64,000 nucleotides of DNA from an uncultured Actinomycetes bacterium (GTDB lineage Bacteria > Actinomycetota > Acidimicrobiia > IMCC26256 > BP-133), in contig CAVRTC010000003.1 of assembly GCA_963723985.1 (NCBI GenBank), positions 55,914-119,913 on the forward strand, read 5' to 3'. The notes beneath the pieces are model-generated. The model was not told the DNA's origin and did not search any database. It was given only the letters and a program-made list of their open reading frames with translations. The position numbers and the translations under genes were made by a program. Positions within the stretch are counted from its first letter, which is position 1; each line of letters opens with the position of its first letter. This document shows, piece by piece, positions 1-64,000 of this stretch.

Positions 1-1
1 C

Positions 2-570
2 CACGAGAGCCCGGCCCGCCGGGCCCGACTCGGGCTGGGCCGCACCTTCCAGCGGATGGAGCTGTTCGGTTCACTGACGGTGCGGGAAAACGTCGAGCTG
101 GCCGCCGAGGCCGCCCACATCGGCGACGACCCGCTGACCCAGCTCGGGATCGTCGGCGGGCGGGGCAAGGTCCGCCGGGACGTCAGAGCCATCGCCGACG
201 AGCTGATCGAGGAGACGGGGCTGGCAGCGATCCAGAACCGGCTTGCGTCGGAGATCTCGGCCGGCCAGGGCCGCCTCGTCGAGCTGGCCCGGGCACTAGC
301 CAGGGGGCCAACCTGCTCCTCCTCGACGAGCCGTCGTCGGGCCTCGACGTCGCCGAAAGCGCCGAGTTCGCCCAACTGCTCGTCCGCCTCGTGGAAGACC
401 GCGACCTCGGGATCCTCATGGTCGAACACGACATGAGCCTGGTCCTCACGATCTGCCAGTGGATCCACGTCCTCGACTTCGGCAAGCCGTTGATGAACGG
501 CACGCCGGAGCAGGTCCGCAACAGCGACGCGGTCCGAGCCGCTTACCTCGGCCAGGAAGGCGCGGCGTAG
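2..570 (+). CDS. ABC transporter ATP-binding protein, LivG-like (5' end outside window; 1-nt frameshift near 310)
   Basis: Frame starting at 2 reads ..GLGRTFQRMELFGSLTVRENV..ISAGQGRLVELARALARGP. The next frame continues NLLLLDEPSSGLDV..ILMVEHDMSLV..AAYLGQEGAA*. Q-loop, signature, Walker B and H-loop appear in the canonical order across the shift. Confidence 0.8.
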   Translation, partial: REPGPPGPTRAGPHLPADGAVRFTDGAGKRRAGRRGRPHRRRPADPARDRRRAGQGPPGRQSHRRRADRGDGAGSDPEPACVGDLGRPGPPRRAGPGTSQGANLLLLDEPSSGLDVAESAEFAQLLVRLVEDRDLGILMVEHDMSLVLTICQWIHVLDFGKPLMNGTPEQVRNSDAVRAAYLGQEGAA

Positions 571-1412
571 CGCAGGCTCAACCCAGGTGCCACTCCCCGA
601 CGACCTTTACGTAACGGCTGAGCCGTACGAGAATCGACCGTCCTTCCGATAAGTCCGAGGTGCGGATCGTGTCGAACTGAACCATCCGCCCCAGCGAAGG
701 GAACGGTCCCAACGGCGCAATCCTCTACTGGCCCTTCGCTGAACTGGTTGGTGCTGGCGTGCACATTGATTTGTTCCCGGCACCGGGCCTCCGCGACCCG
801 TTCGGGCCGGCAGGAGCGGGCTGGTGATCTGGGGATCTCGGGCGACCTACACCCGCGCGGACCCTCTCGTTAGATGCGCTAGTCCTCTACCTCGCCCAGG
901 AAGACGCCGCGTCACATGGTAACCCGGGTGCCGCTGACCTAAGTCCTTTACGGTAACGCCAACGCCGAACGAGAATCGCCCCTCGCACCCCCATCCATCC
1001 GGGGTGCCGATCGTGGAGACGTTACCCAGCCAGCTCAGACGTTCAGATCCACCGGTATATCGGCCGGTGAGCGATGGGCTGGAGGTGTTCCTCGCCGTCG
1101 CGAGGTGACGATGGAAGGCGCAACCCAGCACCACAGCCGAGGTTGCTGCATAGCTCGAACGACTCACCTCGCCCAGAGGTCGCGGGTCCCTTGACATGTC
1201 GAGGCAGTACGCTATAAGTTCGAACGACGTGATGGACAAACTCAAGGACCGAGAGCCTCGGGAGGCGTCCTTCGGGAGCCGGTGGAGGCCGCGTTACCTC
1301 ATAACGTTTATTGGCTAGTGACCGCGCCACCTCATCCACGATCGGCGTCGACGGCGGCCTCTTGACGACGCGCTAGGCCCCATGCTCGCCGCGACACCGC
1401 CAAGGAGGCTCT
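544..1412. repeat. Three degenerate tandem units (~280-340 bp) seeded by the 3' end of the ABC ATPase gene
   Basis: Unit heads are at 544 (TACCTCGGCCAGGAAGGCGCGGCGTAG), 888 (TACCTCGCCCAGGAAGACGCCGCGTCA) and 1165 (CACCTCGCCCAGAGGTCGCGGG). By eye, units 1 and 2 align at about 70% over ~140 nt (AACCCrGGTGCC..CCTTTACG..CGAACGAGAATCG..GGTGCsGATCGTG). Confidence 0.5.
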
Positions 1413-2622
1413 ATGTCGCAGACCGCCGTCGCCGATCCCGTCCCGGTCATTGAGGACCTCAGCATCTACATCGTGGGGGGGCGTGCCGACCCGAAGTTCG
1501 CCATTCCCCAGGCGATGGAAGCAGAGCGCCTCGGCTTCCGGCGGGTGTGGTTCTGCGAGCGGCTTAACTTAAAGGATGCGGGCGTCGTCCTCGGTGCAAT
1601 CGCGGCCAAGACGAGTCGCATCGAGATCGGTACAGCGCCGGTGACGGCTATGGCGCGTTCGCCGGTCGTCACTGCGTCGATCGGAGCAACGGTCCACACC
1701 GCCTTTGGTCCTCGCTGCATCCTGGGTCTGGGGCGGGGCCCCGCGGGCCACATCGCGGCATACGGCAACCCGGGCGCTACCTATGCCCAGATGGTCGAAT
1801 ACGTGGAAACCATACGGCGGCTGTGGCGAGGCGAAACCGTCTCCTACCACGGCCCGTCCGGCAGCTTCTCGGAGGCGACACTCCCGGACACCTACGACGG
1901 GCCGCCGCCGGAAGTCTGGTATGTCGGCCTGGGTGGACCCAAAGCATCGAGGACGAGCGCGAACACGGTGTTCGACGGAATGATGCTGGGTCCACCGGCT
2001 ACGCCTGAAGCCGTGGCGCAAAGCGTGGCGTGGGCGCGGGAAGAATGTGAGCGCCTCGGACGCGATCCGGCGAGCCTTCGGATTTGTGCGGGGGTGGCCG
2101 CGGCGCCGCGGGTCGAGGCCGTCGGGGAAGATGTGGCGTCGATGACGAACCCCGCGTACGGCTCGCAGGGGTATGTCACCCCCGAAGGCCTTCGGGGTTT
2201 CCTTTGCCTCATCCTCAACACCAAGGACGCGGTCGCGCCCGGCGGCATCATCGAGCGCAACGGTTGGAAGCGCAAGGACATCGACCGGATCGTGGACCAT
2301 CCAGTCGCTCAGGAGATCATGGCCGCGGCTCGCGCCGCCGGAAAGCGCGTCGAACTCGCCGACCAGGCGGTTCGGGACCGAACCCTGCTGGCACAATGGG
2401 CGGCGGAGATCCCGGACTCGTGGCTTCAGGACCGCGTTCGCCATCGGATCGGCACGCGAGTGCGTCGCGAAGCTTCAGGCCTATCGCGACGCCGGCGCCG
2501 ACGAGGTCGCCATCTACGTTGCTAGCCCGGCGCAATGCGCTGAGCTGATCGCCGCCTGGCGGAACCGGCCCCAAGCCACGCCCGTCGGTGCAGCTCCAGC
2601 GTCGATAGGGGGCCGCTCATGA
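1413..2622 (+). CDS. LLM-class (luciferase-like) flavin/F420-dependent oxidoreductase, frameshift near 2432
   Basis: N-terminus reads AMEAERLGFRRVWFCERL..ILGLGRG. The family-typical C-terminus AIGSARECVAKLQAYRDAGADEVAIY lies in the +1 frame (ORF 2173..2622). That frame ends in an ATGA overlap with the next gene at 2619-2622. Confidence 0.85.
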
Positions 2623-3809
2623 CGTCCAGGACGACGGATACCTCCGACCTCGAGCGCAGTCTCGATCCCCTGGCACTCATCAATACCGCCTGCCAACAGA
2701 CCGGGCTTGACGACTACGGCGCCGACGAACGGTTTCTTGAGGCGATGACGCGCTGGCTGTCCTCGGTCGCGTCCGAGGGGCGGCTGAACGCCGTCGGCGT
2801 TGCGGCTGTGCAGGGCAATGTCATGCGGGTGCTGATGACACGCCTGCGCTTCTACGACGACCTCAAGAAGCACCCCGAGATCCTCGAGGAAGACGTCTCC
2901 GACCCCGTGATGATCACCGGATTGCCCCGCACGGGAACCACCAAGTTGCAGCGAATTATGTCGTGCGATCCGACCGTGCGGTTCATCCCACTGTGGCTTC
3001 TGATGTTCCCCGCACCCGAACCGGGTTGGAAGCGTGGGGACCCCGACCCCAGGCTCGACATGGCCAAGGCCGCCACCGAGCAGCAGATCCGGCAATACCC
3101 CGACATCCAGCTCGGCCACCCTGTGGCGGCCGAGCTCGCCGAGGAAGAGGCCTACCTCCTCGATCTGACGTTCGAGTCGCCTTTGGCGATCACGCGCCGC
3201 GCTCCGTCATTCGTTTCCTGGTGGCTCGAGCAGCCTCAGGAGCCGCCGTATGAGTTTCTCCGGAGCATGTTGCAGTACCTCCAATGGCAAGCCGGGGGCA
3301 GGCGCGGTCGCCACTTCCTCCTCAAGGCGGTGACTTCGCATTTCGGGAACCTCGACGTCGCAGCCAAGGTCTTCCCGCAGGCGACGATCGTGGTCACTCA
3401 TCGGGACCTGAAGTCGGTCGTGCCGTCAGGTACTCGCTTGCTCGAGCGGGTCCGGCGCACCGTCAGTGATGACGTCGATCCGCTCGATTGCGGCACGTTC
3501 ATGTTCGATTTCCTCAAGCAGAGCGTGGACCGGCATCTCGCACAACGTGATGCGCTCGGTGATACTGCCCGGATTGTCGACATGGCGTATAAGCAGGTCG
3601 ATGCCGATCCGGTGGACGCAGCGAGGACGATCAGTCGCCGACATGGAACCCCGCTGACCCCAGAAGCCGAGCACGCATTGGCGACCTGGGAACAGCGGGA
3701 CCCTCACGGTGGTTCGCACTCCTACTCGCTCGAGCGACATGGATTCACAGAGGCGCAGATTGACGAAGCCTTCTCGGGATACGTTGAGAGATTCCAGCCG
3801 TACCTATAA
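2619..3809 (+). CDS. Sulfotransferase family protein
   Basis: 396 aa. PAPS-binding P-loop-like motif ITGLPRTGTTKLQRIM and a later THRD motif. Start overlaps the upstream stop. Confidence 0.75.
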   Translation: MTSRTTDTSDLERSLDPLALINTACQQTGLDDYGADERFLEAMTRWLSSVASEGRLNAVGVAAVQGNVMRVLMTRLRFYDDLKKHPEILEEDVSDPVMITGLPRTGTTKLQRIMSCDPTVRFIPLWLLMFPAPEPGWKRGDPDPRLDMAKAATEQQIRQYPDIQLGHPVAAELAEEEAYLLDLTFESPLAITRRAPSFVSWWLEQPQEPPYEFLRSMLQYLQWQAGGRRGRHFLLKAVTSHFGNLDVAAKVFPQATIVVTHRDLKSVVPSGTRLLERVRRTVSDDVDPLDCGTFMFDFLKQSVDRHLAQRDALGDTARIVDMAYKQVDADPVDAARTISRRHGTPLTPEAEHALATWEQRDPHGGSHSYSLERHGFTEAQIDEAFSGYVERFQPYL

Positions 3810-3860
3810 GCGCAAGGGAGTCCCTTTGGCTGCACGGGCTTGTCGCATGGGACATGGACA

Positions 3861-4736
3861 ATGAAAGATCACCTTGTGGCGGCCATGAAGCGCCGGCGGC
3901 GTCGCCTTCCTGGCGTCGGCGAGGCAGATTCGAGCAACGAGGGCAGGGGACGTATCGCACTCGTGACCGGGGCATCGTCCGGCATCGGATGGGCGATGGC
4001 GGAACTCTTGGCCGCCAAGGGCTACGACGTTGTTGCCGTGGCTCGCCGGGAGGCACGGTTGTGCGATCTTCAAAAGCAACTCGAGGGCAGATGGGGGGTC
4101 CGGGTGCACCCTTTGGCCTGTGATCTGGCAGACCAAGGCGCTCCCGCCTATATCAGAGACGAAATGTCCCGACGCTCGCTCGATATCGACTTCCTCGTCA
4201 ACAATGCGGGATACGTCGTGTATTCGCCCTATCAAGCGATGCCATGGGAGGACGGCCTGCGGTACATCCAGGTCACCGCGCTTAGCCCGGCGGAGCTCTG
4301 CCGACACTTTCTGCCCGCCATGGTCGACCGGCGATGGGGACGCATCATCAACGTCGCGTCGATCGCCGCAGTCCTTCCTGGCACCCCCATGACGGTTCTG
4401 TACGGGGCGTCCAAGTCGTTCGTGCTCAAGCTCACGGAAGGCTTAGCGGCCGAAGTCGAGCAATGCGGCGTCAACTGCACGGTCATCATCGTCGGCGCGA
4501 CGGACACGGAGATGGTGGAGACGAGTGTGTCGCCCGAGTTTGCCGACGCCCTCATGATGCAGGCGGCGATGATGCGCCCAGAAGCTGTCGCTCGGAAGAG
4601 CTATTCGGCCTGTATCCGCGGGAAGCGGGTCACAGCGCCCGGCTGGCACAACAAGGTCTGGTCATTCGCGACCGTGCATTCGCCGCCAGCGTTCCGATAC
4701 CAGCTGGCGCAGGCATCCGTGCGGTCCCAACCCTGA
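3861..4736 (+). CDS. Short-chain dehydrogenase/reductase (SDR)
   Basis: ALVTGASSGIGWA (TGxxxGxG), NNAG, and YGASKSFV (YxxxK). The ORF opens at 3840 (TTG); ATG 3861 is preferred. Confidence 0.85.
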   Translation: MKDHLVAAMKRRRRRLPGVGEADSSNEGRGRIALVTGASSGIGWAMAELLAAKGYDVVAVARREARLCDLQKQLEGRWGVRVHPLACDLADQGAPAYIRDEMSRRSLDIDFLVNNAGYVVYSPYQAMPWEDGLRYIQVTALSPAELCRHFLPAMVDRRWGRIINVASIAAVLPGTPMTVLYGASKSFVLKLTEGLAAEVEQCGVNCTVIIVGATDTEMVETSVSPEFADALMMQAAMMRPEAVARKSYSACIRGKRVTAPGWHNKVWSFATVHSPPAFRYQLAQASVRSQP

Positions 4737-4801
4737 GAAACACACTCTTTCGCAGTCGTTGGGCTTGCCGGCCGGGATCGAGTCGGCCCCGTCCGATCGG
4801 A

Positions 4802-6790
4802 TTACCGGGCTGTCGACGCCACCGCCGAGCGCAACCCGGACGCTGGGCTGAATGGCCCCGCAACTGCTTCTTTCGGCGCCACGGTACCGATGGGCTCCAG
4901 GTCGTAATCCTTGAGGTTCACCTCGCGGGTCATCTTCCAGTAGTCGATCAGGCGCCACGGTGAGTTGGTGACGACCCGGCCGCGGGCATTGCGGTACCAC
5001 GTGTCCATGGCCGGATGGGTCCAGACCATCTTCGAGTGGGCTTCGTCGACCCGGCGGTTGTACTCCTCGCACACGTCCTGGCGGACTTCGATCGACCGGA
5101 TGCCGGACTCGATCATGGTGATGAGCATGCTGACGACGTAGCGCACCTGGCACTCGGCGTGGAAGATGATCGTTCCGCCATGACCCAGATTCGTATTCGG
5201 GCCATAGAGCAGGAGAAGGTTCGGAAAGCCGGGAACGGTCATTCCGAGGTATGCCCGAGGATCGTCGTCGCCCCATTCATCCCGCAGCGACCGGCCGTCG
5301 CGACCACGGACGTCGACGCCGGCCAGCATGCGGACGGCGTCGAACCCGGTGGCGTAGATAATCACGTCGATCGCATGGTGCTCACCATCGGCCGTGCGCA
5401 ATCCGTCGGCCTCGATGCGTTCGATCCGCCCGGTGACAACCCGCACGTTTGGGCGCCTGATCGTCCTGTACCAGCCGTTGTCCATCAGTATTCGCTTGCC
5501 GTATGGCGGGTAGTCAGGAACGGCAATCGGCCGCAGGTCGATCCGGTCTCCCAGTTCGCGCTCGATGTGGCGGATCAGGTATCGCCGGTGGCCTTCGTTG
5601 ACCGCGTTGATGGAGAGTCGGCCCGGCCAGTTCGGATCGATCTGGAGCGCCGGATGGATCTTGTCGTTGAACCGCCATACCAGTTGCGCCCTGTAGTAGG
5701 CGGCGAAGTAGGGCACTTCGTTGAAGAGCAGGCGCGTTTCGTCGCTGACGTGCTTCACATAGTTCGGGTTGGGCGCCGCCCACTGCGGCGAGCGCTGGAA
5801 GATCGTGAGGGACGCGACGTCCGGGGCGATGGACGGCACGACCTGCATGGCCGAGGCGCCGGTTCCGACCACCGCCACGCGCTTCCCGACCAGGTCGATG
5901 TCGTCCGGCCAGCGCGCAGTGTGGAAGGCCGGCCCGGCAAACGTTTCGGCGCCTTCGATGGACGGCTCGGCTGGGCGGTTCAACTGTCCAACAGCGCTGA
6001 TGACCGCGTTGGCGTCGTGCGGTTCTTGGTGGCCGTCGGGCCATTGGACCGTTACGGTCCAGCGACTGCTCTCGTCATCGAAGGTCGCCGCCGTCACCTC
6101 GGCCGAGAAACGGATGTCGTTCACCACGTCGTACTCGATGGCGCACCGCACGAGATACTCGTGGATCTCGGGCTGGCGGGCGTAGTGGCTCGACCAGGCG
6201 TGATTCGGCGAGAAGGAGAACGAGTACATGTGGCTGGGGGTGTCGACCCGGCACCCGGGATAACGGTTCTCGAACCAGGTACCCCCCAGCGAGGGATTCT
6301 TGTCGAATACGGTGAAGGCGATGCCCGCCTGCTTGAGCTTGATTGCGGCGCAGATTCCCGACAGACCGGCACCGATGATGATCACTTTGAAGTCGGAGAT
6401 GCTCACGTCACCGGCCGACGACCAGGTCGCCTCCCGCGGAACGACGCCCATCTCCTCGAGCATCATCGTGGCGTACTCGGGTGCCACCGGCTCGCTCAGG
6501 CAGACGCTCAGCATCCTGATCAAGTAGTCGGGCGACGGTGGCGCGGGATCCGGGAGCCGTCCGTCCCGCCAGTCACGGATCACGTCGAAGGCATGCTCGC
6601 GAATGGTGGACTGGACAGACGGGGACAAGCCTCCCGATTCATTGTCCTCGAGACCGCGGCCGCGGCCCGGGGTGAACGGCGGCTCCAGCCAACGGGCGTC
6701 GCCCGTGTAGTGCGCCAACACCATGAGTAACGTCGGGATGTGGGCGTCTTCCAACGCTGCCCGGAGCTGGTCATCGTCGCGGATAGTCAC
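4802..6790 (-). CDS. FAD-dependent Baeyer-Villiger-type monooxygenase (flavin-containing monooxygenase family)
   Basis: IIIGAGLSGICAA..GGTWFENRYPGCRVDTPSHMYSFSF..FAGPAFHTARW..VAVVGTGASAMQ. GTG start at 6790 is preceded by GGAGA. The ORF extension to 6910 overlaps a decayed upstream gene. Confidence 0.85.
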   Translation of the reverse strand: MTIRDDDQLRAALEDAHIPTLLMVLAHYTGDARWLEPPFTPGRGRGLEDNESGGLSPSVQSTIREHAFDVIRDWRDGRLPDPAPPSPDYLIRMLSVCLSEPVAPEYATMMLEEMGVVPREATWSSAGDVSISDFKVIIIGAGLSGICAAIKLKQAGIAFTVFDKNPSLGGTWFENRYPGCRVDTPSHMYSFSFSPNHAWSSHYARQPEIHEYLVRCAIEYDVVNDIRFSAEVTAATFDDESSRWTVTVQWPDGHQEPHDANAVISAVGQLNRPAEPSIEGAETFAGPAFHTARWPDDIDLVGKRVAVVGTGASAMQVVPSIAPDVASLTIFQRSPQWAAPNPNYVKHVSDETRLLFNEVPYFAAYYRAQLVWRFNDKIHPALQIDPNWPGRLSINAVNEGHRRYLIRHIERELGDRIDLRPIAVPDYPPYGKRILMDNGWYRTIRRPNVRVVTGRIERIEADGLRTADGEHHAIDVIIYATGFDAVRMLAGVDVRGRDGRSLRDEWGDDDPRAYLGMTVPGFPNLLLLYGPNTNLGHGGTIIFHAECQVRYVVSMLITMIESGIRSIEVRQDVCEEYNRRVDEAHSKMVWTHPAMDTWYRNARGRVVTNSPWRLIDYWKMTREVNLKDYDLEPIGTVAPKEAVAGPFSPASGLRSAVASTAR

Positions 6791-7440
6791 AATGTCTCCG
6801 TGATCATCAGTTCGGCACCCGCGTAGGGAGCGACCACGTCGTCCTCGAGTTCGGCGGGCTCGCTTGCGCGCATACCCCATCGAAACGTTCGGCGGCTCCG
6901 GAGCACCCACGAACCGCAGACCGGCCCATCACCAGCACGTCGGGGAGCCCGAGGTTGAGCCCGGCGATCGCGTAGATGAGTTCCTTTGCCCGCTGGCGCC
7001 AATCCGGGCCGCCGTCAGCAATGCCAGTCCGAGGATGGCTGCACCGTTCACGGCTGTTGGCAGCCGGAGAGCGATCGGCGCCGGCGCCGGGCGCGAGTCG
7101 TGCAGCTGAATGCGCACCGCACAGTCCACTTGTATTCGGTGCCGGCGGGCGCGGCGAGCTCGGATGAAGCGTCGCCAGCGACCGCCCCGCCCTCCGTCGC
7201 CATCCACAGTTCCAACGCGTCAAGGTTGCGGCCACTCGTCCCGCAGTTCGGCCGAGAGCCAGCGTGAAGGCGATCGGGACGAGGAACACGGCGATGAGGC
7301 CTCCCGAGATCAAGTAGGAATCTTGCCGCCAGGGTTCCTGGCTCGCCCCTGGGGGGGCAAACCACCGCTAGGGGCCAAAACGGCGCCGGCCGCGGCAAAG
7401 GACCGCCGCCGACCGATTCCGCTTGGGTGCGGGCCCCCAT
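6787..7440 (-). pseudogene. Decayed paralog of the 4-TM membrane protein at 39011..39757 (multiple frameshifts)
   Basis: Family motifs are spread over three frames: SYLISGGLIAVFLVPIAFTLA (7299-7316 region), then SAELRDEW in the next frame (7232-7255), then NLDALELW. AILGLALLTAA/DGGPDWRQRAKELIYAIAGLNLGLPDVLV parallels P1 LAILVFGWNHIATDGTAGEAYEGLAVAAAGVLVAGLV. Confidence 0.5.
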
Positions 7441-7565
7441 TCAGACCATCGCCACTTTCTTCGTCCCGGGATTCGATGGCCCGGTCACCGAGCCTTATAA
7501 TATGATCGTCCAGGTAGTCAAATCAAGTAAACTCCCCCGACACGGTCCAGCTCGGCAGTGCATAA

Positions 7566-7940
7566 GTGTCGGGACAGACAACGTTCACCGGTAAAAATTG
7601 GGGGGACTCGGTGCTCCGGACGGCGAAGCGGGTCGTGAAGAAGAGCTCCAAGCTGGCAGGGCGGGCCGTTTCGGAGGTGAGTCTCGCCTTGACCGACGTC
7701 CCGGGAGGCGACACCATCCCCCTCCGCCGACTCGGGTTCGGTATTTCCATGGTCATGGACCCGCGCGGCTCGACGCTGCTCGATGCCCTCGGCGACGACC
7801 TCGACGAGCGGGCCCACACACTCGACCGCTTCCTCAACCGCTGCAGCGACGATGACCTGACGGAGCTGCTGACCGCGTTCCAGGAAGCCGCTGCCCGCCG
7901 TGCCGCCCGGGGCGGCACGAACGAGGATCAGTCGACTTAA
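7566..7940 (+). CDS. Hypothetical protein (124 aa) in a lower-GC segment
   Basis: Protein-like composition with a helical C-terminal half (DLDERAHTLDRFLNRCSDDDLTELLTAFQEAA). A perfect TATAAT lies at 7496-7501 upstream. No family recognised. Confidence 0.4.
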   Translation: MSGQTTFTGKNWGDSVLRTAKRVVKKSSKLAGRAVSEVSLALTDVPGGDTIPLRRLGFGISMVMDPRGSTLLDALGDDLDERAHTLDRFLNRCSDDDLTELLTAFQEAAARRAARGGTNEDQST

Positions 7941-8217
7941 GGCGTGGCGATCCCGGCGAACTCGGCGGACTCGCCACGGAGGGTCGCCCGATGCAGGGTG
8001 GACTTCCGGCAGTCCTGTACCCGCGGACACAAGATCCGGGGGGTTACAGGGTTCAAGTCGAGCATCACTACTGTCCATCAGTGTTGCTGCTGTTGCAACG
8101 CTTTGCGGTCCCAAGGACGACCGCTCAGAGGGATCCTCGACAACGTAATGCGCCGACCCAAATCCGCGACTCGTGGTGGAAGGTGCAGCAACACAGCAAT
8201 CAGCCCCGGAACAGGCC

Positions 8218-8257
8218 GAACACCGACGAACACTGACGAACACCGACGAACACAGTG
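8218..8257. repeat. 10-bp tandem repeat, ~4 copies (GAACACCGAC / GAACACTGAC / GAACACCGAC / GAACACAGTG)
   Basis: Read directly from the sequence, with exact 10-nt periodicity (about one helical turn). Confidence 0.8.
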
Positions 8258-8874
8258 AGCCGAAAACCCATATGCCGCAAAGAATTCGCGCTGATCCGAA
8301 CGGCTGTCGAAAGGCTCAGCGAACTCTAAATCCGCGGGTTCAGGGTTCGTGTGCCTGCGGCCGGGGCTGGATCGCCTGGCCATCAGCCGGGCAGATCGGC
8401 GATCTGCCGGCGAGCATCGGCGACCGCCAGGTAGCCCAGCCCGACCGCCGGTGCCCCGAGGACCGCGAGCATTGTCAGCGCGGCCGGCCGCGACCGCCCA
8501 CTACGGAAAGCGAACCACAGGGAGATCAGGTCGACGGTGTCACGGCCATCCCGAGCCGCAAGGCGACCGGCGCTGCACTCGAGCTCCCGCAGACGCCCGC
8601 CGACATCGCCGCCACGAAGGTCTCGCGTGTTCCCCAGATCCGCAGGACGTACGCGTGATCGACGTCGTCCTCCGGGCGCAGGCCCATGACCCGGACGATC
8701 CCACCGGGCGCGGCGATGGCGTCGATTCCGAACGCGGCACGGGCGGCGTTCAGCACCCTCCCCGCCTCTGATCGGTGGCGGAGGCGTTTCACCTTCGACA
8801 CCCCGAGTCTCATGAGCGAACTGGGCGCGACAGACGTTCGCCACTATGGAGCAACCGCAGCTTCTAGAAGCCAA

Positions 8875-9478
8875 TCAATCGGGGAACTGCTTGTCAGCGC
8901 AGTTCAGCTTGAACCCGTCTACCGAGACCCAGGTTCCATCTTTGATGACGGTGGTGAACCAGCAGGAGTGCTTCTTCGCTGGTTGGCCCTCGACAAACGT
9001 CAATGGCGGCGTGAGACCGCCGAGCGTGTCCCCGTTGATCGTCCAGAGGCCCCGAAGGATAGCTTGGTGGTGGGGGGTTCGACGATGTGGGCGCCAGCCC
9101 TCTCGAGAAGTTTCCCTGAGGCCCACCCCGCAGCGTTTGCACCTGAGGGCTTGACGCCGGTGACGGTTCGGATGGCCTGCTGGAACTCGTCCGTGGCTGG
9201 AGTGCCGGACTGGAATGGAGGGAAGACACCATGACCGACAATCATGTTGTTCAGGTTCGGGTCTTTCGCCAACTCCTCGTGGGCGGTAACCGAAGGTGCG
9301 CTGAAGATCGGACGGTAACCTTGTCTGGCCCGACACGGTGGCCGACGCCGACATCTGGCCGAACACGTAACGGATCACCATCGTCGGCCCACCCGGCGTC
9401 GCCTGCTCCTGGCGCACGACCAGGCCCGGGCTCACGACCCTTCTCCGAGAACCCGACCGTCTGGCCGGCGATCGTCAT
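8875..9478 (-). pseudogene. Fragment (C-terminal ~200 aa) of a LIV-type ABC substrate-binding protein, several frameshifts
   Basis: GTPATDEFQQAIRTVTGVKPSGANAAGWASGKLLERA and ILRGLWTINGDTLGGLTPPLTFVEGQPAKKHSCWFTTVIKDGTW parallel the intact SBP (37451..39001) IIEGLYGLRGETLGGLVPPTTYKRGVPHKDANHCAIPIVIGDGKF. The pieces lie in three frames. Confidence 0.7.
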
Positions 9479-10181
9479 CCGTTGATGACGAACGTCGCTT
9501 CCCGGGTCGGGTCGGCCCCCGGACCCCGGGTGACCTTCGCCTTGGCGTCGACCTGCCCGATCCGCAGCACCCCGCCGATGTTGATGATGTCGGCCATGCC
9601 CGTGGCCTCAGCCGTCACCATCCCTGACGCCGCGTCTCGGCTCGTCACGGCGTTCGCCACCGTGGACCCGATCGCCGAACCGCTCGACCCGCCTCCGGTC
9701 TTGGTCGTCCCTTGCGACGACGATTCACCACTGGTGGCCACCAGTTCGTATCCCGGTTGCACCACCTTCGCCTCCGGCGTCGTCGGATGGCTCGACGACA
9801 CATAGAACGGGTACGTCGGCGGCGACGGCCGACCCGTCAGGCCCGCCAGCAACCCCCGCCCGGAGATGGCCAGATCCCCCGGATAGGGCAGGGAGGCGAA
9901 GGCCCGGGAGTTCCCCAGACCGTCGATCACCGACTGCGACACCGGCCCCCCTACCGTCGATCAACGTCTCCACGACAGCGAATCCCGGCGCCGCAACCGA
10001 AACCCGAATCCCGTCGGCCGAGGCCACCGCCTCATACGACACCGGCGCAGCCGGTGCCTCGGCCCCGCCGGCAACGCCGATGGCCAGCGCCAGCACAGCT
10101 GTGCCAAGTACGCCGGAGGCGCCGGAGCCGAAGCGCCCGCTTCCCGATGGACCGTGGCCTGTGCAATCGGTTCACGGTCAT
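9475..10181 (-). pseudogene. Truncated, frameshifted paralog of the secreted protein at 42694..44106
   Basis: AFASLPYPGDLAISGRGLLAGLTGRPSPPTYPFYVSSS matches AFAALPYPGENGVGGPALVLGLLGQSPPASYPFYVRAD. The signal-peptide-like GVLGTAVLALAIGVAGGAEA is in another frame. One shift sits in a G-run near 9950 and a second near 10125. The reading frame stops at ~240 aa, versus 470 aa in the paralog. Confidence 0.7.
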
Positions 10182-10744
10182 CCCCCCTTCGATTTGACAC
10201 TCCGACCCGGCGGAGCCGCGCCGCCGGACCCAGGCTGACTCCTGCAGATCGGTGTGGCGGGCCATGTCGCTCGAGCTCACGGCGCCCGCTGTGCCAAGGG
10301 GGCGACGGACGGGTCGTTATCGGCTACTCGGCTCCCGCCCAGCCGGCTGAGCCGCTTATCGAAAGCCAACGAGGAGTTTGAGAACAAGAAGAGCGAACGC
10401 CCTGCGACCTGTGACAATTTGTTGGCCAGTGAATTGAGCGAAAGGCAGTGTTGCAGACCCAGCCAGTGCCAGCGAGACTTGCCTTTCCGACGCCATTACT
10501 ACCCCACGGCCTCTGAGAATCTGCCTCAATTTGCCTGAGAGAGCCCCTGAGTTCATCGCAATCGCCTCCGATCCGTCGGAGGTTGAGTTTAACGGGCGCG
10601 TCGGATAAATCAAGCGCTTGGTTTCCATGACCGACCGCGGGAAGTGCGCGCAGCCCCGGAGGGAAGCCGGTCTTGCCGGCGCCGCACATCGACTGACTGC
10701 TCTGTTCATGTCGAAGCCCGATGAACCTACCGGACCAAAGCAGG

Positions 10745-10766
10745 GAGCCGGTCCGAAGACCGGCTC
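10745..10766 (-). terminator. Stable hairpin 19 nt downstream of tRNA-Pro (9-bp stem, UUCG loop on the minus strand)
   Basis: GAGCCGGTC-TTCG-GACCGGCTC on the minus strand, followed by CCTGCTTTGG. There is no strong U-tract. Confidence 0.5.
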
Positions 10767-10784
10767 TGACCTGCACTTTCTCCG

Positions 10785-10859
10785 TCGGGCTGGGGAGATT
10801 TGAACTCCCGACCTCTTGACCCCCAGTCAAGCGCGCTAACCAAGCTGCGCCACAGCCCG
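10785..10859 (-). tRNA. tRNA-Pro(GGG): tRNA-Pro, anticodon GGG
   Basis: Manual cloverleaf, 75 nt with no encoded CCA: acceptor CGGGCTG/CAGCCCG, D stem GCGC/GCGC, anticodon stem CTTGA/TCAAG with loop CTGGGGG, T stem GGGAG/CTCCC with loop TTCAAAT, discriminator A. Confidence 0.95.
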
Positions 10860-10860
10860 T
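10818..10860. repeat. Left copy of a perfect 43-bp direct repeat (tRNA-Pro nt 1-42 plus 1 nt upstream)
   Basis: GACCCCCAGTCAAGCGCGCTAACCAAGCTGCGCCACAGCCCGT is identical to 15406..15448. Confidence 0.95.
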
Positions 10861-10938
10861 TACTTCTGCAACACTCAAAAGCTTACTGGCTAATACACAA
10901 GACTACTCGAACAACATCTGTGTCCGAAGGCCGTCACG

Positions 10939-10963
10939 CAGACGACCATTGAGACGACCACAG
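10939..10963. repeat. 25-nt motif CAGACGACCATTGAGACGACCACAG (contains GACGACCA twice); second copy at 15291
   Basis: 24/25 identical to 15291..15315. Both copies lie just inside the 43-bp repeats, in the same orientation. GGGTGGCTCAGAC also recurs, at 11041-11053 and 15283-15295. Confidence 0.8.
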
Positions 10964-11240
10964 CATACTGAGCGAGCGCGCAGGACGGCCGCGGCCGACA
11001 CCTCGCTACACCGTCGAACCTTCGAGCTCGCCTACGCCGCGGGTGGCTCAGACACCGTTGGTTCCGCTCACCAATAGGTCAAGACTTCGTTGTGCACAAA
11101 GGGATTGAGGGTCCAACCGATCGGACGCGGGCTACCGAGTGGGGGTCGGCGCTTACCCTCTTGTCCGGGCCGCCCGCAGCCGACGCCCGGCGTACCGGGG
11201 CCGAACGCCGGCGCGGCGCGCTTGATGGGAAGTCAAGCGG

Positions 11241-12071
11241 TCAGCCGAAGAGCGGCGCCTGTTCTGTGGAGGCACGTCGGGGCTGGTCCGCCGGAGGCCG
11301 GCTGATCTCGGAAAGCGGCGCCGAAGGCGCTTGGAGCGGAGGTTGTCTGTCCAGGCTGGCTGCCCAGGCCCGGATCTTCCCGTTGGGGTCGCCCGCGGCG
11401 CGGCTGGTGACGGCTTGTGCTCCGTCCCGTACAGCGAGGAGTTGGAGGGCCCGGAGCCGGGCGGGGGCTCCCGGCCAGGAGCAGCCGAGGTCGATCAGTG
11501 CCTCCCGGACCTCGTCCGGGTAGCGATCGGCGGCGTCGAGGAGGCCGGCAAAAACAGCGTCACCGGCCCGGGCGTCCAGTTCTCTGGCCCGGTTGAGAAT
11601 GTCGTGGCTGCGGGACGGGTGGCGACCGACGACCGCTGCTGCCCAGCGCCGCAGGGGCGGGGCGATCAACCGCTCGAGGTGAAGGGGGGTGCCAGGCGGG
11701 AGGGCCGGGCCGTCGATGGTGCCGGCGCGATCCCTGATCCAGGCCTCGGGGACGGGCCAGCGGTACTGGTCCGACCAGAGGAAGCCGTTGGCGAACCCTT
11801 CGAGTTCGGCTTCGGTGAGCAGGCCGCTCTGCTCGACGGCGGCGACGAGTGGAGCGGTGACCCGCCGCCAGCGATGGTCGGTGCAGAGCAGGCCGGCCGT
11901 CTGGATCGCCCCGTCCGGACGGCCGCGGTGGAGCCTTCGCCAGACGGTAATAGCGTCGGTCGGATTGGGGGACGCCCGGAGGTGGGGGTGGAAGACCAGC
12001 CATCGCCACAACTCGTCCGGGGTGGCCGCCGTGAGGATGGCCGCCACGTCCTCCGCCACCGACGGGATCAT
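11241..12071 (-). CDS. Hypothetical protein (276 aa), helical-repeat-like
   Basis: Only the C-terminal 276 codons of ORF 11241..13838 look protein-like (MIPSVAEDVAAILTAATPDELWRWLVFHPHL..DPNGKIRAWAASL). It is divergent from the gene at 12213. Confidence 0.55.
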   Translation of the reverse strand: MIPSVAEDVAAILTAATPDELWRWLVFHPHLRASPNPTDAITVWRRLHRGRPDGAIQTAGLLCTDHRWRRVTAPLVAAVEQSGLLTEAELEGFANGFLWSDQYRWPVPEAWIRDRAGTIDGPALPPGTPLHLERLIAPPLRRWAAAVVGRHPSRSHDILNRARELDARAGDAVFAGLLDAADRYPDEVREALIDLGCSWPGAPARLRALQLLAVRDGAQAVTSRAAGDPNGKIRAWAASLDRQPPLQAPSAPLSEISRPPADQPRRASTEQAPLFG

Positions 12072-12212
12072 CGGCCCAGCACAGTACCGTCGTGGCTCCC
12101 CGCCCGAGCGGTTCATTGCGGGCCGGCAACACCACGACGCGCTCCGTCCACGTCCGAACCCACGCTGTGCCGTCGGCGGGCACGCTCGAGCGGGATCGAT
12201 AGGCTCGGCGTC

Positions 12213-14000
12213 GTGACGCGGAGAGGACGCCACGCCAAGGGCGGTCGGGTGACGCCGAAGGGAACACGACCCCTGGGTTTCCGGCCGCGCCACGAGGAGC
12301 GGCGCCCCGAACCCGACGCCGACGACTTGATGGCGGACGTGCGCCGGGCGCTGGGCGACGACCACCCGCTCGGCCTTTTGGCGTTCGCCAGTTCGCTGTT
12401 GACCGTGGTCGATCCCCGGCGGGTGAGCCCCATGGAGCGGGATCGCCTGGCCGGCCCGTCCCGCGAGGAACTGGTCGGTTCGTTCTTCGAGGCGGAGCAA
12501 CTCGAGACGTCGGCACTGCTGGCGGCGATCGGCGTGCTGGGCGGCGACGAGGTCGAACGGCGCCGGATCACCAGGACGCTCGAACGGCGGGGCCACCCGC
12601 TCCCGGCGTGGATCGCCACCGCCAACGGAGCCGAGGCGACGGGCGCGGTGCAGATGACCCACCTCCTGCGCGACGGCGACAACCTCATGATCGGCGTCCG
12701 TCTCCCAACCGGCGAAGAGCTGAGCGCCGTGATCTACATCGACCACAACCTCGGGACGGTCGTGAAGGATGCCTTCGTCGTTCCCGAACCGCTCCACGAT
12801 CTGGTGGCCTTGACGAAACGCAAGGACACCGATCCGGACATGATCTGGGGCGACGTCGATCCGGCCGACGCCAAGGTCCGGATCACAGAGGCCGTCGCCA
12901 CCGGCGCCATGACCTTCCCGCCGTTCGAGACCGACACCTGGCCCGTCTGCCGACCCCTGGTCGAGTGGATGACGAGCCTGCTCCCCGACGGGGGAACCGG
13001 CTACCAGCGACCAGAGTGGAGCGAGGACGATCGCCTCGCCCTCACCGAGCGGTTCTTCGCCTCGCCGTTCGCCGCCGGACTCGACGACCCCGACCACCGC
13101 GACCTGTTCGACTCGCTCCTGTGGTTCGGCTGCGACTACGGGCCCGGCGACCCGCTCCGGTGGAGCCCCCCGGCGGTCGAGATCATCCTCCTCGACTGGC
13201 TCCCCCGCAAGATCGTCGCCGACACCGACTACCTGGCCAAGGCCCCCGGGCTGCTCCGGGCCTTCGTACGTTTCGCCCACGCCGAGCGAGCCGTCCCCGC
13301 CCACCTCACCGACCAGACGATCGAGGCGGTCGATTCCTTCGAGGCCGAATGCCAGACCACCATCCGCTCTGACCGTCCGCAGGGCCCAGCCGCCCTCCTC
13401 GCCGCGCTCGGCGTCGTCGACCCCGACGGCCCCTGGGGAGCCCCCGCCCCTTGGGAAGCGAAGCTCGCCGACGCCCGAACGGGGCTGCTCGACTGCCTTC
13501 GCCGGGCCGTCGGCGGCGAGGACGGCCTCGCCAACCTGGACGATGCACCACTGCCCGACGAGCCGTTCGACTGGAGCGGGATCGACGATGACATCCGACC
13601 CAAGGTCGCCGAGATCCTGGACCTCTGCGACCGGCACTGCACCGACCTGCTCGACACCGAGTACCGGACGGTCAGTCGCCGGGTCCTGGCCCGCATCGCC
13701 CGCCACGGCCCAGACGCCTTCCGCCGCCGGGGACGGGCCGACACCGCCGCTGCCGCCATCTGCTGGGCGGTCGGCCGGGTCAACGACCTCTTCATCCCCC
13801 GGCGCGGCGGCCTGACCCAGAAGGACTTCTTCGCCCACCTCGGCGTCTCACAGACCAGCATCCCGGCCCGAGCCGCCACGCTGCTCGACGCCGGCGGATT
13901 CCCCCGCCACCCAGCCGACTTCACCCTCGGGTCCTCCGACTACCTCGTCTCCACCCGCCGCCGCCACATCATCGACACACGCGACCGGTACCGCCCCTGA
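12213..14000 (+). CDS. Hypothetical protein (595 aa), basic N-terminus RRGRHAKGGRVTPKGTRP
   Basis: In-frame GTG at 12213 within ORF 11331..14000. The downstream 595 aa have a normal, non-repetitive composition; the upstream part is Arg/Gly/Pro shadow sequence. Confidence 0.65.
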   Translation: MTRRGRHAKGGRVTPKGTRPLGFRPRHEERRPEPDADDLMADVRRALGDDHPLGLLAFASSLLTVVDPRRVSPMERDRLAGPSREELVGSFFEAEQLETSALLAAIGVLGGDEVERRRITRTLERRGHPLPAWIATANGAEATGAVQMTHLLRDGDNLMIGVRLPTGEELSAVIYIDHNLGTVVKDAFVVPEPLHDLVALTKRKDTDPDMIWGDVDPADAKVRITEAVATGAMTFPPFETDTWPVCRPLVEWMTSLLPDGGTGYQRPEWSEDDRLALTERFFASPFAAGLDDPDHRDLFDSLLWFGCDYGPGDPLRWSPPAVEIILLDWLPRKIVADTDYLAKAPGLLRAFVRFAHAERAVPAHLTDQTIEAVDSFEAECQTTIRSDRPQGPAALLAALGVVDPDGPWGAPAPWEAKLADARTGLLDCLRRAVGGEDGLANLDDAPLPDEPFDWSGIDDDIRPKVAEILDLCDRHCTDLLDTEYRTVSRRVLARIARHGPDAFRRRGRADTAAAAICWAVGRVNDLFIPRRGGLTQKDFFAHLGVSQTSIPARAATLLDAGGFPRHPADFTLGSSDYLVSTRRRHIIDTRDRYRP

Positions 14001-14004
14001 CTGC

Positions 14005-14478
14005 TCAGGTCGGCAGGCGACTGGCCATGAGGTCATGGCCGTCCAGTTCGCCGACCCGGATCCAGCCGTCGTCGGAGAGGAGACGCCGGCTTCGGTCGTT
14101 GTCGGGGTGGACGAGGGCGACGATGGCGTCGCCCTCCCTTTCGATGGTGACCAGGTGGGCCTTGGCAGCAGTGAGGACCGCCCGCCCTGTCCCCTGGTGC
14201 TGGTGCTCCAGGGAAACGGCGAGCACCTCCAGCCAGATTCCCTCGACGTCAACCCGGACGATGTCTTGCCAGGCGAACACGGCGATCAGTTCGTTGGCCT
14301 CGTCCTCCACCACGTGCAGGTTCCGGCGCTGGAACGCCGCGTAGGGCAGGTCGTGGAGCCAGGCGAAGGCCTTCCGGTTGATCCAGCGCTCCACGTCGTC
14401 CTCGAATAGCTGGCCAGTCGAGCAGCGGAACCGCTTGAGGCGTCTCGAGTCGGCGGTGACGGCTGGGCGGTGATTCAA
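14005..14478 (-). CDS. GNAT family N-acetyltransferase (157 aa)
   Basis: AcCoA motif A: VLAVSLEHQHQGTGRAVLTAA. C-terminal LVHPDNDRSRRLLSDDGW. N-terminal FRCSTGQLFEDDVERWI. The TTG start at 14478 overlaps the upstream TGA (GTTGA junction). Confidence 0.75.
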   Translation of the reverse strand: MNHRPAVTADSRRLKRFRCSTGQLFEDDVERWINRKAFAWLHDLPYAAFQRRNLHVVEDEANELIAVFAWQDIVRVDVEGIWLEVLAVSLEHQHQGTGRAVLTAAKAHLVTIEREGDAIVALVHPDNDRSRRLLSDDGWIRVGELDGHDLMASRLPT

Positions 14479-15188
14479 CCGACGAGGAGGACGTCCCGAT
14501 CGAACCGGCGCCGTTCGTCGCCCGTCAGCAGCCGAGGCTTTCCCGGAACGCGTACGTGGCGATCGCCCTGAAGTTGCATCGCCGGCCGCACCCACATGAA
14601 GGACGACCGGCCGTCGAGGGTCTCGGCATCGACTGCGACGTGAGCACCGAGCGCCCCCACACTCGCCGGCTCTGCAGGAACCGGTATCCCCAGGCGCAGA
14701 CCGTCCTCCGTTTCCACCACCGCCAACTCGCCGACCCGTCCAACCACCGTCCCCGTCGAGCACCGGACCTGCAAACGGGCCGCCAGTTGCTCACGCCGGC
14801 TCGCCGTGAGCAACGCAAAGCGGCTGAGAGCACCGCCCGTGAGCGCATCCAGTTCGGCACCGTCGGGAACCGATCCCGACGCAACCAGCCCTTCCGAGAC
14901 GAACCGCGCCGCCCGATGGGTAACGAGTTCGTTCGCCTGCCCGAGGACCACCGAGGCGGCGTCAACATCGCCACGCCGGTAGAGGCGGGCAACGTCGAGC
15001 ATCAGCGCCGAATACCAGACGGACCGGCCGCGCGCCGCGCTCTCCGCGCGGGTCACGACGGACAGCCCGACGCCGCCAAGGCCGTTCTCCCGCAAAGTAC
15101 GCAGCGCAGAGTCGGGTCGCAGCCGACCACCGGGCCGCAGGACTGCGGCGATTTCCGCCGAGGTCGTGAGAGGAAAGGGCAGGATCAC
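14475..15188 (-). CDS. Hypothetical protein (237 aa), translationally coupled to the GNAT gene
   Basis: Clean ORF with ordinary composition. Its stop overlaps the GNAT start. No recognisable domain. Confidence 0.6.
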   Translation of the reverse strand: MILPFPLTTSAEIAAVLRPGGRLRPDSALRTLRENGLGGVGLSVVTRAESAARGRSVWYSALMLDVARLYRRGDVDAASVVLGQANELVTHRAARFVSEGLVASGSVPDGAELDALTGGALSRFALLTASRREQLAARLQVRCSTGTVVGRVGELAVVETEDGLRLGIPVPAEPASVGALGAHVAVDAETLDGRSSFMWVRPAMQLQGDRHVRVPGKPRLLTGDERRRFDRDVLLVG

Positions 15189-15290
15189 AACACAAGTCTA
15201 CCCTGAAACAGCGTTTCGCTGGTTCAGAGCCGGCTCGGCCGGACTGGCAAGCCCGAGCGGCGAGGCGCGCCCTGCGAGGAGTGGGTGGCT

Positions 15291-15315
15291 CAGACGACCA
15301 TCGAGACGACCACAG
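15291..15315. repeat. Second copy of the 25-nt GACGACCA-containing motif
   Basis: CAGACGACCATCGAGACGACCACAG, directly preceded by GGGTGGCT. Confidence 0.8.
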
Positions 15316-15405
15316 GGCAACGCTGTGACCTGCGGCGATAGTTACAAGATTGGTATTTTGGCTGCTCAGGGCGGTTCCGGGCTGTCCCTGTCGCCGTGCG
15401 CCTAC

Positions 15406-15448
15406 GACCCCCAGTCAAGCGCGCTAACCAAGCTGCGCCACAGCCCGT
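15406..15448. repeat. Right copy of the 43-bp direct repeat: an orphan 5' half of tRNA-Pro
   Basis: Identical to 10818..10860. The sequence to its left (CCGTGCGCCTAC) does not continue the tRNA 3' half. Confidence 0.95.
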
Positions 15449-15482
15449 GGACCGAAGTCGCCAGCATAGCGCCCGGCCTTTC

Positions 15483-15510
15483 ATGCAGATTCGCATGCTA
15501 AAATGCAGAT
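15483..15510 (+). promoter_or_regulatory. vapB promoter/operator: -10 TAAAAT (15499-15504) 6 nt before the ATG (leaderless), flanked by direct repeats ATGCAGAT
   Basis: tcATGCAGATtcgcatgcTAAAATGCAGATatg. ATGCAGAT occurs at 15483-15490 and 15503-15510. The GCATGC palindrome lies between them. Confidence 0.45.
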
Positions 15511-15756
15511 ATGCCCAAGAGCATTCAAATACGCGACGTGGACGACGAGGTCTATGCCGCTCTCACCCGTCGGGCGGCGGAGGCCGGGTTGTCGGTGCCG
15601 GAGATGCTCCGTCAGGAGGTGACCCGGTTGGCGGCCCGGCCGACGGTGAAGGAGTGGCTCAGCCGAACGCGCCGGCGGCCGTCGGAGATCACGGCGGCGG
15701 AGGTGCACGCCGCGCTCGACGAGTTGCGGGGGCCGTGGCCCGATGATCGTGGTTGA
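15511..15756 (+). CDS. vapB: Type II antitoxin, VapB/FitA-like (ribbon-helix-helix)
   Basis: MPKSIQIRDVDDEVYAALTRRAAEAGLSVPEMLRQEV is typical of plasmid-stability/FitA-type antitoxins. Overlaps the PIN gene by 14 nt. Confidence 0.85.
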   Translation: MPKSIQIRDVDDEVYAALTRRAAEAGLSVPEMLRQEVTRLAARPTVKEWLSRTRRRPSEITAAEVHAALDELRGPWPDDRG

Positions 15757-16135
15757 CGCCTCGGTGCTCTTCGAGGTCGTCGCCGACACGCCCGGAGCCG
15801 AGCCGATCCGGGAACGTCTCGCAGCCGACCCCGACCATGCCGCTCCCCATCTCATCGACGTCGAGGTCTTCGGCGTCATCCGCCGGGAATGGCTCCGGGG
15901 GGCGCTCGACTCGACTGCCGCTGGTCAGGCGGTCGCCGATCTGCGGGACTGGCCCGGCGAGCGGTACGGCCATCGCCAGCTACTGGAGCGGGCCTGGGAG
16001 CTCCGCGACACCGTTCGAGGATGGGACGCCGTCTATGTCGCCCTGGCCGAAGCCCTCGACGTTCCGCTCCTCACCACCGACCGCCGCCTCGCCGCTGCCC
16101 CCGGCCCGGCCTGCACCATCGAAGTCGTTCCCTGA
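15743..16135 (+). CDS. vapC: Type II toxin, VapC (PIN domain ribonuclease)
   Basis: MIVVDASVLFEVV.., with acidic residues at D5, E/D ~40 and D ~95, and ..LLTTDRRL near the C-terminus. Confidence 0.9.
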   Translation: MIVVDASVLFEVVADTPGAEPIRERLAADPDHAAPHLIDVEVFGVIRREWLRGALDSTAAGQAVADLRDWPGERYGHRQLLERAWELRDTVRGWDAVYVALAEALDVPLLTTDRRLAAAPGPACTIEVVP

Positions 16136-16193
16136 ACCACGTCAGCGGTGGACCTGCTCCCGTTGGTCCCCCCGGGCGTTGGTTGGGCTCGAG

Positions 16194-17111
16194 CTACCGG
16201 TACTCCTCCACGACGAGTGACCATCCTTCGTAGGAGCCGGATCCGCCGCTGTTGAAGAAGGCCCGCAGGTTCCACTGGCCGGGAGCGACGTGTCGCTCGG
16301 CCTGCACGACGTCGGGGCAGTCCTGGTAGTACGGGGCCGGCTGGTTGGAGTACAGGGTGGCTGAGGCGCAGCCCGGGCCGCCCTCCGCCGGGTTCGCCAC
16401 CGGCTCTTCCAGCCACACCTCGGCGATGTAGGACGGCGGCTGAGGGCCGAGAGGATCGTGCAGCCATTCCTGCCCGTCGTGGAAGACCCTGAGCCGGACG
16501 TGGCCCGACTGGAGGGTCACCGGCCGCGTGTCGATGTGGAACTCGTTCCACCACGCGAAACGCCCAATCTCCACCCAGGTCGCCGCCGCCGGAACCACCG
16601 TGGTCGTGGTCGTGGTGGTCGGGGCAGCCGTCGTGGTCGTGGTGGACTTCGGCTTCGTCGTCGTCGGCGTCGAATTCGGCGCCCCGGTGGTCGTCGTCGA
16701 CGGCGATGCCGTCGTCATCGTCGGTCCGGCCTGACCCCCGGCCGGTGTCGACGTCTGGGTTGTCGACGATGATGGCGACGAAGGCGATGACGGCGCCGAT
16801 CCCGTCGTGCTCGTGGCCCCACCGCCACCCGGGGACGTTTCCGGTGTGCTCGAGCCGGAGTCCTTCTCCTTCGACGCTCCGCCCTTCGAGCGGTCTTTCT
16901 GCCGCCCCGACGGCGCGTCCGGATCGGGCAGCGTCGTCATCCACGACAGCTCGGAGCTCACCGATGTCGGCGTGGTGCTCCCGCCGAACTCCAAGCCCGT
17001 CTGCACCTGCTCCGACTCCGATTCGTCCGGTACACCGACGGTCAGTGTCAAGCCGACGAGCAGCGCGAACAGAGCGGCAACAACGACGAGAAGCCAACGG
17101 CTGGGGTTCAC
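16194..17111 (-). CDS. Membrane-anchored surface protein with a Thr/Ser/Pro-rich linker and a ~130-aa C-terminal globular domain
   Basis: N-terminal TM WLLVVVAALFALLVGLTL, a long TTTT/PS low-complexity linker, then WVEIGRFAWWNEFHIDTRPVTLQSGHVRLRVFHDGQEW.. Confidence 0.65.
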   Translation of the reverse strand: MNPSRWLLVVVAALFALLVGLTLTVGVPDESESEQVQTGLEFGGSTTPTSVSSELSWMTTLPDPDAPSGRQKDRSKGGASKEKDSGSSTPETSPGGGGATSTTGSAPSSPSSPSSSTTQTSTPAGGQAGPTMTTASPSTTTTGAPNSTPTTTKPKSTTTTTAAPTTTTTTTVVPAAATWVEIGRFAWWNEFHIDTRPVTLQSGHVRLRVFHDGQEWLHDPLGPQPPSYIAEVWLEEPVANPAEGGPGCASATLYSNQPAPYYQDCPDVVQAERHVAPGQWNLRAFFNSGGSGSYEGWSLVVEEYR

Positions 17112-17281
17112 CGGGTGTGTTTCGATAACGCCGTCTTAACATCCTCGGGGGATGAACCACACGAGCCGGCCCAAACACGGCCGACCTCCGCAAAATTCTT
17201 TACAAGCGGCCTTTGCCCACTCGGAAAAGCATGGGTAGATTGACGTGACCGAATGCTCAGTCAGTACCGGGAGGAGCCTTC

Positions 17282-18062
17282 ATGGTTGGCGTCCGGTTGG
17301 TCGAACTCTTCTTCCTGGTGGCGTGGGTGGCGGGGTTCTGGGTGTTTTGGACGCATACCCGGCGCGCTCTCCTCCTCGGGGTGTACGTGGGGTGCACGCT
17401 GTCGTGGACCCACGACTGGGTGTTGGCCGGGCCGGAGATCTGGCGGATGGACTTCCATCCCGACACGATCTGGATCGCCACCTGGGGCTCCCGGCCGGAG
17501 GCACTGTGGGCTCCTTTGTCCTACGGCGCCTTCTTCGGCTTGGCCATCTTCGTGTGGCTCAAGCATTTCGAACCTTCGATGCGGGCCCGCCTCGGCGCCT
17601 GGCGCTACCTGGCGCTGTTCCCGGCGATCTTCGTGGGCAACGCCGTCGTGGAAGGGGCCATCATCGAATGGGCCCACACCAACCGGTACCACCAGCCCGA
17701 CAACTGGCTGGTGCTCAACCTGCCCTGGCTGCACCTGGTCACCACCGGGATGATGGTCACCGGCATCCTGTTCTTCACCGTCGAAGCCCTACGGATACTC
17801 GAGCACTTCGGCTGGCGGGACCTCGAGCCCGCCGGCCAGCCCGCCACCATTCCGGCGGAGCGGGTCCTGGCTCCGGCCGGCGGCGCACTCCAATCACAGC
17901 CGAACAGCCGGCCTGGCGGCGGCACCCGGCCAGGCCGTCGTCCCCCGCCGGGTCCGGACCGCCCTCTTCGTGGTCGGAGTGGCGCTGCCCCAGGCCGGCT
18001 TCACCGCCGCCACCATGGTCGGTCTCTACCTCTACGACTGGGTCGGGGTGCCCCTCCGCTGA
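17282..18062 (+). CDS. Trp-rich polytopic membrane protein, possible frameshift near 17880-17930
   Basis: Several TM segments (LFFLVAWVAGFWVFW, YGAFFGLAIFVWL, TTGMMVTGILFFTV). A final TM-like tail TALFVVGVALPQAGFTAATMVGLYLYDWVGVPLR* lies in another frame ending at 18062, while the original frame turns Arg/Pro/Gly-rich. Confidence 0.5.
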
Positions 18063-18075
18063 GGCTCATCCGGCC

Positions 18076-20352
18076 CTACGCCGCCGGCACCCCTCGCCGG
18101 TTCTCGCCGAAGAGCAGGTCGGTGGCGCCGACCTGGCTGCGGGCCCGAACCAGCGCCACGAACTCGTCGGCCGGCACCGGCTTGCTGAACAGGTAGCCCT
18201 GCATCTCGTCGCAGCCCCGGGCGGCCAGGTAGGCCAGTTGGTCGGCGGTCTCGACCCCTTCGGCGATCACCTTCAGGCCGAGGCTGTGACCAAGGGCGAT
18301 CACGGCGGTGACGATCGTGTCGGAGCCGCCGGACAGCTCGGTGATGAAGGACCGGTCGATCTTCAGGCCGTCGATGGGAAGGCGGTTCAGGTAGCTCAAC
18401 CCGCAGTAGCCCGTCCCGAAGTCGTCGATGGAGCACGTCACGCCCACGGCCCGCAGCTCCTCGATCTGCTGCACCGTCACCTCGAGGCTCTCGAGCGCCG
18501 CGCTCTCGGTCAGCTCCAGCTCCAGGGACCGGCCGGGGATGCAGGCCATGCGCAGAACGCTCGTCACGTACTCGGCCAGGCCCTGACGGAGCTGGCAGGG
18601 CGACACGTTGACCGCCACCGTGAGGTCGGGAAGCCCGTCCATCCGCCAGGCGGCGACCTGCTCGCAGGCGGCGGCGATGACCCACTCGCCCAAGGCCCCG
18701 ATGAGCCCGGTCTGTTCCGCCAGCGGAACGAACGAGTCGGGGAACAGCAGCCCCTTCTCGGGATGGTTCCACCGGACCAGCGCCTCGGCGCCGGTGACAC
18801 GGCCCGTCCGCAGGTCGACCTTCGGCTGGTAGTGCAGGACGAACTCGTCGGCCTCGAGGCCCCGGCGGAGCGCCGCCTCGAGGGCCAGGCGCTCGTTGGC
18901 CTCGTGGCGCAACGCCGGGCTGAAGATCTCGAACGTGTTCCGGCCCCGTTCCTTGGCGACGTACATCGCGGCGTCGGCGCCCTCGACGACGGTGTCGGCC
19001 TCGTCGCCGTCCTGGGGGAAGAGGCTGATCCCGATGCTGGGGCTCACCACCACCGCCTGGCCGGCGATCTCCACCGGGTCGGCCAGGGAGGCCAGGAGCC
19101 GGCGGGCCACGGCCACCGCCCCCTCGATGCCCGCCACGTGCGGGAGCAGGAGGGCGAACTCGTCGCCACCGAGCCGGGCGACGGTGTCCTCGTCCCGCAG
19201 GCACGCTTGCATCCGCTCCGCCACATGGCGGAGCAGCTCGTCGCCGGCGGCGTGACCCAGGCTGTCGTTGACCTCCTTGAACCGGTCGAGGTCGACGACC
19301 ATGACCGCCACCGGCAGGCCGTTGCGACGGGCGTGGGCCAGAGCCCGGGACAGCCGGTCACTGAAGAGCATCCGGTTGGGCAGGCCGGTCAGACCATCGC
19401 GTTCGGCGCGCCGTTCGATGACGCTGCGCTGCAGCAGGAGGCTGCCCAGGTAGGCGGCCAGGACGACCGAGGCCACGCCGGCACCCAGGGCCGGGGCCGG
19501 GGGGATCGCCTGCTGGCGGATGGCATGAATGGCGATCACGGCCGGCGGGGCCAGCATCCCCATCTGGGTGAGCACGAGATGGGCGGCGCTGAAGCGGGCG
19601 GGCTCCCCGATGAGGGGCTCGAACAGCCGCCGGGCGCTGGGGTCGAGTGCCGTGACCGCCAGCAGAGCGAAGGCCACCACCATCAGCGCCGACACAACCC
19701 CGTTGGACAGGCCCTGGCCGTTGAAGAGCGCCAGGGCCGACGCCAGGTGCGCCCCGAAGAGGAACCCCAGCCCGAGGGCCGTACCCCGGTAGACGAAGAT
19801 CCGCTCCCCGGGCAGGAGCAGCAGGTGGACGGCCAGGGTGAGCAGGAGCAGGTCGAGAGCCGCCAGCGCCACCGCCAACTCCGCCCCGCCGAGAGGGATT
19901 CCGAGCCGGATCCGGGCCGGGCTGACCAGCACCCACAGCCCGAGGGCGAACGTGGTGGCCACCAGTCCGGCCTGCACGAGCACGTCGGCCGCCCGGTCGG
20001 GTAGCCGGGCGCTCTGCAGCCGCAGGAGCCCGACGATCAGCAGCGGGTAGGCGACGAGCCCGACCGTGCGCAAGCCCGCTCCGGCGCGGGGGCCGGAGCC
20101 GATGCCGGCGTTGGTGAGCGCCAGCACGGCCACGCCGACGGTGAGGAACAGGCAGGGGTCGATCCAACCGGCGGGGACCCGGGGCGGGCGGGGACGGCGG
20201 TGAAGGACGAGCCCGAAGGCCATGGCGGCCGCGGTCGGGACCCCGGCGGCGGGAATGGGCCCGAACCCCGCCCCGAAGAACAGGCCGGCGGCCAGCACGA
20301 GCGCGCCGGCCACGGCCAGGACCCTCGAGGCAATACCGGAGAGGTTGTCCAC
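18076..20352 (-). CDS. Membrane-bound GGDEF-EAL protein (diguanylate cyclase/phosphodiesterase)
   Basis: About 9 N-terminal TM helices. GGDEF domain (LTGLPNR..VVDLDRFKEVND..ARLGGDEFALL). EAL domain (EALVRWNHP..DDFGTGYCGLSYLNRLPIDGLKIDRSF). Confidence 0.9.
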   Translation of the reverse strand: MDNLSGIASRVLAVAGALVLAAGLFFGAGFGPIPAAGVPTAAAMAFGLVLHRRPRPPRVPAGWIDPCLFLTVGVAVLALTNAGIGSGPRAGAGLRTVGLVAYPLLIVGLLRLQSARLPDRAADVLVQAGLVATTFALGLWVLVSPARIRLGIPLGGAELAVALAALDLLLLTLAVHLLLLPGERIFVYRGTALGLGFLFGAHLASALALFNGQGLSNGVVSALMVVAFALLAVTALDPSARRLFEPLIGEPARFSAAHLVLTQMGMLAPPAVIAIHAIRQQAIPPAPALGAGVASVVLAAYLGSLLLQRSVIERRAERDGLTGLPNRMLFSDRLSRALAHARRNGLPVAVMVVDLDRFKEVNDSLGHAAGDELLRHVAERMQACLRDEDTVARLGGDEFALLLPHVAGIEGAVAVARRLLASLADPVEIAGQAVVVSPSIGISLFPQDGDEADTVVEGADAAMYVAKERGRNTFEIFSPALRHEANERLALEAALRRGLEADEFVLHYQPKVDLRTGRVTGAEALVRWNHPEKGLLFPDSFVPLAEQTGLIGALGEWVIAAACEQVAAWRMDGLPDLTVAVNVSPCQLRQGLAEYVTSVLRMACIPGRSLELELTESAALESLEVTVQQIEELRAVGVTCSIDDFGTGYCGLSYLNRLPIDGLKIDRSFITELSGGSDTIVTAVIALGHSLGLKVIAEGVETADQLAYLAARGCDEMQGYLFSKPVPADEFVALVRARSQVGATDLLFGENRRGVPAA

Positions 20353-20436
20353 GTCCCTTCAGGTATCGGGACCACCACTTCCGGGGCTGAGGACGCCATC
20401 ACCCCACAACGGGCGATCCCGTGAGGACGCAACCGC

Positions 20437-20700
20437 TTAAAAGCGGTGGATCACCCACTCGACGCCCTGGATGAAGCGCCAGCCGAGGTAGACGACCAGG
20501 GCGGCGCCCAGGATCTTCAGGTGCAGGGGGACGGGCGGCTGCTCCTCCTCGGCGGCGGGCATGTCCTCCGTGTCGGTGGTGGGAGCGGCCGGCGGGTGCG
20601 ACCGGCCGGGCTCGACCGGGTGCCCGCAGCTCGGGCAGTGGCCCTCGGGCGTGACCGTCGGCGGAGACAGGAAACGGTCGCAGGTCGGGCACCAGGGCAC
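20437..20700 (-). CDS. Small zinc-ribbon protein with a C-terminal TM helix (87 aa)
   Basis: CPTC..x17..CPSC, an acidic linker, then LKILGAALVVYLGWRFI. The GTG start lies 9 nt after the HMG-CoA lyase stop. Confidence 0.5.
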   Translation of the reverse strand: MPWCPTCDRFLSPPTVTPEGHCPSCGHPVEPGRSHPPAAPTTDTEDMPAAEEEQPPVPLHLKILGAALVVYLGWRFIQGVEWVIHRF

Positions 20701-20709
20701 GACGGTCCT

Positions 20710-21615
20710 CTACCCCGCGGAAGCGAGCTGGGTCCTCGGGCCGGCCCGCATCACCTGGCCGGGGAGGCGCCGGCCGACGATCTCCTCGGCGAGGTGGGCG
20801 GCGGCGATCAGCCCGTCCAGGGAGATCCCGGTGGCGAGACCGAGGTCCTCGATCATGTGCACGAGGTCCTCGGTGGCGACGTTGCCCGACGCGCCGGGGG
20901 CGTAGGGACAACCGCCCAGGCCCCCGATGGAAGCGTCGAAGCGGGACACGCCCCGCCCCAGGGCGGCGTAGGCGTTGGCCAGGCCCGTCCCCCGGGTGTC
21001 ATGGAAGTGGAGCCCGACGAGGCCGAGGTCGATCCCGGCCGCTTCGACGGCGTCGAGCAGCAGCCCGACCCGGCGGGGTGTGCCCATCCCGGTCGTGTCG
21101 CCGAAGAACACGGTGTCGGCGCCGAGGTCGAGGAGGCGCCGGGCGTAGGAGGCCACCACGGCCGGGTCGATGTCGCCCTCGTAGGGGCAGCCGAAGGCGG
21201 TGGCGACGGCGGCATCGACGGGCCGGCCGGCGGCGTGGGCCAGCTCCACGATCCCGGCGATCTCCTCCAGCGTCTCCTCCGGCGTGCGCTTGATGTTCTT
21301 CAGGTTGTGGGTCGTGCTGGCCGACACGAACGCCTCCAGCTCGTCGGCGCCGGCGGCCAGGGCCCGCTCGGCGCCCCGCCGGTTCGGCACCAGCGCGGTG
21401 AAGGCCACGCCCGGCCGGCGCGGCACCGCCGCCAGCACCTCCTCGGCGCCGGCCATGGCCGGGATGGCCGCCGGGTGCACGAAGGACGCGGCCTCGATGC
21501 GGCGCACCCCGGCGTCGACCAGCGCCGCGATCAGGCGGAGGCGGTCGGCCACCGGCACCGGCGCCTCGTTCTGCAACCCGTCGCGGGGCCCCACCTCGCG
21601 GATCTCACACGGCAC
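20710..21615 (-). CDS. Hydroxymethylglutaryl-CoA lyase
   Basis: EIREVGPRDGLQNE..FVHPAAIPAMA..HFHDTRGTGLANAYAAL..GGLGGCPYAPGASGNVATEDLV. GTG at 21615 is preceded by GGGAGA; the ORF extends to 21708. Confidence 0.9.
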   Translation of the reverse strand: MPCEIREVGPRDGLQNEAPVPVADRLRLIAALVDAGVRRIEAASFVHPAAIPAMAGAEEVLAAVPRRPGVAFTALVPNRRGAERALAAGADELEAFVSASTTHNLKNIKRTPEETLEEIAGIVELAHAAGRPVDAAVATAFGCPYEGDIDPAVVASYARRLLDLGADTVFFGDTTGMGTPRRVGLLLDAVEAAGIDLGLVGLHFHDTRGTGLANAYAALGRGVSRFDASIGGLGGCPYAPGASGNVATEDLVHMIEDLGLATGISLDGLIAAAHLAEEIVGRRLPGQVMRAGPRTQLASAG

Positions 21616-21657
21616 GATCGAATTCTCCCACAACTGGCCTCCGAACCTAACGCTTGG

Positions 21658-21663
21658 TAGGGT
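21658..21663 (+). promoter_or_regulatory. Candidate -10 (TAGGGT) 7 nt upstream of the TetR GTG start (leaderless transcript)
   Basis: cttggTAGGGTaaccgatGTG in the 55-bp divergent intergenic region. Confidence 0.3.
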
Positions 21664-21670
21664 AACCGAT

Positions 21671-22254
21671 GTGGTCGTCGTCCGCCGAGCCGACGAGATC
21701 GTCGACATCGCCGCCCGCCTGTTCTACGAGCGGGGCTATCCAGAGCGTCTCGACCCGGGCGCTGGCCCAGGCGGCCGGAATCCAGGGCGGTTCGCTCTAC
21801 CACCACTTCGCCTCCAAGGAGGAGATCCTCTACCGCATCATGCAGTACGGCTCCGGGGGGTTCTTCGCCGGTCTTCTTCCTCACCTCGAGGCCTCCGACG
21901 CCACGCACCGGGAGCGGCTCGAGCGCTTCGTCCGGGCCTACATCACCGACGCCCAGCCCCGCCGCTACGCCATCGCCGTGCTCTTCCGCGACATGGCCCA
22001 TCTCTCCCCGCAGCACTTCGTCGAGCTCCAGGCCGTACGCCGCCGCTTCCAGCAGGCCGTGCAGCGGTTCCTGGCCGACGGCGTGACCGCCGGGCGAGTT
22101 CGCCGTGCCTGACGCCAAGCTGGCGGGCATCGCCGTCCTCGACCTCCTCAAAGGGGTCGACGCCTGGATGCGCGAGCCCGGCCGGCTCGGCCGCCGGCAG
22201 GTGGCCGACACCTACGCCGTCCTCATCCTTCAGCTCATGGGAGCCACCGCGGTC

Positions 22255-22258
<4 letters not shown>
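21671..22258 (+). CDS. TetR-family regulator (liu/atu-type context), 2-3 frameshifts
   Basis: [15 protein letters not shown] (frame a), [33 protein letters not shown] (frame b) and [21 protein letters not shown] (frame c) together rebuild a normal TetR. The 3' end is uncertain. Confidence 0.7.
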
Positions 22259-23859
<1,601 letters not shown>

Positions 23860-23866
23860 AGGTCTC

Positions 23867-25930
23867 ATGGCAACCAACCCCATCCTCAAGAAGAAGAGCC
23901 CGCACCACGTGCCTACGGTCCTCGTCGCCAACCGGGGCGAGATCGCCGTGCGCGTGTTCCGCACCGCCCGGCGCATGGGGCTGCGCTGCGCCGCCGTCTA
24001 CTCCGAGGCCGACTTCGGCGCGCCGTTCGTCCGGATGGCCGACGCCGCCTACTGCATCGGCCCCGCCCCGGCCGCCCAGTCGTACCTCCGGGCCGACCGC
24101 ATCCTGGAAGCGGCCCGGGCGCTGCGGGCCGACCTCATCCATCCCGGCTTCGGGTTCCTGTCGGAAGACGCCGGCTTCGGACGGGCGGTGGAGGCGGCCG
24201 GCTACGGCTTCGTCGGCCCGCCCCCCGACGTGCTCGCCGCCATGGGCGGCAAGGACGAGGCGAAGCGGATCGCCCAAGCGGCCGGCGTCCCGGTGCTGCC
24301 CGGTTACGGGGGGACCGACCAGGACGACGGCGCCCTGGAGCGGGCGGCCAAGGAGATTGGCTACCCGCTGATCGTCAAGCCGGCGGCCGGCGGCGGCGGC
24401 AAGGGCATGGCCGTCGTCCGCTCGGAGGCCGACCTCATCCCCGCCCTGGAGTCGGCCCGCCGGGTGGCGGCCGGCGCCTTCGGCGACACCAAGCTGCTGC
24501 TGGAGCGGTACCTGCCGGCCCCCCGCCACGTCGAGGTCCAGGTGATGGCCGACGCCTTCGGCTCGGTGATCCACCTCGGCGAGCGCGACTGCTCGCTCCA
24601 GCGCCGCCACCAGAAGATCCTGGAGGAGACGCCGTCGCCCATCGTGAGCCCGGCGCTGCGGGAACGCCTGACTGGCGCGGCCGTGGCGCTGTGCCGCCAC
24701 GTCGGCTACCGCAACGCCGGAACCTGCGAGTTCCTCGTCGACGACGATGGTGAGACCTTCGGGTTCATCGAGATGAACGCCCGGCTCCAGGTGGAGCACC
24801 CCGTGACCGAGATGGTCACCGGCCTCGACCTCGTCGAGCTCCAGCTCCGGGTGGCCATGGGTGAGCCACTGCCCCTCACCCAGAACGACGTCACCCCCAC
24901 CGGCCATGCCATCGAGGTCCGCCTCTACGCCGAAGACCCCGACGCCGGCTTCCTGCCGCAGTCGGGCCGGCTCCTGCACGTCCGCTGGCCCGACGAGGCC
25001 CGCGTCGACTCCGGTGTCGACGAGGGCGCCGAGGTCACGACGCACTACGACCCCATGCTGGCCAAGGTGATCGTCCACGCCGACGACCGCCCGGCGGCGC
25101 TGGCGGAACTGGCCGACGCCCTGGCGCAGACCGAGGTGCTCGGAGTGCGCACGAACCTGCCGTTCCTCCGCATGCTGGCCGCCGACGAGACCGTCCAGGC
25201 GGGGCGGGTCACCACGACATGGCTGGAGTCAGCTCATGCGGGCTGGACGTCGGGGCTCGACGACGCGGAGATCCCCGAGCCGGCCATCGCCCTGGCCGGA
25301 GCCGCCGAGGCGGCCCGCATCCTCGTCGAGTCACGCCGTTCCGGACCCGACCCCTGGTCGGCGGCAGGGCCGTGGCGGCACCTTGATCCCGGGCCGACCC
25401 ACGTGGTCGTCCAGGCCGGCGACGACTCGACGGAATCGTCGGCTGTCGCCAAGGGCGAGCACACCATCGACGTCCGGGGGACCGGCCCCTTCCGGGTCGG
25501 CGACCTCACCCTCGTCCCGGCGGACCCCGATCACGAACCCGACGGCGACACTCACGGCTGGGCCGTCTTCGAGGGGCCCGAAGGAGCGGATGGGGTGCGG
25601 GCGGCGGCGGTCGCCATCCCCGGCTCGGTCCATGTCTACTGGAACGGTCAGCCCTACGAGCTGCCCCTCGGCATCCGGCCCCGGCTGGTCGACGCCGAGG
25701 GCGGCCCGGCCCAGCTCGGCGCCCCCATGCCCGGCACGGTCATCGCCGTGAAGGTGGCTGCCGGCGACACCGTCGAGCGGGGCCAGACCCTCGTCGTGGT
25801 CGAGGCGATGAAGATGGAACTCGAGGTCAAGGCCGCCGCCGACGGCATCGTCTCCGCCGTCCTGTGCAACACCGGCGACACCGTCACCAAAGGCCAGCCA
25901 CTGGTCGCCCTGGAGGGTGCCCCGGAATAG
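23867..25930 (+). CDS. Methylcrotonyl/acyl-CoA carboxylase alpha subunit (biotin carboxylase + BCCP)
   Basis: VLVANRGEIAVRVFRTA, an ATP-grasp core, and C-terminal biotinylation EAMKME. Confidence 0.92.
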   Translation: MATNPILKKKSPHHVPTVLVANRGEIAVRVFRTARRMGLRCAAVYSEADFGAPFVRMADAAYCIGPAPAAQSYLRADRILEAARALRADLIHPGFGFLSEDAGFGRAVEAAGYGFVGPPPDVLAAMGGKDEAKRIAQAAGVPVLPGYGGTDQDDGALERAAKEIGYPLIVKPAAGGGGKGMAVVRSEADLIPALESARRVAAGAFGDTKLLLERYLPAPRHVEVQVMADAFGSVIHLGERDCSLQRRHQKILEETPSPIVSPALRERLTGAAVALCRHVGYRNAGTCEFLVDDDGETFGFIEMNARLQVEHPVTEMVTGLDLVELQLRVAMGEPLPLTQNDVTPTGHAIEVRLYAEDPDAGFLPQSGRLLHVRWPDEARVDSGVDEGAEVTTHYDPMLAKVIVHADDRPAALAELADALAQTEVLGVRTNLPFLRMLAADETVQAGRVTTTWLESAHAGWTSGLDDAEIPEPAIALAGAAEAARILVESRRSGPDPWSAAGPWRHLDPGPTHVVVQAGDDSTESSAVAKGEHTIDVRGTGPFRVGDLTLVPADPDHEPDGDTHGWAVFEGPEGADGVRAAAVAIPGSVHVYWNGQPYELPLGIRPRLVDAEGGPAQLGAPMPGTVIAVKVAAGDTVERGQTLVVVEAMKMELEVKAAADGIVSAVLCNTGDTVTKGQPLVALEGAPE

Positions 25931-25963
25931 CCACGACAGCCGCCGCAGCTCATCGGGCCGGCG

Positions 25964-26007
25964 CGAGTGGCGAAGGCCCCCGGAGCTTGGTAGCGACTAC
26001 TCCTGAC
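25964..26007 (+). promoter_or_regulatory. Bipartite conserved element CGAGTGG-N11-GGAGCTTGGTAGCGACTACTCCTGAC upstream of the acyl-CoA synthetase operon
   Basis: Same architecture and spacing as 33115..33158. The 26-nt core is 23/26 identical and contains GTAG-N3-CTAC dyad symmetry. Confidence 0.55.
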
Positions 26008-26038
26008 GGGGTCACCGACGCCGCGGTTTGCTGGGAGC

Positions 26039-27673
26039 ATGGTTCTCGTCCAGAAGTCGGTCGACTCCCAGGAACTCACCATTCCGGGCTTGCTCGAGCG
26101 CCAAGCCGACGCCCAGCCGGACAAGATCTGTATGTACTTCCCGGACGCCGCCGTGACCTACGAGGAGATGCACCGCCGGTCCACGGCGGTGGCCAACCGT
26201 CTCCTCGAACTCGGCACCGGGCCCGGTGACCGGGTGGCGGTCCTGATGTACAACTCGGCCGACGTGCTCTACACATGGTTCGCCACCGCCAAGCTCGGCG
26301 CCCTCTTCGTTCCGATCAACGTCAACTACCAGGGTGAGTACCTCCGCCATCAGCTGGACTCGGCCGGCACGCGGATCGTCGTCGCCGACGAGAGCCTGGC
26401 TCCCCGCGTCCTGAACGTCAGTCCCGGGGTCGAATCCCTCAGCCATGTCGTCGTCCGCCCCGACGGAAGCGACGGCCTCCTCGCCAGCCCCCCGGGCGGA
26501 GACCGGCTGGGCATCCATCCGATGAGCACCCTCCTCGACGGGCCCGACGACAGCCTGAAACAGGGCCGGCGACCCTGCTGGACGGATCCCAACGCCATCA
26601 TGTACACGGCGGGGACGACCGGCCCGTCGAAAGGGGCCGTGCTGACCCAGAACTACCTCGTCCGGTCGGCGGCCCAGGTCTTCGACATGCGGGACGGGCG
26701 ATCCGACGACGTCTGCTACAGCCCGCTGCCGCTGTTCCACCTGAACTCCATGCTCCTGAGCGTCCTAGGCCCGATGACGAAAGGCGCAACCGGTGCGCTC
26801 GACACCTGGTTCAGCGCCTCCGCCTTCTGGGACCGGGTGCGGCACTTCCGGGCGACGCAGATCTCGATCCTGGGGTCGATGATCGTGATGCTCTGGCAGC
26901 GCCCCGAGTCTCCCGACGATGCCGACAACCCGGCCCGGGTGATGCTGGCGGTCCCCGTCCCCGCTGACATCCACCGACGTTTCGAGGAACGGTTCGGCCT
27001 GCGGCTCGTCGTAGCCTATGGGCTCTCCGAAGCGGTCCCGATCCTGGTGTCGTCGTTCGACGACCCTCCCCCGCCGGGATACTCAGGTAAGCCCAACCCG
27101 CTCTTCGACGTCCAACTCGTCGACGAGGCCGACAACCCCGTGCCTCCCGGCACCGTGGGGGAGATCGTGTGCCGGCCCCGCGAACCCCACGTGATGTTCG
27201 AGGGGTACTTCAACAACCCGGAAGCCACCCTCGCCGTGTTCCGGAACCTCTGGTTCCACACCGGAGACCTCGGCCGTGCCGACGACCAGGGTTTCGTCGA
27301 GTTCGTCGACCGGAAGAAGGACTACCTGCGCCGACGGGGCGAGAACATCTCCTCCTTCGAGGTCGAGCAGGCGATCATGCTCCATTCTGCCGTCGCCGAG
27401 GTGGCGGTCCACGCCGTGGAGAGCGACTTCTCGGAAGACGACGTCAAGGCGTGCGTCGTCCTGCAGGACGGGCACGCCCTCGACCCGGTCGAGCTCATGG
27501 ACCACTGCGTGGCCAACATGCCGTACTTCGCCGTTCCCCGCTACCTCGAGTTTATGGACGAACTGCCGAAGAACCCGGTGGGCCGCGTCCTCAAGTATCA
27601 GCTGCGGGAACGGCCCGGAGGCCCCGACACATGGGACCGGGAGGTCGCCGGCTACGAGGTGCGCCGGTTATGA
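26039..27673 (+). CDS. AMP-dependent acyl-CoA synthetase/ligase
   Basis: IMYTAGTTGPSKGAVLTQ (AMP-binding motif I), YGLSE, WFHTGDLGRAD, and RKKDYLRRRGENIS. Confidence 0.9.
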   Translation: MVLVQKSVDSQELTIPGLLERQADAQPDKICMYFPDAAVTYEEMHRRSTAVANRLLELGTGPGDRVAVLMYNSADVLYTWFATAKLGALFVPINVNYQGEYLRHQLDSAGTRIVVADESLAPRVLNVSPGVESLSHVVVRPDGSDGLLASPPGGDRLGIHPMSTLLDGPDDSLKQGRRPCWTDPNAIMYTAGTTGPSKGAVLTQNYLVRSAAQVFDMRDGRSDDVCYSPLPLFHLNSMLLSVLGPMTKGATGALDTWFSASAFWDRVRHFRATQISILGSMIVMLWQRPESPDDADNPARVMLAVPVPADIHRRFEERFGLRLVVAYGLSEAVPILVSSFDDPPPPGYSGKPNPLFDVQLVDEADNPVPPGTVGEIVCRPREPHVMFEGYFNNPEATLAVFRNLWFHTGDLGRADDQGFVEFVDRKKDYLRRRGENISSFEVEQAIMLHSAVAEVAVHAVESDFSEDDVKACVVLQDGHALDPVELMDHCVANMPYFAVPRYLEFMDELPKNPVGRVLKYQLRERPGGPDTWDREVAGYEVRRL

Positions 27674-27686
27674 GGGCGGTCGGCCG

Positions 27687-27929
27687 ATGCGAGTGGTGAT
27701 CGACCGGCAGCGGTGCCAGGGCCACGGCCTCTGCTTCCTGTTCGGCTCCGACCTGTTCGGTCCCGACGAGGAGGGTCACGGCCGGCCCCTGCTCGACGAG
27801 GTCCCCCTAGACCGCCGGGCGGAGTGCGACCGGGTGGCCCAGAACTGCCCCGAGCGAGCCATACGCCTCATCGACGACGAAGTTTTCCGACCGGGAGAGA
27901 GGATCGGCGATGTCCGATACGACGACTGA
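27687..27929 (+). CDS. Ferredoxin (small [3Fe-4S]-type, P450 partner)
   Basis: MRVVIDRQRCQGHGLCFLFGSDLF..AQNCPERAI. In-frame ATG inside ORF 27276..27929. Overlaps the P450 start. Confidence 0.8.
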   Translation: MRVVIDRQRCQGHGLCFLFGSDLFGPDEEGHGRPLLDEVPLDRRAECDRVAQNCPERAIRLIDDEVFRPGERIGDVRYDD

Positions 27930-29163
27930 CCACATCGGGGTCTACGTGGGGGAAGACGACCCGGAGATCGTGAACTTCCACTACTCGAACCCCGAACTGC
28001 AGCAGGATCCGACTCCGTTGTACGAGCGGATCCGCCAGACCTGCCCGGTGGCGAAAAGCGAGCGGTTCGGCGGGTTCTGGATCCTGTCGAAGTACGACGA
28101 CGTCCAGAACGCCTACCACCAGCCGACCGTCTATTCCTCGCGGTCCGTGTCGATCCCCCCATTCTTCGGCAATGAGCGGCAGGCGATCCCGGTCGAGATC
28201 GACCCGCCCGACCACACGAAGTACCGGCAGATCCTGACCCCGCTCTTCACCCCCCAGCGCCTCAAGGCGATGGACGAGCCGATCCGGACCCACACCAATC
28301 TCCTCATCGACGCCTTCATCCACCGGGGCGAATGCGAGTACGTCAGCGAATTCGCCACGGCCCTGCCCACCCGGATCTTCCTCGAGTTGATGGGATGGCC
28401 GGTCGAGGACGCACCGATGTTCCTCGACTGGACGGTCAAGCTCATGCGGGGCGTGCCCGGCGACGACGAGGCCACCCGGCGGCTGCAGGAAGAGTCGGGC
28501 CTGCAGCTCTTCACCTACTTCGCCAGCGCGCTCGACGACCGGGAGGAACTCGGCCCGCCCGCGAGCGGCCCCGACGCCGATTTCATCGACTACCTTCGGG
28601 GCGCCTCCTTCGCCGGCGAGCGGCCGCTGACCCAGTTCGAGATCCTCGACATCATCTTCATCTTCCTGCTGGCCGGCCTGGACACCACCCAGGCGATTCT
28701 CGGCTACAGCACCGAGTTCCTGGCCACCCATCCCCACTACCGCCAGGACCTCCTCGACCACCCCGACGTGCTCGACTCGGCGATCGAAGAACTGCTGCGC
28801 TGGTTCGCCCCCGTGTTCCCCGGCCGGGTGCTGACCGAAGACGTCGCGGTCCGGGGCGTCCCGATGCAGGCCGAGGACCGGGTGCTCCTCCTCATGTCGG
28901 CGGCCAACCGCGATCCCGACGAGTTCGAACAGCCCGACCTCATCGACTTCCGGCGGCATCCCAACCGCCACCTGGCCTTCGGCGCCGGAGCGCACCGTTG
29001 CCTCGGCTCCCATCTCGCCCGGACCATGCTCCACATCGCCTTCGCGGAATGGCACCGTCGAATCCCCCACTACCGGGTAAAGACGGGAACCGAGGTGGTC
29101 CGCCACGCTTGCTCAATCCGCGGCGTCGATGAACTCCACCTCGAGTTCCCCGCTCCCACCTGA
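27910..29163 (+). CDS. Cytochrome P450
   Basis: Heme-binding loop FGAGAHRCLGSHLAR, ExxR (EELLRW), and I-helix LLAGLDTT. Confidence 0.92.
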   Translation: MSDTTTDHIGVYVGEDDPEIVNFHYSNPELQQDPTPLYERIRQTCPVAKSERFGGFWILSKYDDVQNAYHQPTVYSSRSVSIPPFFGNERQAIPVEIDPPDHTKYRQILTPLFTPQRLKAMDEPIRTHTNLLIDAFIHRGECEYVSEFATALPTRIFLELMGWPVEDAPMFLDWTVKLMRGVPGDDEATRRLQEESGLQLFTYFASALDDREELGPPASGPDADFIDYLRGASFAGERPLTQFEILDIIFIFLLAGLDTTQAILGYSTEFLATHPHYRQDLLDHPDVLDSAIEELLRWFAPVFPGRVLTEDVAVRGVPMQAEDRVLLLMSAANRDPDEFEQPDLIDFRRHPNRHLAFGAGAHRCLGSHLARTMLHIAFAEWHRRIPHYRVKTGTEVVRHACSIRGVDELHLEFPAPT

Positions 29164-29921
29164 TGGTCGAAGGTCAGGGGTGGGCGCCCCGGGCGCTCAT
29201 CGTCGGCGGGACCCGCGGCATCGGCCGGGCCACGGGGTTGCGGCTGGCCCGGTCGGGGTCGCCGCTGGCCATCGGGTACCGCCACGACGAGATGCGAGCC
29301 CGGGAGACGGCCCGGGAGATGACCGAGCTCGGTGCGTGCGCCGTGCTCGTCCGGGGGGACGTGGCGACCGAGGCAGCCCGGCTTGTCGACGAGGCCACCG
29401 CCGGGCTTGGCGGCCTGGATCTCGTAATCGTCACGGCCACGCCGGTCATCACCGGCCGCGTCCAGGGGATCAGCCTGGTCGAATTTCGGGCCGCCATGGA
29501 CACGGTCGTGTGGGGCTTTCATCAGACGGTGGTGGCGGCCCGGGCCCATCTCGCCCACGGTGGATCGGCGATCGCGGTCAGCAGCCTCGGGGCCTGGACG
29601 TACGCCAGCTACTACGGCGCTCTCGGCCCGGCCAAGGCGGCCCTGGAGAGCACCGTGCGGTATCTGGCCGCCGAACTGGGCCCCGAGGGCGTCCGGGTCA
29701 ACGCCGTGTCCCCCTGCCTCGTCGAGGACCACCAGCACCTCGTCGCCGAGGCGCCCGAGGTCACCCGGTTCAAGGAGGGGACGGCGAGGCGGACACCGCT
29801 GCGCCGCCTGGCCACCCCGGACGAGATCGCCGGCGCCGTCCTGGCCCTCGCCTCGCCCGCCTGCTCGTTCGTCACCGGCGAGGTCCTCAAGGTCGACGGT
29901 GGCTACAGCCTCATGGCTTAG
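29163..29921 (+). CDS. SDR-family oxidoreductase
   Basis: VGGTRGIGRA, YGALGPAKAAL (YxxxK), and C-terminal GEVLKVDGG. Confidence 0.85.
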   Translation: MVEGQGWAPRALIVGGTRGIGRATGLRLARSGSPLAIGYRHDEMRARETAREMTELGACAVLVRGDVATEAARLVDEATAGLGGLDLVIVTATPVITGRVQGISLVEFRAAMDTVVWGFHQTVVAARAHLAHGGSAIAVSSLGAWTYASYYGALGPAKAALESTVRYLAAELGPEGVRVNAVSPCLVEDHQHLVAEAPEVTRFKEGTARRTPLRRLATPDEIAGAVLALASPACSFVTGEVLKVDGGYSLMA

Positions 29922-29942
29922 TTTCGCGGAGGTTCCCTCGCC

Positions 29943-30452
29943 ATGACTGTGCACGAGCGGCCCTACGGCCGTTACTTCGAAGAGTTCGAGGTCGGCGACG
30001 TCTACCGTCACTGGCCGGGCAAGACGATCACCGAGGCCGACGACCACATCTTCTGCCTGATCACCATGAACCACCATCCGCTCCACCTCGACAATTACTA
30101 CGCCGAGCAGAGCCAGTTCGGGCGCAACGTCGTGGCCGGGCCGGTGGTCTACTCACTGGTGGTCGGCATGAGCATCCCCGACGTGAGCGGCAAGGCCCTC
30201 GCCAACCTGGAGACCGAGCAGCTCCTCCACCGGGCCCCCACCTTCCACGGCGACACCATCTACGCCGAGTCCAAGGTGCTCGACAAGGTCGAATCCAAGA
30301 GCAAGTCCGACCGGGGCATCGTGACCGTCGAGACCCGGGGCTACAACCAGCGCGGCGAAGAAGTCTGCTACTTCCGGCGCAAGGTGCTGATACCCATCAA
30401 GGCGGCGGCCAAGCCCTTCGAGCGCCCCTACTCGTCTCCCAACGGCGACTGA
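29943..30452 (+). CDS. MaoC-like (R)-specific enoyl-CoA hydratase/dehydratase
   Basis: Hot-dog fold pattern YFEEFEVGDVYRH..TITEADDHIFCLITMNHHPLHLD..FHGDTIYAES. Confidence 0.8.
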   Translation: MTVHERPYGRYFEEFEVGDVYRHWPGKTITEADDHIFCLITMNHHPLHLDNYYAEQSQFGRNVVAGPVVYSLVVGMSIPDVSGKALANLETEQLLHRAPTFHGDTIYAESKVLDKVESKSKSDRGIVTVETRGYNQRGEEVCYFRRKVLIPIKAAAKPFERPYSSPNGD

Positions 30453-33088
30453 CCCGGCTGCGGCAGAGGGCCGAGGGCGGCGGCCAGTTCCGTCCGGCTG
30501 GAGATGCCGAGCTTGTGGTAGACGCGCTGCAGGCGGTTCTCCACCGACCGCACGGTGACGAACAACTCGTCGGCGATGTCCTTGTTGGAATGCCCGGCGG
30601 CGGCCAACACCGCCGTCTCGTGCTCGGCCGGCGTGAGGCGAGCGCGGGACTCCACCGCGTGGAGGGCGGGGGTGACCGCCCCCTGGCACCGCTCGGCCAG
30701 GACGCCCGCCCGGACGCCGGCGTTGGCGGCCCGCTTGGGATTGCCGTCCCGCCGCCAGCACACCGCCGCTTCGGCGGCCGCTTCGGCGGCCAGCAGGGTG
30801 GCGCCCATCGTCTCGAAACTCGACGCCACTTCTTCGAGACCGGCGGGGTCGCGCCGGGCGGCGGCGGCGGCGAAGGCGGCCCGGGCGGGCACGAGGTCAC
30901 CTTCGATCTCGCCGGCCAGTTCGGTCAGGCGCCCGACCACTGACTTGGCCTCGCCCAGTCGGGCTACGCCGTGCAGAGCGGCCGCCTCACCGACCCGGTC
31001 GCCGATCCGCCGGCCGAGCGCCGCCGCCTCCCCGAGGCTACGGCGCGCCGCCCGGAGGTCGCCGGCGGCGGCTGTCGTCCACGCCCGAGCCTGCTGGAGG
31101 TCGACGGCCGAGTACATGGTGGCCGACAGCCCGAGGTCATCGACCGCCCGCAACGCCTCGTTCGCTTCCCGGGCCCGCCCCGCCAACGCCAGCGCCATGG
31201 CCACGTAGCCGAGCACCTCGTTGATGAACAGGGGCCGGCCGATCTTGCGGAACAGCGCCAAGGCTTCGCGACCGTGATGGAGCGCGACCTGGACGTGCCC
31301 CCGATCCGCCACCGTCCTCGCCAACCACCACGCCCCCCAGGCCTGCGCTTCGTCCGACCGGTCGGCAAGCGCCTGATGGTATTGGGCCAGGACCAGTGCC
31401 TCGGCCTCTTCGAACCGACCGGCGTGGGCCAGGGCCTCGCAACGGAAGAAGAGATGGACCCACGGATACCAGTCGAGCGGCTGGGTCAGCGCCTGATGGG
31501 CGGCGAAGCCGCGGCTGGTCGCCTCGTGAGCCTCGGCGAAACGACCCAGGCGGCCCAGGCTGTAGCCCGCGACCAGACAGCCCCAGGCCAGCGCCGGGCC
31601 CTCGGCCCGCTTGATGAGCGGGGCCGCCGCTTCGGCCCCGGCCCGGAAACCCTCGGCCGCCAGCAGCAGCGCCGAAGCCCGGGCCGTGACGGAATCGCGG
31701 AGCGCCGGATCCCGAATGGCCGCCTCGGCCTCCTCCGCCACCCGGCGCCCTTCGTCGAGGCGAACGAGGTACACGCCGAGGAGCTCGACACGCGCCACCG
31801 CCACGAGACTGCGCTGGAGGTCGTCGATGGCCTGCTCGGCCAGGCGGGCCAGATCCGCTTCGGCCTGCTCGTGGCGGCCCTGGAGGCTGGCCAGCTGGGC
31901 GATAAGGAGCGCTGCGTCGAACCCGGCCCCGGCGTCGATGGCCGCCCGCGCCAGCCGCTCGGCCAACGGGAAGTCGTACCGCCACCGCGCCATCGTGGCG
32001 CCGGCCAGCATAAGGTCGGGGCGGGCGCCGCCGCCATCCAGGCGCCAGGTGGCGAGCCGGAGGATGTCCTCGCGGCGGCGGGCCCCGGTGGCCTCGACCA
32101 CCCCCGCCAGCGAACCGGCCATGACCCGGCCCGTGATCGTCGGGATCCGGGCCCGGAGCACGTCCCCGTAGATCGGATGCGCCAGACGCACCTCCAGGCG
32201 CCGTCCCTGGCTGGCGCTGCGGATCAGACCTTTCCGTTCGAGGCCTTCGGCCACGGCGGCGTCGGCCAGCGCGTCGAGCTCGGCGGTCCCCAGCGGCTCG
32301 GCGAAGGACAAGAGCTCGAGCAGCCCCCGCTCTTCGGAGGTCAGGCTGCCGAGCCGGGCCTCGACGAGTTCGACGAGACGCTCGGAGGGGGCAAGGGGGC
32401 CGACGAGCCGCCAGATCCCGTCCTCGTCGCGCAGCACGCCGGTATGGACGGCACCCAGCACCAGTTCCCGAAGGAACAGGACGTTGCCCTGGCAGCGGTC
32501 GGCGAGCCGGGCGGCGGTGGCCGGATCCACCGGGCCGCCCAGCGCCGAAGTGAGGAGCTCTTCGATGGCCGGCGATTCGAGCCCCTCCAGTTCCACCCGC
32601 TCGGCCGGACCGTCCTTCCACAAGGCGACGATGGCGTCGGGAGCGGTCTCGCCGGAGCGCAGCGTGGCCACGACCGTGCAGGCGCCAGTGGCCACCAGCT
32701 GATGCACAAGCGTGGCCGACGCATCGTCGAGGAGATGGGCGTCGTCCACGAAGAGGACCAGCCGGCGACCCGAGGCCCGCTCGACGAGCGACGCCGCCGA
32801 ACGGCGGAGCAGGTCGGCCTTGTCGTCGACCGCTCCCGCCTCGCTCTGCACCGCGGGCAGGAGCGGCGCCAGCGCCCCAAAGGGAAGCCGCGAGGCGGAG
32901 CGGGTCGCGGTCACGCGAGCCGTGGACACCCCCGCCGCTTCGGCGAGTTTCAGGCATTCGAGCGCCAGGCGGGTCTTCCCTACCCCGAGCGGCCCAGCCA
33001 GCACCAGCCCGCCCTTCCCCAACGAGAGGAATCGGCGCATCTGGCGAACCTCACCGGCCCGGCCGACCAGCGGCCATTCCGTCTCCAT
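30428..33088 (-). CDS. LAL-type LuxR-family transcriptional regulator (AAA ATPase + TPR-like + HTH)
   Basis: Walker A LAGPLGVGKTRLA, Walker B LVLFVDDAH, and a C-terminal LuxR HTH LTPAEHETAVLAAAGHSNKDIADELFVTVRSVENRLQRVYHKLGI. Confidence 0.9.
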   Translation of the reverse strand: METEWPLVGRAGEVRQMRRFLSLGKGGLVLAGPLGVGKTRLALECLKLAEAAGVSTARVTATRSASRLPFGALAPLLPAVQSEAGAVDDKADLLRRSAASLVERASGRRLVLFVDDAHLLDDASATLVHQLVATGACTVVATLRSGETAPDAIVALWKDGPAERVELEGLESPAIEELLTSALGGPVDPATAARLADRCQGNVLFLRELVLGAVHTGVLRDEDGIWRLVGPLAPSERLVELVEARLGSLTSEERGLLELLSFAEPLGTAELDALADAAVAEGLERKGLIRSASQGRRLEVRLAHPIYGDVLRARIPTITGRVMAGSLAGVVEATGARRREDILRLATWRLDGGGARPDLMLAGATMARWRYDFPLAERLARAAIDAGAGFDAALLIAQLASLQGRHEQAEADLARLAEQAIDDLQRSLVAVARVELLGVYLVRLDEGRRVAEEAEAAIRDPALRDSVTARASALLLAAEGFRAGAEAAAPLIKRAEGPALAWGCLVAGYSLGRLGRFAEAHEATSRGFAAHQALTQPLDWYPWVHLFFRCEALAHAGRFEEAEALVLAQYHQALADRSDEAQAWGAWWLARTVADRGHVQVALHHGREALALFRKIGRPLFINEVLGYVAMALALAGRAREANEALRAVDDLGLSATMYSAVDLQQARAWTTAAAGDLRAARRSLGEAAALGRRIGDRVGEAAALHGVARLGEAKSVVGRLTELAGEIEGDLVPARAAFAAAAARRDPAGLEEVASSFETMGATLLAAEAAAEAAVCWRRDGNPKRAANAGVRAGVLAERCQGAVTPALHAVESRARLTPAEHETAVLAAAGHSNKDIADELFVTVRSVENRLQRVYHKLGISSRTELAAALGPLPQPGQSPLGDE

Positions 33089-33114
33089 CGGCCCATTCTG
33101 CAGCCGGTCGTTGT

Positions 33115-33158
33115 CGAGTGGTAGCCCTCGTCGGAGTTTGGTAGCCGCTACTCCTGAC
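33115..33158 (+). promoter_or_regulatory. Second copy of the bipartite element CGAGTGG-N11-GGAGTTTGGTAGCCGCTACTCCTGAC
   Basis: Lies in the 92-bp divergent region between the LuxR gene (33088) and the ABC/catabolic operon (33181). Confidence 0.55.
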
Positions 33159-33180
33159 CGAATGCGCTTCAGCGGGTTGA

Positions 33181-33941
33181 GTGGTCATGGTGGACGGTCT
33201 CGAGGTCAGCGGCGTGGTGGTCAGATTCGGAGATTCGGGCGCGCTCGACGGCGTATCCTTCGCCGTGCCACGGGGCGGATCACCGGACTGGTCGGGCCTG
33301 TGGGGGCCGGGAAGACAACGGCGTTCAACGTCGCCTGTGGCCTTCAGCTGGCCGACGCAGGCAGCGTCAGGCTGCGGGGAGCCGACATCAGCCACGAGAC
33401 CCCCGCCCGTCGCAGCCAGCTGGGGCTGGGCTGGCTCCATCACCGGACGGAGATCTTTCCGTCGGTCTCCGTCCGGGACAACGTCGCCCTGGCCGTCGAG
33501 TCGGCCTCCGCCGGCGCAGACGGCGCCCCCGCCGAGTGCGACTCGTTCACCGACGAGCTGCTCGAGGCGGTCGGGCTGGCCGCGACGGCCACTCGCCTGG
33601 CCGCCCAACTTCCGCTCCACCTCCGCCGCCGGCTGGAACTCGCCCGCGTGCTGGCCCGGCGCCCGAAGGTCCTCCTGCTCGACGACGCCACGGCCGGCCT
33701 CGACGGCCGGCAACGGGCGGCCTTCGGGCAGATCCTCGCCGACCTGAGGGCCGAACGCGGCACTGGCATTCTCCTGTTCGAACGGGATCCGGGCCTCACG
33801 TTCGAGCTGTGCGACTGGATCCACGCCATCGTCGCCGGCCGGCCGCTGCTCGACGGGCCCGCCGCCCAGGTCCGGTATTCCGATGCTCTGCATCGTGCCT
33901 ACCTGTCCGAGATCCCGACCGCCATTGGGAAAGGACCGTGA
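33181..33941 (+). CDS. ABC-type ATPase homolog with degenerate catalytic motifs (LivG/LivF-like); frameshift in G-run 33272-33275
   Basis: Walker A is intact (GPVGAGKTT). The signature is LPLHLRRRLELARVLA (not LSGGQ), Walker B is LLLDDATAG (no catalytic Glu) and the H-loop position reads ERD. The N-terminal 30 aa are in the adjacent frame. Confidence 0.75.
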
Positions 33942-35149
33942 TGCGTGAAGAGACCAACTGGCTGATCTCGGTCGACGACCACGTGATCGAGCCGCCCGGC
34001 GTCTGGCAGGACCGCGTCCCCCAGCGGTACCGGGACGCCGCGCCCCGCATCGTCCGGGACACCGCCGGAGAGGCCTGGCTGTACGAGGGGAAGCGGTTCC
34101 CCACCCTGGGGCTGGCGGCGGCAGCCGGGAAGAACAAGGAGGACTTCAGCCCGGCTCCGATGACGTACGAGGAGATGCGGCCGGGGTGCTACGACGCCAA
34201 GGCGCGCCTCGACGACATGGACCGCGACGGCGTGCTGGCCTCGTTGTGCTTCCCGTCGTTCCCGCGGTTCTGCGGGCAGACGTTCTACGAAGCCTCGGAC
34301 CGGGACCTCGGGCTGCTCTGCGTCCGGGCCTACAACGACTGGATGATCGACGAGTGGTCGGCCACGGTGCCGGGCCGGTTCATCCCCGCCATCATCCTGC
34401 CGCTGTGGGACCCGGTCGAGGGAGCCCGCGAGATCGAGCGGTGCGCCGCCAATGGCGCCAAGGCCGTGGTCTTCAGCGAGAACCCCGCTCCCCTCGGCCT
34501 GCCGTCGATCCACGACCCCAACCGGTTCTGGGATCCCGTCTTCGGCGCGGCGTCCGACACCGGGCTGCCGCTGTGCACCCACATCGGGTCGTCGTCGAAG
34601 CTGCCGGCCACTTCCGACGACAACCCGCTCATCATCACCTTGGCGCTCACTCCGATGAATGCCATCACCACCTGTGTCGACTGGCTCTTCAGCGGGAACT
34701 TCCTCCGCTTCCCGAATCTGAAGCTCTGCCTCTCCGAGGGCGGCATCGGCTGGATCCCATACGCGCTGGAGCGCTGCGACTACACCCTCGACCGGCAGGG
34801 TGCCTGGGCGGCCAAGGGCGACTTCTCCCTCGATCTCGCCGCCGGGACGATCGACGTCCGATCGGTGGAACGGCTGGAACTCGCAACCCCGAGCCAGCTG
34901 TTCCGCGATCACGTCTTCGGCTGCTTCATCGACGACATCACCGGCGTCGACAACCTGGACCGGATCGGGATCGACAACGTCATGATCGAGACCGACTACC
35001 CGCACACCGACTCCAGCTGGCCGAACTCGATTGCCACCGCCCGCAAGCGACTGGCGTCGCGCACCGAAGACGAGATCTACAAGATCTTCCAGGGCAACGC
35101 CAAGCGGGTCTTCTCCTTCGAGCCCGCACCGATCCCCGAACTCCGCTGA
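33941..35149 (+). CDS. Amidohydrolase-2 family protein (ACMSD-like metal-dependent hydrolase/decarboxylase)
   Basis: ISVDDHVIEPP..LCFPSFPRF..CTHIGSS..IETDYPHTDSSWP. The ATG overlaps the upstream TGA by 1 nt. Confidence 0.8.
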   Translation: MREETNWLISVDDHVIEPPGVWQDRVPQRYRDAAPRIVRDTAGEAWLYEGKRFPTLGLAAAAGKNKEDFSPAPMTYEEMRPGCYDAKARLDDMDRDGVLASLCFPSFPRFCGQTFYEASDRDLGLLCVRAYNDWMIDEWSATVPGRFIPAIILPLWDPVEGAREIERCAANGAKAVVFSENPAPLGLPSIHDPNRFWDPVFGAASDTGLPLCTHIGSSSKLPATSDDNPLIITLALTPMNAITTCVDWLFSGNFLRFPNLKLCLSEGGIGWIPYALERCDYTLDRQGAWAAKGDFSLDLAAGTIDVRSVERLELATPSQLFRDHVFGCFIDDITGVDNLDRIGIDNVMIETDYPHTDSSWPNSIATARKRLASRTEDEIYKIFQGNAKRVFSFEPAPIPELR

Positions 35150-36306
35150 TGGGCGAGAGCACCGACCTCGGCGACTTCACCGAAACCCTATCCCGATGGC
35201 TGGAGAAGGACGTCCGGCCCCAGGTCATCGAATTCGAACAGGCCGATCGGTATCCGACGGAGATGGTCGAACAGATGCGGACGTTCGGGCTCTTCGGCGC
35301 CACGATCCCCAGTGGCTACGGAGGTCTCGGGCTCGGTGCCGGACCCTACGCCGAGATCGTCTCGATGATCTCCGAGGTGTGGATGTCGCTGACCGGCGTC
35401 CTCAACTCCCACTTGATGATGGCGCACCTCGTCCACAAGTTCGGAACCGACGAGCAGCGCGACGAGTTCCTGCCGGCCATGGCTGCCGGCGACCTCCGGG
35501 GCGGGCTGGCGCTCACCGAACCGGACTGCGGGTCGGATCTCCAGGCCATCCGGACGTCGGCCCTCCGACAGGACGACAGCGGCTACGCCATCACGGGCGC
35601 GAAGACGTGGATCACCAATGCCGGTAATGGGAACTGCCTGGCGGTGTTGCTGAAGACCGATTCGGCGGCGGAACCCCGCCACCGCGGCATGTCGGTTTTT
35701 CTCGTCAAGAAGCAGACCGACGGCTATCAGGTGGGCCGCAAGCTCGGGAAGCTCGGGTACCGCGGCGTCGACACGGTCGAGGTCTTCTTCGACGGGATCG
35801 TGGTCCCCGCCGGCCGGCTCCTCGGCGCTGTCGAGGGGCAGGGCTTCGCCCAGGTGCAGGGGGGCCTCGAGCTGGGACGAATCAACGTCGCCGCCAGGGG
35901 GGTGGGCGTGGCCGACGCCGCCCTCCAGGCCGCCTTGCGCTACAGCGTCACCCGCCACACCATGGGCAAGCCGATCGGGCAGCACCAGGCGATCCAGCTG
36001 AAACTGGCCGACATGGCGTGCCGCGTGACGTCGGCCCGCCTGCTGGTGCGGGAAGCGGCGGCCGCTTTCGACGCGGGCCAACGCTGCGATCTGGAAGCGG
36101 GCATGGCCAAGCTCGTGGCGACAGAGGCGGCGCTGGAGAACGCCACCGAAGCGCTGAGGATCCACGGGGCGTACGGCTACTCGACCGAGGAGCACATCGA
36201 GCGGTACTACCGGGATGCGCCCCTGCTCTGCATCGGCGAGGGAACGAACGAGATCCAGCGCCTGGTCATCGCCCGCCAGCTGCTGGCCCGGACGGAACCG
36301 TCGTGA
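35149..36306 (+). CDS. Acyl-CoA dehydrogenase
   Basis: GLALTEPDCGSDL..TGAKTWITNAG..IHGAYGYSTEEHIERYYRDAPLLCIGEGTNEIQ. TGATG junction. Confidence 0.92.
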   Translation: MGESTDLGDFTETLSRWLEKDVRPQVIEFEQADRYPTEMVEQMRTFGLFGATIPSGYGGLGLGAGPYAEIVSMISEVWMSLTGVLNSHLMMAHLVHKFGTDEQRDEFLPAMAAGDLRGGLALTEPDCGSDLQAIRTSALRQDDSGYAITGAKTWITNAGNGNCLAVLLKTDSAAEPRHRGMSVFLVKKQTDGYQVGRKLGKLGYRGVDTVEVFFDGIVVPAGRLLGAVEGQGFAQVQGGLELGRINVAARGVGVADAALQAALRYSVTRHTMGKPIGQHQAIQLKLADMACRVTSARLLVREAAAAFDAGQRCDLEAGMAKLVATEAALENATEALRIHGAYGYSTEEHIERYYRDAPLLCIGEGTNEIQRLVIARQLLARTEPS

Positions 36307-37454
36307 GCCGGCAGATCCCGCGACCCGGGCCGCTCCACGGCATTCGCGTCGTCGACTTCACCACCAACATGGCGGGGCCGCTGGCCACCATGGTCCTCGG
36401 CGACCAGGGTGCCGACGTCGTCAAGGTCGAACCGCCCGCCGGTGACGTCGTCCGGGGCATCGGCACGATGTCGGCCGGCATGTCGGCCTACTTCGCCAAC
36501 CTGAACCGCTCGAAGCGGTCGATCGCGCTGGACCTGACCGATGCGGGCTCCCGGCCGGTCGTCGACGCGCTGCTCGATACGGCCGACATCATGGTGCACA
36601 GCTACCGGCCGGATGTGGCGCGGGCACTCGGCCTCGACGAGCGGCGGGTCCGCGACGGCCGGCCCCGGCTCGTCTACGGCGAGGTGGCCGGCTACGGCTC
36701 GGAGGGCCCCTCTGCCGGACGGCCCGCCTACGACCACGTCATCCAGGCGATGTCGGGCTTCGCCGCCCTGCAGACTCCACCAGGCAGCGGGGAGCCGACC
36801 CTCGTCCGACAGGGCGTCGTCGACAAGCTGACAGCCTACGCCACGGCCCAGGCGCTGGCCGCCGCCCTCGTCGAACGAACCCGGACGGGAGAGGGGCGGG
36901 CCGTCACGATCCGGATGCTCGACGTCGCCATCGCCGTGCTGTGGCCGGACGGGATGATGGACAAGACGATCCTCGCTCCGGAGCAGCCGCGACCGGCCAT
37001 CGACGGCAGCTTCCGGGCTACGCCGACCAAGGACGGGCACATCGTGCTGACCGTGGTCACCGGGCGGCAGCTCCAGCAGCTCCTCGTGGCCACCGGCGTC
37101 GAGGAGACCGGCGCCGGGCCGGAGACCGGGCCCCGAGGCCCGGGCGGGGAGAAGCTCCGGGAGGCGGTGGCCCGGCTGGCGACGATGACGACGGACGAAG
37201 CCGTGGACCGGCTGGCGGCCCACGAGGTTCCCGTCTCGGCCGTGGTGCGCCTGGAGGACCTCCATCGGCACCCCCAGGTCGTGGCCAATCGGAGCATCGA
37301 CGAATTTCCGCATCCGGTGCTAGGCCTGGTCCGCCAGGCGAATCCGGCCGTGCGGTTCGACGGCGAGCACGCCGGCGGTCTCCGGCCGGCGCCTCGCCTG
37401 GGAGAACACGACGAGGAGATCCGGCGCGAACTTCTTCGGGGGGTACGGCAATGA
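36303..37454 (+). CDS. CoA-transferase family III (CaiB/BaiF-like)
   Basis: LHGIRVVDFTTNMAGPLATMVLGDQGADVVKVEPP..YFANLNRSKRSIALDL. GTGA junction. Confidence 0.9.
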   Translation: MSRQIPRPGPLHGIRVVDFTTNMAGPLATMVLGDQGADVVKVEPPAGDVVRGIGTMSAGMSAYFANLNRSKRSIALDLTDAGSRPVVDALLDTADIMVHSYRPDVARALGLDERRVRDGRPRLVYGEVAGYGSEGPSAGRPAYDHVIQAMSGFAALQTPPGSGEPTLVRQGVVDKLTAYATAQALAAALVERTRTGEGRAVTIRMLDVAIAVLWPDGMMDKTILAPEQPRPAIDGSFRATPTKDGHIVLTVVTGRQLQQLLVATGVEETGAGPETGPRGPGGEKLREAVARLATMTTDEAVDRLAAHEVPVSAVVRLEDLHRHPQVVANRSIDEFPHPVLGLVRQANPAVRFDGEHAGGLRPAPRLGEHDEEIRRELLRGVRQ

Positions 37455-39001
37455 GGAAACACGGACCCGTGACGTCAGCCCTGCTGATCCCGCTGGGTGC
37501 CACCCTGCTGGCGACCGCCAGCTGCGGTCTGCGGGTCGACCAGCTTCCGGCGGCTGAGGGTTCCGAGGCGGTCACCACCGAAGTGGCGGCGGCCGGCGAC
37601 ACCTCCGCGTCCGCCGCGGAAACCACGGCCCTGGTGCCCGAGTCGGGGATCCCGGACGCGGCCAGCAGCGCCACCGCCGCACAGGGCCCGAGTCGCGCCG
37701 GTGGATCGGCCCCGACCCCGGCCGGTCAGCCGGCGCCGACCGGCGGCGCGGGAAGCAGGGCCAGCGAAGTCGGTCAACGTCGGGGCGACCCTCGAAGCCA
37801 ACCCGTCCCCGGGCAGGCGGCGGCGCCCCGCGCCCAGAAGGCGTCGACCCAAGGTTCCGGTACGCCCGCCGCCCCCGCGCCCGGCGCGGCGGCCGTGAAG
37901 GCCGAGATCCGCCTGGGTTCCATCGGGATCGGCAGCGGCCCCCTGGGGTTTGTGACCCAACCGATCCGTGACGCCTCGAAGGCCTGGGTGGCGTCGGTGA
38001 ACGGTCGGGGCGGGGTGAACGGCCATCCGGTCCGGCTGCTCTTCGGCGACGACGGGGCCGATCCGGCCCGGGCACTGGCCTTGGCCAAGCGGTTCGTCGA
38101 AGCCGACAAGGTGCAGGCCATGTTCGGGCTGCACATGCCGACCACTGAGCAGGCGATCGTCCCCTACCTGATCGAGAAGAGGATTCCCACGGTCGGTACG
38201 TGCAACTGCAACCCGGCCAGCGACGAGAACCCGCTGGCGTTCAACGTCGGTCCCGGGCCGACGGCGGGCTTCGCCTGGGAGCACCTTCTCTCGGTGCTGG
38301 GACAGACGGGCGCCAAGAAGATCGCCGTCCTGTACTGCCGGGAGGCCACGACCTGCGACGTCGTATTCAAGAACATGCGGCAGTTCACGGACAAGCTCGG
38401 GGTGGAGATTGTGCAGGGCTCCCAGGTGTCGCTGGCCCAACCGGACTACACCGCCGAGGTGCTCGCCGCCCGCAATGCCGGCGCCGAGGGGATCATCGGC
38501 GTCGTCGAGAACCAGTCGGCCGTCCGGATCCTCCGGGCGGCCCGGCGCCAAGGATGGGGCGTCCCGGTCGGCTCCCAGCACTCGGTCATGGACGATCGCA
38601 TGCTGGCGCTCCCCGACGCCAAGGGCCTGCTGGGCGCCGTGATCACCGCCGACTACCAGACCCATCCCGGCTTCGAGGAATACCGCCAGGCGATGGCCCG
38701 CCTGCCGGGCTCCATCAAGGGCAACACCGGGTCGATCCAGTGGGCCGCCGGCCTGATGCTCGAAAAGGCCAGCACCCAGTTCGGCGACACGGTGACGCCG
38801 GACGACATCATCGAAGGCCTCTACGGTCTGCGGGGCGAGACGCTCGGCGGCCTCGTCCCCCCGACGACGTACAAGCGGGGCGTCCCCCACAAGGACGCCA
38901 ACCACTGCGCCATCCCGATCGTGATCGGCGACGGGAAATTCGACTTCCCGAAGGGTCCCGACTTCCAGTGTGCGCCGGGGTGGCAGCCGGCGCAGCCGTA
39001 G
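37451..39001 (+). CDS. LIV-type ABC transporter substrate-binding lipoprotein with a long disordered N-terminal linker
   Basis: Lipobox LLATASCG, a ~120-aa Ala/Pro/Gly/Ser linker, then a periplasmic-binding fold (IRLGSIGIGSGPLG..VNGHPVRLLFGDDGADP..). ATGA junction. Confidence 0.85.
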   Translation: MRKHGPVTSALLIPLGATLLATASCGLRVDQLPAAEGSEAVTTEVAAAGDTSASAAETTALVPESGIPDAASSATAAQGPSRAGGSAPTPAGQPAPTGGAGSRASEVGQRRGDPRSQPVPGQAAAPRAQKASTQGSGTPAAPAPGAAAVKAEIRLGSIGIGSGPLGFVTQPIRDASKAWVASVNGRGGVNGHPVRLLFGDDGADPARALALAKRFVEADKVQAMFGLHMPTTEQAIVPYLIEKRIPTVGTCNCNPASDENPLAFNVGPGPTAGFAWEHLLSVLGQTGAKKIAVLYCREATTCDVVFKNMRQFTDKLGVEIVQGSQVSLAQPDYTAEVLAARNAGAEGIIGVVENQSAVRILRAARRQGWGVPVGSQHSVMDDRMLALPDAKGLLGAVITADYQTHPGFEEYRQAMARLPGSIKGNTGSIQWAAGLMLEKASTQFGDTVTPDDIIEGLYGLRGETLGGLVPPTTYKRGVPHKDANHCAIPIVIGDGKFDFPKGPDFQCAPGWQPAQP

Positions 39002-39010
39002 GCGGCGGCC

Positions 39011-39757
39011 GTGCACCGTCGAGCGGTCCTCGGGTTGCTGCGGGCGCAGGGCGACCGGGTCCTGGCGTTCGGCTGCCTCGGCGGCGGCGGCCTCCTGGTC
39101 TTCCTCGCCTACTGGAGGCTCAGCGCCAAGGCCGACCCGGCGCAAGGCATGGCTTACCTGGCGTCCGGCGGCATCGGCGGCCTGTTCCTCATCGGGCTCG
39201 GTGCCACGCTCGTCGTCTCCGCCGACCTCCGGGACAGCTGGCGGAAGCTGCGCCTCCTCGAACACAGCGCGACCGGCGACACGGGCGCACCGTTGGCTCG
39301 CTCAGCCGGCCATCTCGGAGGGCGAGAGTTCCCGGCCAGCGGGTTCACCCGGGGAGCCGCCGGGTTCGGCCTGGGGGCCGGCCTGGCGATCCTGGTGTTC
39401 GGCTGGAACCACATCGCCACCGACGGGACGGCCGGCGAAGCCTACGAAGGCCTGGCGGTGGCCGCCGCCGGGGTGCTGGTTGCCGGCCTCGTGGCCGGAT
39501 GCTTCATCGTCGTCATGCGGAAGGCCGTCGAGGACCGGGCGGCAGCGCTGCTGGCTCCCTGGCTCCCCTCTACCGCCGTACCGGTCGCGGACCATCGCCT
39601 CGCCCCCGGGGGCCGCGTGCTCGTCGCCGAAGGCCTCCGCCGCTACCACTCCGAAGGGTGCCTGGCCGTCGCCGGCGTCGCCACCGAATCCGTCGAGGTC
39701 ACGGCGGTCCCGGCCGGTCTGGTGCCCTGCCTCCTCTGCCAGGAGGTTTCGGTGTGA
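39011..39757 (+). CDS. P1: 4-TM membrane protein with the YLASGGIGGL..SADLRDSW motif and a C-terminal H-x3-C-x22-C-x2-C cluster
   Basis: TM segments VLAFGCLGGGGLLVFLAYW, YLASGGIGGLFLIGLGATLVV, FGLGAGLAILVFGW and LAVAAAGVLVAGLVAGCFIVV. Tail RRYHSEGC..PCLLCQ. Its stop overlaps the permease ATG. Confidence 0.7.
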   Translation: MHRRAVLGLLRAQGDRVLAFGCLGGGGLLVFLAYWRLSAKADPAQGMAYLASGGIGGLFLIGLGATLVVSADLRDSWRKLRLLEHSATGDTGAPLARSAGHLGGREFPASGFTRGAAGFGLGAGLAILVFGWNHIATDGTAGEAYEGLAVAAAGVLVAGLVAGCFIVVMRKAVEDRAAALLAPWLPSTAVPVADHRLAPGGRVLVAEGLRRYHSEGCLAVAGVATESVEVTAVPAGLVPCLLCQEVSV

Positions 39758-41676
39758 TGGACGACTATTTCCCGTTCATCGTGGTAGGGCTCACGACCGG
39801 ATCGGTCTTCGCCGTCGCCGCCATGGGTCTCACCGTCACCTACACCACCTCCGGCGTGTTCAACTTCGCCCATGGCGCGGTGGCCATGGTCGCCACCTAC
39901 GTGTACTACTCGCTGCACGTCGACCTCGGGCTCCCGACCGCGGCGGCGATGGCGGTGGCCGTGCTCGGCGTGGGTCCGGTGGTGGGTCTCTGTGTCGACC
40001 GGCTGCTGTTCCGCCGTCTGCACGGCGCACCGGCGGCCACGTACGTGGTGGTGTCGCTCGGACTGCTGATCGCCTTACAGGGCTTGATCATCATCATTTA
40101 CGGAGCCGACCTCCGGCCGCTCGAACCGATCTTCCCCCGCGAAACTTTCGGGCTGGCCGGCGTGCGGGTGGGCTACGACCAGGCGATCGTCGTCGCCATC
40201 TCCGTGGTCGTCGCCCTGGCCCTGGCGGTCTTCTTCAAACGGAGTTCGCTCGGGGTCAAGACGAGAGCGGTGGTCGACGACCCGAATCTCACCGAGCTGG
40301 TCGGGGTCAACTCGTCGCTGGTCACCACGTTCAGCTGGATGCTCGGCTGCTCGTTCGCCGCCCTGTCCGGGCTCCTCCTCGCCCCGCTGGTCGGCTCGCT
40401 CGACGCCGTGTTCCTCACGCTCCTCGTGATCCAGTCGTTCGGCGCAGCCGTGGTCGGCCGGCTCGTCGACCTTCGCTGGACGTACCTCGGCGGCCTCGGC
40501 ATCGGTGTCGCCGCCGAGGTGTCGAAGAAGATCTTCGCCGGCGAGCCGTCGCTGTCGGGGTTGCCGACCAGCCTGCCGTTCATCGTCCTGTTGGCGGTGC
40601 TCGTCCTCAGCCGCCGGGGCCGGTTCACGGAGGTGGTGAAGATCTCCCAACGGGTGACCGCCCGCCAGAGCCTCGGGACCCGGCCGTTTCCCTGGGCGAC
40701 CATCGGTCTCGGAACCGTGATCGCCGTCGGCCTGGGGTTTACCCTCGACGGCGCGCCGTTGCTCACGGCGGCGGCGACCGTGATCTTCGTCCTGCTCTTC
40801 TCCAGCCTCAGCCTGTTGGTGGGGTTGTCACGGCAGGTGTCGCTGAGCCACGCCGTCTTCTTCGTGATCGGCGCCACCACGCTGTCGGGACTGCAGGATG
40901 CCGGGGTTCCCTACCTGCTGGCGCTGCTGCTGTCGGGAGCCGTTCTGGTTCCGATCGGCGCCTGCGTGGCCATCCCCGCCCTCCGGCTCTCGGGGCTGTT
41001 CCTGGCCCTCGGCACCTTCGCCTTCGGGATCCTCGGCCAGCAGCTCCTATACACGACCGTGCTGGCCGGCGCCAAGGCGACACGCGTGATCACCCGACCC
41101 GAGTTCCTGGGCGTCAGCCTGAAGGGCGACCGGGCCTTCTACCTCTTCGTCGTGGCCGTCGTCCTGACCGGGGTGGTCGCCGTCGAGATCGTCCGGGTGA
41201 CGCGTCTCGGGCGGATGCTGCGCGCCCTGGCCGACTCGCCCGCCGCGGTTCAGATCCTGGGCGTCAATCCGATGGCGTCGCAGGTCCTCGTGTTCTGCCT
41301 GAGCGCCTTCCTGGCCGGGATCGCCGGTGCGCTGATCGGCACGCTCACCGCCGCCATCAACGCCGAAGCCTACGGCTTCCTGGAATCGCTGATCTGGGTG
41401 ACGGTGCTGATCGCCGCCGGGCGAGAGACGCTCCTCGGGACGATCGTCGCCGCGGTGCTGCTCTTCGCGCTCCCCAGCGTCTTCACTTCGCCGACGGTGC
41501 GGGAATGGCAGCCGGTGGCCTTCGGGCTGGGGGCGATCGTGCTGGCTCAGGCCCCGAACGGGCTCGTCGGGCTGCTGCGGCCCCGGTGGCCGCAGTTCGC
41601 CCGGCTGGCCGCCGCCAGCCGCTGGCGACTGGAGGACGGACCGCTGCGCCACCGGCTGGCCGAGGGGGCACGGTGA
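39757..41676 (+). CDS. Fused LivH-LivM-type branched-chain amino acid ABC permease (639 aa)
   Basis: The N-terminal half is LivH-like (GLTVTYTTSGVFNFAHGAVAMV) and the C-terminal half LivM-like (LLVGLSRQVSLSHAVFFVIGA..MLRALADSPAAVQILGVN). Confidence 0.9.
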   Translation: MDDYFPFIVVGLTTGSVFAVAAMGLTVTYTTSGVFNFAHGAVAMVATYVYYSLHVDLGLPTAAAMAVAVLGVGPVVGLCVDRLLFRRLHGAPAATYVVVSLGLLIALQGLIIIIYGADLRPLEPIFPRETFGLAGVRVGYDQAIVVAISVVVALALAVFFKRSSLGVKTRAVVDDPNLTELVGVNSSLVTTFSWMLGCSFAALSGLLLAPLVGSLDAVFLTLLVIQSFGAAVVGRLVDLRWTYLGGLGIGVAAEVSKKIFAGEPSLSGLPTSLPFIVLLAVLVLSRRGRFTEVVKISQRVTARQSLGTRPFPWATIGLGTVIAVGLGFTLDGAPLLTAAATVIFVLLFSSLSLLVGLSRQVSLSHAVFFVIGATTLSGLQDAGVPYLLALLLSGAVLVPIGACVAIPALRLSGLFLALGTFAFGILGQQLLYTTVLAGAKATRVITRPEFLGVSLKGDRAFYLFVVAVVLTGVVAVEIVRVTRLGRMLRALADSPAAVQILGVNPMASQVLVFCLSAFLAGIAGALIGTLTAAINAEAYGFLESLIWVTVLIAAGRETLLGTIVAAVLLFALPSVFTSPTVREWQPVAFGLGAIVLAQAPNGLVGLLRPRWPQFARLAAASRWRLEDGPLRHRLAEGAR

Positions 41677-42377
41677 GCCTGCTCCTCGACGTGCGGGGCC
41701 TCCGAGCCGGTTACGGACGGACCGAGGTGCTGCACGGTGCCGAGCTCCGGGTCCCGACCGGCGCGGCCGTCGCCGTCCTCGGCGCCAACGGCGCGGGAAA
41801 GACGACTTTGCTCAACACCATCGCCGGCGTGCTCCGGGCCTGGGACGGCCGGATCACCTTCCGGGGCCAACCGATCCAGAACTGGGCGGCGCACGCCCGC
41901 ACCCGGGCCGGTGTCTGCCTCGTGCCGGAGGGCCGGGGCATCTTCCGGGGTCTCACGGTCCGGGAGAACCTGAGGCTCCAGGCCGGGGAGGGTGCGTTCG
42001 CCGAAGCACTCGAGGCGGCGGTCGTGGCGTTCCCGATGCTGAAGGAGCGGCTCGACCAGCCGGCGGGCACCCTGTCGGGCGGTCAGCAGCAGATGCTGTC
42101 GGTGGCGAGGGCCTTGATCACCGACGCGCCGCTGGTGCTGGCCGACGAGTTGTCGGTGGGTCTGGCCCCGGTGGTCGTCGACGAGATCTTCGCCGCCGTC
42201 GAGCTCCTGAAGCGGCAGGGTCGATCGCTGGTCCTCGTGGAGCAGTACGTCGAACGGGCGGTGGCCGTGGCCGACTACGTCTACATCCTCCACAAGGGGG
42301 TCACGGTCTTCGCCGGTGAACCGGCGCAGTGCCGGTCGGGCGATGTCTTCGAGCGTTACCTCGGCGGAGCGGCCTGA
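41673..42377 (+). CDS. ABC transporter ATP-binding protein, LivF-like (canonical motifs)
   Basis: GANGAGKTT, LSGGQQQMLSVARAL, LVLADELSVGLAP, LVEQY. GTGA junction. Confidence 0.92.
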   Translation: MSLLLDVRGLRAGYGRTEVLHGAELRVPTGAAVAVLGANGAGKTTLLNTIAGVLRAWDGRITFRGQPIQNWAAHARTRAGVCLVPEGRGIFRGLTVRENLRLQAGEGAFAEALEAAVVAFPMLKERLDQPAGTLSGGQQQMLSVARALITDAPLVLADELSVGLAPVVVDEIFAAVELLKRQGRSLVLVEQYVERAVAVADYVYILHKGVTVFAGEPAQCRSGDVFERYLGGAA

Positions 42378-42691
42378 TGCCGCGAAACAAAGGGGGTGCC
42401 ATCGTGCGGTGGCCAAGGCTTCGGGCGGCGTGGGACCGGGCGCTGGGCGTCGGCCTGATCGCCGGCGGAGGAGTGTGCGTGATGGGCGGCTACCTCGGGG
42501 TGAGCGGGACCCGCCGCCTCTCCGAACAGGCCGCCTATCTCGCCTCCGGGGGCCTGGGAGGGCTGTTCCTCCTGGGGTGTGGAGCGACGTTGCTGGTGTC
42601 GGCCGACCTGTCGGACCTGTGGCGGCAACTCGAGATAACGGAGGAAGCGGTCGACCGGCGTGAGATCGAGCTGGTTCGAGGGGGGCGATAG
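42377..42691 (+). CDS. P2: small 2-TM membrane protein, paralog of the P1 N-terminus
   Basis: ALGVGLIAGGGVCVMGGYLGV then AAYLASGGLGGLFLLGCGATLLVSADLSDLWRQLEITEE. TGATG junction with the ATPase gene. Confidence 0.7.
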   Translation: MPRNKGGAIVRWPRLRAAWDRALGVGLIAGGGVCVMGGYLGVSGTRRLSEQAAYLASGGLGGLFLLGCGATLLVSADLSDLWRQLEITEEAVDRREIELVRGGR

Positions 42692-42693
42692 GG

Positions 42694-44106
42694 ATGGGCA
42701 GACAGACGCGGAGCCGGCTGGGCAGCCTCGTGGCCGGGGCGGCGGTGATGATCCTCGGCCTGACCGTGCTGCCCGACTCCGGGGCGGCGGACACCCGACC
42801 GGGTCAGGGCCCGACGACGGCTCTTCTGGGGACGGCGACCGCGCAGGGAATGCGGATCACCTACACGGTGCCCGACTTCCTCGTTGTCACCGAGGTCATG
42901 GACGGGGGTGGGCCGGTTGCCCAGGCGGTGCTCGAAACGGGCGGCCAGTCCACGGCGTTCGCCGCCCTGCCCTATCCCGGGGAGAACGGAGTCGGTGGGC
43001 CGGCTCTCGTGCTCGGGCTCCTCGGCCAGTCGCCGCCGGCGAGCTACCCGTTCTACGTCCGGGCCGACTCTACGGTGAATCCCAGCACCGAACTGAAGGA
43101 TCCGAGCGGCTCGTACACCTTGCGGGCCGCGGCCGAAGTCCGGAAATCCGTCGGGACTGCCGACGTGGCCTTCGGGCCGCCCGACCACCCGGCGTCGTCG
43201 GCCACGGCGCACACCGAGGTACTCAGCGCCGCCGACGGCACGATGACCGTGACGGCGGAATCGCGGTTCTCGGGCCTGGCGCTGGGGGAGGGGCTGTTAC
43301 GGATCGCCTCCGTCGAAAGCCGCTCCGTCTCGGTCTACGGGCCGGCCGACGCCGAACCCCGGACCACAACCGCGCTGCTCATCGACGGTGCCCGGATCGG
43401 CGATCAAGCCGTCACGATCGGCCCGGACGGCGTCCACGCCGCGGGAGTGCCCTCACCGGTGCCCACCGGTGGCCCCGGTCCGCTCAACCAGGCGCTGGCC
43501 CAGGCCGGTTTGACCGTGCGGACCGTGTCCGCCGGTCCCGTCGAGGGTGGTGCGACGGCCGATGCCCTCGAGATCAGCCGCGATCAGGGACCCCCCGTTC
43601 CCGGGATGCCCCGGAGCACGCTGAGCCTGCGCATCGGCGGGGCCACCACGGCGGTGAGCGCCGGCAGCACGTCGGCCCTCGTGGGTACCCCTGAGCTTGC
43701 GGCGGACACGCCGGAAGCTCAGGGGAACGCCGACCGTTCCCCGGCCCCGTCCGGCGCCGACCCCGTCGTGGCGGCCCCGCCCCCCAACACCGCCAAGGAC
43801 AACGAGCCCGCAACGACCGGAGCCCGGCCCGCTGCCCCGTCGCCGCGGTCGGCGGCTGGTCCGACCAACGACTTCGGAACCGAGTTCTCCGACAGCTCGA
43901 CGGGGCTCGGTCTGACACCTCCCCCAACGGCCCAGGTCTCCGCATCGCCATCCCCGGCACCATCCCTGCCGCGACCATCGCGCCCGGCGAGTTCCTCGCG
44001 AGCCCTCGCACCGGAGGCCAGGGCCCTGTACGTCCTGCTCGGCCTGGCGGCGGTGGGGACGATCGGGCTCTCGCTCGTCTCCCGCACCCGGACGGCCCCG
44101 TCGTGA
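42694..44106 (+). CDS. Secreted protein with a signal peptide, ~330-aa domain, Pro/Ala-rich stalk and C-terminal TM anchor
   Basis: Signal LVAGAAVMILGLTVLPDSGAA, stalk PAPSGADPVVAAPPPNTAKDNEP.., and tail APEARALYVLLGLAAVGTIGLSLVSRTRTAPS. A paralog fragment lies at 9475..10181. Confidence 0.75.
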   Translation: MGRQTRSRLGSLVAGAAVMILGLTVLPDSGAADTRPGQGPTTALLGTATAQGMRITYTVPDFLVVTEVMDGGGPVAQAVLETGGQSTAFAALPYPGENGVGGPALVLGLLGQSPPASYPFYVRADSTVNPSTELKDPSGSYTLRAAAEVRKSVGTADVAFGPPDHPASSATAHTEVLSAADGTMTVTAESRFSGLALGEGLLRIASVESRSVSVYGPADAEPRTTTALLIDGARIGDQAVTIGPDGVHAAGVPSPVPTGGPGPLNQALAQAGLTVRTVSAGPVEGGATADALEISRDQGPPVPGMPRSTLSLRIGGATTAVSAGSTSALVGTPELAADTPEAQGNADRSPAPSGADPVVAAPPPNTAKDNEPATTGARPAAPSPRSAAGPTNDFGTEFSDSSTGLGLTPPPTAQVSASPSPAPSLPRPSRPASSSRALAPEARALYVLLGLAAVGTIGLSLVSRTRTAPS

Positions 44107-44462
44107 TGGACGACCACTCCCCGTCGGGGGCGGAACGGTGCCGCACCGCCGCCGTGGTCCTGATCGTCACCGGGGCGTTGTTCATCGTCGTCGGCTTCGT
44201 GCGCGTCACCGGCTCGCTCACGTTGGCCGAGATGATCGCCTACATCGTGTCCGGCGGCATCGGCGGGCTCGCCCTGGTCGGGTCCGGTGTCGTGCTCCGG
44301 TCCTCGGCCCAGTTCCGTGACCAGTGGGACGCGATCGATCGGGCCCGCGCCGACCTCCGGACCCGCCACCAAGGAAAGGAAACCGGCGACGCCTCATGGA
44401 CAATCCCTTCTTCCCGCACCTGCTCGTCGAAGACCGTGATGGCGTCAAGGTCGTCGTCCTGA
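44103..44462 (+). CDS. P3: small 2-TM membrane protein, third paralog
   Basis: AAVVLIVTGALFIVVGFVRV then IAYIVSGGIGGLALVGSGVVLRSSAQFRDQWDAIDRARADL. GTGA junction. The 3' end overlaps the next gene by 67 nt, so the true stop is uncertain. Confidence 0.6.
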   Translation: MMDDHSPSGAERCRTAAVVLIVTGALFIVVGFVRVTGSLTLAEMIAYIVSGGIGGLALVGSGVVLRSSAQFRDQWDAIDRARADLRTRHQGKETGDASWTIPSSRTCSSKTVMASRSSS

Positions 44463-45169
44463 ACCGACCCGAGAACTTCAACGCCGTCGACACGGAGCTG
44501 CACGGTGCCCTCGCCGGCATCTGGCGTCACCTGGCCGGTGACCAGACCGCTCGGGCCGTGGTACTGACGGGGGCCGGATCGGCATTCTCCGCCGGGGGCG
44601 ACATGCCCATGCTGCAGCGGCTGCGGGAAGACGTCGCCCAACGGCGCATCATGATCGAAGAGGCGCGCCAGATCATCCGGGAGATGCTCGAATTCCCACT
44701 CCCGGTGGTGGCGGCGGTCAACGGCCCCGCCGTCGGCCTCGGCTGCAGCCTGGCGCTGCTCTGCGACATCGTGTACATCTCCCACACGGCCTACCTGGCC
44801 GATCCGCACGTCGCCGTCGGGCTCACGGCCGGGGACGGCGGCGCGGCGACCTGGCCGCTCCTCACCAGCATCCTGCGGGCCAAGGAGTACCTCTTCACCG
44901 GCGAGCGGATCCCGGCCGCGACGGCCGTCACCCTCGGCCTGGCCAACCGGTGCATCGACGCCGACCAGCTGATGCCCGAGGCCCTGGCGCTCGGTGAGCG
45001 ACTGGCCGCCCTCCCGCCGCAGGCCGTCCGGACCACCAAGCGGGCGCTGAACATCCACCTCCTGCGAGCGGCGGAGGGTGTGCTGGAGTACGCCCTGGCG
45101 GCCGAGCACGACTCCTTCAGCACTCCCGAGCACCGGGCCATCGTCGACGGTTTCCTAACCCGCCGCTGA
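44396..45169 (+). CDS. Enoyl-CoA hydratase/isomerase (crotonase family)
   Basis: VVVLNRPENFNAVD..VLTGAGSAFSAGGDM..VAAVNGPAVGLGCSLALLCD. AAGGAAAGGAAA lies upstream of the ATG. Confidence 0.9.
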   Translation: MDNPFFPHLLVEDRDGVKVVVLNRPENFNAVDTELHGALAGIWRHLAGDQTARAVVLTGAGSAFSAGGDMPMLQRLREDVAQRRIMIEEARQIIREMLEFPLPVVAAVNGPAVGLGCSLALLCDIVYISHTAYLADPHVAVGLTAGDGGAATWPLLTSILRAKEYLFTGERIPAATAVTLGLANRCIDADQLMPEALALGERLAALPPQAVRTTKRALNIHLLRAAEGVLEYALAAEHDSFSTPEHRAIVDGFLTRR

Positions 45170-45221
45170 TCGGGTCGTGACGGCGCCGGAGCCCAACCCG
45201 GCGCTCGTACCCCGAAAACCC

Positions 45222-45269
45222 AACCGGCGTTCGCCACCGCAGCTAGCCCTGCAGTGATGAACGCCGGTT
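45222..45269 (+). terminator. Hairpin after the operon (11-bp stem AACCGGCGTTC/GAACGCCGGTT, 26-nt loop) followed by TTGGG
   Basis: Read from the sequence. The large loop and weak T-tract make this tentative. Confidence 0.3.
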
Positions 45270-45273
45270 TTGG

Positions 45274-46302
45274 GTGAGGCAGGCTGAGTCGGTGACTCTA
45301 GTACCTGATCCAGACGACGTGCTCGAACTCTTCCTGGGATTCTGGATTTCCCGGACGGTGATGGCCGCGGTGCAGCTCGGAGTGTTCGAGGCGCTGGGGT
45401 CGCCGCCCGCTCTGGAGGGGCTCACGCTGGAGCAGGCCCAGGCGGCGCTCAGCCTGCCGGCCCGTCCCGCCCGGGCCCTGCTCGACACCTGCGTGGCCAC
45501 CGGGTTGCTCGAGAAGGAGGCCGGTCGATACCGCAACTCCCCGCTGGGCGCCCGTTACCTCGCCGCCGGTTCCGAGTACTCACTCCGGAACTACGTCCTC
45601 GACGAGCGGTGGTGCTGGTCCGACTGGGGGAAGCTGGAGGACGCGCTGCGGGCTGACCACCAGCTGCTGCCCGAGGACGCCGAGGGGTATCACGCCTTCC
45701 CCGAGGATTTCTTCCTCGACTTCCTCCACGGCCACTCCCTGGCCATGGGTGAGCGGCTGGCCGCGGCCGTGGACTTCGGCGCCGCCCGGCGGATCATGGA
45801 CGTCGGCGGCGGCTCCGGCGCCGTCTCCATCGCCCTGTGCCGGCGCTTTCCCCACCTCGAGGCCATCCTGGTCGACCAGCCGCCGGTGGCGGCCCGGGCG
45901 GCCGTCCACATCGACGACGCCGGGCTCGGCGGCCGCATCACCACCTGCCCGGCCAATATCTTCGAAAGCGTCCTGCCCGGCGGCTGCGACACGGCCGTCC
46001 TGGCCAATGTCCTCCACGACTTCTCGCCGAGCCGGGCCCAGGAGATCCTCGGCCGGGTGGTGGCCGCCCTGCCGCCGGGCGGCCGCGTCGTCATCCTGGA
46101 GATCGTCCCCGACGAGGATCGGCGGTCCCCGCCCCTGGCTGTGGCGTTCTCGGTGGCCATGATCGTCAACACCGCCGGAGGCGACGCCCACACCGCCTCG
46201 CAGTACCGGGCCTGGCTGGAGGCCGCCGGCCTCACAGGGGTGGTCGTGACCCCGATTCCAGGCCGGATGGTCACGACAGTCCTGGAGGCAATCAAGCCGT
46301 AA
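45274..46302 (+). CDS. Class I SAM-dependent O-methyltransferase (dimerisation domain + MTase)
   Basis: N-terminal winged-helix-like VLELFLGFWISRTVMAAVQLGVFEAL, SAM motif I RIMDVGGGSGAVSIAL, and later LANVLHDF. Confidence 0.85.
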   Translation: MRQAESVTLVPDPDDVLELFLGFWISRTVMAAVQLGVFEALGSPPALEGLTLEQAQAALSLPARPARALLDTCVATGLLEKEAGRYRNSPLGARYLAAGSEYSLRNYVLDERWCWSDWGKLEDALRADHQLLPEDAEGYHAFPEDFFLDFLHGHSLAMGERLAAAVDFGAARRIMDVGGGSGAVSIALCRRFPHLEAILVDQPPVAARAAVHIDDAGLGGRITTCPANIFESVLPGGCDTAVLANVLHDFSPSRAQEILGRVVAALPPGGRVVILEIVPDEDRRSPPLAVAFSVAMIVNTAGGDAHTASQYRAWLEAAGLTGVVVTPIPGRMVTTVLEAIKP

Positions 46303-46459
46303 ACGGCCGGCCAATTGTAAGGGGCATGAATCTGAATTACCCCCTTGCGTCCTCTGATGCCAGTGGTAGCGTAGCCACGGTTGTTCCTTACGAGGCCTCT
46401 GGGGACCGTGGCCTGCGCCAGGTTCCCAGGCGTCGGAAATCCATCGCACGGGATTCGAG

Positions 46460-47659
46460 ATGGACCTGCGGAGACGCACCACCCAAGCCCTTGCCACCGG
46501 CGGGGGCCTCCTCATCGTGGCCGGCCTTTCGCTCGGCGGCGGCGTGGCCCTGGCCGGGCCGAGCCCGGCGGCCGCCGGGCCGGCGGCCGACGCCCCTACG
46601 GCATCCTCGGACGACAAGTCGGATGACCGGTCGGACGGCAAGTCCGACAAGTCGTCGAAGCGTCGCCGATCGAAGGACGCCAACGAGGCCAAGGACGGCA
46701 ACGGCACCACCGACAGCGACAGCAACACCGACAGCGGCACCGGCGACCGCGACAGCTCGGCTGACACGACACCGGCGACGTCGACTCCCACGACCTCGAC
46801 GCCGCCGACGAGATCCACCCCGACTTCGACGGCCACAACGGCTCCCCCCCGCGCCACCCCCACGACGAGGCCGGCGGCGACCGCCTCCACCGCGCCGCCG
46901 ACGACCGCCACCACTGCCCCGCAACCGTCCGACGGCACGACGGAGTCGGACGACACGACCGGCTCCACCTTCAGCTACAACGGCCGGCCCGGTGGTGACC
47001 CGGACGAGTCGGAGGTCTCGCCGCAGCAGACGGGGTCGACGCCGGACGCGCCGCCCCCGAACGTTCCAGCGGCCCGCAACGGCTCAGGGTCCGAATCCGG
47101 CTCCGACTCCGACTCACCCCCCGGAATCGATCCGAGCGACCCGAACAGCCGGCCGGCGGGGTCGTCAACCGGTCCCAGGACTGCCTCCGCCCCCGGTCCC
47201 GCTCCCAGCTACGGCGCCCCCGGGCCGCCGGGGGCGGTGGCGGCGACCGAGACGCAGCCCGCCCACGAGACCACGAGCGCCACGGCCGCACCCGGCGCAG
47301 CCGTTCCGGTCTTCGCCCCGGCGCCCGGCACGGATGTCGACGCCGCCGGGACGGAGCGCCGGGACCCGGCCGCGGCCCCGAAGGGCGAGCTGGTGGTGAC
47401 CGGCGACGCCACCCGCCGGCTGCTGCTCTTCGGCGGCGTGGCCCTGCTGGTCGGCGCCGTCGTCGTCGGGTTGACGGGTCGGGATCGACCCCGCCTGGCC
47501 GTGGCGGCTGCCCTCCCCGTCGGGCCCCGCCGCAGTCCCCGGCCCCGCCAGGAGCTCGACGGTTGGGAGGAGGGCGTTCCGCTGGCCCCGAGCAAGCGGG
47601 AGCTGGCCCGCCTCCGCCTCGGGATCACCTCTGGTTTCGACGACGAACCCGGAGCTTGA
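46460..47659 (+). CDS. Secreted, highly disordered Asp/Ser/Thr/Pro-rich protein with a C-terminal TM segment
   Basis: Signal LATGGGLLIVAGLSLGGGVALAGP, low-complexity SDDKSDDRSDGKSDKSSK / TPTTSTPPT, and TM LLLFGGVALLVGAVVVGL followed by a ~60-aa tail. Confidence 0.6.
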   Translation: MDLRRRTTQALATGGGLLIVAGLSLGGGVALAGPSPAAAGPAADAPTASSDDKSDDRSDGKSDKSSKRRRSKDANEAKDGNGTTDSDSNTDSGTGDRDSSADTTPATSTPTTSTPPTRSTPTSTATTAPPRATPTTRPAATASTAPPTTATTAPQPSDGTTESDDTTGSTFSYNGRPGGDPDESEVSPQQTGSTPDAPPPNVPAARNGSGSESGSDSDSPPGIDPSDPNSRPAGSSTGPRTASAPGPAPSYGAPGPPGAVAATETQPAHETTSATAAPGAAVPVFAPAPGTDVDAAGTERRDPAAAPKGELVVTGDATRRLLLFGGVALLVGAVVVGLTGRDRPRLAVAAALPVGPRRSPRPRQELDGWEEGVPLAPSKRELARLRLGITSGFDDEPGA

Positions 47660-49010
47660 TCGGCGTCGGGCCGATCGAGAACGCCTCCCGGATCTTCCGC
47701 TCCAGATACCGGAGATAGCCGGCGGGGAGCTCCCGGGTGGTGAAGAGCGTGAACGTCGGCGGGTCCGTGGCCCCCTGGGTGGCGTAGAGGATCCGGGGCC
47801 GATGTCCCCGCTCGGCCGGCGGCGGATGGGCCAGCTGCGCCGCCTGCAGCACCTCGTTGAGGGCCCGGGTCGGCACCCGCCGGTGGTACTCGTCGCGGGC
47901 CTGGAAGAGCGCCGGCAGGAGCCTGGTCACGTTGCGGCCGGTCAGCGCCGAGGTCTTGAGGACGGGGGCGTAGGACAGGAACGACAGCCGGTCAGCCACG
48001 TCGACCAGGACGCCGTCGCGGTCGTCGGGGCTGAGCACGTCCCACTTGTTGAGCACCACCACGACGGCGCAGCCCGAGGCGTCGATCCGCTCGGCCAGCC
48101 GCTGGTCCTGGTGGGTCACGCCTTCGGTGGCGGCGATGACGAGGAGGGCGGCGTCGGCCCGGTCGATGGCCTGCAACGCCCGGACCAGGCTGTAGTACTC
48201 GGTGTTCTCGTCGATGCGGCTCTTCCGCCGCATGCCGGCGGTGTCGATGAACCGGAGCCAACCGTCGTCGGTCTCGACCACGGTGTCGATCGTGTCCCGG
48301 GTGGTGCCGGGGGCGTCGTGGACGACGGCCCGATCCTCCCCCACCAGCCGGTTGAACAGCGTCGACTTCCCGACGTTGGGCCGCCCGACGATGGCCACGG
48401 AGAACGGCTTGTCGGCCGTACCGAGACCCTCCCCGTCGACGGCGAGACCCTCCCCGTCGAGATCGACGGTGACGTCGGGGGCCTCCTCCCCTTCGGGGGG
48501 CAGCTGCTCCACGATCAGGTCCAGCAACTCCCCACTGCCGCGGCCGTGCAGCGCCGAGACCGCGATCGGATCCCCCAGGCCGAGGCGGGTGAAGTCCCAG
48601 GCGTCGGACTCCCGGTTGGCGTCGTCGACCTTGTTGACCGCCAGCAGCACCGGCTTGGTCGAGCGGCGGAGAATCCCGGCCACGGCGGCGTCCTCGTCGA
48701 CGGGGCCGACTGCACCGTCGACGACCAGCACCACCACGTCGGCCTCGTCGATGGCCCGTTCGGCCTGGAGGCTGACCTGCCGGGCCAGCGCCTCGTCGCT
48801 GCGGATCCACCCGCCGGTGTCGACCACGGAGAACGCCCGCCCCACCCATTCGGCGTCGAGGACCTTGCGGTCGCGGGTGACCCCCGGCCGTTCCTCGACG
48901 ATCGCCTCCCGCCGCCCGACGATGCGGTTCACGAGCGTGCTCTTGCCGACGTTGGGCCGGCCGACAACCGCCACGACCGGCACCCCGTTCCTCCTCACGC
49001 TGATGCTCAC
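47625..49010 (-). CDS. der: Ribosome-biogenesis GTPase Der (EngA), tandem GTPase domains + KH
   Basis: Two G1 motifs (GRPNVGKST twice), DTGG/DTAG, NKVD/NKWD, and C-terminal ILYATQGATDPPTFTLF. Confidence 0.95.
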   Translation of the reverse strand: MSISVRRNGVPVVAVVGRPNVGKSTLVNRIVGRREAIVEERPGVTRDRKVLDAEWVGRAFSVVDTGGWIRSDEALARQVSLQAERAIDEADVVVLVVDGAVGPVDEDAAVAGILRRSTKPVLLAVNKVDDANRESDAWDFTRLGLGDPIAVSALHGRGSGELLDLIVEQLPPEGEEAPDVTVDLDGEGLAVDGEGLGTADKPFSVAIVGRPNVGKSTLFNRLVGEDRAVVHDAPGTTRDTIDTVVETDDGWLRFIDTAGMRRKSRIDENTEYYSLVRALQAIDRADAALLVIAATEGVTHQDQRLAERIDASGCAVVVVLNKWDVLSPDDRDGVLVDVADRLSFLSYAPVLKTSALTGRNVTRLLPALFQARDEYHRRVPTRALNEVLQAAQLAHPPPAERGHRPRILYATQGATDPPTFTLFTTRELPAGYLRYLERKIREAFSIGPTPIKLRVRRRNQR

Positions 49011-50406
49011 GATCGCAGCGCCTCCACCAGAGCGTCGCCGCCGGTGCCCACGACCTCGACCGGCCGGGGAAGTTCGCCAGGACCCGTCCCGTCGAGGAAC
49101 ACGCCCCGGGAGAGGGCCACGTCCGGCAGCAGGTAGCGGACACCCTGCGCCGGCTCTGCGTCGAGGACGGCGGCGATGTCGGCGCCGGCCAGCAGCCCGG
49201 TGACGGCGATGTTCCCGCCGAAGAGCCGGTTGGGGACGGGCAGGGCCCGCACCGGCCGCCCGGCGACCTCGGCCAGCCCGGGCAGCACCGGCTCGAGCAC
49301 CCGGGCGCCGTACTCCCCCGTCAGCAACGCCACCTTGTCCGCGGGCCCTTCGACTCGGTGCGGCGCCATCGCCAGGCCGACGGCGCCCTCCCGCCGCGGG
49401 GACCGGTAGCCCTCAGCCGGGGCGCCGTCCACCCATTGGAAGAATCCGCCTCGATGGGGAACCTCGACCTTTATGGCGAGCCGGCCAGGGCCGCCTCCAC
49501 CTCGGCATAGAAGGTGCGGGCCATGCCGATGCCGTTCTCGTGCTGGGGGAAGCCTTCGTACTCACCGGCTGCGGGGAAGGGCCGGCCGGCCATCAGGTAG
49601 TACTCGTCGGCGGCGAAGACCATCCGCCGGCCGAGGACATCGAGGAAGGTCTGCTGCCACCGGTCGATGACAGCCATCACCGCCGTGGCCTCGCCCGGGG
49701 CGTGGAGGCGCATGTCGGGCTCGGTGTTGTGGTCGCTCAACCCGAGCGGCACGACGCCGACGCTGGCTAGTTCCGGGAACCGGTCGAGGACGCCGAGGAA
49801 CGTCTCGTCGAGCGCAGGCCCGTCGTTCACACCGGGGCAGAGGACCACCTGGCCGTGGACCTCGACGCCGTGGTCGAGCAGCAGCCGCAGCCACCGGAGG
49901 CTGGTGGCCCCCCGCCGGTTCCGCAGCAGCCGGGCCCGCAGCTCCGGGTCGGTCGAGTGGATGCTGACGTAGAGCGGGCCGAGCCCCTCGTCGAGAATGC
50001 GCTCGAGGTCCGCCTCGGTGAAGCGGGTCAACGTGGTGAAGTTTCCGTAGAGAAACGACAGGCGGTAGTCGTCGTCCTTGACGTAGAGGCTCTTCCGCAT
50101 GCCCTTGGGCAGCTGGTAGATGAAGCAGAACGGGCAGTGGTTGTCGCAGGTGCGGACCCGGTCGAACAGGGCGCTGTGGACCTCGGCGCCCAGCGGCTCC
50201 CCGGCCCGTTTCTCCACCCGCACAGCCCGTTCCAGGCCACCTCTCCGGACGTCGAGGTCGACCACCGCCTCGTCGGCCAGCACCCGGTAGCGGATGACGT
50301 CGCGTGGCGCCTCGCCGTTGAGGGTGAGCAGCTCGTCGCCCGGGCGCAGACCGGCGCGCTCGGCCGGCGAACCGGGCGCCACGCTGACCACCCTGGGCGA
50401 GGACAT
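49007..50406 (-). CDS. PDZ + radical-SAM-like DUF512-type protein, frameshift near 49480
   Basis: PDZ (VAPGSPAERAGLRPGDELLTLNG), then CDNHCPFCFIYQLPKG. The ORFs 49471..50406 and 49007..49432 are joined by the frame AIKVEVPHRGGFFQWVDGAP. Confidence 0.75.
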
Positions 50407-50447
50407 GCAGCCGAGTGTAGGAGCGCGACCCGGTAGCCTCGTAAGAG

Positions 50448-51509
50448 ATGGATGTGGAGAAGGTGCTGCTGGCCCGCCCCCGGGGTTTCTGCGCCGGCGT
50501 GGAGATGGCCATCAAGGCCCTGGCCTGGATGGTCCGGGTGTTCGAGCCGCCCGTCTACTGCTACCACGAGATCGTCCACAACCGGCTCGTCGTCGAACGG
50601 TTCCGGAACCTCGGCGTGGTGTTCGTCGACTCCATCGACGAGGTGCCCGCCGGAGCGCCGGTGATGCTCTCGGCCCACGGCTCGGCGCCCGATGTGGTGT
50701 CGGCCGCCCGCGACCGGGGCCGGTTCGTGGTCGACGCCGTCTGCCCGCTGGTGACCAAGGTCCACCACGAGGCCCGGGTGCGGGCCGGGAAGGGATACAC
50801 GATCCTCTACGTCGGCCACGCCGGCCACGACGAGGCGATCGGCACGCTGGCCGAGGCGCCCGCCGCCATGCGGCTCGTGGAGCACGAGGGCGACGTCGAC
50901 GGCGCCGCGGTCGACGACCCGACGAAGGTCGCCGTCCTGGCCCAGACCACCCTGTCGCTCGGCGACTGGAAGGGGGTGGTGGAACGGGCCCGGTCGAAGT
51001 ACCCCGGCCTGTGGACGGCGACGCGCGACGACCTCTGCTTCGCCACCACCAACCGTCAGGCGGCGCTCACCGCCATCGCCAGCCGGGCCGACGCCGTTCT
51101 GGTCATCGGCAGCGCCAACTCGTCGAACACGCTGGCCCTGGAAAAGGTGGCCAGGAACGTCGGCTGCCCGGTGGTGCAGCGCATCAACGGCGTGGAGGAG
51201 CTCGACGAGGCGGCCCTGGCCGGGGCCCGGATCGTCGGGGTGACCGCCGGCGCCAGCGCTCCCGAAGACGTCGTCCAGGCCGTCATTTCCCGGCTCGCCC
51301 CCCGCTCGGGGGTCGAGGAGGTCGACGTGACCGACGAGGAGGAGTACTTCCCGCCGCCCCGCACCCTCCGAGAGGTCATGCCGGTGCTCGACGCCGTCGC
51401 CGCCCTGGCCACCGGCGGGAGCGTCCCGGCGGCGGCCGCCCTGGGCGGCTCGTTCTCCACCGACCGGTCGGTCAACGCCTCCGACACCCTGGCCGCTCTC
51501 AAGGGGTGA
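50448..51509 (+). CDS. ispH: 4-hydroxy-3-methylbut-2-enyl diphosphate reductase
   Basis: ARPRGFCAGVEMAI..YCYHEIVHN..SAHGSAP..DAVCPLVTKVH..FATTNRQ..IGSANSSN. Confidence 0.95.
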   Translation: MDVEKVLLARPRGFCAGVEMAIKALAWMVRVFEPPVYCYHEIVHNRLVVERFRNLGVVFVDSIDEVPAGAPVMLSAHGSAPDVVSAARDRGRFVVDAVCPLVTKVHHEARVRAGKGYTILYVGHAGHDEAIGTLAEAPAAMRLVEHEGDVDGAAVDDPTKVAVLAQTTLSLGDWKGVVERARSKYPGLWTATRDDLCFATTNRQAALTAIASRADAVLVIGSANSSNTLALEKVARNVGCPVVQRINGVEELDEAALAGARIVGVTAGASAPEDVVQAVISRLAPRSGVEEVDVTDEEEYFPPPRTLREVMPVLDAVAALATGGSVPAAAALGGSFSTDRSVNASDTLAALKG

Positions 51510-51527
51510 GCGGTCAGGGCCCGCATC

Positions 51528-52148
51528 ATGACCGTCGACACCGTCTCGCTCTTCTTGGCCCTGCTGGCCGTGGTCGCCGAGCTGGCCACCACGGCCGCGC
51601 TCGTTCTGGCCGTCGGCGGCCGCTTCTCACCCGCCCTGCGCCGGCTGCGACAGCAGGCGGTTGCGGCGGTGGCGCCCTCGGCACTCACATTGGCGGCCCT
51701 GGTGGCGGCAGTCTGCATGGTCGGCAGCCTCTACTTCTCCGAAGTGGCGAACTTCCCGCCCTGCAAGCTGTGCTGGTACCAGCGCTACGCGATGTACCCG
51801 CTGGTCCCCCTCCTCGCCATCGTCGCCTGGAAGAGCTTCACCCGGGTTCGGCCGTTGGCGTTGGGTCTGGCGTCGATCGGCGCAATGATCAGCACCTACC
51901 ACATTCTGGTGGAGCAGGGCATCGTGAAGGAGAGCACCAGCTGCGACCCCACGAACCCCTGCTCCCTCATCTGGGTCGAGCGGCTCGGCTACCTGACGAT
52001 CCCGACCATGGCCCTATCCGGCTTCCTGTTGATCATTACGCTGCTGGTGATCTCCCGGGCCGGTGACCACGGAGTCCCCGGGGGACACCCCCGGACCCCC
52101 GGGGATCCCTCCGATCTCTTGAGGAGCGAAGTACATGGCCACCACTAA
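51528..52148 (+). CDS. DsbB/BdbC-family disulfide bond formation protein
   Basis: Four TM helices, with CKLCWYQRYAMYP (CxxC) and a second pair SCDPTNPC. Confidence 0.8.
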   Translation: MTVDTVSLFLALLAVVAELATTAALVLAVGGRFSPALRRLRQQAVAAVAPSALTLAALVAAVCMVGSLYFSEVANFPPCKLCWYQRYAMYPLVPLLAIVAWKSFTRVRPLALGLASIGAMISTYHILVEQGIVKESTSCDPTNPCSLIWVERLGYLTIPTMALSGFLLIITLLVISRAGDHGVPGGHPRTPGDPSDLLRSEVHGHH

Positions 52149-52812
52149 GCCCAAGCGCAAGGGGAGCGCCGTCGCCGCCGCCCGGAAGAAGCAGCCGCCG
52201 TGGTTGTGGATCGGCACCGCCGCCCTCGTGCTCATCCTGGCCGTGGCGGCCATCGCCACCTCCGGCGGCTCCGGCGACGACAAGGAGTCGGCCGAGGGTC
52301 TCGCCGAGACCCAAGCGGTGACGGTGACCGGCACCGCCCTGCCCGGGTACGAACCGGGCGGCGGAACCGACTCGGCGGTTGGCACGGCGGCGCCCGAGGT
52401 GAGCGGGCAATCCTTCGACGGCAGCCCGGTCGAGATCCGCAACGACGGCCGGGCGAAGCTCGTGGTCTTCGTCGCCCACTGGTGCCCCCACTGCCAGAAG
52501 GAGATCCCGATCCTGGCCGACTACCTGAAGTCGAACCAGCTTCCGGCTGGTGTCGACCTCTACACCGTGTCGACGGGCGTGGCGTCGAATCGGCCGAACT
52601 ACCCGCCGTCGGCCTGGCTGGAGAAGGAAGGGTGGACGGCCAAGACCCTGGCCGACTCCGATGACGGCAAGGCGGCCGACGCCTTCGGCCTGAGCGCCTT
52701 CCCCTACTTCGTCGCCCTGGACGGGTCGGGCAAGGTTGCCGTCCGCACCAGCGGCGAGATCTCCACCGGCGTCTTCGGGGACCTGGCCCGGCGGGCGGCC
52801 GGCAACCAGTAG
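52135..52812 (+). CDS. TlpA/ResA-like membrane-anchored thioredoxin-fold thiol:disulfide oxidoreductase
   Basis: N-terminal [21 protein letters not shown] and active site [12 protein letters not shown]. Confidence 0.85.
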
Positions 52813-52894
52813 CGCCTCGGCGCTGTCCCCCGTTCAGGGAATCGGGGGCGGCCCTCCTTACAATCCCCCTGGGGGATGGAACGGGAGGGCACCG

Positions 52895-54390
52895 ATGCCG
52901 GCAGACCGAATCGTCATCGCCAACTGCGGCGGCTTCTGGGGAGACGATCCGACCGCGGCACGCCGCCAGGTGGAGGGTGGCCCCGTCGACTACCTCGTCA
53001 TGGACTACCTGGCCGAGGTGACCATGGCGATCCTCCAGAAGCAGCGCCAGCGCAAACCCGACGCCGGCTACGCCACCGACTTCGTCACCCAGCTCCGCGA
53101 CGTGCTGCCGGCCTGCGTGGAGCGGAACATCAAGGTCATCTCCAACGCCGGCGGGGTGAACCCCCTGGGGTGCAAGGCGGCGGTGGAGAAGCTGGCCGGA
53201 GAGCTCGGCATCGGTGACCGGGTGCGGGTCGGCGTTGTCCTCGGCGACGACATCTTCGAGCGCCTCGACGACCTCATCGGCGGCGGCCAGCCGCTGGCCA
53301 ACATGGAGACCGGCCGGCCCCTGTCCGACGAGCGGGACAACGTCATGTCGGCCAACGTCTATCTCGGCGCGGCGCCGGTGGTGAAGGCGCTCGAGATGGG
53401 CGCCAACGTCGTCATCACCGGGCGGGTGACCGACACCGGCGTGACCCTGGCCCCGATGATCCACGAGTTCGGCTGGGCGGCCGACGACTGGGACCGGCTC
53501 GCCGCCGGGATCGTGGCCGGCCACATCATCGAGTGCGGCACGCAATGCACCGGCGGCAACTTCACCGACTGGCACAAGGTGAAGAGCCACTCCAACCTCG
53601 GGTACCCCCTCGTCGAGGCCTTCCCCGACGGCACGTTCACGGTGACGAAGCACCCGGGGACGGGCGGTCTCTGCAGCGTCCACACCGTCAGCGAGCAGCT
53701 CCTCTACGAGATGGGCGCGCCGCAGTACCTGGCACCGGACTGCATCGCCCGCTTCGACTCCATCCGACTCACCCAGGACGGATCCGACCGCGTCAAGGTC
53801 AGCGGGATCGTGGGCGAGCCGCCGCCGGAGAAGCTCAAGGTGTCGGTCAGCTTCTCCCACGGCTACCGGGCCTTCGGCCGCCTCGTCGTCACCGGCCCCG
53901 ATTCGCTGGCCAAGGCCGAGAAGGTGGCCCAGCTGGTCTGGGAGTGCGCCGGCGGCACCGATCTGTTCGAGGACACCTGCACGCAGTTCCTGGCCTGGAA
54001 CGCCACCCACCCGCCGCTCACCGATTCCGAACCGAGCGAGATCATGGTCCAGCTGGCGGTCCGCGACTCCGACGCCGACAAGATCAACAACCGCTTCGGC
54101 GTGCAGGTGGTGCCCCGGGTGCTCGGATCGGTCCCCGGGATCACCGTGCTGGCCGACCAGGGGCGGCCCCGGGCCTCCGAGGTCGTCGGGTACTGGCCGG
54201 CTCTGATCGACCGCGCCAGCGTGCCGATGCGGGTGGTGGTCGGCGACGACGAGGTCGACGTCCCCCAACCGGAGGTCCCTGTGGGGGGCCAGGTGAAGCC
54301 GCCGAATCTGGCCGCCGCCGCACCGGCCGGCGCCGCCGTTCACACCCGATCCTCCGCCTCCCCGACCCGCCGGGGGCGGCGCCACCGTGA
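52895..54390 (+). CDS. AtuA-like (DUF1446) acyclic terpene utilisation family protein; 3' end/frame uncertain
   Basis: [53 protein letters not shown]. The main frame lacks a stop and runs into pta. An alternative frame ends at TGA 54388-54390, overlapping the next GTG. Confidence 0.75.
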
Positions 54391-54725
54391 AGGTGCCCCT
54401 CAGCCGGCTGTGCCTGGCCCGTTCGGGCGACAAGGGCGACACCTGCAACGTCGGCGTCCTGGCCCGCAGCGAGGCGATCCACGGCTGGATGGTCGAGCAT
54501 CTCACGCCGGCCTTCGTCAAGAAGCGCTTCGCCGGCATCTGCCAGGGCGAGGTGGAGCGCCACGAGGTGCCGAACCTCCTGGCCGTCAACTTCCTTCTCC
54601 ACGAGAGCCTCGGCGGCGGCGGGACGATGTCGCTGATCCTCGACCCCCAGGGCAAGACCTACGCGCAGTACCTCCTGGCCACCGAGGTCGAGGTCGAGGC
54701 CGGCCTCCTCGACGGGGTCGAATGA
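54387..54725 (+). CDS. Small AtuA-associated protein (DUF4387-like), or the C-terminal domain of AtuA if fused
   Basis: [43 protein letters not shown] junction with pta. Confidence 0.65.
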
Positions 54726-55690
54726 CGGCAGCGCAAACGCAAACGACATCGGCTCCGGCCGCCAACGCCGTCCTCACCCGAATCCGCGACCGGGCCCGCG
54801 CCCATCCCCGCCGGATCGCCCTGCCGGAGTGCGACGACCCCCGGGTGAAGGAGGCGGCCCGCATCCTGGCCGGCGAAGGGCTGGCCGAACCCATCCTCGT
54901 CGAACCCGACCTCATCGCTGCACGGCGTGATGCCTTCGCCGAGCGGTACCTCGAGCTCCGCCGCCAGTGCGAGCTGACCGAGGAGGGCGCCCGCGCCGCG
55001 GTCGCCAACCCGCTGCTGTTCGCCTCGCTCATGGTCACGGGTGGCGAGGCGGACGGGTGCGTGGCCGGGTGCGCCACCACCACCGCCGCCACCGTGCGGG
55101 CCGCACTGCACGGCATCGGCCCGGCCAAGGGCGTCACCAGCGTGTCGGGCTGCTTCGTGATGGTCTTCCCCAACACCGGGGTCGGCGCCGGTGGGGCGCT
55201 CGTCTTCGCCGACTGCGGCGTCATCCCCGACCCCACCGCCGAGCAGCTGGCCGATGTCGCCATCGCCTCGGCCGGCACGGCCGCCGCCTTCCTCGAGGTC
55301 GAGCCCAGGGTGGCCCTCCTCAGCTTCTCGACCAAGGGCAGCGCGGTGCACGCCAAGGTCGACAAGGTGGTGCGGGCGACGCAGCTTATTTTGGCCCGGC
55401 GGCCGGCACTCAGCGTCGACGGCGAGCTGCAGGTCGACGCGGCGATCGTCCCCGAGGTGGCCGCCAGCAAAGCGCCGGGCAGCCCCATCGCCGGTCAGGC
55501 CAACGTGCTGGTCTTCCCCGACCTCGACGCCGGCAACATCGGCTACAAGCTGGCCCAGCGGCTCGGCGGGGCGGCCGCCATCGGCCCGCTCCTCCAGGGC
55601 CTGGCCCGGCCGATGAACGACCTGTCCCGGGGGTGTTCGGTCAGCGACATCGTCGACCTGGCCTGTCTCACCGCCGTCCAGGCCGGATAG
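54722..55690 (+). CDS. pta: Phosphate acetyl/butyryltransferase
   Basis: [57 protein letters not shown]. Confidence 0.9.
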
Positions 55691-55746
55691 GGGCCGCCGG
55701 GTGGGGCGCGTAAACCCACCGCCGGAGGCCGGAAAGGGGCAGACTT

Positions 55747-56343
55747 GTGGCCGCGATGGCGCGACCGACCGCCCCCGACCACGACGACAAGGCTGCGGCC
55801 GTCCTGGGCGCCGCCGGTCAGGTGTTCGCTCAGCGGGGTTACGAGGGCGCGACCATGCTCGACGTGGCCCAGGCGGCCGGGTTCTCCAAGGCCGGCGTGT
55901 ACCACTACTTCGCCTCCAAGGAACACCTCCTCCACGGCCTGCTCCAGGGGTCGCTCCAGCAGGTGGTGGCCGATCTGGCGGCGGCCGATCCCGGCGACGA
56001 GGTCGAGCCCGGCGACCGGCTGGCCGCCCTGGTCGACGCCTACGTCCGGTCGTTCTCCACCCGGCTGCGGGTCGTCACCCCGCTGTTGCTCCGCCTCGAC
56101 CTGCTCCGGCCCGAGTGGCGGGCGGAGGTCAAGGCGTTGGAGCGCCAGATCGTCGACCGTTTCGCCGATGCCGCCGGCGCCCTCGGCCACCCCATCTCGC
56201 CCCGGGCGGCCGCCTTCCTGGTGCTGGGGGCGGCCAACTGGACCTACTACTGGTACGACCCTGACGGCGACCTGAGCATCGAGGACCTGGCCCGGGGGGC
56301 GGCGGCCGTCTTCACCGGCGGGCCGGTCAAGGCGAACTCCTAG
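55747..56343 (+). CDS. TetR-family transcriptional regulator
   Basis: GYEGATMLDVAQAAGFSKAGVYHYFASKEHLL. Confidence 0.85.
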   Translation: MAAMARPTAPDHDDKAAAVLGAAGQVFAQRGYEGATMLDVAQAAGFSKAGVYHYFASKEHLLHGLLQGSLQQVVADLAAADPGDEVEPGDRLAALVDAYVRSFSTRLRVVTPLLLRLDLLRPEWRAEVKALERQIVDRFADAAGALGHPISPRAAAFLVLGAANWTYYWYDPDGDLSIEDLARGAAAVFTGGPVKANS

Positions 56344-57019
56344 CGAGCCCTTCGGCCTCGTCGAAGAGCACCTGCACGGCCGCCCGCAGCTGCTCGGTGA
56401 GGGCGGCGACGTCGCCCCGGCGGACGCTGGCGCCGGGCTCCCGGGCCGGCGGGTGGATGGGCTCGCCGACCACCATGACGACCCGCGTCAGCCGGGGCAG
56501 CTTCCGGCCCCGGGCCAGGATGCGCTCGCTGCCGCCGATCCCGATCGGCACGATCGGCACCCCCCGGCGGGCGGCGACGAAGGCCACGCCGTCGTGCAGG
56601 TCCTCCACCAGCGGGCCCGACCGCCGGGTGCCCTCGGGGAACATGCCGAGCGGCTCGCCCCCGGCCAGGGCCGCCTCGGCGGACCGCATGGCCGCCCGGT
56701 CGGGGGCTCCCCGGTCGACAGGGAAGCCCCCCAGAGTGGAAAAGAACCGGGCCGACCAGCCGTACTTCCACAGCTCCGCCTTCCCCATGAAGCGGATGCG
56801 CCGCCGGGTCACGCAGGAGAGGAACGGCGTGTCGAGGAGCGACCGGTGCGATGGTGCCAGCACGCAGGCGCCCCGGGCCGGCACCCGCTCCGGATGCACG
56901 ACCTTGATGCGCCAGAGAAGCTTGCTCACGCCGGCCACCAACGACCGGACGAACCAGTAGGCGAAGAGCTCCCAACGCGTCGGAGGGCTCGGAGTCAGGG
57001 TGGCGGTCGTATCGCTCAC
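56327..57019 (-). CDS. plsC: 1-acyl-sn-glycerol-3-phosphate acyltransferase
   Basis: APSHRSLLD (HxxxxD), FPEGTR, VPIVPIGI. The GTG at 57019 overlaps the cmk stop (GTGA). The upstream part of ORF 56327..57418 is shadow sequence. Confidence 0.85.
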   Translation of the reverse strand: MSDTTATLTPSPPTRWELFAYWFVRSLVAGVSKLLWRIKVVHPERVPARGACVLAPSHRSLLDTPFLSCVTRRRIRFMGKAELWKYGWSARFFSTLGGFPVDRGAPDRAAMRSAEAALAGGEPLGMFPEGTRRSGPLVEDLHDGVAFVAARRGVPIVPIGIGGSERILARGRKLPRLTRVVMVVGEPIHPPAREPGASVRRGDVAALTEQLRAAVQVLFDEAEGLARSSP

Positions 57020-57762
57020 GGCCGCTGTCGTTCCGGGGGATGCCCCCGAACCCCCGGGGCCCAATCCAGCGCCTGGCGGTAGCGGCGGAGCACTTCCTCC
57101 ACGACGCCCTCCACGGACAGGCCGGTGGTGTCGAGCACGACGGCGTCCGCCGCCACTGCCAGCGGTGAAGCGGCCCGCCCCGAGTCGATGGCGTCCCGGC
57201 GCCGGATGGCCTCCTGCGTGGCGTCGAGGCCGCCGCCACCCTCGCTCGCCGGTCTGCCACCCTCGCCGGCCACGCCGGCGGAATCGTCCTGGTGCTGGCG
57301 GCGTCGGGCCCGCTCCTCCTCGCTGGCCACCAGATAGATCTTGAGCAGCGCGTCGGGGGCCACCACCGTGCCGATGTCCCGTCCCTCCACCACGCCGCCG
57401 CCGTGAACCTCGATCCACTCCCGCTGGGCTCCCACCAGCACGACCCTGACCTCCGGGACCGCCGCCACCACCGACACGGCCCCGCTCACCTCGGCCGTGC
57501 GGATGGCGTCGTTCACGTCCCGGCCGCCGACGCGCACCGGCGGGCCGACGTCGAGGTCGAGCCGCTCGGTCAAAGCCGTGACCGAGGGGGCGTCAGCCGG
57601 ATCGAGCCCGGCGTCGAGCACGGCCCAGGTCACGGCCCGGTACATGGCGCCGGTGTCGAGGGCCGGGAGGCCGAGCGCCTCGGCCACCGCCCGGGCCACG
57701 GTCGACTTGCCCGACCCCGCCGGGCCGTCGATGGCGACGACGGGGATCTTCGGCGTGGTCAC
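57016..57762 (-). CDS. cmk: Cytidylate kinase
   Basis: VVAIDGPAGSGKSTVARAVAEALGLPALDTGAMYRAV..VVEGRDIGTVV. Confidence 0.93.
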   Translation of the reverse strand: MTTPKIPVVAIDGPAGSGKSTVARAVAEALGLPALDTGAMYRAVTWAVLDAGLDPADAPSVTALTERLDLDVGPPVRVGGRDVNDAIRTAEVSGAVSVVAAVPEVRVVLVGAQREWIEVHGGGVVEGRDIGTVVAPDALLKIYLVASEEERARRRQHQDDSAGVAGEGGRPASEGGGGLDATQEAIRRRDAIDSGRAASPLAVAADAVVLDTTGLSVEGVVEEVLRRYRQALDWAPGVRGHPPERQRP

Positions 57763-59126
57763 GCCGTCACCGAGGCCAGGTCGCCGGCAAAGCCGGGGTA
57801 CGACGAGGCGACGGCCCGCCAGCCCCGCACGGTGGACGGGCCGTCGCAGGCGTTGGCGGCGATGGCCGCCGCCATGGCGATCCGGTGGTCGCCGTGACTC
57901 TTGAGCAGGGCGGGGCGGGGGGCGCCGCCGGTGATCACGAGTCCGTCCGCCCTGGATTCGACGGCCACGCCCAACTGGGAGAGCTCCTGGGCGATCGTGC
58001 CGATCCGGTCCGATTCCTTCACCCGCAGCTCGGCGGCGTCGGCCACTTCGGTGGCGCCGGCGGCGAAGGCGGCCGCCACCGCCAGGGCGGGGATCTCGTC
58101 GATCACCCGGGGGATCTCGTCGCCCGACATCGTCGTGGCCCGCAGCGGCGAGGCGACAGCCCGGATGTCGCCCACCGGCTCGCCGCCCCGCTCCTCCTTC
58201 ACGGCGACCTCGACGTCGGCGCCCATCCGCCGGAGCACGTCGATGAAACCGATGCGGGTGGGGTTGAGGCAGACGTCTTCCACCACGAGGTCGGAGCCGG
58301 GGGTGATGCAGGCCCCGACGACGAAGAAGGCCGCCGCCGACGGGTCACCGGGGACGGCCAGGTCGATCGGGGTCAGCCCCCCGGCCGCCACCGGCTCGAC
58401 CCGCACGCCGCCGGCCACGGCCTCGAGGCGGGCGCCCATGACCGGGAGCAGCCGTTCGGTGTGGTCGCGGGACAGCGCCGGCTCGGTCACCTCGGTGGCG
58501 CCGGTGGCCTGGAGGCCGGCCAGCAACAGGGCGGTCTTGACCTGGGCGCTGGCCACGGCCAGCTCGTGGCGGAGGCCCCGCAGGCCGCCGCCCCGGATCG
58601 TCAGGGGCGCCAGACGGCCGCCGTCGCGCCCGTCGATATGGGCGCCCATCCGCCGGAGGGGATCCACGACCCGGCCCATCGGCCGGCGGGCGATCGACGA
58701 GTCGCCGGTGAGCACGCTGTGAAACGGCCGCCCGGCCAGGACCCCGGCCAGCAGCCGGATCGAGGTGCCGGAGTTGCCGCAGTCGATCACGGTCTCAGGC
58801 TCGACCAGGCCGCCGAACCCGGCGCCCCGGACGATCAGCACGGGACCGATCCGCTCGCCGGCGACCGCCGCTTCGCCCGGCGAGCCCGCTCCGGCGCGGA
58901 CCTTGGCGCCCAGGGCCTCGATGGCCAGACGGGAGCGGACAACGTCGTCGCCGTCGGCCAGCCACCACAGGCGGCTGGTCCCCGAGGCCAGGGCGGAGAA
59001 GAGCAGGGCCCGGTGCGAGATCGACTTGTCCCCCGGCACCCGCAGCCGTCCCCGCAGCGGCCGGGGGCCGGTGACCGCCAGCTCGGCCGGCAGCCCGTCG
59101 GTGGGCATCGCTTCCGTGGCGGTCAC
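57759..59126 (-). CDS. aroA: 3-phosphoshikimate 1-carboxyvinyltransferase (EPSP synthase)
   Basis: LRVPGDKSISHRALLFSALASG..NSGTSIRLLAGVLA..KESDRI..DHRIAMAAA. Confidence 0.95.
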   Translation of the reverse strand: MTATEAMPTDGLPAELAVTGPRPLRGRLRVPGDKSISHRALLFSALASGTSRLWWLADGDDVVRSRLAIEALGAKVRAGAGSPGEAAVAGERIGPVLIVRGAGFGGLVEPETVIDCGNSGTSIRLLAGVLAGRPFHSVLTGDSSIARRPMGRVVDPLRRMGAHIDGRDGGRLAPLTIRGGGLRGLRHELAVASAQVKTALLLAGLQATGATEVTEPALSRDHTERLLPVMGARLEAVAGGVRVEPVAAGGLTPIDLAVPGDPSAAAFFVVGACITPGSDLVVEDVCLNPTRIGFIDVLRRMGADVEVAVKEERGGEPVGDIRAVASPLRATTMSGDEIPRVIDEIPALAVAAAFAAGATEVADAAELRVKESDRIGTIAQELSQLGVAVESRADGLVITGGAPRPALLKSHGDHRIAMAAAIAANACDGPSTVRGWRAVASSYPGFAGDLASVTA

Positions 59127-60244
59127 CCCAGCTCCCGGCGGGTGGTGTGATAGCCGAGCTCGCCGAGGCCGGTCACGATGGCGTCGGCCCCCGACGCCGG
59201 CACGACCATCAGCAGGACGCCGCCGGTCGGGCCGTGGCTGATGTCGAGGTCGACGATGTTGACGCCGCGGCGGCCGGCCAGAGTGGTCACCTCGGCCAGA
59301 ACACCGGGCCGGTCGGGCACCGGCATCGACAGCTCCACCAGCGGCCCGGCGCTGGCCGCCCGTTCCGGCAGGTTCGACACCTCGGCCCGGGCGATCTCGA
59401 AGAAGTCGAGCAGGGGCCCCCGCTCCTCCGCCGCGACGAGTTCCCGGACCCGCTCCAGCTCCTTCATGTAGCGGTCGAGGACGCCGAGGATCGCCGCCCG
59501 GTTCTCGACACAGATGTCGGGCCAGATGCCGGCTGACCGTCCCGACACCCGCGTCAACGCCCGGAAACTGCCGGCGGCCAACCGGCGCAGCGTCTCGTGG
59601 TTGGCTTCGTCGTCGGTCGCCAGGTGCATGACGGCGCTGGCAGCCAGGTGCGGCAGGTGGCTGACGATGGCCACCAGCTCATCGTGCAGCTCCGGCTCGA
59701 CGGCCATGATCTTGGCCCCGGTGAGGGCGACGAGGTCCCGCACCGCGGTGAACGCCCCAGGATCGGTGGTGGCGGTCGGGGTCAGAACCCAGGCGGCGCC
59801 GACGAACAGATCGGCGTCGGCCCCCTCGATGCCCTCCTCCCCGGCTGAACCGGCCATCGGATGGCCGCCGACGAATCGGGAGGCGGCCCCGCCCACCTGG
59901 GCCTCGACGGCCCGGACGACCGGTGCCTTGACGGATCCGACGTCGGACACGGCTCCGACCCCAGCGTCGAGGGCCGCAGCCACGGCGTCGGCCACCGCCG
60001 ACACGGTGACGGCGACGAAGGCCGCGTCGGCACCGGCGTAGGCCTCGGCCAGGGAGCCGGCGCCGACGTCGATCACGCCCCGATCCACCGCCCGGGCCAG
60101 CCGTTGGGCGTCGGCGTCGTAACCCTGCACCCGCAGCCCGGCCCGCCGCAGGGCGAGAGCGAGCGACCCGCCGATCAGGCCGGTGCCGACCACCGCAACC
60201 GTGCCCGGTGAGTACTCGAATTTCATGCTGCTACTGCTGGCCAT
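59123..60244 (-). CDS. tyrA: Prephenate dehydrogenase with a C-terminal ACT domain (start at 60244 or 60226)
   Basis: VAVVGTGLIGGSLALAL (Rossmann), GGHPMAGS, and an ACT-like tail VPDRPGVLAEVTTLAGRRGVNIVDL. Confidence 0.9.
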   Translation of the reverse strand: MASSSSMKFEYSPGTVAVVGTGLIGGSLALALRRAGLRVQGYDADAQRLARAVDRGVIDVGAGSLAEAYAGADAAFVAVTVSAVADAVAAALDAGVGAVSDVGSVKAPVVRAVEAQVGGAASRFVGGHPMAGSAGEEGIEGADADLFVGAAWVLTPTATTDPGAFTAVRDLVALTGAKIMAVEPELHDELVAIVSHLPHLAASAVMHLATDDEANHETLRRLAAGSFRALTRVSGRSAGIWPDICVENRAAILGVLDRYMKELERVRELVAAEERGPLLDFFEIARAEVSNLPERAASAGPLVELSMPVPDRPGVLAEVTTLAGRRGVNIVDLDISHGPTGGVLLMVVPASGADAIVTGLGELGYHTTRRELG

Positions 60245-60265
60245 CGAATGAAATTCGAGTACTCA
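60209..60265 (-). promoter_or_regulatory. Perfect 18-bp inverted repeat (AT-rich) with a 21-nt loop spanning the aroH stop / tyrA start region
   Basis: TGAGTACTCGAATTTCAT (60209-60226) is the exact reverse complement of ATGAAATTCGAGTACTCA (60248-60265). One arm encodes tyrA MKFEYS; the other begins 1 nt after the aroH stop. Confidence 0.8.
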
Positions 60266-60266
60266 T

Positions 60267-60644
60267 TTATTCCGGAAGGTCGTCCCGCAGGACGCGGGCG
60301 CCTTCGAGGTAGACGTGGTGCAGCTCGTCGCGGCCGCGCTCGCTGTAGAGGTGCATCAGCACCCTCACGCACAACGGCATGCCGTGGGCGATGCCCAGCT
60401 CCCGGGCGCACAGCAGCGGCACGTCGCCGAGCCCCAGTGCCCGGGCCGCCGTCGCCGGGAACTCGCTGGTGACGTCGTCCGTGGCCGTGAAGATGATGCT
60501 GACGAGGTCGTCGTGGTTGACGTCGTTGCGGGCCAGCATCTCCTTCACCAGCCGCTGGGTCTTCTCGGAGACCTCGTCGCGCGTGTCGGCTTCGAGCGTG
60601 ATCGCTCCCCGCAGCGCGAGCAGACGAGGTTCCCGTGCCGTCAT
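60267..60644 (-). CDS. aroH: Chorismate mutase, AroH class
   Basis: LLALRGAITLEADTRDEV..DDLVSIIFTATDDVTSEFPA..PLLCARE.. Internal ATG at 60644 within ORF 60267..60737. Confidence 0.85.
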   Translation of the reverse strand: MTAREPRLLALRGAITLEADTRDEVSEKTQRLVKEMLARNDVNHDDLVSIIFTATDDVTSEFPATAARALGLGDVPLLCARELGIAHGMPLCVRVLMHLYSERGRDELHHVYLEGARVLRDDLPE

Positions 60645-60675
60645 GGCGCGAGCGTATGCGATGACGCCTGGCGGT

Positions 60676-60993
60676 TCAGGCGCTGTGGTTGTCGGGTTGA
60701 ACGGTCGGGGTGGCGCGCCGGGCCAGGAACGCGCCACCCCGCCGTTCTATGTCGAGCGCCTGCTGGAAGGCACGCTGCTGACGCACCTGCGCTCGATCTT
60801 GGGAGCGGTCCTCGAGCCCGGCGATCAAGGCGAACGACCGCTCGGCGGGGACCGGCATCAAGCGGGCACCGGCCAGAGCCTCGTCGCAGCGGTGCCGAGC
60901 CCACCGACTCGCCCACTCTGCAGCGACAACTGCGACTCCGATGCCCACTCCCCACATGACTCCTGCCACGCCACAATGGTACGCAATTCGCAC
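60676..60993 (-). CDS. Hypothetical small membrane protein (105 aa)
   Basis: One TM (GVAGVMWGVGIGVAVVAAEW), then a charged helical tail. Divergent from the XRE gene. TTGACA lies at 60996-61001 in the intergenic region. Confidence 0.35.
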   Translation of the reverse strand: MRIAYHCGVAGVMWGVGIGVAVVAAEWASRWARHRCDEALAGARLMPVPAERSFALIAGLEDRSQDRAQVRQQRAFQQALDIERRGGAFLARRATPTVQPDNHSA

Positions 60994-61141
60994 CTCATTG
61001 ACAAGAACTTCGTCGAAATCAGGTAAATCGAGCCAAAGCTCCGGGGCCGCTCGGCGAAGTGTGCGGGAATGCTTGTAGAAGGACTTACTTTCAAGCAGTA
61101 TCGGAGGGAGTCAACACGGAGAGCGCACGGCGACAGGAGAG

Positions 61142-61549
61142 GTGGGACGCATCGTGGCCGAACCGTCGAAGAGCGAGCAGACGGACGGGGTCGATTGGGC
61201 CGCGGTCGGCCAGTACATCGGTGAGCACCGCCGTCGTCTGGGCCTATCGAAGAACGAGGCCTCCCGGCGTGCCCGGGTGTCGAACACCACCTGGCGCCAA
61301 ATCGAGGCCGGCCAGAACGATCACCCCACCGACGAGACGCTCGTCCGCATGGCCCGGGCGCTCCTCCTCGACCCGGGCGAGCTCATGCGCCAGTGCCAGC
61401 GGCGCTACGTGGAGGCGCCGTCCGTGCGGGATCTGCCGCCGCTCGGGCCGCCGATGGCCCTGCTCGAGGTCCTGGAGTCCGACCGGCGCCTCGACCCCCG
61501 GGCCCGACGGGTCCTCATGGAGCTGTACGACCTGCTGTCCTCACGCTGA
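61142..61549 (+). CDS. XRE-family helix-turn-helix protein (135 aa)
   Basis: IGEHRRRLGLSKNEASRRARVSNTTWRQIEAGQN, the classic Cro/C1-type HTH pattern. Confidence 0.7.
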   Translation: MGRIVAEPSKSEQTDGVDWAAVGQYIGEHRRRLGLSKNEASRRARVSNTTWRQIEAGQNDHPTDETLVRMARALLLDPGELMRQCQRRYVEAPSVRDLPPLGPPMALLEVLESDRRLDPRARRVLMELYDLLSSR

Positions 61550-61958
61550 CCGGGCGTTTCGCCGGCGCCGCCCGGCGCCCTGACGGCAACTCGTCGGGAG
61601 GCGCCATCGACGCCGCCAGACGCATGCGGAGGCGGTTGATCTGGGTGCGGAGCTGGCGGACCTTGCGGTCATGTTCGGTCTCGACGACGGCGACGATCAT
61701 GTCGACCTCGTCGGACTCCGCCGAGTCGGCCGTGTCGCGGAGGTCGACGACCCGCAACACAGCGCGTCGCTCGGGCTCGGGACCGGTGTCGGTCTCGGCG
61801 TCGGTCTCGTAGTCGTATCCGACCGTCCCCACGTTTCGGTCGAGGGTGTCCTGCTGCTCCTCGCACCATTCCTCGAGGAACGCAACATTGTCCTCAATAG
61901 CAGCTACACGCATCGCTAATGCTCTCAGCTGCTGCTGATCCTCGTAAGTTTCGTCCAT
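61515..61958 (-). CDS. Hypothetical acidic coiled-coil protein (147 aa)
   Basis: MDETYEDQQQLRALAMRVAAIEDNVAFLEEWCEEQQD.., a DE-rich centre and a basic helical tail. An AT-rich upstream region lies at 61960-62120. Confidence 0.45.
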   Translation of the reverse strand: MDETYEDQQQLRALAMRVAAIEDNVAFLEEWCEEQQDTLDRNVGTVGYDYETDAETDTGPEPERRAVLRVVDLRDTADSAESDEVDMIVAVVETEHDRKVRQLRTQINRLRMRLAASMAPPDELPSGRRAAPAKRPVSVRTAGRTAP

Positions 61959-62123
61959 CCCCGTCTGCCCGTTGCAGCGAACAGTGCCCCAACACACTCT
62001 TTATCCAACCAGTGCCGCTGTCAACCCAAAAGCCACGACAAACAAATAGGACAGGAAAGAACGATCCATCAACAAATGATTGAGATTCACACAGTGGCGA
62101 CACTCTTGTGCCACAAGGGAATC

Positions 62124-62939
62124 TTAAACCTCAGTGCCATCTCCGGCCTCGGAAATTACAGGCTCGATTGCAGCGTAGAGCGCTCGAATTTCGGCTTGTG
62201 TAAGAGGCCTCCATTGACCCGGAGCGAGGCGGTTCTCGTGCAGTGGCCCGAAACGGGTGCGGACGAGGCGACGAACCGGGTGACCGACCGCCTCGCACAT
62301 CCGCCGCACCTGGTGGTTGCGGCCCTCGTGGATGACGATCTCCAGAGCGGCCCCGGTCGGTGTCGCCTGGGCCAGGCGGGCCCGGGCCGGAGCGGTGCGG
62401 CCGTCGTCGAGGTCGACGCCCTCCCGGAGGCGCCGGAGGGCGGCCCGCCCCGGCACCCCGGTCACCTCCGCCAGGTACGTCTTCGGCACCCCGCGGCTCG
62501 GATGGGCGAGCCCCTGGGCGAGGTCTCCGTCGTTGGTCAGGAGGAGGAGCCCTTCGGTGTCCCAGTCGAGCCGCCCGACGGGGAACACGCGGGGGTCGGT
62601 GGGGACGAGATCGACCACGGTCGGGCGGCCCTCAGGATCGTGGGCGGTGGTGACCACCCTGACCGGCTTGTTGAGCAGGTAGTAGACGAACCCCGACCGG
62701 ACGGGGATGGTGACGCCGTCAACCATCACGTGGTCATGCTCCGGGTCCACCCGCCGCCCCAGCGAGGCCACCTCCCCGTTGACGGCGACCCGGCCTTCCT
62801 CGATCAGGGCTTCGGAGGCCCGCCGGGATCCGAACCCGGCCCGGGCCAGGACCTTCTGGAGCCGCTCACCGCCCTCCGGGGGGACCGCCGGCCCCGGGCC
62901 CTCGGACCCTGGCCCGGTCAATCCACCGGGGCGTCCCAC
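62124..62939 (-). CDS. rluB: 23S rRNA pseudouridine synthase RluB-type (S4 domain + RsuA family)
   Basis: RLQKVLARAGFGSRRASEALIEEGRVAVNG..VGRLDWDTEGLLLLTNDGDLA..KTYLAEV. Confidence 0.92.
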   Translation of the reverse strand: MGRPGGLTGPGSEGPGPAVPPEGGERLQKVLARAGFGSRRASEALIEEGRVAVNGEVASLGRRVDPEHDHVMVDGVTIPVRSGFVYYLLNKPVRVVTTAHDPEGRPTVVDLVPTDPRVFPVGRLDWDTEGLLLLTNDGDLAQGLAHPSRGVPKTYLAEVTGVPGRAALRRLREGVDLDDGRTAPARARLAQATPTGAALEIVIHEGRNHQVRRMCEAVGHPVRRLVRTRFGPLHENRLAPGQWRPLTQAEIRALYAAIEPVISEAGDGTEV

Positions 62940-63835
62940 GCCGGGTCGACGTCGCTCAAGGTCGCCTGACCCGCGCCGGGCCGGGCGGGAGCGGTCCGCC
63001 GCCGGCGGACCGGATCGAACCGGATACCGCCCCGGGAGGACTCGGCCAGCCGGGCCTCGAGCTCCTCCATGACACCTGGATCGGGGACGAGATCGGCCAG
63101 CGCCGGGAGCTTCTCCAGCGATTCCAGCCCCAGGCGCTCGAGGAACAGGCGGGTCGTCCCGTACTGGACCGGATGCCCGACCCCCTCGGTCCGGCCGACC
63201 TCCTCGATGTACCCCCGGTCGAGCAGGCTGCGGACGACGCCGTCAACGTCGACGCCCCGCACCGCCGAGAGCTGGGAGCGGGTCACCGGCTGCTTGTAGG
63301 CGATGACCGCCAGTGTCTCGAGGGCGGCGGCCGACAGCCGGGCGTGGCGGCCTTCGAGGAGGTAGCGCTCGACGTAGGGCGCCAGTTCGGGGTGAGTCTG
63401 GAAGCGGTAGCCGCCGGCCACCTTGACCAGAATGAAGCCGCGGCCGGCGCATTCTGCGGCCAGCAGGGCGCACAGGCCCTCAACCTCGGCGACCGGCCGC
63501 TCGATCAGCTGGGCCAGCACCTGCGGCTCGACCGGTTCGGTGGCGGCCATGAGCACGGCCTCGATGGCCCGCCGCCACTCGTCCGGCTGGCGGGAAGCCT
63601 CCGGCTCCGGTGCCGGTGGCGCGGTGTGGACTGCCACCTCTGGCTCAGGTGTCGCCGGTTCGAAGGCAGCCTCCGGCGCCGCCTCCGTCCCCGCCTCATC
63701 GCCCTCGGGGGGGGCGCCCTCCGACGCCGGGTACTCCCAGTCGTCCAGGTCGTCGTCGTCTGCTCGCACCTCAGCAACGTGCGAGGCCGCGCTCTCGAGA
63801 CCCTCCGGCTCGCCGTTGCTTCGGTGCTCGGTCAT
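62918..63835 (-). CDS. scpB: Segregation and condensation protein B
   Basis: AIEAVLMAATEPV..GFILVKVAGGYRFQT..LSAAALETLAVIAYKQPVTRSQLSAVRGVDVDGVVRSLLDRGYI. ATGA junction with scpA. Confidence 0.92.
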   Translation of the reverse strand: MTEHRSNGEPEGLESAASHVAEVRADDDDLDDWEYPASEGAPPEGDEAGTEAAPEAAFEPATPEPEVAVHTAPPAPEPEASRQPDEWRRAIEAVLMAATEPVEPQVLAQLIERPVAEVEGLCALLAAECAGRGFILVKVAGGYRFQTHPELAPYVERYLLEGRHARLSAAALETLAVIAYKQPVTRSQLSAVRGVDVDGVVRSLLDRGYIEEVGRTEGVGHPVQYGTTRLFLERLGLESLEKLPALADLVPDPGVMEELEARLAESSRGGIRFDPVRRRRTAPARPGAGQATLSDVDPAWDAPVD

Positions 63836-64000
63836 GGCCGGGCCGGCTCCTCCCAACCCGGGGGAGCCTCGTCGATGGTGGGCTCTTCGGGCGGGGCGGC
63901 CCGGACGACGAGGTCGCCGAAGGCGTCGATCTGCTCGATCTCCACCAGCCCCCGCTTGAAGAGCTCGAGGACGGCCAGGAAGCGGACGATGTACTCCAGC
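63832..64000 (-). CDS. scpA: Segregation and condensation protein A (3' end only; continues beyond the window)
   Basis: The reverse-strand translation ends ..LEYIVRFLAVLELFKRGLVEIEQIDAFGDLVV..*, with the stop overlapping the scpB ATG. Confidence 0.8.
   Translation of the reverse strand, partial: LEYIVRFLAVLELFKRGLVEIEQIDAFGDLVVRAAPPEEPTIDEAPPGWEEPARP

Follow-up and report, generated by a model that had tools for sequence, protein, structure and literature searches.

A perfect AT-rich inverted repeat at the aroH-tyrA junction of an uncultured Acidimicrobiia bacterium: one copy of a dispersed palindromic element with a possible role in translational coupling

The DNA analysed here, in the following called the window, is a stretch of 64,000 nucleotides from an uncultured member of the Acidimicrobiia with a G+C content of 70.0%. 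Towards its end, aroH and tyrA follow each other on the minus strand (Table 1). In domain searches, the open reading frame 60267-60737 matched CM_1 (E 4e-40), while the frame 59123-60244 matched PDH_N, PDH_C and ACT. The start of aroH is probably the ATG at 60644, resulting in a protein of 125 aa and corresponding to the call made in contig L063, which carries a related junction. A gene for an XRE-family HTH protein (61142-61549) adjoins aroH, and an HTH gene was found beside aroH in L063, too.

At the junction of both genes lies an inverted repeat which had been reported in a preliminary description of this DNA and whose parts were all found as given there. Its arms are complementary at 18/18 positions and are separated by a 21-nt spacer; on the mRNA, only one A (60266) stands between the aroH stop and the 5' arm. 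The 3' arm consists of the second candidate start codon of tyrA and five further codons, whereas the first candidate, an ATG in the same frame, is located in the loop. With 6/18 G+C (33%), the arms are AT-rich against the composition of the window, and inspection of the sequence revealed no GGAGG-like Shine-Dalgarno sequence upstream of either ATG. The mirrored ORF on the plus strand, which also starts with MKFEYS, was present in the ORF list.

Table 1. Genes and parts of the inverted repeat at the aroH-tyrA junction (positions within the window)
Feature	Position	Strand	Remarks
aroH, AroH-type chorismate mutase	60267..60644	-	stop TAA 60269-60267; ORF reaches 60737; start probable
5' arm (UGAGUACUCGAAUUUCAU on mRNA)	60248..60265	-	1 nt past aroH stop; inverted-repeat search
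Loop, 21 nt (UCGAUGGCCAGCAGUAGCAGC)	60227..60247	-	holds in-frame AUG 60244-60242 and UAG 60233-60231
3' arm (AUGAAAUUCGAGUACUCA)	60209..60226	-	tyrA codons 1-6 (MKFEYS), start codon 60226-60224
Mini-ORF, 11 codons (MSTRISFDGQQ)	60231..60266	-	stop UAG 60233-60231; read from sequence
tyrA, prephenate dehydrogenase with C-terminal ACT domain, 367 aa	59123..60226	-	domain matches, homologue comparison
Mirror-image ORF starting MKFEYS	60248..60472	+	spurious by-product of the palindrome

The inverted repeat at 60209-60265 was confirmed to be real and far exceeds what chance would produce. No other perfect short-range inverted repeat of the window is as long; in 100 simulated windows (first-order Markov, perfect repeats with a loop of 3-60 nt), the longest one measured 10-15 nt and never 18. 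Allowing up to three mismatches, the arm sequence occurs in the window at only two sites, namely the two arms, with 0.01 expected. RNA folding, which the preliminary description had proposed as a check, yielded -55.8 kcal/mol for a region of 121 nt (z -4.9) and -26 kcal/mol for the 57-nt element alone (z -6.7). A scan of positions 58000-63000 with the covariance models of Rfam 15 (E up to 1) gave no match overlapping 60209-60265, no terminator-like site was detected in 59800-61200, and no promoter-like site near the repeat. An intrinsic terminator was rejected, considering the AT-rich stem, the 21-nt loop, the CCGGGC in place of a U-tract after the stem and the lack of a terminator-like site in that region. 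An integron attC site was dismissed as well, as inspection revealed neither core sites (GTTRRRY/RYYYAAC) nor extrahelical bases.

Fold-back reads can yield perfect palindromes, and the exact TyrA of the window has no database record elsewhere, whichever of three start choices was tried. Nevertheless, a fold-back or chimeric assembly artefact of this contig is extremely unlikely, because homologous hairpins are present in independent assemblies from ENA, JGI, Logan and NCBI: in four of them at the same junction, and in seven more contigs at the junction of hisB and hisH. These copies differ from that of the window by compensatory substitutions and in their loops; moreover, the frame into tyrA is uninterrupted.

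Judging by these homologues, what lies at this junction is a copy of a dispersed palindromic element, low in copy number, that occurs in an uncultured soil Acidimicrobiia clade. The family is previously undescribed; literature searches returned no papers on the arm sequence and nothing specific on repeats of Acidimicrobiia. A two-arm pattern search of metagenomes matched 8 contigs, and no related element was found in plasmids (BLAST) or viral contigs (pattern scan). The element has a length of 55-61 nt, with AT-rich arms of 18 nt (16-19 nt in other copies) and a loop of 19-25 nt, and occupies at least four genomic contexts, sharing the arms but not the loops, of which the window copy displays the ends typical of the family (UCGAU...CAGC). 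Beyond the window, copies between aroH and tyrA were found in three other scattered lineages (L063, L064, L074, L065). Seven copies lie between hisB and hisH (L067, L069, L075, L078, L079, L080, L081), one upstream of a third gene (L068) and four between two divergent genes, an NAD-epimerase-like gene and a second one (L070-L073). In the last case, the two genes are 72 bp apart, an interval taken up by the element, and a -10-like hexamer (TAGACT) directly adjoins it, 6 nt ahead of an ATG. Folding of eight copies gave a hairpin each time, with -23 to -32 kcal/mol. Three further matches were set aside: an arm-like GAAATTCGAGCGCTC in L063 is a fortuitous match within the coding sequence of rluB (QAEIRALY), a weak covariance-model match in L051 is inside the aroH coding sequence, and a second GAGTACTC, a palindrome within the arms, at 45574 of the window is part of a coding region (GSEYSL) and likewise a chance match.

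Every copy is situated at a start codon or at most 13 nt from one. The upstream stop codon precedes the stem by 0-1 nt in the aroH-tyrA copies, while between hisB and hisH it is formed by nucleotides 1-3 of the arm (UGA), L081 being the exception with a stop 5 nt upstream. As its 5' arm begins with TGA and its 3' arm with ATG, the element carries a portable stop and a portable start. This start is replaced by ACG in L063 and by AGG in L081, so that masking of the start codon is less conserved than the pairing.

The preliminary description had asked for conservation of the hairpin at orthologous junctions, an expectation that held only in part: homologous hairpins occur at four orthologous aroH-tyrA junctions, but are missing in the closest relatives, with TyrA identities of up to 94%. 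In a neighbour-joining tree, the four TyrA sequences with the repeat fall into four subclades, and the sister of the window's TyrA (P0001, 94% identity) lacks it. At repeat-free aroH-tyrA junctions (L001-L005, L066), stop and start form TAATG or GTGA or abut as TAA-GTG; an empty hisB-hisH junction (L082) reads CTGTGATC. The repeat thus appears to be a lineage-specific replacement of a compact stop/start overlap. Compared with empty sites, filled ones have gained an additional nucleotide or two, and their former start codon is mutated (CCG, CAA or TCG), which blurs the insertion point as well as any target duplication; in the window, the position of the ancestral tyrA start codon is CCG. The TyrA of the window is 6-7 residues longer at its N-terminus than nearly all close homologues (360-362 aa). 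Such an extension was seen in only 3 of the close homologues listed for TyrA, and in only 5/120 homologues for HisH. The MKFEYS codons are, by this comparison, element sequence foreign to the native tyrA, and the element would give TyrA a new start. In L063, the whole element is in frame and makes up a TyrA extension of about 22 residues. The GTG AGT ACG of L001 could be a deletion remnant of an allele that once held the repeat.

To what extent the hairpin itself is maintained can be seen from 16 distinct copies, i.e., 32 arms and 288 pairing cells. Of the latter, 98.6% are paired; shifting the 3' partners by 1-3 columns lowers this share to 22-47%. Four stem pairs show double, compensatory changes (UA/GC/CG, GC/CG, AU/GC and AU/CG), and the covariation score of 0.186 exceeds that of shuffled alignments (0.089; 0/500 shuffles as high). 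In L081, even the pair at the middle base of the start codon has changed from A-U to C-G on both sides, turning ATG into AGG with the pairing retained. Arm identity amounts to 0.88-1.00 within contexts and 0.89 between them, while the loops reach 0.65-0.74 within and 0.55 between contexts (shuffled loops, 0.46); in L070-L073, the arms of four copies are identical and the loops have diverged by about 35%. These patterns show a stem selected for pairing as a single-strand hairpin. With 13 G.U cells on the gene-sense strand against only 2 A.C cells, the wobbles of the other strand, the selected hairpin is most likely RNA and not single-stranded DNA, although G.T wobbles are tolerated in single-stranded DNA hairpins as well, so that the asymmetry is no proof of RNA. 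Nine of the 18 stem pairs are invariant across four contexts, more than a purely structural need would explain; this may point to a partner recognising the sequence or to homogenisation.

The wobbles also bear on a second reading of the preliminary description, namely that of a protein operator. Taken as double-stranded DNA, the site for a transcription factor, for instance the XRE-family HTH protein, would be GAGTACTC or the arms as half-sites. The palindromic nature of GAGTACTC, the HTH gene adjoining aroH in the window as well as in L063, and the divergent intergenic position of the L070-L073 element beside its -10-like hexamer would all be in line with this. However, in 12 of the 32 arms GAGTACTC has become the non-palindromic GAGTGCTC, always on the same strand, a change that RNA accommodates as a G.U pair, whereas the DNA loses its symmetry. 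Between the arms there are 19 to 25 nt, depending on the copy, the only other GAGTACTC of the window is the intra-coding one mentioned above, and the aroH-tyrA and hisB-hisH copies lie inside operons, with no promoter-like site near the window copy. Variable spacing, asymmetric breakage and intra-operon position disfavour an operator of this kind, which we consider very improbable.

Another possibility is that the repeat is a selfish or nearly neutral mobile DNA hairpin, similar to REP/RAYT, IS200/IS605 or MITE elements, which survives where it does least harm. Its mirrored changes would then result from the needs of a transposase acting on single-stranded DNA hairpins or from hairpin-templated repair, and the new tyrA start would be an accommodation. 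The near-identical arms in at least four unrelated contexts and the patchy presence among close relatives fit such a view, as do the loops of L067 (at hisH) and L068 (at another locus), whose identity of 89% suggests a recent duplication. Terminal inverted repeats, as in MITEs, are provided by the 18-nt arms. Direct repeats around the copies are not consistent across the four contexts, a possible TA...TA being confined to L070-L073; this absence of regular target-site duplications would be expected of HUH-type single-strand transposition. The arms are conserved in sequence as well as in pairing, and one-strand G.T wobbles would suit a hairpin of single-stranded DNA. On the other hand, orthologous copies in diverged hosts keep their arms while the loops decay, which the needs of a transposase fail to explain for copies fixed at one locus, and A-to-G changes are always on the transcribed sense strand. 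The copy number appears to be very low, with a single copy in the window of 64 kb and, across 431 kb of relatives, no other than that at the L063 junction; the flanks differ between contexts (TAAA, TGAT, GTAA, GTAG, TCTG, ATAG), leaving no consistent GTAG/CGTC tag, and plasmids and viral contigs gave no match. All in all, we hold a selfish or nearly neutral element of this kind to be unlikely.

The coupling of tyrA to aroH through unwinding, put forward in the preliminary description, fared differently for its two parts. The hairpin is supported by the conserved stem, its compensatory changes, the sense-strand G.U pairs and a stop at the base of the stem; for the coupling itself, we infer that unfolding of the hairpin by ribosomes is most likely what links tyrA translation to that of aroH. 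The element occupies the spot where relatives have their overlapping or abutting aroH stop and tyrA start, and its 3' arm would add a new AUG and five codons in frame with tyrA. Within the operon mRNA, it would fold with about -26 kcal/mol and bury the new AUG in the first three positions of the 3' arm. A ribosome that reaches the aroH stop, a single nucleotide ahead of the stem, would therefore melt the latter and expose an unstructured, AU-rich start region. Unfolding of the RNA would in this way substitute for the termination-reinitiation overlap of the relatives and retain the coupling of both genes. Taken together, the joint reading of a dispersed palindromic element whose mRNA hairpin keeps tyrA translation coupled to aroH by ribosome unfolding is one to which we give an even chance.

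The 11-codon mini-ORF might contribute to this. Its AUG abuts the aroH stop, its frame crosses the 5' arm and the loop, and it ends 4 nt short of the tyrA AUG, so that it could serve as a relay ORF, on which a ribosome would likewise open the stem. Relay-like ORFs are also present in L064, L074 and L065, with a GTG in the arm and a terminal TGA overlapping the tyrA ATG. As an attenuator or leader peptide, the mini-ORF was rejected, for it contains no Tyr codons and its sequence is not conserved among copies; a leaderless tyrA mRNA starting from a -10 box in the loop was discarded, too, there being no TANNNT hexamer at the right distance and no promoter-like site.

From the aroH stop to the tyrA AUG, the distance is 40 nt. 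According to a 2025 review (PMC12548453), coupling efficiency falls with distance, and in one library screen structure just past the stop was negatively correlated with coupling; given this reported distance effect, the 40-nt gap counts against coupling. Furthermore, the copies between divergent genes (L070-L073) have no co-oriented upstream ORF, and unfolding by an upstream ribosome can therefore not be the only role of the element.

Intercistronic REP hairpins uncouple the stability of mRNA segments in enterobacterial operons, and the hairpin described here could similarly be a processing or stability element, acting as an RNase III site or as a barrier to 3'-exonucleases and uncoupling the stability of the aroH and tyrA segments. 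With 18 bp, the stem is barely long enough for an RNase III substrate, which counts against this option. A stable hairpin (-26 kcal/mol) exactly between the cistrons of two operons and the selection on sense-strand pairing would agree with it, and a precedent exists in the REP sequences that are described, in work cited in PMC3184786, as intercistronic regulatory elements. Yet the stop and start codons in the arms and the in-frame fusion would be left unexplained, and the L070-L073 copy is not placed between co-transcribed cistrons. We take a processing or stability element to be distinctly unlikely.

The hairpin could also be a translational operator under the control of a factor acting in trans, the arms binding an RNA-binding protein or a small RNA that opens or locks it, and tyrA, hisH and the genes beside the L068 and L070-L073 copies forming a small co-regulated regulon. 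Nine invariant pairs out of 18, arms 89% identical between contexts next to nearly random loops, few copies, each at a start codon or within 13 nt of one, and two targets being amino-acid biosynthesis genes are all compatible with this assumption. However, most relatives have the same junctions without the element, which is hence no essential regulatory feature; no candidate factor emerged, the other contexts bear no obvious functional relation to the synthesis of aromatic amino acids or histidine, and a perfect 18-bp stem is unusual among protein-regulated RNA operators. Control by such a factor is therefore rather doubtful in our eyes. The same applies to its mobile form, a portable translational operator, i.e., a hairpin cassette with its own UGA and AUG whose arms are read by a dedicated trans-acting factor; this factor would be an RNA-binding protein, a domesticated transposase or a small RNA. 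If this improbable view were true, the downstream genes (tyrA, hisH and others) would be under common, factor-dependent translational control, and regulation would spread with a 57-nt module as this transposes or recombines, exemplifying regulatory wiring distributed by a mobile RNA module.

Of the many small repeats in bacterial genomes, few both replace the stop/start junction of an operon and become the start of the downstream protein. Closely related genomes hold natural filled and empty alleles at aroH-tyrA as well as at hisB-hisH, contrasting coupling by a 1-4 nt overlap with, if coupled at all, a 57-nt hairpin, a 40-nt gap and no Shine-Dalgarno sequence. Such allele pairs offer a ready test of RNA-unfolding versus ribosome-scanning models of coupling in an actinobacterial lineage. 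For metagenome-assembled Acidimicrobiia, the element is also an annotation hazard, giving rise to spurious mirror-image ORFs, false N-terminal extensions and ambiguous starts.

Among known repeats, REP/BIME sequences and other palindromic repeats tagged by GTAG/CGTC (PMC3733652, PMC3184786) are likewise small palindromes (21-65 bp) without target duplications, which may be located between cistrons and function as RNA hairpins. They differ in being G+C-rich, imperfect, present in many copies, tagged with GTAG/CGTC, associated with RAYT transposases and normally located downstream of genes instead of supplying start codons, whereas the element described here has variable flanks, a perfect stem of 33% G+C and a low copy number. 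Neisseria REP2, the Borrelia upstream repeats and the Rickettsia palindromic elements (Delihas 2011, PMC3184786) resemble it as repeats just upstream of genes that bring an ATG, some of them being translated in frame within host proteins, internally or from the 5' end. A promoter and a ribosome-binding site, however, come with REP2 and with the repeats of Borrelia, while our element has neither promoter nor Shine-Dalgarno sequence; the Rickettsia elements, with 100-150 bp, are much longer and lie inside coding regions instead of at stop/start junctions.

Coupling by RNA unfolding is established for coat and lysis of phage MS2, genes VII and IX of phage f1 and rpmI-rplT of E. coli (PMC12548453). 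As in these systems, a stable hairpin encloses the downstream AUG, and the upstream ORF ends within or beside it, a comparison to which L070-L073 do not lend themselves as far as the stop is concerned. The known hairpins are each specific to a locus and mostly imperfect, and they cover a Shine-Dalgarno sequence, in contrast to the portable, repeated and perfect stem of 18 bp reported here, which has none.

Compared by description, mycobacterial interspersed repetitive units (MIRUs) are similar in several respects. According to the summaries of Supply et al. (1997) in PMC3184786 and PMC12548453, they provide a precedent for mobile repeats, as they insert at start codons and preserve coupling. 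As far as described there, the two have in common that they are dispersed repeats of small size (40-100 bp) from an actinobacterial lineage and that they occupy intercistronic operon junctions at start codons, where ORFs or codons of the repeat overlap or adjoin the stop and start on either side; filled and empty sites among relatives are likewise displayed by both. The MIRUs of these summaries are, however, G+C-rich, often in tandem (VNTR), present in about 40-50 copies per genome and equipped with a -4 overlap of an internal ORF. The element presented here is AT-rich, occurs in few copies and as a single palindromic unit per site without tandem organisation, and its 3' arm is the start of the downstream protein. 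The arrangement in which it resembles a MIRU, a stop in or beside the 5' arm and a start in the 3' arm, was found at the aroH-tyrA as well as at the hisB-hisH junction.

The hairpin between aroH and tyrA is one copy of a dispersed element, and the nearest relatives of this genome are without it. Its arms are complementary at 18 of 18 positions in the repeat finder, matching exactly what the preliminary description had read from the sequence, and have a G+C content of 33% compared with 70.0% for the window. No other perfect short-range inverted repeat in the 64 kb is as long, 100 versions of the window simulated under a Markov model gave none above 15 nt, and its arm sequence does not recur in the window at up to three mismatches (0.01 occurrences expected). 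RNA folding, proposed in that description as a check, gave a stable structure for a 121-nt region (-55.8 kcal/mol, z -4.9), and the element by itself reached -26 kcal/mol (z -6.7). Pfam assigned aroH to the AroH-type chorismate mutases (CM_1) and tyrA to prephenate dehydrogenase with an ACT domain; farther downstream, it identified EPSP synthase and cytidylate kinase.

Features of the window and of related loci (window coordinates unless a locus is named)
Feature	Position	Strand	Remarks
aroH stop	60269-60267	minus	TAA, then a single A
5' arm	60265-60248	minus	18 nt, TGAGTACTCGAATTTCAT
Loop		minus	21 nt, between the arms
3' arm	60226-60209	minus	complementary, ATGAAATTCGAGTACTCA
11-codon ORF	60266-60231	minus	AUG from the A after the aroH stop plus arm nt 1-2
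Left edge of element	60257-60266		ATG AGT AC
tyrA start, L001	around 345-365		GTG AGT ACG right after TAA
Promoter match	60976-61004	minus	TTGTCA-17-TACCAT
AT-rich region	60992-61105		G+C <=40% in 30-nt windows
XRE-family HTH gene (HTH_31/HTH_3)	61142-61549	plus	between rluB and aroH
The same, L063	3483-4115	minus	element-bearing locus
160-aa ORF	61515-61997	minus	between HTH gene and rluB; no Pfam match
AT-rich stretch	62019-62100		after the 160-aa ORF; most AT-rich of the neighbourhood, 45-52% G+C
Inverted repeat	43685-43728		20-nt arms, 90% complementarity, 4-nt loop
Inverted repeat	45222-45269		21-nt arms, 86%, 6-nt loop
Element and flanks, L072	649-733		divergent genes
tyrA-aroA region, L063	5001-7508		ENA contig

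Near the operon there is a single sigma-70-like promoter match. It precedes ATG 60644, the probable start of aroH, by about 330 nt (intervening 60645-60975), a position that would give a long leader. Two further strong short-range inverted repeats in the window have the look of common intergenic hairpins rich in G+C and may be terminators; for the element itself, a terminator is ruled out by its anatomy.

A TyrA scan of species-representative genomes returned 62 loci, labelled almost all as Acidimicrobiia or Actinomycetota. Compact aroH-tyrA junctions characterise the five closest (84-89% identity): L003 and L004 have a TAATG overlap, L002 and L005 have TAG and a further 7-9 nt, and in L001 GTG comes right after TAA. 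The nearest homologue from the protein search, P0001 (94% identity), comes from a locus, L066, with a GTGA overlap and no repeat. Since close homologues are almost all 360-362 aa long and begin with M[GS]TVAVVG, and P0001 lacks the repeat, the MKFEYS of the window extends the protein at its N terminus; CCG now stands where the start codon used to be. The tyrA start of L001 matches the left edge of the element, which could be chance, insertion microhomology or what a deletion left of a filled allele.

Three TyrA homologues carry matching extensions (MKLEYSPG, MKSECSS and MIEYSNF...KFEYSQR), and the DNA of their loci, L064, L065 and L063, holds a homologous hairpin immediately 3' of the aroH stop. 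Such hairpins in independent assemblies exclude an assembly artefact in practice. Scanning metagenome contigs with a degenerate two-arm pattern matched eight additional contigs: a further aroH-tyrA copy (L074), two hisB-hisH copies (L067, L069), one upstream of another gene (L068) and four (L070-L073) that each fill a 72-bp gap separating two divergent genes, one NAD-epimerase-like and the other a conserved gene. The conservation at orthologous junctions that the preliminary description proposed to look for was found in L063, L064, L065 and L074, but not in the nearest relatives, L001-L005 and L066. Close HisH homologues have a compact start, with just one residue preceding the conserved IAVLDYG motif, in 106 of 120 cases; five of the 120 are extended, and the DNA of all five (L075, L078-L081) contains the element, while the empty hisB-hisH site of L082 shows a GTGA overlap. 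In a neighbour-joining tree of TyrA, the four element-bearing sequences fall into four subclades, each beside sequences without it. Such a patchy distribution may be due to repeated insertion, to repeated loss or to allele exchange by recombination.

An arm variant, CGGATTT / AAATCCG (giving MKSECS), is common to the tyrA junction L065 and the hisH junctions L069 and L079/L080 on different contigs, which suggests concerted evolution of copies within one lineage or seeding from one subfamily. In L063, tyrA is split into 315 aa and a separate 67-aa ACT ORF and aroA is called at just 155 aa, suggesting pseudogenes or frameshift errors, the latter possibly of long-read assembly; this copy is to be read cautiously at the level of single bases. 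The family is low-copy in the sequence scanned: a covariance model built from an alignment of 16 distinct copies (A1) found one copy in the window (75.8 bits, sense strand; next unrelated match 10.9 bits) and, in 431 kb from relatives, none except the junction copy of L063. A selfish hairpin element acting at the DNA level would account for the dispersal and for the near-identical loops of L067 and L068, but leaves unexplained both this very low copy number and the intact arms of fixed orthologous copies.

Across the 18-pair stem of A1, 98.6% of 288 cells are standard pairs, compared with 22-47% after a shift of the 3' partners by 1-3 columns, and four pairs have changed on both sides: 1-62 (U-A, G-C or C-G), 10-53 (G-C or C-G), 11-52 (A-U or G-C) and 17-46 (A-U or C-G). 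Covariation scores 0.186, versus 0.089 after shuffling, with none of 500 shuffles as high. Where the 3'-arm ATG has become AGG, in L081, the pair of its middle base has changed from A-U to C-G, so that pairing is retained despite the lost start codon. On the sense strand of the downstream gene, 13 cells are G.U wobbles; just two cells, both beside the loop in L063, would be wobbles on the other. Arm identity is 0.88-1.00 within a context and 0.89 between contexts, whereas loop identity is 0.65-0.74 and 0.55, respectively (0.46 for shuffled loops); the four copies L070-L073 have identical arms, and their loops are about 35% diverged. Taken together, pairing, two-sided changes, sense-strand wobbles and the contrast between arms and loops show that the stem is under purifying selection as a single-strand hairpin of the sense strand, most simply read as RNA, with a single-stranded DNA hairpin as the alternative. 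An operator, the second reading of the preliminary description, is unlikely at the DNA level, as arm spacing varies (19-25 nt), the element lies inside operons, and its inner palindrome GAGTACTC is broken on one strand alone, becoming GAGTGCTC and never GAGCACTC.

Arm complementarity makes the element read TGA...CAT-loop-ATG...TCA, with a stop codon at its beginning and a start codon at the beginning of the 3' arm. Both are in use at hisB-hisH, where in L067 and L069 bases 1-3 of the 5' arm are the hisB stop TGA and the 3' arm supplies the HisH start (MKFEYS or MKSECS). The aroH-tyrA copies begin 0-1 nt after the host stop, and tyrA starts at the AUG of the 3' arm; in L063, by exception, the entire element is translated in frame. 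The 11-codon ORF of the window stops 4 nt short of the tyrA AUG; its equivalent in L064, L074 and L065 starts with GTG, owing to an A-to-G change in the arm, and its terminal TGA overlaps the tyrA ATG. No equivalent relay ORF exists in the hisB-hisH copies. On this stop/start anatomy and the relay ORF, we propose RNA-unfolding coupling, an established mechanism (PMC12548453): the hairpin would conceal an AU-rich start region without a Shine-Dalgarno sequence and be opened by ribosomes completing aroH, or by those on the relay ORF, thereby coupling tyrA to aroH. The coupling suggested in the preliminary description is thus plausible, although the divergent-gene copies L070-L073 without an upstream ORF, the loss of the start codon in two copies, the 40-nt gap from stop to AUG and an arm sequence conserved beyond what structure alone needs speak against it. 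An RNA operator bound by a hypothetical factor would account for the last point, and a hairpin for processing or stabilising the RNA is possible too.

In L070-L073, 2 nt separate the ATG of the NAD-epimerase-like gene from the element, which is followed by a conserved CTAGACTGGCCGC and the ATG of the other gene. TAGACT, a TANNNT -10-like hexamer 6 nt before the latter, would fit a leaderless mRNA; its bases also close a 6-codon uORF (MKFECS, then TAG) begun in the 3' arm.

No match to the element was found in Rfam or in plasmids or viral sequences, and no literature on its sequence was found. It can be filed as a small palindromic repeat whose arms encode stop and start codons and which stands in for overlapping gene junctions. 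Among the known systems nearest to it, MIRUs, mobile repeats that insert at start codons with coupling kept, provide a precedent (PMC12548453; PMC3184786) and share its niche and the logic of preserved coupling, but are not palindromic, are G+C-rich and are tandemly repeated. Classical RNA-unfolding coupling hairpins have the same geometry but are not repeated elements, and REPs are alike in size and hairpin form but differ in tags, composition, copy number and position. With Neisseria REP2, Borrelia repeats and Rickettsia palindromic elements, the likeness lies in start-codon donation or in-frame translation.
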